A DNA stretch of 64,000 bases from Ruditapes philippinarum (lineage: Eukaryota). Below, piece by piece: positions 1-64,000 of this stretch. The translations under genes and the position numbers were made by a program. The stretch is taken from positions 372,001 through 436,000 of the forward strand of contig NW_026860247.1 in the NCBI RefSeq assembly GCF_026571515.1, given 5' to 3'. Under the pieces are notes generated by a model that searched no databases, was not told the DNA's origin, and saw only the letters and a program-made list of their open reading frames with translations. Within the stretch, counting starts at the first letter, position 1. Every line of letters starts with the position of its first letter.

Positions 1-272
1 CATATTCATGTTATGTATTTTCGAATTCGACAGCAAATTCATGCAATGATGCAATGATTATCTTTGTTGACTAATTCATTATAATTACACATAGCAAAAA
101 GTATATTGTAATAGAATCATCAAATATATGAAGTGCATCATTCTTCTGATAAAAAGTCAATAATATGGAATGATTAATAGAAATTAATGCCGATGAAGTA
201 TAACTTCACGAAAGGGCCAAGTATCAACAGTAACAATTATGAAACGGATAATTGAACAGACTAAGGACTTAC

Positions 273-481
273 CTGCGTTGAAGCATAGCCACCATTTGGA
301 TTTCGCTGACTGGTGAGCCATTTTAGAACCTGAAGGCTGTCATCTTGGTTATTGGCAGCGGTAAGGGCCAACATGGCATAGGCGGTCAATTCAACATTCA
401 GGGCTTTCCCCTTATCCTTCTCCCATGGGTTCATATCTGGGTTAGGCACTGCATTCACTTTCTTCCAGTATTTCATTCCAC
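273..481 (-). CDS. TEP coding exon 28
   Basis: GMKYWKK...[11 protein letters not shown]...[16 protein letters not shown]; gtaagt donor at 271-272. Confidence 0.95.
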
Positions 482-3400
482 CTTAAATACCAATAGGTAA
501 ATCTTTTTCAAGTATTTGTACTTTATATGACTCATTAATGTCGTTTTAAAGTGTATGGTTTCAAATAATGCTCATGTCTATGGGTCAGTTGTACTTAATA
601 AAACAACTGATATAATTAATATTCGTATCTATTTCATTGTGATCTAATGCTAATAATATACATTTGCATGTAGATAAATCTTTTAGTTATCGAAACTAAA
701 ACGAATAAACCATTCAGTTTTAAGAAGGCGAAGAGACAAGCTGAATACTGAGTAGTGAAGTTCGTCATAGTTATTTTATTAGAAATAATAATAAAATTTA
801 GACAAAATGTATTATTATAATAATTATTATTAATATTATTAATCGAAAATAAATACCTTCTGTTGTACTTAAAGCCTGTAGTTTATCAAGCGCTTCTCTT
901 GCACGAGGACTTCCGCCCAGGTTTAGGACATAAGCAATAATTGCCAGTTCATATACGTCTGTTGTCAACGGTAACTGATCTTCCAAAAAGCGCATTGCCA
1001 AGGCGACGCTGTTATTTATTTGACTGTCGACCTAAATAGATAGATTTTGATATGGAACAACTTATTTTGTATACATATATTTGTTTCCTTACACGTTTGC
1101 AAAATACGGTTTAATTTATTTCTTTAATTATCTCGGGGATTTACGTTTTTTTTTCCACTGAATATTGCGTCTTTATACAAGTAAATATCTATCCTAGACT
1201 TTCAAAATATTATAATACATGTTCTTTATTTTTCAAATAACCTAGCAAAGTTTGGCTTTTCAGCAGAAACATTCTCAGTTGACCATAGCAAATAATTTCA
1301 TTACTTTCTTGTATATATTAACCATCTTTGAGACTGGAAGATAATAGTTTTAACAGGAATACTCACCCCTTCTACAACACGAGCTTCCAACAATGCAGCT
1401 AGTACAAAAGCAGTAAGAGAACGTTCGCCGGCTGTTGATCCTCCCTGAAATATGATAATATGATTTCTATAAATAAAGAGACAAATCACGACTACTTATT
1501 CACTAAATCTACTCATTCCTTTTAAATTGCTGGACAATGTGCTCTCCAAACTGACTGATTTTCACTATTAATCGTAAAAGAGCAACGTAAATAATCACTT
1601 AAAATAGAGAAAAATAGAATCTTTAAAAGAACACCCAAACCGACAATATTGAAACTGTTGAAGGCTCAGTTTGATTGAGCCTGTCCATGGACGGTACTGA
1701 AAAGTGCAAGTGACCGTCCACGCCCCTAGTACCGGCTTAAGCAGAATTCAACATTCAGAATTTAACCCATGTTCGTAAATACTCTGCCAGTAAGCAAATT
1801 GTATCAAAATAATTGCCAAACAAATTTAACAATAAACTTTTCTATGGTCTTAATTATTCCTTCCACATGTTTTTGAAATTTATGCGTCAACACAGATCTA
1901 GCACCATATAACAATTGTAATAATCAAAGCTATATAAATTAATAAAAAATATTTTGTATGACGGCGTTTCTTGTTTTAGACATAGTCCCGTACTTTGTTT
2001 ATTATTCGTTATTACAGCTGTCATATAAATATATAACAATAAATATGTCATATGAATACAGTACCTGCATTTCCTTATGAAGAACGCGACCGGGTTCCTT
2101 GAACGTGCCGTTAGTATTTTGATTTTTAATGATCCATGAAACAGTTTTCTTAATGACTTCATCATCAACAAAAATGTATGGCTTTGCCTGTACAAATGAT
2201 TTCAAGACAAATGCAGACAACCTGAAATATATGAAACATCATAATCGATTTAAATATACAATGGGCTATGAACAATATCGAGCAAATATGTTGAATTTAA
2301 ATTATAGATTTGATTTATTTTTGGTCGTGGTATATTTTTCATAGCATTCTGTCTTTAAAATCACTTATATAATCAATGCAACTGTATGTTAAGAAATAAA
2401 TACATAGGATATATGTAGAATAAAAATAAAGTTTTCAAAATATCCCTTTTATTTCCTACCATAAAGGATTGCAAATAAAAATAGTAAAACATCTTTAGAA
2501 ATATTAATATACTGTGACAAGATAATACTCCATTTTAATGCGATAATATATACAGAACAAAGAGCCTACCACATGCTTCCAGAATCGTCATTCTTTCCAA
2601 AGGCACTGAATGATCCATCCCCATGCTGATACGTCAACTCACGCTGATAACCTAAAGTTAAAAACACAAAATTAAAATAAACAGCCATTCATATGCAATA
2701 AGAATTATAACAGAAAACCTAATAAAATAGTAAATATCTGTTCTTTACATGCAGAATGCCATTAATGTAAATCTTATACGCACGGCAATGTAAAACTTTA
2801 ATGCCTCATTTAATTATGTACTACCATTACGTTTTAAAAGACTAGAAACAAAGAAAGTCTACAAACAAAATTATAATAATAAGAATGATGATGATGCTGA
2901 TAACAATATTAATATTCAAAAATTACAGACACTCTAGAATGTCACTGAGCTAATTTTCTAGAGAGAATTCAGATCAAATCAAGTAATTTACCTTTTATCA
3001 TGAAGTTTTTAGATTTTTCAAATGTTCCCATGTCTAAGTTGTTTGTAGCTTCGAGGTATTCAGTAATGAAGATGTTTGGAGCAAAATTAAGCATGTTTTG
3101 TTCTCCACAACCATAAGGCATTTTCAGGAGAGAGTCCAATCCATTGATGCTAGGTCCCATCAGATCTCCTGAAATTGTTTAAATGGTTATATTTTACTTT
3201 CTTTCACATTCCTTTACTTAGGGACCAAATACTGCTACGTAACCCTGTGCTAGGGGACATGGACGGTTGCCTGCATGAACCAATCAAACCCAGTCTGTAA
3301 AATTCTTCATTTTTGCCGTTTTTGGCGATCTTTAGGAATTATGTTTTCTCTATTTTAGACACAATTTTGCATGCCTAGCATTTTTCTACTTTAGAATACT

Positions 3401-6400
3401 AAAAACTCTCTATGTTCCTGAGGTGTGTTGTTAAGAATTGGTATATAACTCAATTTGCATGACAACGAAACAATCAAATTTTGACATGTTGCTAGTGTAG
3501 AATCTAAAAAGCAATACCTGCACATGTTTCCTTATTTCAATAAATAATTTATTATGAGTTATATAAAATGGTTTAAAATGAATAATATAGATTTATATTA
3601 TGTTGCTTATTTTATATATTCATTTTTATGTTGATTACAAAAAACCCACACAACATTTGATATATGTTTTATGCTTACCAACAACAGTGACTATGACACG
3701 TTCAGATCCAGGCACAGTGGCAGCCGGGAATGATATTGGAATTACGGTGCTGAAATCTGGGGTCTGCTTCAGGTTGATTAAAGTTGGGATGTTGTATTCA
3801 TGTGGCGTACCTTCAGGCTAAACAGATATAAGCGGAAAATATTAGATATTGAACAAAGAATAAGAGTTTACAAAGTATATATATGCCATACATTCGATGA
3901 AAACACGAAGTTAACTTGCTTTGTAAGATTTTATACTTGATCACTATCGAGAAACATTGATAATAAAGACTTTTATATGATAACGACTTTATGATATCAA
4001 ACAATTAGTCAATTGTTGCATTTTCCAATTATTGCGTGTCATTCTTGCATATACGTGAAAATAACATGAATAATCGAAATCGCCTCTTCGCCGACAATAC
4101 GTTTGCAATTTACAGCTTGTTTTTCGTCGGCATCAACAACTTTGTATAATCACAAGATGTGTTAATTTTAGGATGATTTACTGATATGATGATAAGAGAA
4201 TTTTCCCCGATTATATTTAAAGTATCTAAACACGCCATTCAATGTATCGGTAGCATTGTGTTACCGCAGATGAATGTGTAGATTGATTAATAAAATATTC
4301 CAAGGACTAGTCCTCCACCAATTTTTTTGACACTTATAACCTGTACAACTTGTTTTTCACTGGCATCTTTAGCATATTAAGAATGAGCATGAGATTGAAT
4401 TTTGACCTGCCCAAACCTTTTAATGTGCAGTTGGATATAAGATATTCTACGGACTAATCCGCCGTCAATATTTTGATATTTACCTTTACAAGAAGTTGTT
4501 TTTCAATGGCATCAGCAGCATATAAAGATTGCGCATGAGCTTGAATTTTGATATGTCCAATCTTCTTAGGAATGATCGGGAAATACACAGCTGCGGCACC
4601 ATTTGGCTCAATCTAAGAACAAGATCGAATAAGTCTTTGATAAATTCATACAAAATTTTATTAAATACAATAAACTATTAATATTTTTTAAAAGTGTTTT
4701 AAAGCAAATGCATTAGAATGCTAACTGCTATGGGCCCTTTCGTATTTCGGTAATTAATTTGCTGTAAATAAATTGGCTTATGTGTGTAATAATTGAAACA
4801 TAGACTATAGATTAATTTCATTATTTTTAATGTTGGGGTTGTCTTAATCATTTTTTATAAAATGACAAATTATTACATTATTAAATTTTATTATCCCAAA
4901 ATAAAAAAACACTTTGAAATTTAAAGGGTTTTTATTTCTTTAAACATTTAATATTTCAAAATTAAAATTAACTGACGAAAAAATTTTAAAAAAATAGGAC
5001 TGTTAAAGGGGTAAAAAAAACGTGCCCCTACCCGGAAATTTTTTAAAAAGGGAAATATAAAAAATTTGGGCCCCTTTTCCCCAAACCCTTTTTTTTAAAA
5101 TTTTTGTGCAATCATTCTCAAATCTTAAATACCTTCACCCCAAAATCTCTCTCAATCCTAACATTGCTGAAATATTTAAGCTTTTTCCACCACGATTTTA
5201 TGATAATTATCTAATCCTTTGGAGGTTTTTCTTTGTAGCGCAAAAGTCTAAATTATGCTCTGAAAGGAAATTATTTATTAATAAAAAATTTACTATATTT
5301 ATATTTATTTATAAATATTTTAATTTGTTAGATAAACAGAAAAAAGAAATTTTAAAGATTAAAGCTTCAAATTCAATGTCATTGCGAAAAAATTTTCAAA
5401 GCGTGGAAATCACCCCTTATTGCCAGATAAACCAAAAAAAAAAAAAGGGTCAAATTTAGAACATTACGTATAATTTGAAAGCTATATTAAAATACTTATA
5501 AGAATCTATGCCAACCCCAAATATCTCTCTACCAAAATTCACCCTACAGCTCCGGCTTAATTTTGAAAGTAAGTATTTTAAGTACGTACTTTCATTATTA
5601 TTCACTAGTTCACCATCTAAGTTGCTGGTTTTTACTCGAAGAGTTCTTGAACCAATTGATAGATCCCTACTCTGACCTTTTATTTAAATAACAATATTTT
5701 TAACCACCAAACATTTTTGGCATGTTGTTTCCGTGCTTAACAAAATGTAGATTAATTTCATTCCATTGTCTAACTCTTTAAGAATTTTAACAATTATTAG
5801 GGATCTAGCATAAAGTCGTTTTAAGTGTTAACTTACGAATATTCGGAAAGGACTGTAATTGAAGATATTTGCTTGTAGTATAACTTTTTCACCTCGTACA
5901 ACGGAATATGGCATATGAAGGCTCACGAAAAACGGCATGAAGGTTGTTAACTGTAAACATAAAAAAATAAGTAGTAACAATGAGCGTATTCATAGCATAC
6001 TGTAATTTCAGTTAAACAACTACTTTCATATGAGACGTTTGTACCTAAAACCTGCATATCGTATATGTAATTCAAATTAAAGAAACTTGTCAATAATTCA
6101 AATCATTTTTAATAGTAGTTACCAATAAACTAGTAATAAAACCAAATATAATAAAAAAAATACATGTACATGTACACGAAAAGCATAAATTTGAAATTTA
6201 CCAAAACACAAAGATCTAAAACTCGTTCTTTGAAACCAAAACTAGATGTTTTTAAAACCCAAAGATTTTAATTCATACAAATTTTCACTCTCCCTTTACT
6301 TTAGTCAAAATGGCTGCTTTTAAAAACTAAAGGTTTCCTTTGCTGAAAGATTCTTTTAATTTCCAAAAAACCCAAATTATTTCCCCACCCCTGAACGGGG

Positions 6401-9400
6401 AAATTGGGCGATCCACGATTTTATTGGGGTCCCCGGCCCCAGTGTCTTCCAAAAAACAAAATGTTCCATTTATTTCTGTACCCCCAAAATTTAAAACCTA
6501 CAAAATTTTACTTATATCTTTAAATGTACCAAAATTTCTTTCAAAATAAAACTAATGAAATTTTTTTTTGATTATTCTTTTCTTTCAATAAAAGGAAATA
6601 ATTAAAAGTTTTTACCTTTTTACAATGCCCAAATTTAAAAATGTTAAAATGGGCCCAAAACACCAAATTAAAAATTTCTTTTAGATTTTTTCTTTGAATT
6701 TTAGGTATACAAAGATCATTTACATTTTTCGTGACAAAAAATGGGTTACTTTTATATGAAAAAAAACGTACAAGCTTTTTTGTTTATTTTCCAAACCCAA
6801 AGTTTCCGGGGGAATTACTTTTTCCCGGACCCCCTTTTTTGGGCTTAGCAAATTTTAAAACCCCAATTTGTTGCAAACCGATTTACTACGCAACATTAAA
6901 AGGGAATTTTTTGAATTTCCCTTTTGGATACCTTTTTCCAGCCTCATGTAAAAACAACATAATCCCCGTCGAAATAGATATACACTTTTCCCCCAAATTT
7001 AAACAATTTCTTCAATTAAAAAGAAATTTGGAAAAAAATTTTGTGGGAATAACATAAGAGAGTGCAAGATAACAATGGGGTTTGGGAACACAAAGTGAAT
7101 GAAAATGAGCGGGAAACAACAGCAACCAATTGGTACAAGATATTGATGATCACGACAGAACAAACAGAAGCATGGACCAACAAACATACGGGGAATATTG
7201 TGACCGCCACATCCAAGTCTCTGGAAACAGTTTTCTAACTCGTGTAGCTTTTTTAAATTGCTTCATCTCCGGAGCAGGGGCTGGACCTGCACCTGCGGCT
7301 GCAAAAGCAACCCTTCCTCCAAAACCACCACCACGAGCCATCATCATTGGCATCGGACCAGACCACGCTAAGACACAATGATAGATATGCCCAAATATAA
7401 ACATGATTAAGATATACTGGTATATGGTTTTCCGATATAACTAGGTTGAATTATACTGGAATCATACTACACAATGCTGAAAAATATTAAAAAAAGGAAA
7501 AAAAAAAGTTTCAAATATATACATGTATGGCGTAAAATTGAAAAATGAAACACATATCAAAATACAAACGTAAAAAATTCACATATTTTTCTTTGTTTTA
7601 AAAATTTAAATTTTCTTTTTTGCAATGAAAGCTTTTATATTGTCGTCAATTTCAAAAAAAGAATATTTCTTTCGAAAAAAATAATTTAATAATGTATGAA
7701 TTTTTGCTAAATTAACTAATTGGTTTCCAATGAAAAAGGAATGGGCAAGCAGCCCAAAGGAGGGCTTTTTAAAAAAATTTAAAAAAAAAAGAAAATTTTT
7801 CCCCCAAAAAGGGTTTTCTTAAATAAAAAATGGTTTCAAATTTCAGTATTTTTTTTAATTTTAAAATTTAAAACCCAACATTCCAGCGTTACACAAGTTA
7901 TCAATATTTTGCTTCAAAGGATCAACGCCAATAGTATAGCCGTCATTTACGTTTCAAAGTTCATTTATACTAATTGATTAACAAAATACTCTGACTTACG
8001 TTCTTGATGGTCATATACAAGAGCATCGGTAATGTAGGCCAATCCAGCATTCTGTTAATGAAATGAAAAAAGTTAACAACAATTCTGGAAAAGTGGAGAT
8101 CCCAAAACGGTCTTTTTCAATATCTCTCAGGTCCTCTACTTCAAGCTAAAGTGACATTATGTTCATTCTTTCGTTGTCGGTTACAGCTTAATTTACTTTA
8201 AATTTCTAAAGATTTACTATTATAATGGCCATTGACCATTATAATAAAAATAGTTAGAATAAAATATTAAAACTGCCTAAAATATAAAAGATTGCCCCAC
8301 ATTTTGTATCAATTGAACATTACAAATTCTGAACGATATTTATAGAATTTTCCAAGGGTCGCGTAGTTTATAAGTAGAATACAAATTTCATAAGAATTAT
8401 GACAAGATGTAAAGTGTTCTGAAACTTTACCTGTGCAGTCACCATTTTCACTTAGATGGGCATAATGGCAGTATCAAATCATTATTATTTTCTATTTTCA
8501 AATGTTTTTTCACATTATATTTAAACGTTTGTTATAACATCTAAATGAACTATATAACAGATAGACCTATATTGAATACAGATTGAATATTTTTAAAATA
8601 CGAAATTCTTCAACTTAAACTTACATTGAATACATCATGGGCGTCGTCGCCACGAGCTGGCATTGGCCATCTCCAACAAAACCAATCACATGGGAAGTGA
8701 CCGCCACCATTTGTATCATACTTTTGCAATTCTTTTGTGACGTCATCTTTTGTTACATCGTTTCCAGATTTCAGAAGGAGTACACTCTTGTCAACGGCCA
8801 GCACATTAACCTTTGATCCAGGATCTGCATTAACCGTCAACCTGATTTTATCGGCAGGCCGGACTTTAGGCGAGTCGAAGCTGATATTCACCTAGAAAAC
8901 GATTAATTGTTAACACTGCAGTTACACGTGCGAGTGAAAAAGACGAATTCATGAATCGAATATTTCTTTAAAATGCTCTACATTACTCAAAATATACATT
9001 TAAGAACTGCTTTATTTTTTAAATCGGAATCTCAATGAAACGTATGAGGTATCAGTAAAGAAAGTATGGGCTTATTCTTAAATTTCATGCATAAAATACT
9101 ACATACCCGATTTTCAAAAATGCCATCAACATTAAAGCTAAGCCCATCAGCGACGACTTCACCATCGGGTCGGACGTAGTACAGCATAAGTTTAGCTTTA
9201 GGTGCCATATCTGCCGTGACAGGGAAATTTAATATCCCTGGTGTTAGATCAACGTTACCAGACGCAACGCTCTTTCCTTTTGACAAAACCTGTACAGTGA
9301 ATAAAAAGGTTTGTTTTAAATCGAGAGTTTGCGATCTAACAATAAGAAACATATATTTCAAATGCTAAAATTCTAGACAATTATAGAGAAAGGAAGGTGT

Positions 9401-12400
9401 AATTGCAAAACATTGAAAGAAAATACTGTGAAAAAGAAAATAATATAGTGGCATGCAAATATAGTTGTATACGATTCAACAAGTTCTTTATTTGCCCAAA
9501 AATGAAAATATTGCAAGTGCACATTGCCTGAAACTATATATTTGAACAATAGTGAACTCTTGCACAATAACAGTTTCTTTTTATATCTTCATCATTAAAG
9601 TAATTATTTCCAAATACAAGGACTTGAAGATACTATGATGTACTGCAAGATAAACTACCTGATACGCTGCGTTTTTCTGAGATGGATCAGTGGAACGAAT
9701 TTGAATACCTGCTGTATCACCTGCCTATAAAATAAATTAGACTGAAACATTTATTATCTATTATGCAATTTATTTGTTAAAGAAGTTTTCTGTTTGCTAC
9801 TATTGTTAACAGATTATTATTGTTAACAGATTATTAAGTGTTTTATATTTTCTCTATTATTGTTTACAGAAACATATGTATTTTCAGACTTGCCGTGAAT
9901 TGCATACGATTTCACAAAACGTTTATGAGCTGATGTGAGTTACCAATTAGCTATGAGCTATGAATTTGAAAATGACTAAACTCTATAACTTATAAAATTA
10001 TATTTTACAAAAGACTTCGGAACAGATACGGACAATATATTTGCATTTGAACATAATTTGTGGAAAAAATAATCATTTTCATGATTCTATTCTAAAAAGC
10101 AATTGATATAATGCGATCTTCACTTTTCTGCATAAAACTAACTTGAATAAATGAAAATTAGATTTAGAAATGTTATCATTTTATTATTTATGTTTGCATA
10201 ACACTTACCTTCAAGTTATCTGAGAGTAATCTAAGTTGCATAAAGCTGTCACTGGGAGAATTTGATTTTCTAACATTTTTGTGAGCTTTAACACCATCAT
10301 GTTCAGCCTGTAAGACAAAATACGCTATAATGGTTTTTCATGCATCAATATGACTGTAACTATGTATTCAGTTATTTTCGTCAATCTCCGTATTTAGCCC
10401 TCAACCTTATGAACTTCTGTAATGAACCTTAATATAAATTTGTGAACCTTTCCTTCATCAAGTTGGGACATCAAGACGAGAGTTTAGTAGGCCAACAGAT
10501 AGAACCTGGGCAATGATTTACACTCAACTATTTACTTTGAAAGTGGTTTATTTGTTTGGCTTTACGGCGCACCAACACAATTTGGGTCATATGGCGCTGA
10601 AACAGGAAAGATGAGTTTGGCTAACATTAAGCGTCTAAAGCACTGTGTGAAATGACAAATTGGCCTTAGTAATTGAGAAGCTTATTAAACACACGCAGTT
10701 AAAAACAATATCAGAGTGACAGTAACGAAACATGTGAAGTCATAACAGAGGCATTGTTTAGCTTTCTGGTCGAAGAAAACCTCAGGTGCCCCAACGCGCA
10801 TTATTTAAACTTTTCCGGATTTACTATGCATCGACATTCCGTAACATATCTGGTTAGCTTATTCGTATAAAAGAATCCAAAGTATCTTGATGTTTGTACG
10901 CTATGATGAATTATAAATATATTCCAACTAGAAAATGTTACCGTTATGCAATAAAATAAAAAAAATCATGAAGTTACTGGAAAATTTAGACGGGAGATAT
11001 CTATACAGTTAAGATAGATTCTGAAAATGTTTTGAACAAACTAAACAGTTTCGTTTAGATTAAAAAACGAACTAGATAAACAATTTCTAGTTGATAAAAA
11101 CCGTATATTTCAAAGATAATATTTTGACCAATAACTCACCGCAATATCAACTCGTGTAACCTCAGGTGGGATATTGATAGGGATCTCTATAAAACCATCG
11201 AGTGGTATAGGGAAAAACATTTCAGGCTGTTTGTCTTCTTTTTCTCTAGGCCACCACCAACCTCCGGGCGGCCTGATAATCATTGGTGAAATCTGAAGCT
11301 CTTTAACCATAGTACCTGTTTATAAGAAATTTTACTAATGTACTTAATGATTTCATATAAAGCGGCATGATTTAGTACTGTTTCTGTATGATTTAATACA
11401 TTACTGATATACATGAATGCTGGGTCGTGTAAATTAATATGGGATTTGATACGTTGCGTCATGATTTAATACAAGACTGCATGATTTTATACATCAAAGT
11501 ATGTAATAAGCGATGCGTTGCTGCAGGATTTAATGCATGTCTACATGAATAATTACGTTGCTTCATGATCTAATACAAGACTGCATGATTTTATACATCA
11601 AAAGTATATGTAATAAGCGATGCGTTACTACAGGATTTAATGCATGGCTACATGAATAATTACGTGGCCGCATGATTTAATTCTATAACATTTTTGGTTG
11701 ATTAAATTTACGTCACACCGATACAGTGACTTTCCAGCTTAAATGTCGGAAAAAGACCCAGGTGCCCCTCTGTATACTATTTAAGACAGAAACAGGCACA
11801 TCCTGAGTAGAAACATCGACGTTCCGTAAGCTAGATTAAGCGCTTCCCCACATGAAAGAATCCAAAGTCCCTGCGGGATTCCGAACCCACAGAGGTGAGT
11901 GGAGAGCGGTAAGAAGTCAACGACTTAATCACTTGCCGACGGACGCCCCGTGATTTTATAAATTCCTGCGTGGTAAAATATATTAGGCTGCAAGGTTTAA
12001 TATATAAGGATTTTATAGATGGAAAGGTTTCGCAATTTGCGTATTTGCATCATTTCTTTGGGAGTTTTTTTTATGGTTTGTTGAACTGTTCAAGTTTACA
12101 TCGCAGTGAATGTTTGGAGATACTATCTAAAAGAGTTAATTCCATTTTAGTAATATTTTTATTTACATACCATTTGTACCGTTCATTATAAGAGGCGAAG
12201 TTGTGGTGGTGGTGGTGGTAGTGGTTGTTGTCGTGGTAGTAATAATAGGCCGGTAGTAAGTCACGTTAACAGACACTTTACCGTTTTTAATGGTCGGCGG
12301 AGTATCATCTTGCTCGGAAACTTTCAACTGGAAATAAATGTATCTTTTAGTTAAATCGTATTTTTCTTAGCTTGACGGTTATAAATACTTTGACTTAACG

Positions 12401-15400
12401 TTTTTTTTTCAACTACTTACCTGTTATTAACTAACAAAGGAAATTTACGTACGTGTCCTCCGATTAAACGGCAAATGGTTGACTACGAGGTACCACTCGT
12501 CTTTTGATACAAAACAAACTCTGTGAGTTGATATTATATGACAAAATGACCGCTGTTTTTTTATTCTTTTGATGGCAATTTGTAGCAAGCAACATTGTAT
12601 TTAGATTATGAACAAACACAAAACATGCATATATCTTTTAAATCCAGGACTCAACATAAATTTGTAACAATATATACGAGAATTGGCATATGCCTTCATA
12701 TAATGATAATATATATTATAGAATTTACTTACAACCGCTAGGTAGTTAAGACCTGGTTTAAAGTTATCTGGAAGAGAAGAAGGAAACTCTAGCTTGATTG
12801 GTTTGTCAAAGAACTGTACTTTCTCCGGGTCTGATGAGAGTTTAGATCCTGTCAGGGTTTCCGTTACGTTGGCTTCAAATACAAGAAAACGTCGCCCCAA
12901 AAACTCGTCGATCGACTTTAATTGCTTCATCGGTACCCTGAAAGTCGCCGTACCATCAATCTGTAAATGAAGTTTTATCGATTTATAAGAGGAAGATGAA
13001 CATCTTATTGACTTAAACTACTTAGTTTCTCACCATATAATACACACAAACACATTATTCATTAATCGGTTCATAACTGCTACATAATCAACAAGTCAAA
13101 ATCTAATTGCGTTACTTTTGCTATTTGAAGTTTTCTTTACAATAGTAACGCCTTCCATTTGAATGAATTTACAAATAATTAAGACATGCTCCTTTAACGG
13201 TGGTACTAGATTTGTCTATGCATTTACCGGTGACTGAAGTTCCACTTCACTGCTGACCTTCACTCTTGTACCATTTATCCAATTAAAACGAGGATACTCG
13301 AGTTTTATCCTAACATCGGCTATTCCTTTCACAGGTTTTCCATACGTATATCTAAAATAGGATTTATACATTTCTAAATTCTGAGTTAAATATTCTTTAA
13401 ATGTTAACAAGTTGATGATGTGTTTGTTGACTATGATAATGATGATGCTAATAATGAAGATGATGATAATGATGATGAAGACAATAATGATGATGATAAT
13501 GATGATGATGATAACAGTCACTATAATGATAATAATGGTGATGATAATAATTATGCTGACTATGGTGACTATGATGACATTAACAAAAATGATGATGGTG
13601 ATGATGATAATTATAATGATGGTTAGGGCGACAAAGACAAGGACTTAGAAGACCACGACGGTGATGATGATCCTATGCATCATAATGAAAATAACTATAA
13701 TTATAGTGATACTTCAAACATCGGTTAACGGAAATAATAATAATAATGTACGGTGAAAAAGTATTGAGATCAAAATATTTAGCAATGCTATTATGCTAGT
13801 GAGAATAAGTCGAATTCAATGCTTTTAGTGAAGAGATGGTACTTACGTTGCAGTAACCTTAAATTCAAAATCTGGATCAGTAGTTCTGCCATATGATGGT
13901 AGGTCAACTGATACTTCAAACTTGGGTAAAACTGAAAATAAAACACCATTCATGATATTTTAAAGGTAAGTAAAGACCCATTTATGACCCAGAAATGCTG
14001 TTATTATTATTTCTCAAAGGTTTTTTATGTTTGGTGTCGAGTAATAGTTTCCAACAAATTTACTCATTGGCCTATTAGCTGAAGCATAGTTTGTTTCTAC
14101 TGCTTTTCGGCAATTAGTACAGTTGAAGTGATTAAGCATTCTGTGTGGAAATCAAAATACTACTTTGTTTACATTTTGCTACATTTATGATATATTTCAC
14201 ATTCAAAGGTACTTTTATCAGGATATGAGGCATGCTCTAAAACTATTATTTCAATATTATAAACTCATGTTTGCCCTTCGTAATGAATACAAACATTTAT
14301 TCATCTCCGATTCATATAATGCCTTTAAGTGGAGTAAAGGCAGACTGAAAGTGACAAAAAACAATAATAAATAGTCTGAATTTTTGTTAATATCCAAGTT
14401 ATGAAATGAAACGTTTAATCTCATTCAATATACGCTATCTTCGATTCCCCTTCTGTTTCCACATGTTTTTCTACATGTTTTTCGCCTTTAATTCAATTAC
14501 AAATGCGTGCTACCTTATATTTAATTAACACATAGACAGATGACGTCATATGACCATGAAAATAACACATAAATATAAGATGTTGATGGTATTTATAATT
14601 AAGTTGTTCATTCAAGGTTTTTATGATAAAATGTTTTCAACATGACATATAAAGTAAATTCTTACCGTACTCGTCAACAGTGAATGACTTTTCTACTTTC
14701 TCATTCTGTTAAGAAAATAGGAACGTAAAAGTTTAAAGCTACACATGCTATTTTAATCAGTAGGTAATATTCACAATTTTGAATACGCTCAATATAACGA
14801 TATAACGAATAAAATAAATACATTATTTGAAGGCTATGAAATATAACTGCGCCATGACAAAACCAACATAATGGGTTTGCGACCAGCATGGATCCAGACC
14901 AGCCTGCGCATCCGCGCAGTCTGATCAGGATCCATGCTGTTCGCTATCAGTTTCTCTACTTGTAATAGGGTTTGTAAGTGAACAGCATGGATCCTGATCA
15001 GACTGCTCGGATGCGCAGGATGGTCTGGATCCATGCTGGTCGCAAACCCATTATGTTGGTTTTGTCATGGCGCGGCTCATATATTTAGATAACCAGACAA
15101 ATTAGAAAAAAAACACATTCTTTTTATTGTTTAATGGCAATACATTTCAACATTTCTACGAAGGAAAAATGTTACTAAAATAAAAACAAAAGTACGGATA
15201 CTAGTAATCAGCAGATATCAAACATAAAGTTATAAGTCTGTTCGTTTGAAATAAAAAACTTACTCCAAGTAATGCTTTAATTTTCCAATCTCCGAGCACA
15301 GGGGCATCAGACATGGGCAACTCGGCTTCAAAAATGCCTCCACTTTCCAGGAGCTCCTTTGCTGTTATATCATACTGGTTGATCTTGTTTCCTAGGGGAT

Positions 15401-18400
15401 CCTGGAAAAAAGTTATTCATATTTGTTATTTTAGTATGACATTTTAATTTTCCATTAGACGTGGGGAAGGGGTGAGATCGTTTACTCTCGGCCAATCCTC
15501 AAGGTTTAAAGTTTATATCGGCATGAGCAAGTGTTTCATTCGAAAGAAAATATAAGTAAAGTAAGTAAATAAATATTGTGTGAATGTGTCATATGTAAAC
15601 ATACAAAACAATGAATGTACAAAACGTGAACTAACACTGGCATACATCCAGGCCAATGAGCATATAAGACGCAAATAACACGAAAACAATGTTGTTTCTT
15701 TTTTATAACACATTTGATGAATATACTGTATAATGAATGTACTGAAACAAAGAGATAGAAAAAAAACAAATGAATTATTAAATTATCCCTGGGAAAATGT
15801 TTAAATTTTGACCGCAATTGAATTATATGTAGTGTACTACATAATCATATCATTAAGAAATACTTTTCTTCAAGATTATCCGCAAATCCAAAATATTTGA
15901 CAGGTATGAATGCAATTAATGCCGAAAATTTATATGAATAATAAAATTATTCCTCGGAACAATTTTAATTTTTGACCGTAATTGAATAATAAAAGTGTAC
16001 TGTATAATATATTATTGATATATACTTTTTTCAAGATCATCCGCAAATTATAAAATATTAGACAGATACGAATGCAATGCCGAAAATTTAAAAATTATGC
16101 ATATAATATTAGTTGTCATTAGTCGAGGCATTAGTAAAACTTATGATGATATATCATTTATAACGCTCTCGTGATTTCATTACCATGAAATGACTTTCAA
16201 TATTACCAATACACACTGCATACCTATTACAAAAAGTCACTGCATACCGCAGATTAGAAACTCGCTCATTTTAAAAAAATATATAAAACATGTACACAAA
16301 TTTTTACGGCAATATTGTCTTGAAACTTTCTTGCAGAATTTGATTAAGAACATGATCATTTGCGATGAAACAATTTAATTTAGGATTTAGATAAACGTAA
16401 TGTTGTGTTTAATGACTTTTTTATACTTAGATATGGGATTTTACAAAAAAATATTGTTAAAGTTCTTAGTTATTTAGTATGGACATTTAAACATGTATGT
16501 TGAATGATAATATTTTGATCTAGAATATTTTATTATCTTCTATATAAATTTATACATGTAATATCGTATCATGTATATCTCACACTTGCCATCAAAATCC
16601 ATATCTAATTCTTTCGTCGCTTGCTATACTTTATACTTAATACTAATAAAGGTATTTTTGTTGTATTACAGACCTTCAATATAGGTCAATTCACTTTAAG
16701 TCAAACATACTAATTGACATGGTATGACCCCCACCTATACATCTTTTTTTTCAAAAAGGTAATGCATTACAAGTTGAACTTGTCTGCATATTTGTTACAC
16801 ATACATTACACATACATTACAAATGAGCCGCGTCACGACAAAACCAACATAATGGGTTTGCGACCAGCATGGATCCAGACCAGCCTGCGCATCCGCGCAG
16901 TCTGATCAGGATCCATGCTGTTCGCTTACCAATCCTATTACAAGTAGAGAAACTGATAGCGAACAGCATGAATCCTGATTAGACTGCGCGGACGCGCAGG
17001 CTGGTTTGGATCCATGCTGGTCGCAAACCCATTATGTTGACTTTGTCGTGACGCGGCTCAAATGAAGAATTATTCGTCTGTACTTACATAAATATCCACA
17101 TCCATCTTATCAAAAATGACCTTGAGATCTGGGGTCACACCAAATATTCTGAAATGTACTGAAAAAAGAAGATAGATTTACTAGTCAGATTCTAAATTTA
17201 GAACATATATTGAAGGAAAATCACGATTTTCGCTTATAATTTCAAACGTATTTCAGGCAATTTTGTTTATAGTGAGATAAAAACAATATTTCTTTATAAT
17301 ATTTTTTTGTAAATACATGTATACATAAATAAACTTGTTAAACTCCTTTTTCATCATGATTGATATATTGTGGATTTTAGTATCTAACGTTAAACTCTTA
17401 CCTTTAAAACTTGTTAAACAATTTAAAAACAATTAAATATCATTCATCTCCTTTAATAAAAAAATTTCTTGACAGTTACAAACGAGTTAATTTCCGAAAT
17501 AAATTCAAATAGATGAAGAAAAGATGCATTTTGCTTAAAGTAGCTTTTTTAAGATACATTTTTGTAAAACAAAAAACTGACTTGAACGATTGCTGCAAAT
17601 TATCCACAAAAGAACAATTAGATAATGAGTTAATCTTATTCAGCGGCGATCAAAGAAAATGTTTAACAAATAGAAATGTGCCATCCGAAAAAATATTATT
17701 CAAACTGTCTGATCTTTAAATGCTTACGGCATAGAAAAAAGTGAATAATGGAAATTAAAATGATTGATTTGCAAGTCACGTTGGTAATGTCAAAAGTGCA
17801 TGACGGTAACAGAGTATAAGTAGAAAATAGGGCCATTTGAAAACCTATGATAGATTTGTCTAAAGTTGATATGATATGATATTACTGCGATGATTAAACT
17901 GACAGTGTTTATAAAAAATACCATGAACTAAAGCCGCATAATTTACATATTTATCTGAAGTACAGAAGGACTTGCATTCAAATGAAAACTGATTTTGTAG
18001 ATCAAAATGCTTACTTTATATATACTATTTAAAACACAAGTGCGTTATTTAGATACACATAATATCAGTTTAAACGTGTATTTCTGCCTTTTTTTCCCCA
18101 GTTTAGATCCGTTACTTTACCTAAATAGGATAAATAAACTCGGAAAATATAGCCCAATTTTATGATCCTGGAAGTAAATTTATACAAGGAAGGATCAAAC
18201 TGTTTGTTTCTTGAATATTTTCTTTTTGAATTGAGTGTTTATGTTGGAAAACTTCGTTTAAAGTTAGTCATTGACAAGAATGTTGACATTCCGATACCTT
18301 TCAAAATGTGACAATAGTGTTGAAGATGAAATACTGCTCTCACACCGGTGCAAGGAGCGTGACCCTTATCATTATTTCCAGAGAGCACATTCAATGAAAA

Positions 18401-20769
18401 ATTTCGAGAAAAGGGTGATCCATCGGAAGCAATAAAAGCAACGACATTACATGGAAATTTTTGAATCTGTTAATGTGTGATAATGAAAAATTGCAACATC
18501 CCACACTGCAAATCAAGTTTAGAATATTCACCTTTTTAATATTGTTCATAACTTTCGAACGATTTAACCTTTTCTATTTATTTTCATATAAATTACATCG
18601 TTACTCTGCTTTTCTAAACATTATAAAACATTTCATATTCCAGCCTTTAAGACATATATATTATATTCACCAGTTTGTCCAGGCTTGTATATAGCTTTGT
18701 CCGTCTGTATGAAGATCGAATGACTTTTGTCGTCATACGAAAGACTTGTAGAGTTTTCAAAAGTCAAGCCTCCTTGTCCAACAATTCTAAGTTTATATCT
18801 ACCTTCCGGTAAATTTTCTGGTATCTGAAGAAAATAATTATGCCAGTCTTGACAAAAAATAACAGATTAAAATAACAGAAATAGATTTACTGTAGTTTGC
18901 ACTTGACAGTACCGTCCATGAACAGACTCAGTCAGACCGAGCCTACAATATTTTCAATTTTGCCGCTTTGGACCTTCTTGAGAGATTCCTATTTTTTTGT
19001 TTTACCAGTAAGGATGAAGTACGGTTAATACACCAGTATTGAGCACAGCACAATCAACAAACAAGAGCAAACAAATCAACATTCGTGCAAAATATAATAA
19101 CGTTTAGAAGGATCAGGTCAAAAACCAAATCATTGAAGTGAAGATTTTTTACTAAAATTGAGTGTATCAGAAATGTTGTAAACCGAGATTAAACAAAAAG
19201 TACGATACTGTATAACTGTATAAAAATAAGTGATGAATTTTTAGAAAATGGCATTTAAAACTGTCAGGGGAAAGTCGTTGTTTCGTTGAGAAAGAAACTT
19301 TACACTTGCTCAGTACTGCTTTGTTCCAGTAGCTTCCTATACAATTGAACTAAAATAAATTCTATATAAACCAAATCGTTGATATGGCAATTTTATATAC
19401 CCTTAAGACTTTTTTGGTAGTGAGGAAGTTAGCTTACGGAACGTCGGTGGTTCGTTTGTGCCTGAAATATTGCACAGAAGGTCACTTGAAGTCTCCCTCC
19501 ACCAGTTAAGCTGGAAAGTCGACATATGGCCTATAATGTATTGGTGCGACGTAAAACCCAACTGATAACTTACTTCTTTTTTAACGACTGATCAATAAAA
19601 AACATTACAAAAATATAAACTGACTAACCGGAAGGACAATATCTTGAGCTTCTTTGGTAAACAAGACAGCCCTTGTTGTGACAATTGGTTCTGGTATCGG
19701 TGTTGTTGTTGTTGTAGTAGGAGCGGATGTCGTGGGAGGTTCCGGGAGACCATTGCCATTCCTTATCAGCAGCCTAGGCATTGGTCTTGGTCTAAATCCT
19801 ACCTCTACTTCTATCTCTTTTTCTAAGGTAACTGTAACTTCAACAGGGGTCAATGGGTCAACTAGGAGCGAACTTTGAATTGTAAGGTTGTGACTAGGTC
19901 GTATGGTCTTTGGTGATAAAAATAGATAAGTACTGAAAAAGAATCAATACGTTTTTCAATAGAAGTATGATGTAGCGATTGTTCATTTATCTTTAAATGA
20001 ACTTTACGTTAAAGATGATGTATGTATTCCACGATTGGGTTAAATGCCTCTAACAATGGAAAAAACATAACATAAAAAATCATGTTCCACTACGAAAATA
20101 AAACAAAAAACATAGTAGTGGACATACCTATGCTTTGCTCCATGTGTGTCTTAATTAATTGATAAAATGTATGTTTACATGCGGATCATTTATTTAAACG
20201 TCACTGTCAAGTTAAGCGAACAGAAAGGCATACTGACGGCGTGTTATAATATGAATCATTGAATTACCCATTCATGTTCTTCACAAGAGGTATTTAATTT
20301 AGGAATAAATAGTATCTGGATTGCACGTATCCTTGATCTTTATTTATTTTTTATTTTTATATGTGCTGTCCTTTTTTGCTTGTATATAGCAAACATATAG
20401 TATATACCACTGAAAAATTGTTCTTATACTATCATTACTTTTAAACGGAAATGTGACCTTATTATTTTTTCCCATCGAAACACCGGAGTATTTTTGTTGC
20501 TATAAAAACATTCGCAAAAAAGCTGATGGACAAAAATGCATTCTTTATTTACCCTAGAATCTGACAAATGAATTAATTGTATAGTTCTGAAATACCAAAT
20601 TATATCATTTATAACAAGAGTACGCATTGCACGTGACAGCCGTCATATAGCACTTAAGCATGTACTTAACTAGTAAAAAGGTTACTTACTTTTCTGATGA
20701 TACGTATGAAACTGCGAAAGTAAAACATAAAAGCAGGTATCCCACAAGGGAATCCTTTCTCCTCCCCAT
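273..20769 (-). CDS. CD109: Thioester-containing protein (TEP / CD109-like, alpha-2-macroglobulin superfamily), spliced, ~28 coding exons visible, 3' end continues beyond the left edge
   Basis: The clean exons join in frame with GT-AG sites and carry family motifs: [131 protein letters not shown]. The symbol means CD109-like only; the C-terminus (GPI signal) is outside the window, so CD109 versus secreted TEP is unresolved. Confidence 0.95.
857..1031 (-). CDS. TEP coding exon 27
   Basis: [20 protein letters not shown]...[12 protein letters not shown]...STTE(G). Confidence 0.93.
1367..1444 (-). CDS. TEP coding exon 26
   Basis: [26 protein letters not shown]. Confidence 0.93.
1601..1755 (+). 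repeat. Dispersed double-hairpin repeat (best copy of ~10 in the window)
   Basis: aggctca-gtttgat-tgagcct and tggacggt...accgtcca; other copies at 3247(-), 18897(-), 27925(+), 31305(+), 31972(-), 34008(-), 46740(+), 54445(+) and 56175(+). Confidence 0.85.
2065..2221 (-). CDS. TEP coding exon 25: catalytic His (codon 2077-2079)
   Basis: [19 protein letters not shown]...[15 protein letters not shown]. Confidence 0.95.
2570..2651 (-). CDS. TEP coding exon 24
   Basis: [28 protein letters not shown]. Confidence 0.95.
2992..3168 (-). CDS. TEP coding exon 23: thioester motif GCGEQ (3098-3112)
   Basis: [32 protein letters not shown]. Confidence 0.97.
3679..3817 (-). CDS. TEP coding exon 22
   Basis: [18 protein letters not shown]...[12 protein letters not shown](G). 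Confidence 0.93.
4484..4612 (-). CDS. TEP coding exon 21
   Basis: [43 protein letters not shown]. Confidence 0.93.
5133..5259 (-). CDS. TEP coding exon 20 (partly corrupted)
   Basis: 3' part reads [15 protein letters not shown]|gtattt; tttcag acceptor near 5260; 5' part frameshifted within the low-quality patch. Confidence 0.5.
5837..5950 (-). CDS. TEP coding exon 19
   Basis: [38 protein letters not shown]. Confidence 0.94.
6338..6475 (-). CDS. TEP coding exon 18 (VPDTITSW exon), corrupted by sequencing-type indels
   Basis: gacactggggccggggaccccaataaaatcgtggatcgcc resembles DTVPDTITSWIA; tacag acceptor; ends TCA GCA AAG (SAK) before LTTFMPFF; the family requires this exon here. Confidence 0.7.
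6772..6970 (-). CDS. Putative alternative bait-region exon 17b (sequence corrupted by homopolymer indels)
   Basis: Minus strand reads gctaagcccaaaaaagggggtccgggaaaaagtaattcccccggaaactttgggtttggaaaat, which collapses to about AKPKRVRKYFPETWLWN, followed by a gtacgt donor at 6770-6771. The acceptor position is uncertain. Confidence 0.6.
7190..7367 (-). CDS. TEP coding exon 17a: bait-like variable region plus [12 protein letters not shown]
   Basis: [58 protein letters not shown]; cttag acceptor, gtatgt donor. Confidence 0.9.
8000..8051 (-). CDS. TEP coding exon 16
   Basis: [17 protein letters not shown](P); phase 1 donor. Confidence 0.9.
8625..8891 (-). CDS. TEP coding exon 15
   Basis: VNISFD...[23 protein letters not shown]...DAHDVFN. 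Confidence 0.93.
9107..9289 (-). CDS. TEP coding exon 14
   Basis: VLSKGKSV...[35 protein letters not shown]. Confidence 0.93.
9659..9724 (-). CDS. TEP coding exon 13
   Basis: [22 protein letters not shown]. Confidence 0.88.
10209..10307 (-). CDS. TEP coding exon 12
   Basis: [33 protein letters not shown] (SPS..FMQL motif). Confidence 0.9.
10545..10885 (-). mobile_element. SINE fragments (family B tail ~10545-10640; family A body ~10759-10885)
   Basis: ggtcatatggcgc.gaaacag is shared with 50170-50245 and with the reverse complement of 55760-55820; caggtgcccc...aaagaatccaaagt is shared with family A. Confidence 0.6.
11140..11315 (-). CDS. TEP coding exon 11
   Basis: (G)[58 protein letters not shown]. 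Confidence 0.88.
11345..11680. repeat. Minisatellite (~21-bp catgatttaataca... units with a ~105-bp higher-order repeat)
   Basis: Recurrent catgattt; 11460-11565 repeats as 11566-11680. Confidence 0.75.
11692..11949 (-). mobile_element. tRNA-derived SINE, family A
   Basis: Minus strand starts ggggcgtccgt with an A-box-like stretch and B box ggttcggaatccc; homologous to 55060-55308, 19408-19563 and 10759-10885. Confidence 0.8.
12171..12327 (-). CDS. TEP coding exon 10 (poly-Thr insert)
   Basis: [30 protein letters not shown]14-SPLIMNGTN; AG/GT, phase 0 to phase 1. Confidence 0.88.
12733..12960 (-). CDS. TEP coding exon 9
   Basis: [12 protein letters not shown]...[10 protein letters not shown]...[12 protein letters not shown]. 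Confidence 0.92.
13228..13351 (-). CDS. TEP coding exon 8
   Basis: [41 protein letters not shown]. Confidence 0.92.
13412..13690. repeat. Imperfect (GAT/AAT)n microsatellite, intronic
   Basis: gatgatgataatgatgat runs. Confidence 0.9.
13847..13931 (-). CDS. TEP coding exon 7
   Basis: [27 protein letters not shown](T). Confidence 0.92.
14666..14705 (-). CDS. TEP coding exon 6
   Basis: [13 protein letters not shown](V). Confidence 0.9.
14843..15080. mobile_element. Palindromic MITE, copy 1 (intronic)
   Basis: ~100-bp inverted arms (gcgccatgacaaaaccaacataatgggtttgcgaccagcatggatccagacc...) around a ~35-bp spacer. Confidence 0.9.
15264..15401 (-). CDS. TEP coding exon 5
   Basis: [11 protein letters not shown]...[20 protein letters not shown] (MG2 motif). 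Confidence 0.92.
15775..16100. repeat. Diverged tandem duplication, 2 x ~165 bp
   Basis: ttttgaccg.aattgaat...caagat.atccgcaaat...gaatgcaat..gccgaaaattt occurs twice. Confidence 0.8.
16823..17062. mobile_element. Palindromic MITE, copy 2 (opposite orientation)
   Basis: Same arms as copy 1; the spacer is the reverse complement of the copy 1 spacer. Confidence 0.9.
17088..17158 (-). CDS. TEP coding exon 4
   Basis: (V)[23 protein letters not shown]; phases consistent. Confidence 0.9.
18671..18824 (-). CDS. TEP coding exon 3
   Basis: [51 protein letters not shown]. Confidence 0.93.
19408..19563 (+). mobile_element. SINE family A, 5'-truncated
   Basis: agcttacggaacgtcggtggttc...gctggaaagtc...gcgacgtaaaacccaac is the reverse complement of the family A body and tail. 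Confidence 0.7.
19629..19933 (-). CDS. TEP coding exon 2 (MG1 with Pro/Thr-rich insert)
   Basis: [19 protein letters not shown]...[20 protein letters not shown]...DIVLP; AG/GT boundaries. Confidence 0.9.
20690..20769 (-). CDS. TEP coding exon 1: signal peptide [26 protein letters not shown](N)
   Basis: ATG at 20769 just after acceptor ttacag (20775-20776); basic N-region plus hydrophobic core; gtaagt donor; phase 2 matches the next exon. Confidence 0.85.
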
Positions 20770-22245
20770 TGTTCCTGTAATTTATTAAAATGTTAATATT
20801 ATAAACTTTAAACCTATAAAGATTTAATTATAAAATATTCAATATTCGTACATAAGTATTGTATTAATTGGTGTAAATGAGAACATGGGTTAAATATATA
20901 TATAGTCCCTTCTCTAGAAAAAGATGTCTGGTTAGTCATTTATCACCATTAAAACTATTTCTAATTAAGTGACTGTGTTTTGATAAATGGCAATGCCTAA
21001 ACTCATCAATTAGGACCAATTGCTTCAACGGCGTGTTTTTTCACCTCGGGTCATAAATTTTGATTCGTTAGTTGCACATTTAAAATAATTTGCCTGTGAC
21101 GTCAAAGTGTATAAACATATTTTTGTGGTCTCAATCATGTTAAAACAAGAAGAAGGCTATAAATTCACGGAATGCGACGGTAATCGTTAACATTTTAAAA
21201 ACGTGTTGACATCCTTTTTCATTGGCGAAAAGGAAAATACCGACATGTTTACACAAAATGAAATTAAAAAATCGCTAAAGGCAAAATCAACAGCTATGAG
21301 TAAGGAATCTTTTGCGTGCTCAGTTCTTAAACTGCTTGTATATATGTATCTATATTTTCTTTATTATTGAACTATTTAAACCGCGCGCATTTTATCTGGA
21401 AGCCATATATGTCTAAAAAGTTAGGAGAACTTGAAAAAAATACAGATCTACATAGGACAAAACATGGGAAATATCGTTCAATAGAATATCAAATTTTGCA
21501 TCATTTAGTTAGTAATTTAAGTTAATGAAAATTTTCTTTTTTTACGTGCGCACGTGAAATTTCTTGCATCGTAGTAAGAAACTCAATTTCTTTCAAAAAA
21601 AGTTCATGCTGCATTTAATATTATTTAAAAGTTATTTTAAAACATGAATATGTTGCAATACTAGTAGCCTTAATGCAAATATGAGGTACTTGAGGAATTC
21701 GAGTTGAAAGAACCATTTGATAATACAACGGAATAACTAAACTTTACCAAAATACAGGCGAGGGTGATATATATATATTTCTTTTCATTATAATCACAAT
21801 TAAGAAATATAATGTCATGCTTATAGCAAAAGTATGAGAATTATCAGTCCCATTAGTTAACTTTGTAAAATTTTGCTGAAAACAATTATTTGTTTAATTA
21901 AAGATACTTTGACGTATGATAAATCTACATAGTAAAATATTGCCGAAATTACTTTCTTAATTGAATTCATCGCTTAAATATCGCTGAATCATTAATATCT
22001 ATACTTAATGATCGAAAATTGTATCTTTCATACAATTAAAATACAAAAAACAAAACAAATCATAGTCATATTTTTAAGAGAACACTTTTATGCATATAAT
22101 ATAACTTTCATGCTTAACACTTCTTGCATAAACAGGGAAAATAAACCTTTAAGTTATTATTTTAAAAAGCATCAATTTAACTGGTTTCAATTATATTAAA
22201 TTTAAAGAAATATGACTCAAACAGATACAATTAGCACAAACTTAC

Positions 22246-22405
22246 CCTTTCCTATATCAGTTTCAATGTTAACCTCTATAAAACTTTTTTTACTTTTATT
22301 TATACTCGTAATCTTATTTAAAACAAATTTTCTTCACGTTTTTAATTATATTCCACAATAAATGTAGAAATTAAAGTTGTAAAATCGATGAAATTTATTC
22401 GAATT
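22246..22405 (-). other. Putative non-coding first exon (5' UTR) of the TEP gene
   Basis: Strong donor aagg|gtaagt at 22244-22245; the ATG exon begins with an acceptor, so an upstream exon is required; a TATA box lies ~30 bp upstream of the estimated start. Confidence 0.55.
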
Positions 22406-22430
22406 AACGTTATCAAGGCAAACAAGTAAG

Positions 22431-22890
22431 GTATTTATATGAATGTTGACTCATCACGCTTGAGTAAACATTTGCGACGTTTAACGTTAACGTAAGCCAT
22501 AAAAACTGAAGCTATCCTATAAATCACGTGGACCTGACGTTGACAGTCAACAGTAAATATACGTAAAATTAGAATGAGTTAATGGATATACGTTTCATTC
22601 ATTCATTTCTCGTGTTATAATAATAAATAATAAAACTGACGTTTTTTAAGTGAAAAAAGTTCATTTAAGATAACAAAAGATATCAATGTCAGTAAATTTT
22701 TTTTCACATGTAGCGCAGACAAATATTTCAAATTAATTTAATTAGTTAATTTATGTTTCATCGTAAATCATTTAAAAAAACAATTTTCTGGTCACGTCAT
22801 TTATTGCTTTTGTTTTCTTCCTCGACATAAAAGGAAGGTAAATAAACACTTACCGGAAGTCCATGTTGTTTTGGATATGACGTCATCATG
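22431..22890 (-). promoter_or_regulatory. Putative TEP promoter: TATA box, AP-1, FOX, E-box, ETS and CRE motifs
   Basis: TATAAA (minus, 22434-22439), TGACTCA 22447-22453, GTAAACA 22464-22470, CACGTG 22525-22530, ACCGGAAGT 22852-22860, TGACGTCA 22878-22885. Confidence 0.5.
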
Positions 22891-23884
22891 TTTAGGGAAG
22901 TAACAGTCCAACTTTATGGCTCTGCGTGGGTTTATCTCACGAATAACAACAATATTTTTGACGAAAATTGACTTCTAACTTATGTCAGACATGAATACAA
23001 AATAAAAGTTTCAGGATCCGCAAATTTACATAATGTTTTCACCCGTCCGAAAACGCCCATTTGTATTTAGTTGAATTAATTACCTATCAAATTGTACATC
23101 TATAAAGAGTGATATACTATGCTCAACTTTGGTAAAATACTTTATTGTAGACATTTTTTTTTTGAAATCTGTGATATTCTTACTAAATTGTTCTAATTTG
23201 AATAAGAAATCCAAAAACTTGCTATTGGAAGTTGCATTCCCTGTAACTGTTTAAGTTAATTTGGTCCTTTCTTTAAAAACTGCCATTTTTTTTAAATGGC
23301 ACTATGTATGCATAATGTACATATAGTCATTCCTTCTCTGTGTTTACTCAAAAGATGATTATTTTACATTTTAAAAGAGACGGTTTAAAAATTTAATTAA
23401 TTTCAAATATCATAATTGAGAAATTATACATATATCTTTATTTTTTTATATTGTAACATTTATACATCACGATTTTTATAGGACAAAATAAGAAAAAAGC
23501 CGTTTTAACGCTTTTTAAGTAGACCGACACTCACAAATTTACCTTAAGTTCATGCTTAGCAGTAATTTACTATAATATACGGCGCACTATTTCTGTATAT
23601 CACTACTAATTATTAAATGAATCATTTTATGTAATAGAAAAGCTAATTACATTTATATTTATGTCTTTTCAGTTCTGTACTATTCGTCTACAGTAATCCT
23701 CGTATGATAAATGTATGTTTAAATTAACATTTACCGTGATTTACATTATTTGTTTTATTATTTTTATCCAACGCATATTGTTTGTTTATTCCAGTGATAT
23801 TGATTTGTGAAGAAAAAACAGGCTTGTTACAACATATTGATTTAAGCTTAATTGCGAAACAATTTTTTTTCAACTTATATTAAT

Positions 23885-24022
23885 CACTTTCGAGTCCGCT
23901 TCCTGGAACCAATCAGTACTGGTGTCATATAAAGAAACAAGGCCGTGACCCGAGTAGGGCTCGAATCCATAATCCCTGGGTTAAATCAGACACCTTAACC
24001 ACTAGGTCACGACACCGACCCC
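23885..24022 (-). mobile_element. tRNA-headed SINE (CORE-like), degenerate
   Basis: Minus strand has A box gtgacctagtggtta and B box ggattcgagccc; ttcctggaaccaa..agt.ct is also found at ~47632-47652. Confidence 0.6.
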
Positions 24023-26714
24023 TTAAAGCATGTGTTCTACTTATTAAATATTCTTTAACAAAAAAAAGCAATTACGTGTATATTTGTTTCTCGTGGGTAT
24101 GGAACCTGTCGCATATTTTAATGGAAAAGTTTGTATATTTCGACTTATACAATCTGAGCTCTACAAACTATTTCCTTGTTCTGAATTCTCTTTTCTATGA
24201 CCTTTTAAAACATTCAAATGTGTCCACAATTTGTTTATTGTTTTTTTTTCATTAACACATCTAACGAACTGGCCGTTACATTTTATTTGATATAAATCGT
24301 GGAATTTAAAATAAAGATGGTAGTGTTTGTTATTGATGTCATGTGAACAATCACATGTCATTTTCGTAACACTCTCAGTGTGATACGAAAACCCTTAAAG
24401 GTGCAGGAACGATCTTTTGGCTAACCATAATCTTTTGGTTGATTTACCTTTATAACGTACGATCGGCTAGACACATCCGTTAAATATCAATAGTTTTTAT
24501 CTCTTTACAAAAATAAAGCGTGAAAAAAAAAGTTAAAAACGTGACTTGTTGCGAATTGTTTTCAATTTCAGCATCACGAACTGTTTTTACAAGCTAAATA
24601 TATGAATAAATTACTATAAAACCGCATTACGAAACATACGAAACAGGAATTTAGATCAAACCAGACTATTTGTAGAACATGATATTAAAAGATTTGCTTG
24701 TTGTCTAAAAAGGTACTAGTATTTTTGTTAATATGATTCTTAAAGGGACTCCAATGATGTTTCTTGATATGTAGGGACTCAATCTGCACAAGAATTTCAA
24801 ATTAAAAATTTTCAGGCTTTGTTTTTACCTCAGCTCCTTAAATCCATTATTTTAAAGGTAGTATGCATAAAAGCTAAGCCATGTACCAGCCAACATGATT
24901 CCAATACTGCAGTTATTACTATAGACAAGTAAATTTTTAGATAAGGTAGTTTCATTTTCAATATGTCCAGACTTAGCTTACTCTGTACCGTATAGGTCAG
25001 TATTTTTGTCAGTAGCACTCAAAGTCCACTAAGTAATATCAATGCACTGAGTGCAATTCAGGATGAGTGAAAACAAATATTACTTTTCTTTGTGTTGTGT
25101 AGTCATTCATTCGTTTAAATTGACACATTGCGAGCTATATCATCATTTCGGAACGCTAAATGTAAAATTCTCATTAACTTACGCTGATATTTCAGAAAAC
25201 AGTCACTGTTATACATGTAAAAATATTTCTTGACCTCCTTTACATGTTTTTTTTAACAAATGTTTCTTTGTTATACATAATGATATTATTATGTTACCTT
25301 ATAATTCTTTGTAATTTGTTGGCTCTTATCATTGTAAGACTATTAAGGGACGAACCCCAGACCATTAATAAGTCTCGTGACGGAGGCAATAATTGTGGTT
25401 ATCCCTGGGGCCAGAAAAGAAAAGAAAACAACAACAACAATTAAAAAAAAGCAACTTGTCCTAGCTGGTATCCCAAGTTTACATTTCTCTCGTCTCGTCT
25501 AATACTTGTAAACACCTATATACACGAACAGAAAACATTGCCTTACGTAAATTGTCCAGTCATACAAACACATTGTAAAATAACATCTGAATTGTTTTTA
25601 TCATGGTTTCGTTAAAAATTAAAATACAGAAAACATGATATTAACTGTTTGATTAACAAAAGAAATTTATGATAATTATGGAAAGGTAAAGGCTATGTTT
25701 GAAAACCGATAGAAAATATTGTTAAATTGCGTATTTGTGCATCGCCTTTTTTATTAGATTAAACAAAAACACAACACTTAAATGTTGTTAGATGATAATC
25801 ATAGTAGACCGTCGTCTGACTGAAGATTTGTGCATTTATTACCAAAGGGAGATAACACGAATATTTACAAGTTTTTAACCGCATTACATTACTTTCCCTT
25901 TCATCATGACAAAGTTATATTTGTTTTAATTTGATAAATAGAAATTATATTAATGAAGGCAAGGTGATCCTTTGTTAAGTGCATGACCTTTTTATATTTA
26001 TAAACATTTGCCAACACCACTTACGCAAATCAACACATTTAATTGATTTACTGACATGAATTTAATGGGCACGACTACTTTAAAACACCCATCTGAATCA
26101 ACACAGCCACAAAGCTTTCATTGATAAATGTGTTATATAAACACTTCTCTGTTAATTCAAATATTTGTACGTCCTTTTATATATGTGAACTAATATAAGA
26201 TGAATTGATTGAGCAAATAATATCGTTTCCACCCTTATTAGCAAAATTGAATTTTCCGTTTAAATTGTGCTCTCAGTTTAATGTTTTTGTTACAGATTGT
26301 TTAAAGTAAACATGTTAAAGAATAATAGCTACCAGTAATTTATTAGGTTTAAATAGACAATATCAAATACTTGATTGTAAGCGATAAAGTATTTATTAAT
26401 AGGAGATAAAATAGAAAATAATCGGCAATAGTTTTACAGGCAAGTCTCTTTAATCGCCACAATCGCATAATGAATAAGAAACTATTTTGGTAACTCTAAT
26501 TTAAACTTTAAGTTTTTAACACACCTCTAAAAAACCGAGCATTGCTTTTATGCCCCATAATGTTCTTTTAAATAACCCTAAGTTTAACAAAGCCATTATG
26601 TGTTTACAGCACTAATATTCATTAAGGAGAGAGAGAAAACAATTTGTGATACAGAGAACCACCAAGTTGGCTACATATATACTCGTCATTAGTGTAAGGC
26701 AATTCAATACAATT

Positions 26715-29700
26715 TTACATCATTACTTTTAGTCGTTTTCACTTAAGCCCTTCCCTGTTTAAAACGTATTAGTCAAAGTCTTTAGTGTTTTTTAACGAGC
26801 AATTAATCAATTATGTATTTCTAATTCCACGAAACATCTCTTAAATAGTATTTTAGCATTATTTATATTAGTACAACAGCGTTCGCCACATGTTTTCCCG
26901 TTAAATTCGAAACAATTACTTTCGTAACTATATTTGAATGTCCATAACAAATTGAACTGAAGCAGAAAATATCTTGTAAAGAAAATTTACTTAGGAAATA
27001 ACCTTCTGTGTTAAGTTTTAGAGAATTTCTCCGCAATTATTCAAAAGAAAATGTTTGCAAAATCACTTTCCATTTAGAGATTTAGATTTTCAGTGAATAT
27101 CAGAAGGGGGTTAATTGAAAAAATATAAAAACAGAATGTTGAAAAATGTCTCTATAACACTATATGTTTTATCCTATAAATGTCGTAAGGAAAGTGTAAT
27201 ATTTCAATACCTGTTTTTAAAAACAATATTACTTAAAAGCACATTAATTTTTTCCATATTTTTCAATTCTTAGAAATGTGAAACATGTGTTAGAGCATGT
27301 CAGATGTTTAACAAATGAAGAAAGTAGAACCGAACGTGCGGATATGTGACATAAAGGTAGTATTTTGACTTCCATACAAAATACTTTTTCACTATAGTTA
27401 TACCAATTGCTAATACAGTAACAGAAGCAAATGTTAGTTCATCTTTACAGCAAATGATTAATATTTTGGAAACTGTAACACGAGACCAAAAAATAAAAGT
27501 GTTTGAAAAATAAAAATGAAAGCATATCTGAGGCATAATGAACCTTTAATAATGAGTATTTGACATAAAATCTTAAAAAATACATTTTACGGTCATAAAA
27601 CTTTGTTTTAGAATTCACACTGCTAGTTAACCACGTGCGCATGATCTGTGTCTGTAATCCGTCTGTGTTCTTTTCAGTAAGTTGTACAAAGACCTGCCAT
27701 TAATGTATCTGCTTGAAATATATAATGAACAGAGAATGGTTAAACATGTGATTGTCCCAAGAAAATCAAATTCTTAAACAAAGTTGATAATGATTGAATT
27801 GAAAGTCAGTCCCCTTCACCTCTTCGTGATGAAGGTGAATAAGAAGATAAGTTTAAAGATGAAGAATTATTTTTGATAAGAACTACTTACACATATTATT
27901 CTTGACGCTTATGAAACAAAATAGAAAAAAAAACAAAATTCTTAAAGAACGCCTAAAATGAGACAAAATTGAAAATATGGCAGGCTCGGTTTGATTGAGT
28001 CTGTTCAGGGACGGGACTGAAAATTGCAAGTTACCGTCCACGCCCCCTAGCACCGGCTCAAGAGGAACTCAACATTTAAACAGAAAAATAATGAAGTTGC
28101 ATTGACTGGGAATTTCTTGACATAGGCTATATTTATTTGCAAATTGAGTATGAGTTATTTATGTATTTCGTCATTTTTTTATCGGAAATGGTGCAGCAAT
28201 TTTCTGCGTGTGCACAGTAATTTGTCCAAAACAAATAAGAATATTTCTCCATTAGTCTAATTTATGTTTCGACATTGATGGTTCAACAGTTGTTGCAGAC
28301 AAAAGATGGTCAAATAAGAGAACAATAGATCAATAGTAATTTTGATTACCGGATAAAAGCAATATAAATTTTATGAAGTATTTGAATTGCGGATTGCCTT
28401 GCATTGAAGGTTTAAATAACTTCAAGAATAGCTATCTATATTCTAAAACGACTTCGGAAAACATTTTTCATCATAAAAGTTATTTTTAGAAAAAGATTGC
28501 ATTGTTTAAGCAATGTCTAGAAAAGAGATACTAAAATGATATTATCAAATATTGACATTTACATTTTATTTATCACAGAATTATCTTCAGAGGCATCATA
28601 TCATTTTTCATAATTTTGCTTACCTCGGCAAACAATGCTAAAGTAAACAAAACTACATACACATTTTTAGTCTTAGAAAACTTTATACTCTGTTTCCATC
28701 ATTTTTTAAATGTATTACTTGCCTTGTATTATGAATATGTAGTCTATAAGTTTTTATGTATATATTCGGACTTCGGGAACAAATATATGTATATTTAAAC
28801 GAAACAAGAATATATGAGATATTAAATGTCGTTGATTCAAGCACTACTGAAATACGCAAACAATATATTTGCATGAAAAACTCGTTTGTCTTTATTATCG
28901 ATATATTTACTTTATTTTCTTTCTTGAGAGAGAACGCTTCCTTTATGACAAACAATATCTTTTGTTACTTTTAAGGGAGAATTTCAATCTTTATTTCAAT
29001 ATTAGTATTGAATTTGTTAGCTAAATGTCTATGCTTTAAAAATTTAGTGTTGAAATCATAACAAACGAACTCATAGAATGTCTTTTGCCTAAGAAATTCT
29101 AAAGCTTGAAGAGTTCAATAAAAGTCAATAAAGTTTCATTTGCCAGTGTGATTTGTTAAAAAAAAAGATTAGCAAAACCATCTGTCTTATTCATGACATT
29201 TTAGGAAATATACCGAAACATTTCAAAAATATAATTTTCAAATAAGAAGGATTGTAATATGAATGAAGAATCTTTTAGCTAAACACTGTTTACTTGTTTT
29301 AAGGTTACAATGTAATGCCCATCTTATAGCACTGTCCATAAACAGACTAGATTAAACTGAGTCTGCACCATTTTAAATTAAGACATTTTGGACGTTCTCT
29401 AGTGATTCAATTTCTCTCTATTTCATCTATATTAGGCGGTAACATCACTTCATGTCTGATATTTGTCTGTCACTTGAGTATAGGTTATTAATGTATTATA
29501 GTATTATTGCGGAAATGGTGTAATAATTTTATGTTTTCTATATGCAGAAACAAATTAGAAAGGATTAACATATTTCTTATTATATGTTTTCGGTCATCAT
29601 ATTGTCATCTATTGCAGACAAAACTTGACAAATGGATAAGCACATCATCAATCAAAATTAATTCTAGAAATATACTGGCATTGTGGAATGCGTTGCATAA

Positions 29701-30655
29701 AATGACACATATTGCTGCTAGAAAGCTATATTTCTAAATGAGTGATTTATATTAAAAATAATATGTAAACATTTTGTGGAAAAAATGCTAACAGTCAATA
29801 AAATGTAATATAAATATTTATATCATATCTATCACAAAATTATTCAAAAAATATTAAACTTCGTAAACTTTGCCAACGTTGACAAAATATTATGTTGCTT
29901 TTGCCTTTAGTTAAATTACTTTGAATTCAGAAAATCTTTAAGTGTCTCTATGTGCTGTATTTTAGAAATACTATTCTATGACTATTTGGTAGAAATATCA
30001 TATATATATTTACTACGCTTTTTAGAAAAAAAAACCCTGAAACATTATCTATGATAGTCATACATGTACATATTTTACTCGCTCTCTATTAAACAATATT
30101 ATACTTTAATTACTTTAGATGTATATTATTCTTAAATTCGATTATAAATGTTCATAAATCGTTGTATTAGCTTTTATGATGTTAACTTTTTGTTTTCTGT
30201 GACTTTAAAATGCGGAAAATCACAGCGCCCTATTCAATTTGACTTTCGAGTACAACAATTGTTTGAAAGTACAATGCGTATGAAGTAATTATCGTATATC
30301 TTGAAAGGATAAATGAAACGTTCTCTTCTTCAAATACATATATGAACCTGTCATTTCGAAAAGCAAAACTAAATTTCTGTAATCACATCAAATTATAACA
30401 TATTATATCGCTAGACATCTAGGATAAGCATTTTTGGATAATGTCTGCAATACATTGTCTTGTTATGATCAAATGTCTGACACTTATGATGCTAGATACT
30501 TATATGGTAATAGTTAAACATAACTCTGTTATACAAGATTTATAGAGATGTCTGCAACATTCTCGCAAATAAACGTTTTTTTCTACATCTTTTTCAACAA
30601 ATGCATTATTGAATGTCTGATATTGCAAATGCAATATACGCATATAGCGGTACTT
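26715..30655 (+). repeat. Segmental duplication, copy A (direct paralog of 45765-49180)
   Basis: Colinear similarity along the length; 29203-29675 is almost identical to 47723-48195. Confidence 0.88.
29390..29740 (+). pseudogene. Fossil ankyrin-repeat coding sequence (paralogous remnants at 28140-28420, 46910-47180 and 47910-48200)
   Basis: Frameshifted translation gives GGNI...GNGVIIL...CRNKLE...YCHLLQTKLDK...WNALH...HIAARK, resembling ankyrin consensus pieces. Confidence 0.45.
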
Positions 30656-32689
30656 CACATAAGAGTAAGCTCAAAATAAAATGTCGCTTTCACTGTCGTG
30701 ATTATTTTATTGACGGATAATTGTATTACATTTGTCAATGTCAATTTGGACATTTAAATATCCGAGTACCTAATGTAAAAACAAAATGAGATACAAAAAT
30801 GAAAATTGAATCATGCTCTTGTATAGTATATAAGATACATTTTCATTTTAGTAAAATTAAAAAAAATACACTGTACAATTATCTTAGAAATAAAATAAAT
30901 TTGGATTAAAGATTATACATAAAAAGAAAGAAAGAAACAATGCATATAGTCTTTTTGGATTTATTTCTGTTAAAAACGTCATAGAATAACAAAAATATCA
31001 GAAAAAGTAAAAGTGATATAACAATTGTGTATACCTAGATGTGTATGGCACATTTAATATTAAAATTATATTAATTTAACGGAGACATGACATAGATATA
31101 AAAAGCACACACCGACACATTTATAAAAGTAAGTCTGGTAGATTTCATCAAAGGTAAATTTTTTATGAATTTATTAATAAATTTTGATCATTAGAATAAA
31201 ACAATTCTACTTACGATAGTGTTATTTGATAAGGGCTAAAATGAAGATAATACAGGGAACTTAAAATCTGAATAAAAGAAATCCCTCGAAGAAATCACAA
31301 CACAATTACATAAAAATTGCAGGATCGGTTTGATTGAGTCTGTTATGTACATTAGGGATAATGCTAAAGCGCAACGTCTCCTAGCAACGGCTTGAGCGGT
31401 ACTCAATTTTCAACACTTAAAAGTGTTGGAATCAATGATCCCGAAGGACCATGAAACAACACTGATATTCTTAGCATACACTTATGGTAATTGTTAAGTC
31501 AATGTCCTTGTAAAAAACAGGCTTGTTATAAAAGCATATTAAGATATATCTTCATTTATTAGAATTTATTGAAACATGTGAATATTGTAAACTGTAATCA
31601 ATGTTTCAGATATCAATGAAAACCTTGGAAGTAATTGAATTCTCTTTAAGGCATTTCTGAGAAAAGCATTTTCACTTTGATTTTGAACATTTTTCTTTAT
31701 TATCTTTTGCATATTTTACCTTTTCAATTGCCACAGTTGATCTTTCTAAATTTTTCAAATTTTAGACTTAATAATATAAGTGTACTCCTCAATTCCTCCA
31801 TCCAACGAACGTCTCCCCTGGAAGCAACATGACAGATTTAGTGTTTTATGTATAAATCTAGATTATAAACCTTTAGATAAAGCTTTGTTAAAGTGGTTTT
31901 GATATTTAATTAATGTCATGACAGGAGCTACATGTAGAACCCTCATATATTGTAATAGTTTAAACCTTTAGCAAGTCTAGCCGGTGCTAGAGGGCGTGGA
32001 AGATAGTTTGCACTTGAAAGTACCGTCCATGAACAGGCTCAATCAAACCGAGCCTGCAACATTTTCATTTTTGTTGTTCTGGATTTTCTTGGGTGGTTCT
32101 AATTTTCTCAATTTTATTCTAAAAAAACAACAAAAGTCATATTGTTGCAAATTGTTGTTTCAAGTTAGTAACATGAAATCATGCATGCATATAAAAAAGG
32201 ATGCATTTGTTCTTTTTATTTGGATTCTGAAGCCCCGTAAGAAGAGAATAAAAAAGATAATTCAACCCAGCAAAAACCAATGACTGTTATTGATATTAGA
32301 ATTCACTGTAAGCATTATCAATTTTGCCAGGGTATTGCTAAATGTTGTAATGTTACAATTTCTTTATCTTTTTATCATAATGGCTCTCCTGATGATATTT
32401 TTTGACGTTGGTGTTGGTAATGTAATGGAGCAATTAATTTCTCATTAAATAACTTTAGAGATGAGAAGTTTGCTTGATGCTTAATTTCAATCACTGGCCC
32501 ATATCGAAGACAAATGCATTTGCCTTTTCCTTATTGTTTTCCTTATTGGAGTGACAAGGCAGTTTGTCACAAATAAACTGGAAATAATAGTCTTAATTTT
32601 AATGGATTTTTATATATTTTTGGTTGGTTATATTGACTACGTCATGTTTGTTTTTGTTTCATGCAGTTGTTTAAAAAGTTCTAGAAAAT

Positions 32690-33430
32690 GGAAAGAAACT
32701 TTATAGTGTATGTTTTGGCTATGACAAATGCTTTAACAAAATAATAGGTATTTTATTGAAACAACTATTAATGGAAAACGTAAGTTGTAAATTTGATAAG
32801 GCTATCAAGTCGATAAATAAGACTATAACATCATGTGTTAGATAAAATGGCAAATGGCAAATGCTCGGAATACTTCGACTCGAACCAGGGCTTGAAACAG
32901 GGAGACCTTAGTTCTCCTCTGCTGTTCATGCTATTCGCGAATGACATTATAGATAATATTTATACAAGTTTAAATGGTTTATTTACCGTAAACGCGCTCA
33001 AACTAGTTTTAATCTTTTTTGTCGACGATCAGGTTCTTTTTGCGTAGTCGTCAGCATTACTATGATCAATACTTAATGAAGTTGAAAACTATTGTACAAG
33101 ATGGAATATGAAAATCAATATCAAAATTAAGGCAATGGTCTTTAAAAAGGACGTAATCATACATAGTACAAAGTGTTCATTTATATTACAAAAATTGATG
33201 TTGTTGAAAATTTTAAGTATTTAGGTTTTTAAGAACGGAAATTGGTTCAGAAGTGAAAAGAGAATATCTCAACATGCGTCGTACTACATATATTTTTTTC
33301 AGTTGTAATGATAATGAATTACCTATTTCTCACAAGTGTAAGCTGTTTGACTCGCTTGTTGCGTCCATTTTATGGATTGGCACAACCATGAAGCTACAGA
33401 TGTTGAAGCAATTCATACAAAATTTCTGCC
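32690..33430 (+). mobile_element. Decayed non-LTR retrotransposon (LINE) reverse-transcriptase fragment
   Basis: SEYFDSNQGLKQGDLSSPLLFMLFAND...FFVDDQVL (QG..LSPLLF and xADD-type motifs), then FKYLG and KLFDSLV; has stops and frameshifts. Confidence 0.85.
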
Positions 33431-34159
33431 TAAGATTTACGAAAATGAATCACGTTAACATAATTAATGTTGAAAAAGCAAGTAAGGTAAAAGATTGTTC
33501 AATTATACGGCCAATTGGTACCATATTGAACATTGTAACAGTAAATTACAAAGAGAAGGCTATGATATTATGACCTAAATATGTTGGGCGTTTTGTAAAG
33601 TACAGCTAAAATACCAACATAACTCACTTTACAACATAAATGCAACTAAATCTAAAACCGATATTCAATACAACAATTAAAATAAATATGAGAAAAATTT
33701 ATTCAAAGTATAATTTCGGCAGCATGATTTTTGACCGACTATACTCCATGTGTTAGGGCTATTTTAATCTATCTGTCTGTTTTCTTAGGTAACATCATGC
33801 CGCCACGAAACTATACCGCTCTCTTGGGTAAAAATGTACAACTAACTGAACTGTAGTTCCGCTTTCTTTCTCAATATATAGTTGGCAAATTTATATTAAA
33901 TGATAACAAATTGCAAAGTAGACTGCCTGATTATTTGATTTGTTTGACATCCTTAAGTATAAACACATTATTTCATCTGGACGTGAAAGAAGACCATGTT
34001 TTAGATAATAGGCTCAATCAAACCGGGCCTGTAACGTTTTCAATTTTGTCGGTTTAGGCGTTCTTTAAGGATTTTATTTTTTCTGAATTTTAGAAAATGA
34101 TGTTTTTATCTGTGTTTTTATATGTAATTAAGTTGATAAATATACTTTTAGCCAACTAA

Positions 34160-34650
34160 TAAAGGGGGAAGAAAATTGTATTTCTTATCATATCTTAAGT
34201 AACAGCTCTGACCTTTGAATTAGAGACCTGTTTCATGTCTCATAGCTTAAACATTTGTGTAACATACTTAAAATTCTCCATACATGAAGAGGTAATCATA
34301 CAGGCAATATCCGGACACTTCCATCTCTCTTACGATATTGAACTTGAATTTTGACCTGGATTATTCTGTTTACACTTAGTATCATGACTTTGATCATTTA
34401 TGAGATACTCCCTGAATTGAATGGTACGTGCACACATTTTTTATTTGAACTTTCGCCTTTATATGCGACCTTGACATTGAACAAAAAGATATAGTTTCGA
34501 TACTGAAAAGCGTTTTCCACGTACCTTCTAGTTTGATATTTACCTTGACCTAGAGAGTTGGTCGGTACAAGTAAAACGAAACACCCTGAATGTAAGAAAT
34601 ACTCCGGAAAAAGACTGAAAGCCGCTCGCCCGCTAAATCGCCGTATCTTT
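34160..34650 (+). repeat. Degenerate relative of the tgaccttgacct satellite-bearing element
   Basis: Remnant motifs tgacctttgaa, gcgaccttgacatt and accttgacctag. Confidence 0.45.
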
Positions 34651-37600
34651 AATTTTTATGTTTAAGTAAACTAATTAAGAATTGAAAACATGTAAAAGCG
34701 AATAATTGCAAGAAAAAAAACAAAACAAAAAAACAACAACACAAAACCACTAAAAAGTTTTTAGATCGAACATTACTAAATATCCTACGGAATAAAGGAA
34801 CAGTGAGCAAGCATCTGTCAGACATCAACTTTAGACCGACAAGATAGCTAAGTAAACAATTATCGTACACAGTTTATATATCACATATACTGTTTACATG
34901 AATAACTCAATATAAATGCCAGACATACAGACCTTCGGATCTTAGTTGCCAAAAATAAGCACATTTCACATTAATAGGATAAAATTATTTACAGTTGCAC
35001 TTTGTCTACCTCTTCCTAATGTTTACATATTAAGGTTATATAAACATTAGATATTAAGAAGCGATCACGGATATTACCATCAAAAGTAACAAACCATTAA
35101 CCTTTTGATATATTAATTTACAATTAGTTTATTTTCCTTCTCACTGATTTAAAACGAAGAACTTGTATTGTTTGTGAGAAAAGTAACAATTTTACATCAG
35201 ACATAAGTGATTGTTGTTATATGTCAATTTAAATTGAAAACACGTTTATGTTTCAAGACAATTAAAGTTAAATATACGCATATGTTGTATGTCAATTAAA
35301 GTTAAATAAACTTTGTAGCTATCCCCATCGTCACAGAGGTGTTCATATGTTGTATTTTGAGTCTTTAAATAAACCTATCCTAGCATGCAAACATGAAATT
35401 TGATGTTTCATTTCTGTATTACTATACATTTATTTCTTACTACATATTTTCTATTTTTATACATTCTAATGTGTCGTGTATCCATATATCCGTCAAGTGA
35501 CAAAAGCTTTCAATTATCACATGTTAAAAAATAAGCATGGGATCAGAAACATCGCCTATATTGACGTTGATAGATCTTAGAAGTGTATCGCAAATCAAAC
35601 ATTTATACCTATAAATTAAAAAACACTATTGAATCGTCTGTATTTTGTTGATCAATTGCCGGTTTTAAACAATGTTTGAGTAATACAAGTGAAAATGTGA
35701 TTAATGTTTTAGCAGGTTACCCAATTATAATACGGATTCAGACATCCGTATGACTGCATGACAATAGCATGTTTCACTTCTCTTGCAAGAAACAGTATAT
35801 TAAGAGCGACGGCTCTGTCTGTAAATTAATTATATTTTTCCAGATATCATATTTACAAGCTAAAGATATATCTTCTGCTAAAAAAATTAAAATCCTCGTA
35901 TTTATTCGGACAGCATACATACGCAGATGCATCATAAGGGATTGCCTTTAAGGTTTGAGGCAACAGAATTGCAGCCACCGTTTATCACTGCGTGATCGTT
36001 GAAGGGCCTAAAAATTTACAGTACGATTTTGTGCGATCGTTTTTCTTATAAAAATAAAAAACGCATTTATCATTGTCAAGATTTGCTGTAATAACAGCAT
36101 ATTGCAATTGTGGACATCGCTTTAGAAGCTCCTGAGATTTGTCTGACACTTGATGGATTGGTTGTCATACCTCGAATTAATTTGATCAGATGCCAGACGA
36201 TACTTACTCAGCTATAGTTATACAATCGCTTTTATGATATTTCCGAACTTTTGTTTTGATACCCGTGGTTCAACAAATTCACATGGATCACGTTATATAT
36301 CATAGCAAAATTTATTAAGCTTTTTAAAGAACAAGTGGTACGTTAGAAAAGTTTCAGTCAATCGTTAGTAAAGTGTTTCATGTCAAAGAAGTACATATGG
36401 TCTTATGACAGTTGTTTTTACGTTCACCCTTACAATCAACACCAAATCAATGGAATTGAAACATCAGTGTGCAAAATTTCATAAACATAAGTACATATAT
36501 CTAAGTCATACAAAAAGGTCATACATAGTTCCTGTTTTGGATTGTAACAATAGAATAAAAACAAACGAACAATGTACAGACGAACTTGTGTAACGTCAAA
36601 GTTGTCTGTGTTGGCAATCTTATATAAGATGTCAAATATTTTCACATGCGAGGGACTGTGTATCTTCTTATGGAAGCTATTACAGACACATTGACGGCTA
36701 AACTGATTCAGTAACAACTCTATATTGAACTCCAATGTTGCAATATAATGCAAAACACATATTTTTAGAAGAATTGTTTTCAATCTATCGTAGTTACATT
36801 GTTATCTGATGAAACGGCAGGACCTTTGTAAAGGTAGTCATGCAAGACGCATGTTTATATTAATTATCTATAACAATAATTCAGTTCTTTGGTTAAATCT
36901 AAATATCTCAAGTAACCAACTTGTATTTTGTTGATGCTTTGTCATTTTGTGACTTTTGTTGAGTAATATACTGAAAATCAGATTTATGTTTAGTGCAAAC
37001 AGGTAATGCAAATTATGCAAAACAACCAGACATCGTTTGGCCGAAAGGCAATAAGTTGTTACTCCTCTCTCAAAAGAAACATAATGTTAAGGTCGTTGAC
37101 TAGCTATGTTACTAAATTATATCATCACATATTGTCAACATATAGACATAGAGAATTTTTCCTCGCATTGTTTAATATTGATAAAATAAATAGACCTCAT
37201 TTGACCGCATAATTTTAAAGAATCACGATCTAAAAACAATTTGCTAACAATGTAACTAAAATATATATTGTTTAGATATCAAGATGTATCTTTGGTCGTC
37301 GACGAGTAAAAACCCATTCAAAATCAATTTTTCAGTCCAACAATATACATAATATCAAACATAATTTAAAAAAGCCTACTCTTTAAAAGGGTACCATATA
37401 TCATTTATACTGTGATGAATGGCTTTTTATTTTTTATCGACGGTAATTTAAGCGTGACTGAATTTGCTATTCCCCTTACGTATTTACAATTAAGTCTTGT
37501 TTCCCAATGCAGTCCATCAATAGAATTACTAAAATACATTCAAGAAAATACTAACTTAAATGTTCGCAAACATATTCTTATTTAAAATACGATATATCTT

Positions 37601-39019
37601 AAAGGTGTTTGTTTGCTTGTTGCAATAATATTCCCATATTGAATACAAATTACATTTGTTTTATAATACAAACTTATTACATTTCTTTTAAAGTGCTTAA
37701 AGTTGCTGAATATCACCTTTGTCACGCTGACGCTGACTGTATTCTTGTCTAAAGCAATATCACACGGTAACAAGGGATGTTCCTAGCTCAAAGATATACA
37801 TGTATATAAGATAGAGCAGTTGGCAACAACTTTTTCCACAGTTTGTTGGTGTTGCAATAAATATGTTTCATTTTAGAATCTAGAATTGCTTGTCAGTATT
37901 AGGCAGACACGAAAATTACATCATAAGTCATAAATAATGTAGCAGATTACAACCAACATTAGTGTTCCCTCTTGAATAATAAGCCCAACAATCTCCATAA
38001 AGTTTTGTTTGGTAATGTTTGGTAATGTCAAGAAACACAATTAAACGCTTTTTTAAAGAATTTCATTCAGCTGCGTAAAAACTGCAAGAATTATTGTTTA
38101 TGATAGATTCTTATGCGTATACTCAAAGACCTATTTCTCTTTATCAGTTAACGCTTTCAGTTAAAAACTTGTAATATAGATGTTATGGGTATCAGGAATT
38201 ATTCATAACGAGACATACTTTTCTTATCTTGTTAAAGACGTACGTCAATTGTACTCCATAGCGAGATTTGCCGGTGCATACTTTTAATAATAATAAGTAT
38301 AGATACATTCAGTTAATTTTTGATATAATTCGAATGTGCTCGCTACAGCGTTCTAATATTACAAGTTGTATTAACTAAGCGACCTATAACCGATTAGTAG
38401 TTCGATTAATATAACGTTTAGATCTGTCCACTCCATACCAAACAGATCATAAAACGGTGTATGGATTCTCTAATTTCAATTAATTAATACATACCGATAT
38501 AATGTAGTTGATAAATATATTTAAAGAAAGGCAGCAGCCGACGTTACATGAAAGCGTCCTACGGGTAGTATCAGCGAATGATAAGTCAAGTCGAGTGTTG
38601 CTGATTATTCCAGCTTAGTATTAATACGGTCGTCGGTCGCCATGCAGAACCGTAAACCTAAAAAAATTTGAATTCATTATCGAGCAAAATCTTAGTTACA
38701 TGTAATCTGATTGCTGCACTCGAATCATGTAAATGGAATAATTATATTGGCAGAATGGATTCTTAAAGTTACAAACATTATCTATTGGTGAAAGTCATTA
38801 ATACTAAAGTTATTTTTAATTTCCTGTCTCGGATCTAGTGAACAAATTTCATTAATAGCTATATGTTTTTGTTTTGAAATACATGATCAATCTTATATGC
38901 ACTTTATCTTTGTCTCTGTACAAGTTTTATAATATTCAAATATGTTACAACTGGTGAGAACGATCCATTGTTGTATGAGAAATAGATTATGTTGAATGTA
39001 GGCTGATTGAAATGGCATG

Positions 39020-39200
39020 GATCACAGATGCCAGATCATTAAGAATGACTATTAGAGACATCGATAGAAAATTCAAATTAAGAAACAATTACATGTATTC
39101 CCATAATAGTTAAACACGAACTGCTGCGCATGCGCAAGGTTTCGGCAAGATGGATTCCGAGATTATTATCATTAGAGCAAATGGCTAAAATTTCAACTGT
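39020..39200 (+). mobile_element. Mariner-type transposase fragment
   Basis: RMTIRDI...(frameshift)IVKHELLRMRKVSARWIPRLLSLEQ matches the mariner HTH2 plus WVPHEL-type linker. Confidence 0.8.
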
Positions 39201-41329
39201 AAACGACATTATGAAGGCAAAAGTCAAAGTATTCCTTATAAGAAGTGTTCGGACTGAATGTGTTGAAGATTTTTGTTCTTAATTGATTAAATAGAGGAAG
39301 GAAATATTACACCTTAAAATGGAGAAAAAATACGTATATTTGTTCCTTAAGCAATAATCATTTAAAAGTCAATCAATGACATTTCCATTTATAAAAAGCA
39401 TTCGATCCTTAATTCAAGAATAATTACAGCAAAAAATCACTAGATTGATTTTAAGCAACTTATAGTCTTGTTCATAATTTAAGAGCGTAGGTTTGTATAT
39501 AAATTAATTATATTTTTTCCAGATAACATTATTCTTAGCTAAAAAAATGTATCTTCTGTAGAAAGAAATTAAATTACTTATTCAGGGAGCATACACACGC
39601 AGATGCATCATGAGGGGGGGGGGGGTGGTGTTTGAGGTTTTGAGGCATCAGAATGTTGTTTCATTAATTTATATATGATTGATTTTGTTATGATTTTATT
39701 ATTGGTTTTCTATTCCGAATAGCTGAGCAGATGTCTCAGCTTTTTCTTTAAACATTCTTTGGATTTATGTTCAAAGTAATGCAGGTACAGTTTTTTGATA
39801 ACGATCGTTATCAACCTACTATGTTGGGAGACACCAACTTTGCCAGACAATCAGACAACATGCCTGTTTTCAAAAGAACTTTGATAAAAATTCTTTCCTT
39901 TATTTTTAATTTTTATGGTACTTGAAAATAATATATTGATAGACCAATCCCACGTAACAGAAAGCCAGGAAATTACTGTTGGAGGAGAACCTACTGAAAA
40001 TTTACTCCATAGTTTGTACAGGTGTTGTGCTCTTAGTTTTCGGAAGTTACATACAAATTAGTAGAAGCGGACATCCTTACTGTTCTGTCAAATGAAAGTA
40101 GACCCTAGCTTAGCACAAGATTAATTGTTACGTTTGTAATGAGCTTACATATTATTCATTCTACCTGCGTTCACAATACTGAAAAGTTTAGAGACAGGCG
40201 GTTCGTTCAACTGATTTATCACAAAGGTTATGTATATTAGCCATTCGCTTATATAATATCTCTATTGATATTATGCATATTCGTTTTTGTCCTGCTAACT
40301 CAAAGAACATGGTATATGGAGTGGATGCTTTCTTAAAAATAGCAGGTGTCTCGTTTACATATCATAGAATATCTTCGGCTACATGAAACCATTATGTACT
40401 CTCTGCTAAATTTTCTAAACCTCAAGCCGTCTGTAACCGAAATCTTGCATGCGCGGAATTATAATTGGACCTCAATCTCCTTTAGACTACTCACTATTAT
40501 ATTTTTGCATTGTCCAAGGATAACGGCTACTTTACGGTGATTAAACCCGATCCCCTTGAACCATGTTATCAAATACATTCAGTGATAATTCTATTTTAAT
40601 GGGCTGCATGACTCTCTACTATAATCTCATATTGACATTACAGTAACGTGTGTGTAAACAATTCAAGCGAATCTCTACATCTGCTGATCAGCTCATTCAA
40701 CACGTAACCGCAAAGTACTGTTTAAGAAGCGCAGAATATAATGTATTAAGAGTTCTTTCTTGTTGTGTCTATGATTATACAGAAAACTAGATGTCTAAGC
40801 CTTAACGAGTTCTAATTATATTTGTTTGAAATTATCTCTTAGAACTAAAAAATGTATTAAATACATTACAAATAGCCTGTTGATGCTATTTGATGTTTCC
40901 GAAAATATTTTAAAAATTAAAACGGTAAAAAAAGATCTAAACAAGCATTCCATCTCAATCGTTCGATTATTCAACGATTTTATTTGACCAATTCTGTTTT
41001 CATGGATTATTGGTTGACGAATTTTGAAATGATCGACGAAACAGTTTTTGCGTAGGTACAATGCATGAAGCTACTATGCAGATAGAGACGACAGCGATCT
41101 GCATTTATGAAATAGTGCACCCGGTTGAATTGAATAATTGAACATCATTATGATTGAAGACATTCCATTATATCATAATGGTAAAATTCTAACAAAGACC
41201 ACCTCCAGTACGTCTAATTTAGTTTTCAATGATCTAGATTTTGTTCATTCAATTGTTTCTCACGACTGACTCAGTGAATGTATACTATACAATGGTTTCT
41301 CAACAATAGTTAACGATCATTAGCAACCA

Positions 41330-44300
41330 CTATTCATATACACAGTCACCCTACTCTAGCATCGCTCGCACATGTTCTGACACATTTCTTCTAGTATTTA
41401 GCATTGAATATTACTTCTCTCTCTCTCTCATGACATACCGCAATCAAATCATCCGATGATCAACTAGAAATAAAATAATCATGCAGGAAAGACACTTCCA
41501 GATGACTTCAGAGCCTTTTACTCCTACAACATTTAGATTTCGTTTACAATTCACATGTAATGTAAATGCCTACAATGCGTAAGCTTAACAATGACCGATG
41601 CACCAATTTCTGGTACCCTGATTTAATCCTAACAATACTCTGTATATATTTTTCCGTATTTGGCTTATCTCGTGAGGACGTAAGTTGAGTACTACTTACA
41701 GTAATCTTACGACATTAAGTGTGCCTAAAACCTTAAGAACTCATTTCATTATCAACGCACCTGAGACACCAAACTGTCATAGAGATTCGAAGACTTTTAC
41801 ATTTTCATTTTAAAGCAACACATCCGTATGATCTATAAGACTTAACATTTATAACAATAATAAATAGACCATGACAGATGGAGCCGACTGACGCATTAGA
41901 ATACTCGAAACGAACCGCTCTCATTTAAGTTAACAATCTAACACGCAGAATCGTAATCACGTCATACCAATTCAGCTCACAGCGAGCTATGTCATATCTG
42001 TTCTTTACTTGTCCCAACAACAATAATAAGTCACGACGAACAGCAACGAATCGCAAACTACGATCTTAACAGTACTGTAACTCGACCTCAAACTCTTGAC
42101 CTTCAACGATTGATGATGATGAACAATCTTTCTTATCACGAAAAGAACAAAACAGTACAATACTCACCCTTATTGATTTAAAGAACTTGACTTACATATA
42201 AGACTTCGATAATGAGTGCGAGTTAAAAGAAAAATCGTTTACTACAGTAAATCGTAGACAGGCAAGGGTGATCTATAATTGTTTTGGTTATTGAATATCA
42301 ACATTACTCTGACCAGGTACATATTTCCACGATATTGTTAATATCCATTATTTTAAAATATGATTTATAAGTGTATATCACAACAAATCTACAATATATT
42401 GTTGCATGTGTTTCGTTACAAATCTTTATCTCTGTTCAAATAAGCCAAGTATCTCCTCTTTGAATATAAAGATGATTCCTGATACCATAGAAATCGTATC
42501 TTGTATATTGGCGGCTATTGATAGTAACGCAATCAGAATTCTGCACACAGTTTTCTCGACTCTAAGGTTTATTATAGTAGCCTTATAGCGACAGTACAAT
42601 TCGACTCTATCAATGTCTCAATCGTTTATGACAAAATTGTTTCATCTATATTGATGCGCTCTAAACATACCTTGCCATGATCTGTAGAACCTCTTATGAT
42701 ACTACTCATCTATTAAACAGACGAACATACGCGAGTTGGCTTGCATCGATAACGATATCATATCTGAAACCTTCGCGATCTCATTTGTGTCCATGTAATA
42801 TCTATTGCTAAAATCTTAGTAGATGGTCGGAGCAGAAGGCTGAGTATCAGTGTCGTAGTTGACACTGCTTCAAAATAACAGCTTCATAATTTCGCTAGTC
42901 CTGATGGCTGGTCTCGCGGTAGGTCACGTCCATCCGACGGTCCTCCCTTGCAACACACTTAGTAATCGACTCTATCATACGGCCGCGTGGTGCGATCTTG
43001 TTTCTTGCAAGCTTGTCAGGCTAAATTATGGGTTTATTGCTTTAAATCAATTTTGGTACTAGAGTATGGATGACAAAATGGTCAGTCCAATGTTACTATA
43101 CCGAGTTATAAAAATCCATTTTCAGTACTTTACTTTAATACATGTCGCTCTCAGGAGTGTAGATTCCATATTGTATAAGAACATGTTCGTCTTTTCAAGA
43201 AGCCTTCAAGCTAAAAGAATTTTAGTAGAGGAAATATTGCTTAAGTTTAGTTATATAATGATTATTCATAATACCTATATTCCACTATATATGTCATTCT
43301 TGGAATCAACTATAACTTTCAAGCTTCATCAATTACACCTATTACTAATGCTATTAGACCAGAATTATTTTTCTTCGAAGATGATATCTTTAAATATGGT
43401 TAACAAGATCACATCCTAAACAATATTTTTGTCAAGAAATCTCGCAGACAACGGAAGTGCATTCAGAAACTACAACCTAAACAATGAAATAAAAAGAGAA
43501 TAGATTACTCAAACATCGATTTTTCGTCCCTCTGTTGACTATCGAATACCTAATTCCTATCGACTTTTAGTCATCGGATCCAAACAATTATAATACCTCA
43601 AGTTCGTAAGAACCTCTGTGATGACATAACCTATGCCTATATACAGTATTCCATCTCATCACAATTTCAGTTCTTGTCGATGTAATTAATCCTTAACTAG
43701 GGGGAAGATCAATTCTTGAAATGTCCTTCAGTTCCAAAATACCATTTCATATATGGCTTTCAACTTTTGTGCCTATGTCTCCTTCGACTGAATAATCTCT
43801 ACATCATACTATGAGAAAATTTATAACCATTGACACAAATCGCTTAGCCAATATCTTGGTAGTAAAAGAATTAGCGATACTTTATATGGCGAATAAACCA
43901 TCTCGCAGCATGAAATGATTAGCACACGTCTCACAAAACCATTTGCTTTTTATAAACACTTTGAAATTAGTAAAAACGCTTCCTCGGTCTCGTTTTTTAG
44001 CGTACGTTATTTGGATCTCTGTCATACATAAAATCAAATTACACACCCTACAATAAAAATGTAGTCCATCATTACCTCCTTAACGTATAATTTGTCTTCT
44101 CCTGTAATTCACCTTTGAGGTGGCCTCTATCCGAATCAAATAACTTTACCTCAGTATATTCTCCCTGCGCTTGCACTTTCACTCACATCCTAAGGCACAC
44201 CCACCGCAATAAAGGCTCAATTCCTTATTCATATTGTCGTTCTAAACCCCTTGTTGGTTCCAATCAATCCTCTAGAGTGTAGACTTTTACAGTTGTTCGA

Positions 44301-45380
44301 GTTTTTTAAAGGCCCTAACTTCATTGGTCAAATAATGTTAATTCAACCCACGCCTACCACGAGGAATAAATTACTTCTCATACAAAATTCGTTCCCATTT
44401 TAATCGCTGAATAATGGAACTGTTGCTTTGATAGAAGCAGCAAACTTGATATGTAACAGACCTTCCTATTATCTTTCATAATCGTCATCTTAATTGCAAT
44501 AAACTATTAACGACAAAGCAACAATATCATAATATAGAAACATAATTACAGACCAACGTCAGTGGTTCTATAAAACCGAATGATTCTTGCTTCAAGCCAT
44601 ACTTTTTTCCATAATGCGAAAAAACTAAATCTTCTGAAACATACAAGCGCTTCCACGTCAACTTTATAGTTCTAACCACCATTATCATACACATTTACAA
44701 ATATCAATACGAAAATTGAAAGTTGAAAATGTTTATTAACTCAAAAGTTTCTAAAAAGATCAACGTTGCTATGATTAGTAAAGTACGAAATTTACGAATA
44801 AAAACACTATTTTTGATACTATTATCTTTGTCAATCAACGAGACACAAATGCTGAGATAATGTAGTTAATTGTCCTTTTTTAAAATATAATCAGAAAAAA
44901 ACGATATCACTATGCTTACTTAGAAAACATAAATGGGTTCTAATGGAAAATAAGTTTCTTCTTCACCTTTACTCCCGCTTCGATAATTCCACCCAAATAA
45001 CGAATCTTTGTCAAAAAAGCCTACTTTTTAACAGACATTGAAACAACCATTGGTCAGACACAAAACCGTTTTTTTCTACAATCACTATGCTTATACATAT
45101 ATACACTTGTACAGACGTGACTACAAATTGCACTTTTGCACAGAACCATATCCTAGCTTGTTTACACACTTAAGCGTTTTTCAACATCTGATCACTATTA
45201 TCGTGGAAGAGAATTTGGGACAATGAGCAGGACAGCATTACTATAACAATCTTCATATAATTCCGATAAGCACCAGTTTTTACTAAATTATCTTATTCGC
45301 TCTGTATGTATGTATTCTTATAATAATATACAAGAGATTCGCGAGTACCAATACCTATCACAGGTAAAAATGCAATTTTA
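41330..45380 (+). mobile_element. Heavily decayed Ty3/Gypsy LTR-retrotransposon pol region
   Basis: Colinear ghost motifs: IKQRTYRV (~42712), DNDII, SLVLMAG..VHP (like SLDLxxGxxQxxxHP), VLEY-DD..VS (~43057-43086), IHFQYFTLIHVALRS....VFS (like EHLxHLxxVFxxLR...KCxF), and weak integrase-like stretches at 44930-45360. Confidence 0.55.
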
Positions 45381-45764
45381 CAAAATCTTAAAAATCTTAC
45401 CGGTCTATAAATATATGATAGCTAAAGCAGATGATATATAACAATGACATGCGAGTCGTCATGTAACTGAATTGCCTTATGCTGCAACCTTGCAATGGAC
45501 TTGGTTTCATTGTTAACTCTGTCTCACACCACGCTCCAATTCTATGATTTTCTCTGCAATTGTTGCTTCTAATCACAAAAGGTTAAGTGCACTTGCGGTG
45601 CTCATGATAATCTCAAGCATTCACTCTAGATGCAAGAAGTAGTTCCTCTGTGAAAGTCTTATACCTTTACTAACTTTTGCTCCAGCTGAGCCAAAACTAG
45701 AACAAAATTGATTTAAAGATAGATACATTGTCATTGATAATAACATAATGTATCATTAATCGTG

Positions 45765-48700
45765 ACATCTACTTTTAGCCATTTTTTCAATTTAAACCCT
45801 TCAATGTATGTATAACGCATTAGATAATGTCTCTTTTTAGTGGGTTTTCAACGAGATTAAATCTATGATGTATGTTCTTAATTTCACGAGACATCTTTTA
45901 AAATAGTTTTTTTTAGCTTATTTAGTACGTCGCTGCGCGTTACATCCACATGTTTCCTCGTTAAATTGAAATACATTGGCGTAATATTTGACGAACTTCC
46001 ATCAGCAAGATTCAAACTGAAGCAGATAAATAATCGCTTAAAAGAAAATTAATTTGAAAATAACTTCTGCATATGCTGTTAAAAGAAAATATTGCAATAC
46101 CCTCTGCCCATTTAGAGATTCTTCAAGAATTCTTCAGTGAATATCGGAAGTGGTATGCATATGATAAACTTAAATACACTCAAAATGTTGAACATTGTCA
46201 CAATATTCGTCTTGATCTATAAATATCGTTTGCACCGAATGATGAATTGTAATGCAACTGAAAATATTGTAATGTTCAATGTTGGTCTTTAATAAACAAT
46301 TGAAAGCGATACTTATAACTTCTATTATGAGCATTGTTTTACATAAAATCTTGAAAAAAGTGCATTGTTGACTCAGTCAGATTCTGATTTTTGATTCACA
46401 CTGATATTCTACTACATACTGGATGATTCCCGCTTTGGTAATCGATTGTGTTTTAAGTACTAATACATAATCCTTCTAGCATTAAGTTATCTGTGATTTG
46501 AACATAAAAAGTTAGTTATAATTGAAACATTTTTCAATAGAATCTCGTTGAACTATTGTAAGCAGAAATAAACATCTTCGACAAACTTTGATAATTAGTT
46601 ATAGTAGCAAACGCTCAGTCTTCACCTTCTTCCTGGCTTATGACAGTGAGTATGAAGATAGTTTTAGATAAAAAATAAAATTTTTTTTGATAAGTATACT
46701 ATTGAACAAATACTCTATCTCTACGTTTATTCAAACAAAATCACAGAAAAACCAAAATCTTTAAAGAACACCTAAAACGCGAAAAAAATATTGCAGACTC
46801 GGTTTGATTGAGCCTGTTCAGGGTCGGTACTGAAAGGTGCAAGTTACCCGCTATGCCTCTTAGCACCGGCTAAATCGATAATAAACATTTAAACATGCTT
46901 GTCATATTCATTTGCAAATTGAGTATGAGTTATCTATGTATTATGCTATTATATCGGACATGGTGCAGCAATTTTCTGCATGTGCCAAAAACAAATGAGA
47001 ATCTTTCTCCATTAGCCTAAATTTATGTTTCGACATTAATGTTATAGCAGTTGTTGCAAACAAAAGATGGTCAAATAAGAGAAAAATAGATCATTGTAAT
47101 TTTGATTACCGGAAAAAGGTTCACTTGTATATAAATATTATGAAATATTTGTAATGCAGAATGCCTTGCATTAAGTGATTGAATAACCATAAATATTCTA
47201 AAACGGCTTCGGAAACCATTTTTTTATCAATAAAGCTATTATAAGAAAACGATTGTATTGTTTCTAGAAAAGAGATACTAAACTTGACATTTACATTTTA
47301 TTATCACAAAATCGTCTTCAGAGACGTCATTTCATCTTTCATAATTTTGCTTACCTCGGCAAACAATGCTAAAGTAAACAAAACCACATGCAGATTTTTT
47401 TTATAATTTAGGGTGATGCTTATAATGAGACTTTATCTTCTATTCTTCATCATTTTCTTTGAATATATTATTCGATTTGTATTATATTTATGTGTTTTAT
47501 GTTTATATTCGGATTTCGAAAACAGATAAAGATTTAAACGATAAAAAATTATGAGATATTTAGTTTATACAGATTTATTGTAGTTCGATTGTATTGGAAG
47601 TTCTAAGCTTATTGAAACACCCTCAAATCTGTTCCTGGAACCAAACAGTTCTAAGCAATGCGTGTAAAGTTTCTTGTTCAACGAAAGACTACCAAAACCA
47701 CCTGTATTTTTTATGAAATTTCAGGAAATATACCGAAACATTTCAAAAATAAAATTTTCAAATAAGAAGGATTGTAATATGAATGAAGAATCTTTTAGCT
47801 AAACACTGTTTACTTGTTTTAAGGTTACAATGTAATGCCCATCTTATAGCACTGTCCATAAACAGACTAGATTAAACTGAGTCTGCACCATTTTAAATTA
47901 AGACATTTTGGACGTTCTCTAGTGATTCAATTTCTCTCTATTTCATCTATATTAGGCGGTAACATCACTTCATGTCTGATATTTGTCTGTCACTTGAGTA
48001 TAGGTTATTTATGTATTATAGTATTATTGCGGAAATGGTGTAATAATTTTATGTTTTCTTTATGCAGAAACAAATTAGAAAGGATTAACATTGTTCTTAT
48101 TATGTTTTCGGTCATCATTTTGTCATCTATTGCAGACAAAATTTGACAAATGAATAAGCACATCATCAATCAAAAACTAATTCTAGAAATATACTTGCCC
48201 AAAACGACACACATTTCTACTAGAATATATTCTTAAATGATTGATTCTTGAACATTTCCCATATCAAAATATTACATTTGTATCGTATCTATCAGAAAAT
48301 TATTTTTATTAAAATTATTATCTGTCGTTTAAACTTTGCCAACGTTGACATATCATGTTGCTTTACAGTCAGAGAAAATTTGCCTTTAGTTACTGAAACA
48401 CGAATTTAGAAAATCGTTTAGCGTCTTAATGTGCTTTATTTCAGAAATAATATTCTATGACTATATGGTAGAAATATCATATCTATATTCATACTTATAT
48501 TCACTATGCTTTTTTAAAAAAAAAAAGTTGCAAATTTTTTTCTTTTTTTAATAGTAATATTTGTATATTTTAAATATTTTTCTCGCTCTATATTAACAAT
48601 AATATACTTAAATTACTTTAGATGTATTTTATTCTTTTATTCAATTTTAACACATGTTCACAAATCGTTGTATTAGTTTTTATGAAACTTTTTGTTTAAT

Positions 48701-49180
48701 GTGACTATAAAATGCGAAAAACTACACCGCCCTATTCAATTCGGCTTTTAAGAACAAAAATGGAAAAGAATAGGTTAGAAAGTATAATGTGTCTAAAGTA
48801 ATTGTCGTGTATCTTGAAACGATTAATGTAATGTTCTATTTTGTCTTCAAATACATATGTGAACCTGTCCTCTCCAAAAGCAGAAAAAAATATCTGTAAT
48901 CACATCAAATAATAACATATTACATCGCTAGACATCTAGTAGAAGATTCTGGCATTTTTGGATAATATCTGCAATACATTGTCTTGATATGATCAAACGT
49001 CTGCCAATTATGATGCCAGATACTTATATGGAAATAGTTTAACATAACTCTGTTATACAAGATTTGTAGATATGTCTGCAACATCCTCGCAAATAAACGT
49101 TATTTTTCAGCATCTTTTTCAACAAATGCATTATTGAATGTCTGGTATTGTAAACGCAATATACGTATATAGCAGTACTT
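45765..49180 (+). repeat. Segmental duplication, copy B
   Basis: Colinear with 26715-30655. Confidence 0.88.
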
Positions 49181-52100
49181 AAATTAAAAATTATCATAAG
49201 TGTATGCTAAAAATATAATGTCCCTTTATGTAATGTCTGTGGACGTTATCTTTCCTATGAGTTTGGGACAGAAGCGGACAGCGGAGGCCTTGTTTTTAAA
49301 ACCATATTATAAATGCATTTTTTTTGTTGGAAACTCTGTTCCTCTTCAGGAAACCTCTATACAATTATTTAACTTCCTACAAACTTTCATCTCTATATAT
49401 GATGTTTTCAAATGTTTCTTTCTAATTAGGAAATTATTGGTTATAATTCATTACAGTGGTTGTAGAATGTTTTAAATGTGCCTTCTGGGTGCCCTGCTGG
49501 TATATGCTGGACTTTGAATTGTGTCGTGTTCTCTGAATGTAGCCTTGCTTTGTTGATCTTTATTCTCATGTTTTAAATCAGAACAAAAATGTCTTTCCTC
49601 CTGAATTTATAGATAAACCGACCATATCAAACATCTTTAACAAAATTCTCCTGAATTTGTATATCACTGTGATTGTGAAATGAAAAATTGCTTCACTAAT
49701 CGATATAATTGAAGCTAACATTGTGATAATAATATAAAACTGTCAATCAAAAATGCTCCAGCGAATTTGCAGCAAATCGTTAAACGAGTAAAAGGTTACG
49801 GCGTACGCAATTATGCAGTACAAAACACCATAAATAGCCGACTTGATTTATAATTTCTGGACCAAATTGTAAACAAATTATCATTTACCGTTATCTTTAC
49901 CTACGATTTAACAATTACAATAATGCGTATTGGTGATAAATTTTCTTATAACGTTTCAGTAAATGACTCCCTTGGGAAGAAGAGAAGAGTAGTTATTTTG
50001 TCAAGTCCGGATTCGATGTTGAAATCAAAATTTCTATTTGCTACTCTCAGTAAAAAATGTTAAGGTTCAAGATAAACTTATATTAGATAGCCCAAGTTTT
50101 TTACAAAATAATAATTGTTTTCAGATTGATTTTATTAACTTGGAATACAAATAACATTCAATCAACAAAATTATAAGGTCATATGGCGCCGAAACAGAAA
50201 AAATTATATTGGCCAACCTCGGGTGTTACCAACTTAAAGCAGGACCAGGCATTAAAATTAAACCACAAGACTACATATTGATTAATGTAATAAGGCTTAA
50301 GTTATGGTAAACAATGTGATTAATTCGACTTGTTCTACGACAAATTAACAGGATGCCAGATTAAAATGATCTGCCGTGTCATCATGTGTGACAATGTGCC
50401 TGTGACGTAGTATTCATTACAGTAGTACTAAGATACTTCTTTTTGTGTGTTTGTTGTTTGTTTGCATGTTTGTTTGAGTTTAACGGTGACACTGATACAT
50501 AACTATCTGGTGATACCGTGCCAAACACTGTTAGAAGTAGGCCTAGAATGAGTTTGTACTAGCGAGTTAGTAAAATCTTAAAATATTTGTTTACTTTTTT
50601 TAGAAATATTATGACCTAGGGCATCATCTTTAGTTTTTCATACAAGAAACGTTCTCTACCTCACGGTCTTGATTAATTTCTACAGAAACAGACTTCCGAT
50701 TTCACATTATGCCATTTCTTCAAAACGACCTGGCTTTTATACTATAGAAACTAGAGGACTTTTTTTATAAGATATTCTTCTGGATATTTTACAGACGTCA
50801 GTAACGGTAGTATATTCATTAAGTTGCTAAGGGAACGTACTTTGTAGATATTATCCATATATGGGTTGAAAATTTGATGGATATTTCTCTGCTCTCTTTA
50901 ATTATTTCTTTTGGGACATTTCTAATGCAAATGCTTTATTCTATGTGCTCAGCACTTTATATCAATAAGTAGGACAAGTACTCCATATTATTAAGTAGGA
51001 TAGATAGTTATTTTCCTGATGCAAATTCAATTTTTGAGGTCTCTTATTACTATTTTAATATAGTCATCCAGTGAGGATTTATAGATTTTAATAAATACCT
51101 GCACCTAAAGTATTTTACCCATTGATGAGCATAGCATAATCTTTATGAATGTAACTGTTAACTGTGCCAAATTGTTCGTCTCGATTTGCTGGCAATGATT
51201 AATCATTTCCATGGTTCAATATGTTACAAAGACAAATGACACGAAAGAAATAGCAAGTCTTGTAATTGCTAGCAGGAAATCATTCATTGATTAAGAAGAT
51301 ATCCTGGACGTGTGCCATTTGGCACATTCTAGGTCAATGACAATACCGTACATTTTAATAATTTTTTATCAACATACAAAGATACTTTATTCACTCCAAA
51401 GCTTCCTTTAGAGATACCTTTATACGTTTTATAAATTGATGGTAACAAAATAAGAGTAAACCGGTATACTAAATTAAGTTATTTCAACAAAAAGGAACTA
51501 AAATAACCATATTCCTTAAATAAATGCAGCGTGACTGCGACAGTTAGTATGCTATTAGAAAAGTAAAGTGTAGTTTAAAGAATAACAATATTATTTCAAA
51601 TATTTGTACAAAAATATCGGTATGACGATGTCTTTGTTTAAATCATACTTTTTTGTGTTTCGAAAAGAAATGCCAGTCAACTAGTTTTGATATGTTCGGT
51701 AACTATACAAAAAGCAATATATTTAATTTACGCTTTAATTCTTGATCAATGAATTCAATATGGAATCTGGATTTTTTGCTTATTACTCAATGTCGCAATT
51801 TTAAGATTCTGAAAGCTTTAAAGAGGAATTTGAATGACTTAATATATTGAACGAGTTCAATGAAATTATATTTTGCGAGCCTTTGGCGGGTATAATATTA
51901 CTTTGTTCAGCGAGTTCAATAAAGTTAAGCTACACAAATATGATATAATATTCTATTTATCACATATTTAAAATACGAACAATTTACTGTAAAAAGGAAC
52001 CTTTTTTCATTGACGTGCCTATAGTATAACGCTTACATTTAGCGCGGCTTGCACTGTTTGTATGATGCAAATGACATTACGTCAAAATATATGCACGGTC

Positions 52101-52596
52101 GTGTAATACCGCTTTTAGGGATTTGCAAAAGGAGCACGCGAATGTGATACTTTGATTATTATACCCCTTTTTAAATATTGGCATGACTGTTTTAATGACT
52201 TAAAAACTAACAATAGTATCCACATTAAAATTAAACTATTTGCATATTATGACAAAGGACAATATTTTGGTTGCTTTGTTCTTGAAGTTATGCGACTTTC
52301 TAAGCTTTCTCAAAAGATCTTACAAGAAAGCTGATTTTAATACTACAACACGGTAGTTGAAATACTAAATCATCCTAACAAATAGAGAACAAGAATTTGT
52401 AACAGAATTACCAACGTCCCCCGCCTCGGGGAATTTTTATATGAAGCATAGTATTGTTCTATTTCAAAAGATTGAGGTATGGATCTCAGGACTTTCAGTC
52501 CAAACTTTTAATCAATGCTAGATCTGCAAATGCAACAATAAATTTATAAAAGAAATAAAATGAAACACGGAACATAAAAAAATTATCATGTAAAGC

Positions 52597-53545
52597 TTTG
52601 ACCTCTAAGTGTGACCTTGAACTTGGAGGTAAGGGTGCAGTTGTTATGCATGACATATCGTCTTATTATTGAAACTATTTGTGCCAAGTATTTTCAAAAT
52701 CCCTTGAACTATGAAGAAGTTATAGATCAGACACAAAATATACCCTATAACATACTTTGTAAATCTTTGACCTGTAAGTGTGACCTTGACCTTGGAGGTA
52801 GGGACACAGGTGTTACGCACGACTTATCATCTTATCATCGTGACTATTTGTGCCAAGTATTTTCAAAATCCCTTGATCTATGAAGTTATGGACAGGACAC
52901 AAAATATACCATATAACAGACTGTTAACCTTTGACCTCTTAGTGTGACCTTGACCTTGGAGGTAGGGGTGCAGGTGTTGTACTTGACATATTGTCTTCTT
53001 ATAATGACTATTTGTGTCTAGTTATTTTAAAATCCCGAAAAAGATCTTGATCGGACACAAAATATACCCTAAAAAAGAACATGTTAATTTTTGACCTCTA
53101 AGTGTGACCTTGAACTTGGAAGTAGGGATGCAGGTGTTGTGCATAACATATTGGCTTATTATATTGACAAAATCTTTCGATCTATGAAAAAGGTATGGAC
53201 CGGACACAAAATATACCCTATAACAGACTATGTTAAACTTTGACCTCCAAGTGTGAACTTGGAGGTAGGTGACCGATTGTTGCGCATGACACATCGTCTC
53301 ATTATTGTGAACAATTGTGGCAAGTATTTACAAAATCCCTTCAAAGATAAGAAAGTTATTGACCGGACACGACAGATACCCTCAAATAGACAATGTTGAC
53401 CTTGAATGAGCAAGTGCGACCTTGACCTTGGGGGTAGGGGTCTGGTTTTTGCGCATGACACATCTTCTTATTATAACAAACATTTGTGCCAAGTTATTTC
53501 AGATTCCTTTGATAAATGACAAAGTTATGGACCGGACACGCAAGT
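52597..53545 (+). repeat. Tandem array of ~6 units of ~165 bp (tttgacctctaagtgtgaccttgaccttggaggtaggg...), probably the core of a non-autonomous element starting near 52388
   Basis: Unit starts near 52597, 52766, 52930, 53090, 53239 and 53395. Confidence 0.9.
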
Positions 53546-55059
53546 GTGACTGCAATCTCCATGTAATTTTAATGATTTTATTGTGTCCGAGGAGGGATCA
53601 CTTTTTCCAGATATTTAGGAAACACACATACAAAACAACAACACATACACACAAACGAATGCACTCCATCAAAATAAATTGTTAGATATCAATGTTAATG
53701 ATACGAGTTCATTTTAAATATTAAACGAACAGCTCATTTGCATATCATATTGTAATAATAAAGATAGGAAACTGTATGCAAATTTTATTCCACAGGGCAT
53801 AAATTCATGAACATATTTGTATACTTCGGGGCGTAATTACACGTGAATATTTTAATATTTTTCATGTCAATTATGTAGAATAGTTTATAGAATTATGAAT
53901 ATATTACAACATTTGCATTTTTATATAATTTAGATGGAGGCTAACCTGGTGACGATTATTACAATGCATTACATCGTTGACATTAAGTATGTACAACTAT
54001 GTTGCTTATACTCAATGCAGAGCCAGAAACTTAACAGAAATTTTATGTCATTTTGTATCATTTTTATCTCCAAAACTTTCTTGGAAATTACATTTTTACA
54101 TGTTTTAAAACTTTAATTATTGCATATCAGACAAGATTATCTACCGTTTCGGCGGTGCTAGAAAACCCCGACTTACACCCCCATGTAAGACAAGTCGCGT
54201 GCTTTAAATAAGGTATTTGCCGCGCGCCTTTTCTGAATGAATTGCGTTTTTAGGATGACGTCATTATACCGTTATGAATGAAGTTTGTAAGTTTAAACGC
54301 TACTACAAGAAAACAGTGCGTAATGAAAATATCAGTTTTCGTAATTTCTGTTCCGAGAATAAATGACAATTAATATGCAAGTTAAGGTTAAGATCAAATC
54401 AGGAAGAAAACGTTCAAGGAATATTACCGCCTCACTATCCGTGAAAGATATTTTAAAAAACCCAAAACGGCAAAATGTACGGTCTGATTGAGTCTGTTCA
54501 TGGATATGTCGCATTTAAGGTTTCATAAAGAAAATGATGCGAATGGTCCCGAAATAAAATAATACGTTTGTCCTAAAAGAGAAAACAATGGGAGGAACTA
54601 TATAAAACGGAATTTGGAAAGGGCGCCAAAGGTTATGAAGCCTGTATATCACATACAAACGGTCACAAAGGGTAACAAAAAATTAATGTTAACTTGACAT
54701 TGAAAATAAGTATTTAAGGCAAAGAGAACATAGACTTATTCAAGTTAACATTGTATTTATAAATACCAGTTAACTTTCCATAACAATCTGTGAAATGATT
54801 GGAATATTTTATATAGTCGTTCCTTATTCTAAGTTCATCTAAAATGTTTCTCAGACTGAAAACGGTTATTTTCCGCAAACAAAACTTTACGGCATAGAAA
54901 GGACCTTAAAATCTCAATTTAGATAAGTAGTTAAAGTAATCTATATGTTAATATCCAATTATTAGTCAAAATAGATAAATTTACAAATGATATTTAAATT
55001 GACATAAACGATAATAATAAGTCTTTTAATAAATTATCATTTTTCCCTTCTTTTCATTC

Positions 55060-55308
55060 AGGTTTTACATCGCCCTAACACATTTTTCCAGCTATATTGC
55101 TGGAAGAAGACTTCAGGTGTCCATCAGTGCATTATTTCAGGCACGAACGGACACCAGATAAGAACCACCGACTTTCCGTCAGGTAGCTGGATAGGTTCCC
55201 ACATGAAAGAATCCAAAGTCTCTGGTCTGGCTTTATACCAAACCTACAGCGGTGAGAAGGCAAGTGGTTGAAGTCAACGACCTTTAACCAATCGGCATGG
55301 GACGCCCC
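55060..55308 (-). mobile_element. tRNA-derived SINE, family A
   Basis: Shares ccacatgaaagaatccaaagtc and aagtcaacgac...ggacgcccc with the 11.7-kb copy. Confidence 0.8.
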
Positions 55309-55599
55309 TTGAACAATTTATGCTTCGCCTAATTATCACTTCCGTGTTAATTGAAACTTGTACTAAAGGTTAAGAAATAAATTGTACTGACATGGGACAT
55401 GAGATTAAGTTGAAGACTATGTCAATAGCTGCCTTATTCAAATAAGCATTAATATAGATTTATCTGTAAACGTGACATATTTGTATAATGTGTTGTTAAT
55501 AAAACTATCAATAACGACAGCAATATGTTCTCTGACCATTTCACATTTAGAGTGGCATTTGGCAAATAAACATTTTGCTGGTGAGTTGCTTTAACGGAT

Positions 55600-55822
55600 T
55601 GTGGCTGCGTGATCGTAAGATATGTGATCGTAAGAATATGACTATATGGGTTCAAATTACTGGAGTCTAAACATCTCTTAGCTCCAGTAGAGGAGATGAT
55701 TTTGATCCCTGGTGATGTGTTGCTTTAAGTTTGCAACAACGTGGTCAGCCACAATCACCTGTCCTGTTTCGGCGCCATGTAACCTGAAATGTGTTGATGC
55801 CAGTTGTAAAACAAAACACAAG
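55600..55822 (+). mobile_element. Degenerate SINE, family B
   Basis: B-box-like gggttcaaat at ~55648; tail cctgtttcggcgccat...gtaaaacaaaacacaa also present at 10545-10640 and 50165-50245. Confidence 0.5.
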
Positions 55823-58739
55823 TTTTTACGAAATGTTCTCTATGTCTATATGTGATGGCAGCTTTACCAGTGTTAAAGAAAATATACGCAAACGTTGTAA
55901 GTCTAGCGACCTACGACGTTAAGATTATTGAGATATTTTAGTATACCGGTTCTTATAAATTTTAAAACCGTCATACTTATTTCCTTTGGAAAATATCCAG
56001 GATGTTTAATGTTTATTCAAGTAGTTTATTAGTCCTAAAGGACAGTTGCAGCATTTAATTTCGATGTGAACTAAGCTCTTTATCATATTTATAAGTAATA
56101 AGAAGCCAATAAATAATAAATAGTACAGTATAAATGAGGAAGGCCTTTTATTGAAATTCATATCAATAAAATAATAATAGGAATCCCCAAAAAACACAGA
56201 AACGTCAAACTAAAATTTATTTAAGTCTCAATTTGATAGACCCTGTTCACGGACAGTGCTGGTAAGTACTAGTAGATCTACCGGCTTAAGCAGAATCAAC
56301 ATGTAACATGAAATGGAAAAATTTTGAATTTAGAAACATTCTTTAAATGCGAATTTTCCAGGATGCATTGCATTCAAACTAACACTCTGCGTGTTACAAA
56401 TCGTCAAAAAGCCAAAAGCCTATTTTTCTTATTTTTCTATGTTTCATATAAATCTTTATATTTAATACTTGAGACTAATTACGTGAGCATTGTGTAGTAT
56501 TTACTTGACAGTGTAAAGGATAATTCTTCATACATTTTATCACAATTTGAAGTTGTGTCTGCTATTCACGCCGTGCAACACCTGGTGATATATTTTTTTT
56601 CTGGAAAGTCTGTTACGAAACGAAATGAAATATCAGGTATTATTCTAGCAATACGACTCGATTCCATATATCAAGTTATCGGCGCTATCCAGTATTACAT
56701 ATTTTTTTTGTCACAGGTATCAAGATACAGCGTTTCATGTATGTGAAAAAACTGACCCTATGTACATTATATAACTTCTTTAGTGTTTCAAATATTTGTA
56801 TTTAATTACAGGAGACTCGACAAAATAAAACAGTAACTATCTAAAGGTATTTACTCATTCCTTGTAATGTTATTTATGTCCAACCTTTCAAGAATGGTCT
56901 TATTTTACGATGATTATTACATAAGAAAATAAAGAGGGTTGTCATGAAACTTCACGAGCACTTTATTCTCGTATGTGTAATGTATTAAAATATTAGATAC
57001 GTGATCATTTTATTTCTATGATATTTATTCAAACATATAACAAACGATGCTTTATGTAAAAATGTTTATGTTATTCTCCAAACACTTAAAGTTGTTCATT
57101 CCAACAACAACTTAGCCATGACATTTATTCTATTGTTCATCCATAATCGATGCTTGTTTACATATTTATTGCGAACTGGGAAAATTAACTAAGATTTATC
57201 ATACTAAGGAAGATAATGACAATCTCCTATACGTTTGGTGCTTTTATGTGACACTTTACAGTGAATAATTTGAGTGAACTTCAAATTTTCTACAATGAAT
57301 AATGTCACAATTACCCTTTAGCAACAAACCTTGGTCTTGTATGTTACTCGTAACAATTCTTTTCAATAAACCACACATTTATGAAAACTTGTTTCAAAAT
57401 CATAAAAAAGTTATTGCAAGGAGACAACCAACATTTCACAATTATATCATGACTTTCAAAATCAAAGTATGGCGTAGACCTTTTAGGTGCTTACTTGGCA
57501 CTTGCGCATTAAAAACGATCCCTGAACGTTGCACACGTTTATGCCATAATTGTTTTAAAATCAATTCCTGAATGACAAAATTGTTAACCGGAACAATTCT
57601 ATTCCAATGAGTTCCAACAACCATCATAAATCTTCATGAAATTCATGGGCGATATTTGTTCGACATATTATATTTTTTATAAAAGGTTATTATTCTGACC
57701 ATTTTAAGTGTATAAGTTTATTTTCTAATGTAAGAAAAACTTATCATTTAGTTCATGACATTTATGTTATCTAATATAGCTATAAAAGCAGTTTGAGTAT
57801 GCACATATCTGTAAAATTGTAGCTATCTTTAATACAAAATTCACATCCCACAATTCATCAATTACAATGGCAAGAAGGAGTTTCCGATAAATAGTTTGAA
57901 ATGGTTCTGAAAGGAACGAAACATGCAATTTATACATACATATGTGAATTATCTGTTAATAATGTAGTTACTGATGAATAAGTTGTTTTGATTACTTTCA
58001 AATTTAGATTTTTGTATGAATATTATATGGCATTGCATATAATTCATTAAGCGGTTGTACGCAATAAGTATGCATAAGTGTATATGTTTGCATACGGATG
58101 GTTCATTTCTAAACCTGATAACTATCAAGGTTAATGTTCGACTGGCTTTCATTCATTAATGTTTTAAAAACTTGTGAATGGGAATATTGCCGTTTTTACC
58201 GTTCTTTGATCTTACTCCATGATGAATTCCAGATGTACCAAAAATAACATGTTGTGTTAAATTACAGAGATTGCAATGTGAGTGTCTGTTGATTGATATA
58301 AAATCAGATAATTATTCTGGGCCGCGTCATTCCCATCCTGCTAAAGTTCAATGGAAACTCACTTTTAAATTATTAAATTACTCGTATTAAGGTTGATTAT
58401 ATATAATAGCTAAAAACTGATTTTGTTTGAAAAAAACACAAAAAAAACAACACAAAAAAACACACGTTTTCATTATTATACAAAGAAAAGTTTTGTGTGG
58501 TTACTTTAATATAACTTTTTTTGTCCCCAATATATCCCTTGTTATTTTTGTATGATTTTATGATAAAACATTTTGAATATTTTAAGGATTTTTGTCATTG
58601 TTTAACCCCTAACTGGCAACATAATCCACCTATGCGCTCAGACTAAGATTAACCGGCACACGCATGCTTTCTGATAACGGTCTGCACTGTTTTCCATTCA
58701 GTCAGTACACAATTTTTTCTTAAAATAATTAATGTTTTT

Positions 58740-58928
58740 GTCTAGACTAAAAGATGGGATATTAAGCGAGGTAAGGGTCAAACAAATTATATTTAAATGA
58801 CAAAAATAAGAACAATGTGTTTTTATGGGATCTCGTCTAGACTAAAAGATGGGATATTAAGCGAGGTAAGGGTCAAACAAATTATATTTAAATGATAAAA
58901 ATAAGAACAATGTGTTTTTATGGGATCT
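58740..58928. repeat. Recent tandem duplication, 2 x 95 bp
   Basis: tctagactaaaagatgggatattaagcgagg...tatgggatct starts at 58741 and at 58836, almost identical. Confidence 0.9.
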
Positions 58929-61900
58929 GTAAATTGTTATTTCTCTTGTTAACTTTCTTATCTTATTTCAGGCTATTTTTGGGGATATATTCTTCACTTT
59001 AAAGTAGATTGTTAAAAAATAAAAATTAAATTTATTTACGTTAAAATCGAACCATTAAATTAAATGTGAAAATTAAGACGAATAAATCTTAGATATTATA
59101 AAATTAATTAATCAATAACATAATTCAAAAAATCTATCAACTCGAATATTAAAAAGCCGAGTTGATAATTTCTTAAGGAAAGCATAATGAATTTTTATCA
59201 ATAGTTTTCTTGATAATCATAATGTAAAATAGAGAAAGCATCGTCTCTTTACTACCATGTTAGTTTTACCAATTTAAACATATTTTTATAGACAAGTGAG
59301 ATTTCTAATTTCCTTGTCCATTTATACGTCAGAAGGTATATAAATAGACCTTTGGAAGCGGTCATATAGGACCAGTATTTGATGAAGACCTTTGATTAAA
59401 AAGTGTACAAGCCGCATGAAGGGGAGGTTGTCGTATTACTGTCTTTTAAAGTTTTGAAATTGAAAAACAAAAATGGCATTTCTCTTCTTGTTTGTTATTT
59501 TTTTCATTAGTCGCAGCAAGAGGAGGTTTCCGTGTCATTGTCTTTAATATAATTGATCTTTGAAATTGAAAAACAAACATGGTATTTGGTTCCTCGTTTG
59601 TCATTTGTTTCTAGTTATCATCACAATAAATAGCGCACGATGTATAAGTTACTTCAAAGATGGTAATTGTTAATTATCTTTGATTTGCTTGCCGTTAGCA
59701 TAAAAATGACTACATGTATATAATAGATTTGTAAATTTTCCATAGAAAGTAATTTCGTTTAGTGATCCAATAAAGCAAGTAAACATACTACATAGAATTT
59801 TGAAACCTATTACATATACAAGATATTTGATATCAAAGACTTTTTGGGTGAAATATTTAGGATTTCCAAACTGAACGTATTTTATATACGTGGAATACGT
59901 ATGCAAAGTATTTACAGGTTGGGATGGCAATTTAGAAACAAATTGTATTTCTCATAAATATACGTATTTTAAATGCCTTTGAAGCAGGTCCTGTTTTGAC
60001 ATTTCGTATTTAAAGTGATGTAAATATTTTGACAACTGTTTTTTTCTTAAACGTTTAAACTAAAGCTAACAAGTAGTCTCCTTAAATTCCATAGCTGCTG
60101 CTTTTTAACCGATGATTAAAATTATTTTTAAGCTGAAGGTTTATCAAATTACTATATTGGTTACAAATGTTCAGACAGTCTAGCCGAAAAAGAAGACATA
60201 TTCCATGAAATCATTATAATGCACAAACATTGCGTTAATAGAGAAATAAAATACTTGTTGGTTTAGATCATCTATTTTATTACTATTGTTAGTAATAGAA
60301 CCAGCATATAAATCTCAGGCCAGATCTTAAATTGGACATATGAGTTGTTTTAATCTAATTTAAGTACACTCAGTCAATAACCACAACAATAAATGTGCTA
60401 GAACCTAATATAAAGATGTCAGTTATAGGAGTGTTTCGAGAAAACAAATGACCATAAAAATGATGGAATGATAAATAGCATGGCATGGTGATTTACATAT
60501 ACATTGTCAGCTCGTTGATATATCTTATATTAGACTTATTTTAATTATTACCTGACCTTTCAACCAGTGGAATATGTCTAAGAAGTCGTCTGGTAACCAA
60601 TGACGTATATTTCCCGCTTAAAAATAGAAATAGTCATTTGAAAACCTAAACAAGTTGTCAGAAGTCTAATTAGTACTTGTTTGAGAGGAAACTGATGAGT
60701 TTTTGTGTGTAAGGCCAGTGTGACATGCAAGAAGTACAGTATATATTACACCACGGACTTTATTCATACTGAGATTATACGTTAACTGAAGTAAGAATCT
60801 TATAAAAACAAGAAAATGCTTATTTATGTCCCAAATTATTATTATTACATTTGTATTGATTATTCAACAAATATATATTCTAAAAGTAAAACTCCCCTTT
60901 TCTGAAATGTTCTCATTTCGTATAGATGTCAACATTATCAAAGTTTGTTAGTATATCTTCAATTTCATTGTCTAATTATACAAGTGTTGGCTTATTGATC
61001 ATAATAAAGCAACTTGTGATACTTGTTGAAGATTGGGGCTTGGTGTTCTTAAAGTAAAGTCAACAGACTGTGTCAACATTGCTGCTAACGGTTGTTTCTG
61101 TTATGCCATATTTACTGTGTTTTAGTACTTATATTGAATGTAGCACTTAACAATTTGCATCTTTATATATTTGCTATGATCAGATACCAATGTTAGGGAG
61201 TAAAATTAGATTAACACCGGGTCTGGCAATGATTTGTATGAGGTATGAAACAAAATAAAACTGAATAACTATGAATAAAATAGCTGATGATATGACAAAT
61301 TACAAACGCCAATATGAGACACGGTCTTAGATTTTTATATGATGACTTCGTTAACACTCCTCAATTTCCCTCTGGGGGATCGCCCCTTCCTTTACTTTAA
61401 CTCAACAAACAGTTCGATTACAAATACTGCTGATCATTAGGTCAGACAGGGAGTGTCCCCGTTAAAAGATAACTATGTCTATACTTAAGACAACCGCCAT
61501 GAACAAAGCGAAATAAGTAAAAGAAAAATAATTATTTTCATTTGGCCTATAACAAATTGTTGCAGATTTTATTTTTTTTAAGCAAATATAACATAGTTTG
61601 TATTCAAGAAACGTAACTGTATTCCATAGATCTTAAGAGTTTATGTTATTAGAATTGTATTAAAAATTTATATTTTAGAATTATATTCATTTCACTGTAT
61701 CGAAAAGACTGGCCACTGTGTGCTATTTCTACGGTCTGGTGTATATGCTACCGAAAAACTCTGGATATTCTGCTGGAGATTGATGTGGTAGAAATTATGT
61801 CTCCTGTAAGTAGCTGATGAGAAACATGTTTCATTTTACAAAATTATTTTAAGCTGAATGAGATGAATATTTTATATTGTCAAAATGATTGACGCTTGAA

Positions 61901-64000
61901 CTCACTAAGACTACATTATTGATCTGCTGCTAATTTTAACCAATGTGGTAAGTTCAATTATGATAAATAAATTTTTAAGCAAACAGAATGAGCATATGAA
62001 CAGTACTGTTTGATTTTAATGGAAGTTGAATGATAACTTTATAACTGGATATAATAATTTATAAAATTTACATTTAAAGAAACTGCAAAGCCAAAGTCAT
62101 TTAAATAGACTTGCAATGTTTTCTCTAGATATTTCAACGTAACTGTGATTATTAATATTTTTTAAAAAAGACATAAATGATATTCTTAATGCTTGATAGC
62201 CATAACAGAGAACAGAATATGGTGAATCAGGTTGAAATACACCTTTTTTCGTAAAAAGCCCTGATGGTATGTCATTTATGTGTCATAAATACACACCTGC
62301 CTTGTCAAGCTGTAATACCATTCAACTGAGTAAAGTAAATGTATATTGTTCAAATTGTTTTGCTATTGTATATCATAGCGCTATATTCACCTTATCCAAA
62401 TCCATGTCTAAAAATAAAATATCGTGACTACAAATGTTTCATCTGATAGCTATAAAAAGACAACTTAATATTACACCTATCTAAAATATTAAACTATTGT
62501 TTACAGTTTTATATAAAAGCGCTAAACAGGCAACTGAACACAACTACAAGTGTTGTTAGAGAAATCAACACTGATATTTAAAAAAATAAAATGCATCGAT
62601 TTCTGTAGCAATTGGATGAGCATGAGCTTCCAGTCAGAATATTGTGAGTGCAATTGAAGGACAACACATGCAATTAAGTGATACAAAACTCATAAACAAC
62701 CACATCAATCAATGCTACGTGAATAAATGGGTTGTAAATTATCTCAATATCATGAAAAAATTATGTTAAGCAAGAATGCACAATTGCAGCATAGAAACGC
62801 ACTTGATTTATTTATTATAACGCCTTATGTGATGCCAAAAGCTGCCAATCCGTAATGTCACATGACACCATCACTTTTCAGTCAGCTGACATTGCCAAAC
62901 GTCCCAAACGTAAATATTCATTTGTTCGGCAAAATAAAATAAATTCCACAACCCAAAACGAGTGATAGAACAAACGTTCACCCTCAACAAGATAATGTCA
63001 AATTCGGCTAGCGCCTCGTTTACATCTCTTGTCTCAGGTTAACATTTCCTTCTGTTACCCCAGTGGGTTAGATATTTATATAATACATACAGACAAAAAG
63101 TAAAACATGGACATTTTTCCACTAAGAGCGGGCGTATTTTGATGTTGTTGACAGTAAAATGTATTTACAAATACTATCTGTTAAAATAATCTTTGAATGC
63201 TGTTATTTACTGTTTAAATAACCTATTTCTAAATGATTTATTAATATTCAATAACTGATTTGGATAAAGTTGATTTACATCCTGTGTATAAATGAATTGT
63301 TTCTCTAGCTGCAATACCTTATACTTATATTTCAAAAATTGGATGTTAAAATGGTGATTGACCAACAGTTGATATTGCAAAATGTTTATGAAATATAAAT
63401 CTGGCTTAAATGTGAAAAAAGCTGCCCTACTCTTTTTTATAAACTGAATGTTACTGTTATATTTACAGTCTATGTGCATATTTACAGAAATTTGTTAGTT
63501 ATTTATAAGTTAACAAATGTTTCTGCAAGATTTTGTGAACGGAAGTTTTCATCGTCACACAAGAGGTTTACAATACGTAAAACCATTATTAATTCATCAA
63601 ACTTGAATTTAGTAATATAATTGTATTTTCAGATTATCTTGTGTAATTTGTGTTCTGTTTTCGTCTTCGATAGGAAATGAAGTGTAAGCGTTTGATTTTT
63701 AGTTTGGTTACTTTATTTACTAGTAGTTATCAATCCCTAAAATGCATATTGAATTATATATGAAAGTAGTGGCAGTCTCCCAGAACAGACATGAAAATAA
63801 CCCTCATTGCGTCCTTGTTTACAACTAACACTGCGCATCAGTTAGGATTAAAGTACAAAAATGATGAATATGAACTATGAAACTAGACAAGACAAATCAT
63901 TGGGGAAATACATAGCCTCCATTCTCTGCGCTCTATATTTTCCATGTCAATAAACCAGGCAACCTGTATAACTGTTCTCAAACAGATTGCTACAAGGAAT

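What the first reader, a model, noticed from the sequence alone, without database searches (positions are those of the whole stretch)
6772..7367. Hidden second bait-region exon: candidate mutually exclusive splicing of the TEP variable region
Seen: the clean exon 7190-7367 encodes a Gly/Ala/Pro/Met-rich bait-like segment ending [17 protein letters not shown]. About 220 bp further along the transcript, an error-ridden segment of similar size reads ...gctaagcccaaaaaagggggtccgggaaaaagtaattcccccggaaactttgggtttggaaaat...|gtacgt. After homopolymer collapse this gives about AKPKRVRKYFPETWLWN with its own donor site and an unrelated 5' portion. Established: FPETWxW occurs once per TEP chain, and mutually exclusive exons diversify this region in Drosophila Tep2 and the scallop Chlamys farreri TEP. 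Inference: the gene makes at least two isoforms with different protease-sensitive baits, an innate-immune diversification cassette that ORF-based annotation would miss. Here the conserved FPETW motif is inside the swapped exon.
Basis: partly seen in the sequence, partly recalled or inferred. Interest (0 to 1): 0.85.

Follow-up and report, generated by a model that had tools for sequence, protein, structure and literature searches.

The report
Second alternative bait exon, clam CD109/TEP
A Manila clam immune thioester-protein (CD109/TEP-like) gene does carry a second, badly assembled copy of its variable "bait" exon that matches an annotated alternative exon in a related clam, but this kind of exon swapping is already well known in mollusc TEP genes.

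Summary
Exon 17a (7190-7367, minus strand) is a real, expressed exon. The stretch 6772-~6970 lies in a homopolymer-inflated, unpolished patch and holds a second bait + FPETW exon ("17b") with a GTACGT donor.

- **Not chance.** Frameshift-tolerant alignment makes it the best non-self hit in the window (0 of 400 shuffles reach it).
- **Ortholog.** The hard clam Mercenaria gene (73% identical) has two RefSeq isoforms that differ only in this exon. One exon matches 17a. The other aligns along its whole length to 6961-6771 (score 85; null 32.5 ± 4.6; 0 of 1000).
- **Paralogs.** In clean sequence of the same genome (which fits the Ruditapes philippinarum long-read assembly), paralogs have 2 or 7 tandem exons of this type. 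For two of these loci, RefSeq isoforms each carry one of the exons.
- **Frame breaks.** Those in 17b are no denser than in the neighbouring exon 18, which is expressed.
- **Not shown.** No RNA evidence that 17b is used in this species.

Swapped bait exons are already described for Tep2, CfTEP, BgTEP2 and BgCD109, so this is a new member of a known kind. A first-stage note elsewhere in this genome (s1-804151) flags the same architecture.

The parts
8000..8051 (-). Constitutive exon 16 (..[17 protein letters not shown]), upstream neighbour of the swapped exon
   Evidence: RNA-contig joints 8051->8625 and 7367->8000; 81% identical to Mercenaria P0168 residues 710-725
7190..7367 (-). Exon 17a: Gly/Ala/Pro/Met-rich bait plus ..[18 protein letters not shown]; 178 nt (1 mod 3), phase 1
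   Evidence: Joint 7367->8000 and a loose end at 7190 that continues into exon 18. Orthologous to the Mercenaria isoform X2 exon.
6971..7189 (-). Pyrimidine-rich intron between 17a and 17b (length inflated by assembly errors below about 7050)
   Evidence: Purine fraction 0.28-0.39 and AT skew -0.3 to -0.46, like the 63-nt A-B intron of the C2438 paralog
6772..6970 (-). Exon 17b: second bait + FPETW exon, frame broken by homopolymer inflation. The approximate reading ends ..FAKPKRVRKVFPETWVWK... The 5' boundary is approximate and no AG acceptor is legible.
   Evidence: The Mercenaria X1-specific exon aligns to 6961->6771: score 85, null 32.5 ± 4.6, 0 of 1000, 28 of 58 identical. The exon-specific part alone scores 45, null 23.5 ± 3.5, 0 of 1000. 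It is the best non-self hit in the window. GC and purine content rise as in exon B of C2438.
6766..6771 (-). GTACGT donor of exon 17b
   Evidence: Read directly. It sits 19 nt after W-x-W, against 17 nt in 17a and in 12 clean paralogous exons.
6340..6475 (-). Constitutive exon 18 (..NNGTVVFEDT..PD.IKSW..), in the same unpolished patch; 3' end approximate
   Evidence: The RNA loose end at 7190 gives its true first 30 bases, which match 6475 downward with about 4 extra reference letters. Alignment to homologs needs 3 frameshifts and 2 gaps in 88 nt.
5836..5952 (-). Constitutive exon 19 (A2M domain)
   Evidence: RNA contigs with loose ends at 5836 and 5952; Pfam PF00207, E = 5e-10

Best explanation
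The window holds most of a CD109/iTEP-type thioester-containing protein gene on the minus strand, from about 20.9 kb to beyond base 1. The genome fits the PacBio-based Ruditapes philippinarum (Manila clam) assembly.

After constitutive exon 16, the gene has two tandem alternative exons, 17a (7190-7367) and 17b (about 6970-6772). Each encodes a different protease-sensitive bait stretch followed by the conserved ..RVRK-x-FPETW-x-W.. start of the next macroglobulin domain. Each ends in the same splice phase.

One of the two is spliced between exons 16 and 18. Exons of this class are 1 mod 3 in length, so using both or neither shifts the frame, and only one-of-two mRNAs encode the protein. The result is two isoforms with identical bodies and different baits, and so probably different protease or pathogen triggers for thioester activation.

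- Shown here: 17a is used; 17b is homologous to the annotated alternative exon of the Mercenaria ortholog; the architecture recurs in paralogs.
- Inferred: 17b is intact in the real genome, is spliced in this species, and is mutually exclusive with 17a.
- The apparent frame breaks in 17b are assembly errors. A low-coverage PacBio CLR consensus was left unpolished in this patch.
For: - **Gene identity.** Pfam finds A2M_BRD, A2M and TED_complement above their cut-offs, plus an MG2 hit at 31.7 bits, just under its 32.8 cut-off, on single exons. GCGEQ is present in ORF 2972-3178. The gene is collinear with Mercenaria P0168 residues 5-1278 at 73% mean identity.
- **17a is used.** Joints and a loose end in RNA-derived contigs show it.
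- **17b is not chance.** It ranks first in the window. It beats 0 of 400 shuffles with short queries and 0 of 1000 with the Mercenaria X1 exon (z about 11). The exon-specific part alone beats 0 of 1000, whereas 17a scores only 27 against that part.
- **Isoform pairs that differ only in this exon.** Mercenaria; Mya, Pecten and Patella; R. philippinarum C2438 X1/X2; C2261 X1-X7.
- **Splice geometry.** The donor lies 17 nt after W-x-W in all clean exons. All clean exons are 1 mod 3.
- **Error level.** The expressed exon 18 carries 3 frameshifts and 2 gaps per 88 nt.
- **Assembly.** 15,874 contigs and 1.408 Gb. The paper reports 15,908 contigs and 1.409 Gb before 27 were removed, from PacBio RSII at about 25x, wtdbg2 and Hypo.
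- **Literature.** Bait-exon swapping is described in PMC7016707.
Against: - No read or contig was laid on 6713-6926 in any run, so there is no RNA evidence for 17b. The same holds for the expressed exon 18 at 6392-6498, so this is uninformative.
- The only junction seen downstream of 17a goes straight to exon 18.
- No AG acceptor is legible at the expected 5' end; the reference reads ..tttcgacgg...
- The length and frame of 17b cannot be verified.
- No full-length R. philippinarum protein for this gene was found in the protein collections.
- In a whole-window scan, the exon-specific part ranks only second (45 against a background hit of 50).
Confidence: 0.78

Rival explanations
1. 17b is a dead relic. 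It is homologous to the alternative exon of other clams, but in this R. philippinarum gene it has lost its acceptor and/or its frame and is never spliced in.
For: No legible AG acceptor. Eight frameshift moves and 3 gaps are needed over 58 aligned residues. Only the 17a->18 junction was seen. No annotated isoform of this gene was retrieved.
Against: The expressed exon 18, in the same patch, shows a similar density of frame breaks. The C-terminal motif, the donor and its spacing are kept. 28 of 58 residues match Mercenaria despite the errors. Paralogs in the same genome keep both exons intact and annotated.
Confidence: 0.15
2. Assembly artefact: the inflated patch is a mis-joined or uncollapsed piece of the other haplotype or of a paralog, so the gene really has one bait exon.
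For: The genome is about 4% heterozygous and was assembled with wtdbg2 from about 25x CLR reads. The patch is unpolished. A short-read contig aligns only up to 6971 and resumes at 6533.
Against: The region is single-copy in the assembly. 17b is unlike 17a outside the shared motif and matches a different Mercenaria exon. The patch also holds the gene's own exon 18, in the right order. The short-read contig of run X1 is collinear across the patch. The order A, short intron, B is the same as in C2438 and C4942.
Confidence: 0.04
3. Chance resemblance produced by allowing homopolymer edits in A/G-rich junk.
For: Full run-length collapse gives about 25 FPETWxW-like hits in the window. Long Lys-rich queries give high null scores.
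Against: 0 of 400, 0 of 1000 and 0 of 1000 shuffles reach the observed scores. The hit is on the right strand, in the right intron, with the donor at the right distance.
Confidence: 0.01

Closest known systems
Mercenaria mercenaria CD109 antigen-like, RefSeq isoforms X1 (XP_045204949.2) and X2 (XP_045204950.2)
   Same: This is the ortholog: 73% identity over about 1,300 residues. The two isoforms differ only in the exon between ..YNHEEP and GNGTVV... The X2 exon corresponds to 17a and the X1 exon to 17b, and FPETW lies inside both.
   Different: In the clam window the second exon is unannotated and unreadable because of assembly errors. Its N-terminal bait part has diverged: the reading is Lys/Asn-rich where Mercenaria is Met/Asp-rich, though part of this may be error.
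R. philippinarum paralogs: CD109 antigen-like X1/X2 on C2438 (XP_060581968.1 / XP_060581969.1) and X1-X7 on C2261 (XP_060581137-144)
   Same: Same genome and same position in the gene. Tandem bait + FPETW exons with the donor 17 nt after W-x-W; the measured C2438 and C4942 exons are 1 mod 3 in length; one exon per isoform.
   Different: These are clean sequence and already annotated. The arrays have 2 exons (63-nt spacer) and 7 exons. Their bait sequences are unrelated to 17a and 17b.
Published bait-region exon cassettes: Drosophila Tep2 (5), Chlamys farreri CfTEP (6 exons, 7 isoforms), Biomphalaria BgTEP2 (12), BgCD109 (8 predicted), BgA2M (3), shrimp A2M-2
   Same: Mutually exclusive tandem exons encode the hypervariable central region of a thioester protein. 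Conserved residues lie at the C-terminal end of each exon (PMC7016707).
   Different: This is a minimal two-exon version in a different gene lineage. No expression or immune-challenge data exist for it.

Membership tests
Alpha-2-macroglobulin / thioester-containing protein superfamily | Thioester site GCGEQ within a TED domain | tested here: met
   ORF 2972-3178 contains ..PYGCGEQNM... Pfam TED_complement: E = 1e-15, 6e-15 and 4e-6 on three exons.
Alpha-2-macroglobulin / thioester-containing protein superfamily | MG, bait-region and A2M domains in the canonical order | tested here: met
   A2M_BRD (exons at 9035-9364 and 8625-8891) and A2M (5837-5950) above their cut-offs; MG2 (18636-18866) at 31.7 bits, just under its 32.8 cut-off. 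Collinear tblastn with P0168 residues 5-1278.
Alpha-2-macroglobulin / thioester-containing protein superfamily | A single FPETW-x-W motif after the bait region in the mature chain | tested here: met
   Present in 17a. Found once in each full-length homolog in which it was found. The genomic second copy is the alternative exon.
CD109 / iTEP subgroup | Closest relatives are CD109/iTEP-type proteins rather than C3 or A2M | tested here: met
   The best full-length relatives are all named CD109 antigen-like (Mercenaria, Mya, Pecten and others). This rests on names and similarity only; no tree was built.
CD109 / iTEP subgroup | C-terminal features (GPI signal or lack of a C345C domain) | not testable with these tools
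   The 3' end of the gene lies outside the window. I did not fetch it.
Mutually exclusive bait-exon cassette (Tep2 / CfTEP / BgTEP2 type) | Two or more tandem homologous exons at the bait position, on the same strand | tested here: met
   17a and 17b
Mutually exclusive bait-exon cassette (Tep2 / CfTEP / BgTEP2 type) | Same splice phase, and a length that forbids double inclusion or skipping | tested here: inconclusive
   17a is 178 nt (1 mod 3), as are four clean paralogous exons. The length of 17b is unreadable because of inflation. Its donor is present, 19 nt after W-x-W against the expected 17.
Mutually exclusive bait-exon cassette (Tep2 / CfTEP / BgTEP2 type) | Functional acceptor and donor on each exon | tested here: inconclusive
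   The donor GTACGT is present. No AG is legible at the 5' end in the corrupted reference.
Mutually exclusive bait-exon cassette (Tep2 / CfTEP / BgTEP2 type) | Transcripts carry one exon or the other, never both | tested here: inconclusive
   The 16-17a-18 form is shown. Nothing could be laid on 17b or on the control exon 18. The ortholog and paralogs have one-exon-each isoforms.

The most novel reading that the evidence does not exclude
The 17a/17b pair is an old, selectively maintained two-state bait switch that predates the split between Ruditapes and Mercenaria. Similar pairs in other CD109 lineages, such as the basic Lys/Arg-rich exon B shared by clam C2438 and a Mya gene, suggest several ancient A/B pairs. 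The two exons would give chemically distinct baits (hydrophobic Gly/Ala/Met-rich versus charged) that are chosen by tissue or by immune challenge.
Probability: 0.35. Interest if true: 0.4.

Novelty: new member of a known kind. Interest (0 to 1): 0.25.

Why it matters
Swapping the bait exon lets an invertebrate with no antibodies make several versions of a pathogen- or protease-sensing thioester protein from one gene. Showing that this clam gene has such a switch adds one locus to the expanded R. philippinarum CD109/iTEP repertoire (17 genes reported, PMC6831834). It also shows that local assembly errors hide immune-gene isoforms. It is not a new mechanism: the ortholog in Mercenaria and two paralogs in the same genome already carry the equivalent isoforms in RefSeq, and the phenomenon is published for snail, scallop, fly and shrimp.

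Tried and rejected
- **Full homopolymer collapse as a test for FPETW.** Too permissive (about 25 hits per window). Replaced by a frameshift-tolerant alignment with shuffles.
- **60-residue paralog queries.** Lys-rich low complexity inflates the null (51 against 44 ± 5.5; 20 of 150 shuffles). Not used as evidence.
- **DNA alignment of the 17a-17b region to the C2438 A-B region.** Only moderately significant and messy. Treated as weak support.
- **Reads.** Read laying at 80% likeness put nothing on 6713-6926 or on exon 18, and the raw RNA run X23 had depth of only about 1-3 on the gene. This gives no verdict on 17b.
- **17a depth in run X18.** It is 447 against 685-1000 for neighbouring exons. 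That is suggestive of another form, but run X15 does not show it, and divergent alleles could explain it.
- **Fetching a clean short-read contig.** Both metagenome scans came back empty.
- **Second copy in the assembly.** None found.
- **A third cassette exon** in introns 16-18. None above noise.
I repeated it with sequences read from files.
All searches were made exon by exon, by reference.

Full report
**What is there**

The minus strand of the window carries most of a large thioester-containing protein gene.
- Single exons hit Pfam A2M_BRD, A2M and TED_complement above their cut-offs, and MG2 at 31.7 bits, just under its 32.8 cut-off.
- The thioester motif GCGEQ lies in the ORF at 2972-3178.
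- The gene is collinear with residues 5-1278 of a Mercenaria mercenaria 'CD109 antigen-like' protein, from about 20.9 kb down to base 273, at 73% mean identity.

The genome is 1,408,138,951 bases in 15,874 contigs. A paralog's RefSeq protein from Ruditapes philippinarum sits on a contig of 151,226 nt, exactly the length of contig C2261. The long-read Manila clam assembly is described as 15,908 contigs and 1.409 Gb before 27 contaminant contigs were removed. It was built from about 25x PacBio RSII reads with wtdbg2 and polished with Hypo, in a genome of about 4% heterozygosity (PMC9803972). I therefore take the window to be from that assembly. This is an inference from matching numbers.

**Checking the observation**

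- **Error patch.** Mean homopolymer run length is about 2.0 in 6251-7000, against about 1.4 in most of the window. Two further patches lie at 4751-5500 and 7501-8000.
- **Exon 17a (7190-7367) is expressed.** In two runs that behave as RNA (X15, X18), contigs join 7367 to 8000 (depth 210 and 447) and 8051 to 8625. One X15 contig runs off at 7190 into 30 bases that are the true start of exon 18. Read in frame, these bases give ..SP-NNGTVVFEDT.., matching ..SP-GNGTVV.. in Mercenaria. Against these 30 true bases the reference at 6475 has 34 letters, which calibrates the error level.

**Is the second motif chance?**

Collapsing all homopolymers is too generous: about 25 FPETWxW-type hits appear in the window. 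I therefore wrote a protein-to-DNA alignment that allows penalised frameshifts. As queries I used the last 25 or so residues of 17a and of seven paralogous exons.
- The site ending at 6776 is the best hit in both strands of the window after 17a itself (50; next best 43, 43, 41).
- None of 400 run-order shuffles of the intron reaches it (mean 32.5, maximum 49).
- F-P-E-T-W-V-W needs three single-base deletions in runs (C5, G2, T3). These sum to three bases and so restore the frame.
- The donor lies 19 nt after the W-x-W codons. In 17a and in all 12 clean paralogous exons examined it lies exactly 17 nt after them.

**Relatives in the same genome**

A six-frame search of the assembly with the 17a peptide, and then with a paralog exon, found tandem exons of the same kind on the same strand.

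| Contig | Position | Tandem exons | Spacer | RefSeq isoforms |
|---|---|---|---|---|
| C2261 | 34.6-40.7 kb | 7 | – | X1-X7, one exon each |
| C2438 | 51.35-51.9 kb | 2 | 63 nt | X1 and X2, differing by exactly these exons |
| C4942 | 205.4-206.15 kb | 2 | 309 nt | not checked |

Each exon has an open frame, a different bait and a ..R-K-x-FPETW-x-W.. end. The measured exon lengths are 259, 190, 196 and 190 nt, and 178 nt for 17a. All are 1 mod 3, so taking both exons or neither destroys the frame.

**The ortholog**

The closest full-length relative found is the Mercenaria gene. Its 90% cluster holds isoforms X1 and X2, which differ only between ..YNHEEP and GNGTVV...
- The X2 exon ([13 protein letters not shown]...[18 protein letters not shown]) is plainly the counterpart of 17a.
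- The X1 exon (...[39 protein letters not shown]) aligns to window 6961->6771 over residues 4-62 of the 62 used. The score is 85, with 28 of 58 identical, 8 frameshift moves and 3 gaps. The shuffle null is 32.5 ± 4.6, maximum 56, 0 of 1000.
- The part of the X1 exon before the shared RVRK motif alone scores 45 at 6961->6841 (null 23.5 ± 3.5, maximum 40, 0 of 1000). It scores only 27 on 17a. In a whole-window scan this part ranks second (a background hit scores 50), so its weight comes from being collinear and adjacent to the motif.

The same kind of isoform pair is annotated in Mya arenaria, Pecten maximus and Patella vulgata homologs.

**Are the frame breaks decay or error?**

Exon 18 lies in the same patch and is expressed. 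It needs 3 frameshift moves and 2 gaps over 88 nt to align with homologs. The density in 17b is similar. Composition agrees with an exon:
- GC rises to 0.44 at 6880-6801, against 0.16-0.26 in the intron below.
- 6772-6945 has purine fraction 0.61 and AT skew +0.21, like exon B of C2438 (0.63, +0.38).
- The stretch between 17a and 17b is pyrimidine-rich, like the C2438 spacer.

**What is not shown**

- Nothing from any run, DNA included, could be laid on 6713-6926, nor on exon 18 at 6392-6498. The reads therefore say nothing about 17b.
- The raw-read RNA run had depth of only about 1-3 on this gene.
- A short-read DNA contig of run X1 (1,359 nt) spans 7679-6971 and picks up again at 6533.
- No AG acceptor can be read at the expected 5' end (..tttcgacgg..).
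- No full-length R. philippinarum protein for this gene turned up. This fits an annotation damaged by the unpolished patches.
- I built no joined exon model. Every search was made exon by exon, by reference.

**Mechanism**

Shown:
- there are two homologous exons;
- 17a is used;
- the class of exon is 1 mod 3;
- the ortholog and the paralogs make one-exon-each isoforms.

Inferred:
- in this clam, exon 16 is spliced to either 17a or 17b and then to exon 18;
- this gives two proteins with different bait segments ahead of the invariant FPETW start of the next domain;
- double or zero inclusion is removed by the frameshift.

The bait is the protease-exposed segment whose cleavage activates the thioester in this family (established knowledge, restated in PMC7016707). 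Two baits therefore plausibly mean two sets of triggering proteases.

**Comparison and novelty**

Mutually exclusive bait exons are published for Drosophila Tep2 (5), scallop CfTEP (6 exons, 7 isoforms), Biomphalaria BgTEP2 (12), BgCD109 (8 predicted), BgA2M (3) and a shrimp A2M. Conserved residues at the C-terminal end of each exon are noted there (PMC7016707). The CD109/iTEP family is known to be expanded to 17 genes in this clam (PMC6831834). A first-stage note of this scan on another piece of the same genome (s1-804151) describes the same architecture.

The finding is thus a correct reading of a hard-to-read stretch and a new member of a known kind.

**Verdict**

- Observation: confirmed.
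- Interpretation: supported by orthology and paralogy; not yet by transcripts of this species.
- Interest: low to moderate.

Noticed in passing
G000:C2261:34623-40739 (loci L011, L014), minus strand: Seven tandem bait + FPETWLW exons in a paralogous CD109-like gene. Each has its donor 17 nt after W-x-W. They correspond one-to-one to RefSeq isoforms X1-X7 (XP_060581137-144).
   Followed up: yes
G000:C2438:51348-51999 (L012) and C2438:5684-5932 (L013): A two-exon array in which only a 63-nt intron separates exon A from a strongly basic (Lys/Arg-rich) exon B. That is short enough that steric hindrance could enforce exclusivity. A near-identical copy of exon B lies 46 kb away on the same contig, which may be a tandem gene copy or an uncollapsed duplicate. 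A Mya arenaria isoform pair (P0006/P0155) has a similar basic exon ending ..RKHFPETW.
   Followed up: partly
G000:C4942:205404-206148 (L017), minus strand: Another two-exon array (196 and 190 nt, 309-nt spacer). Its baits are Cys-rich (..CSPGSKYSCECPPPFC..), unlike the Gly/Ala/Met-rich or basic baits of the other genes.
   Followed up: partly
window 4751-5500, 6251-7050, 7501-8000: Three homopolymer-inflated, evidently unpolished patches inside one gene. They hit exon 18, 17b and probably the exon near 5.0 kb. They probably explain why no full-length protein model of this gene was found.
   Followed up: partly
window 7190-7367: The bait exon 17a is polymorphic. RNA contigs of run X15 carry variants at 7262, 7280, 7285 and a synonymous change at the second exon base. 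A JGI metagenome fragment (P0001) is 94% identical, with several bait substitutions.
   Followed up: no
window 7141-7367 against 5857-5963 and 8639-8950: In run X18 the contig depth of 17a (447) is well below that of the neighbouring constitutive exons (about 685-1000). In X15 it is not. This could reflect use of another exon or a divergent allele; it remains unexplained.
   Followed up: no
window 8104-8531: The intron between exons 15 and 16 holds a high-copy repeat. Contig depth reaches about 500 in the DNA run and about 55 in raw RNA reads, with many loose ends at 8247-8289 and 8426-8467.
   Followed up: no
window 52600-53700, both strands: Repeated ORF-like units (MTL.LEV..Q.L..TY.LII.TICAKYFQNPL..) occur several times in tandem. 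This looks like a repetitive element, unrelated to the TEP gene.
   Followed up: no
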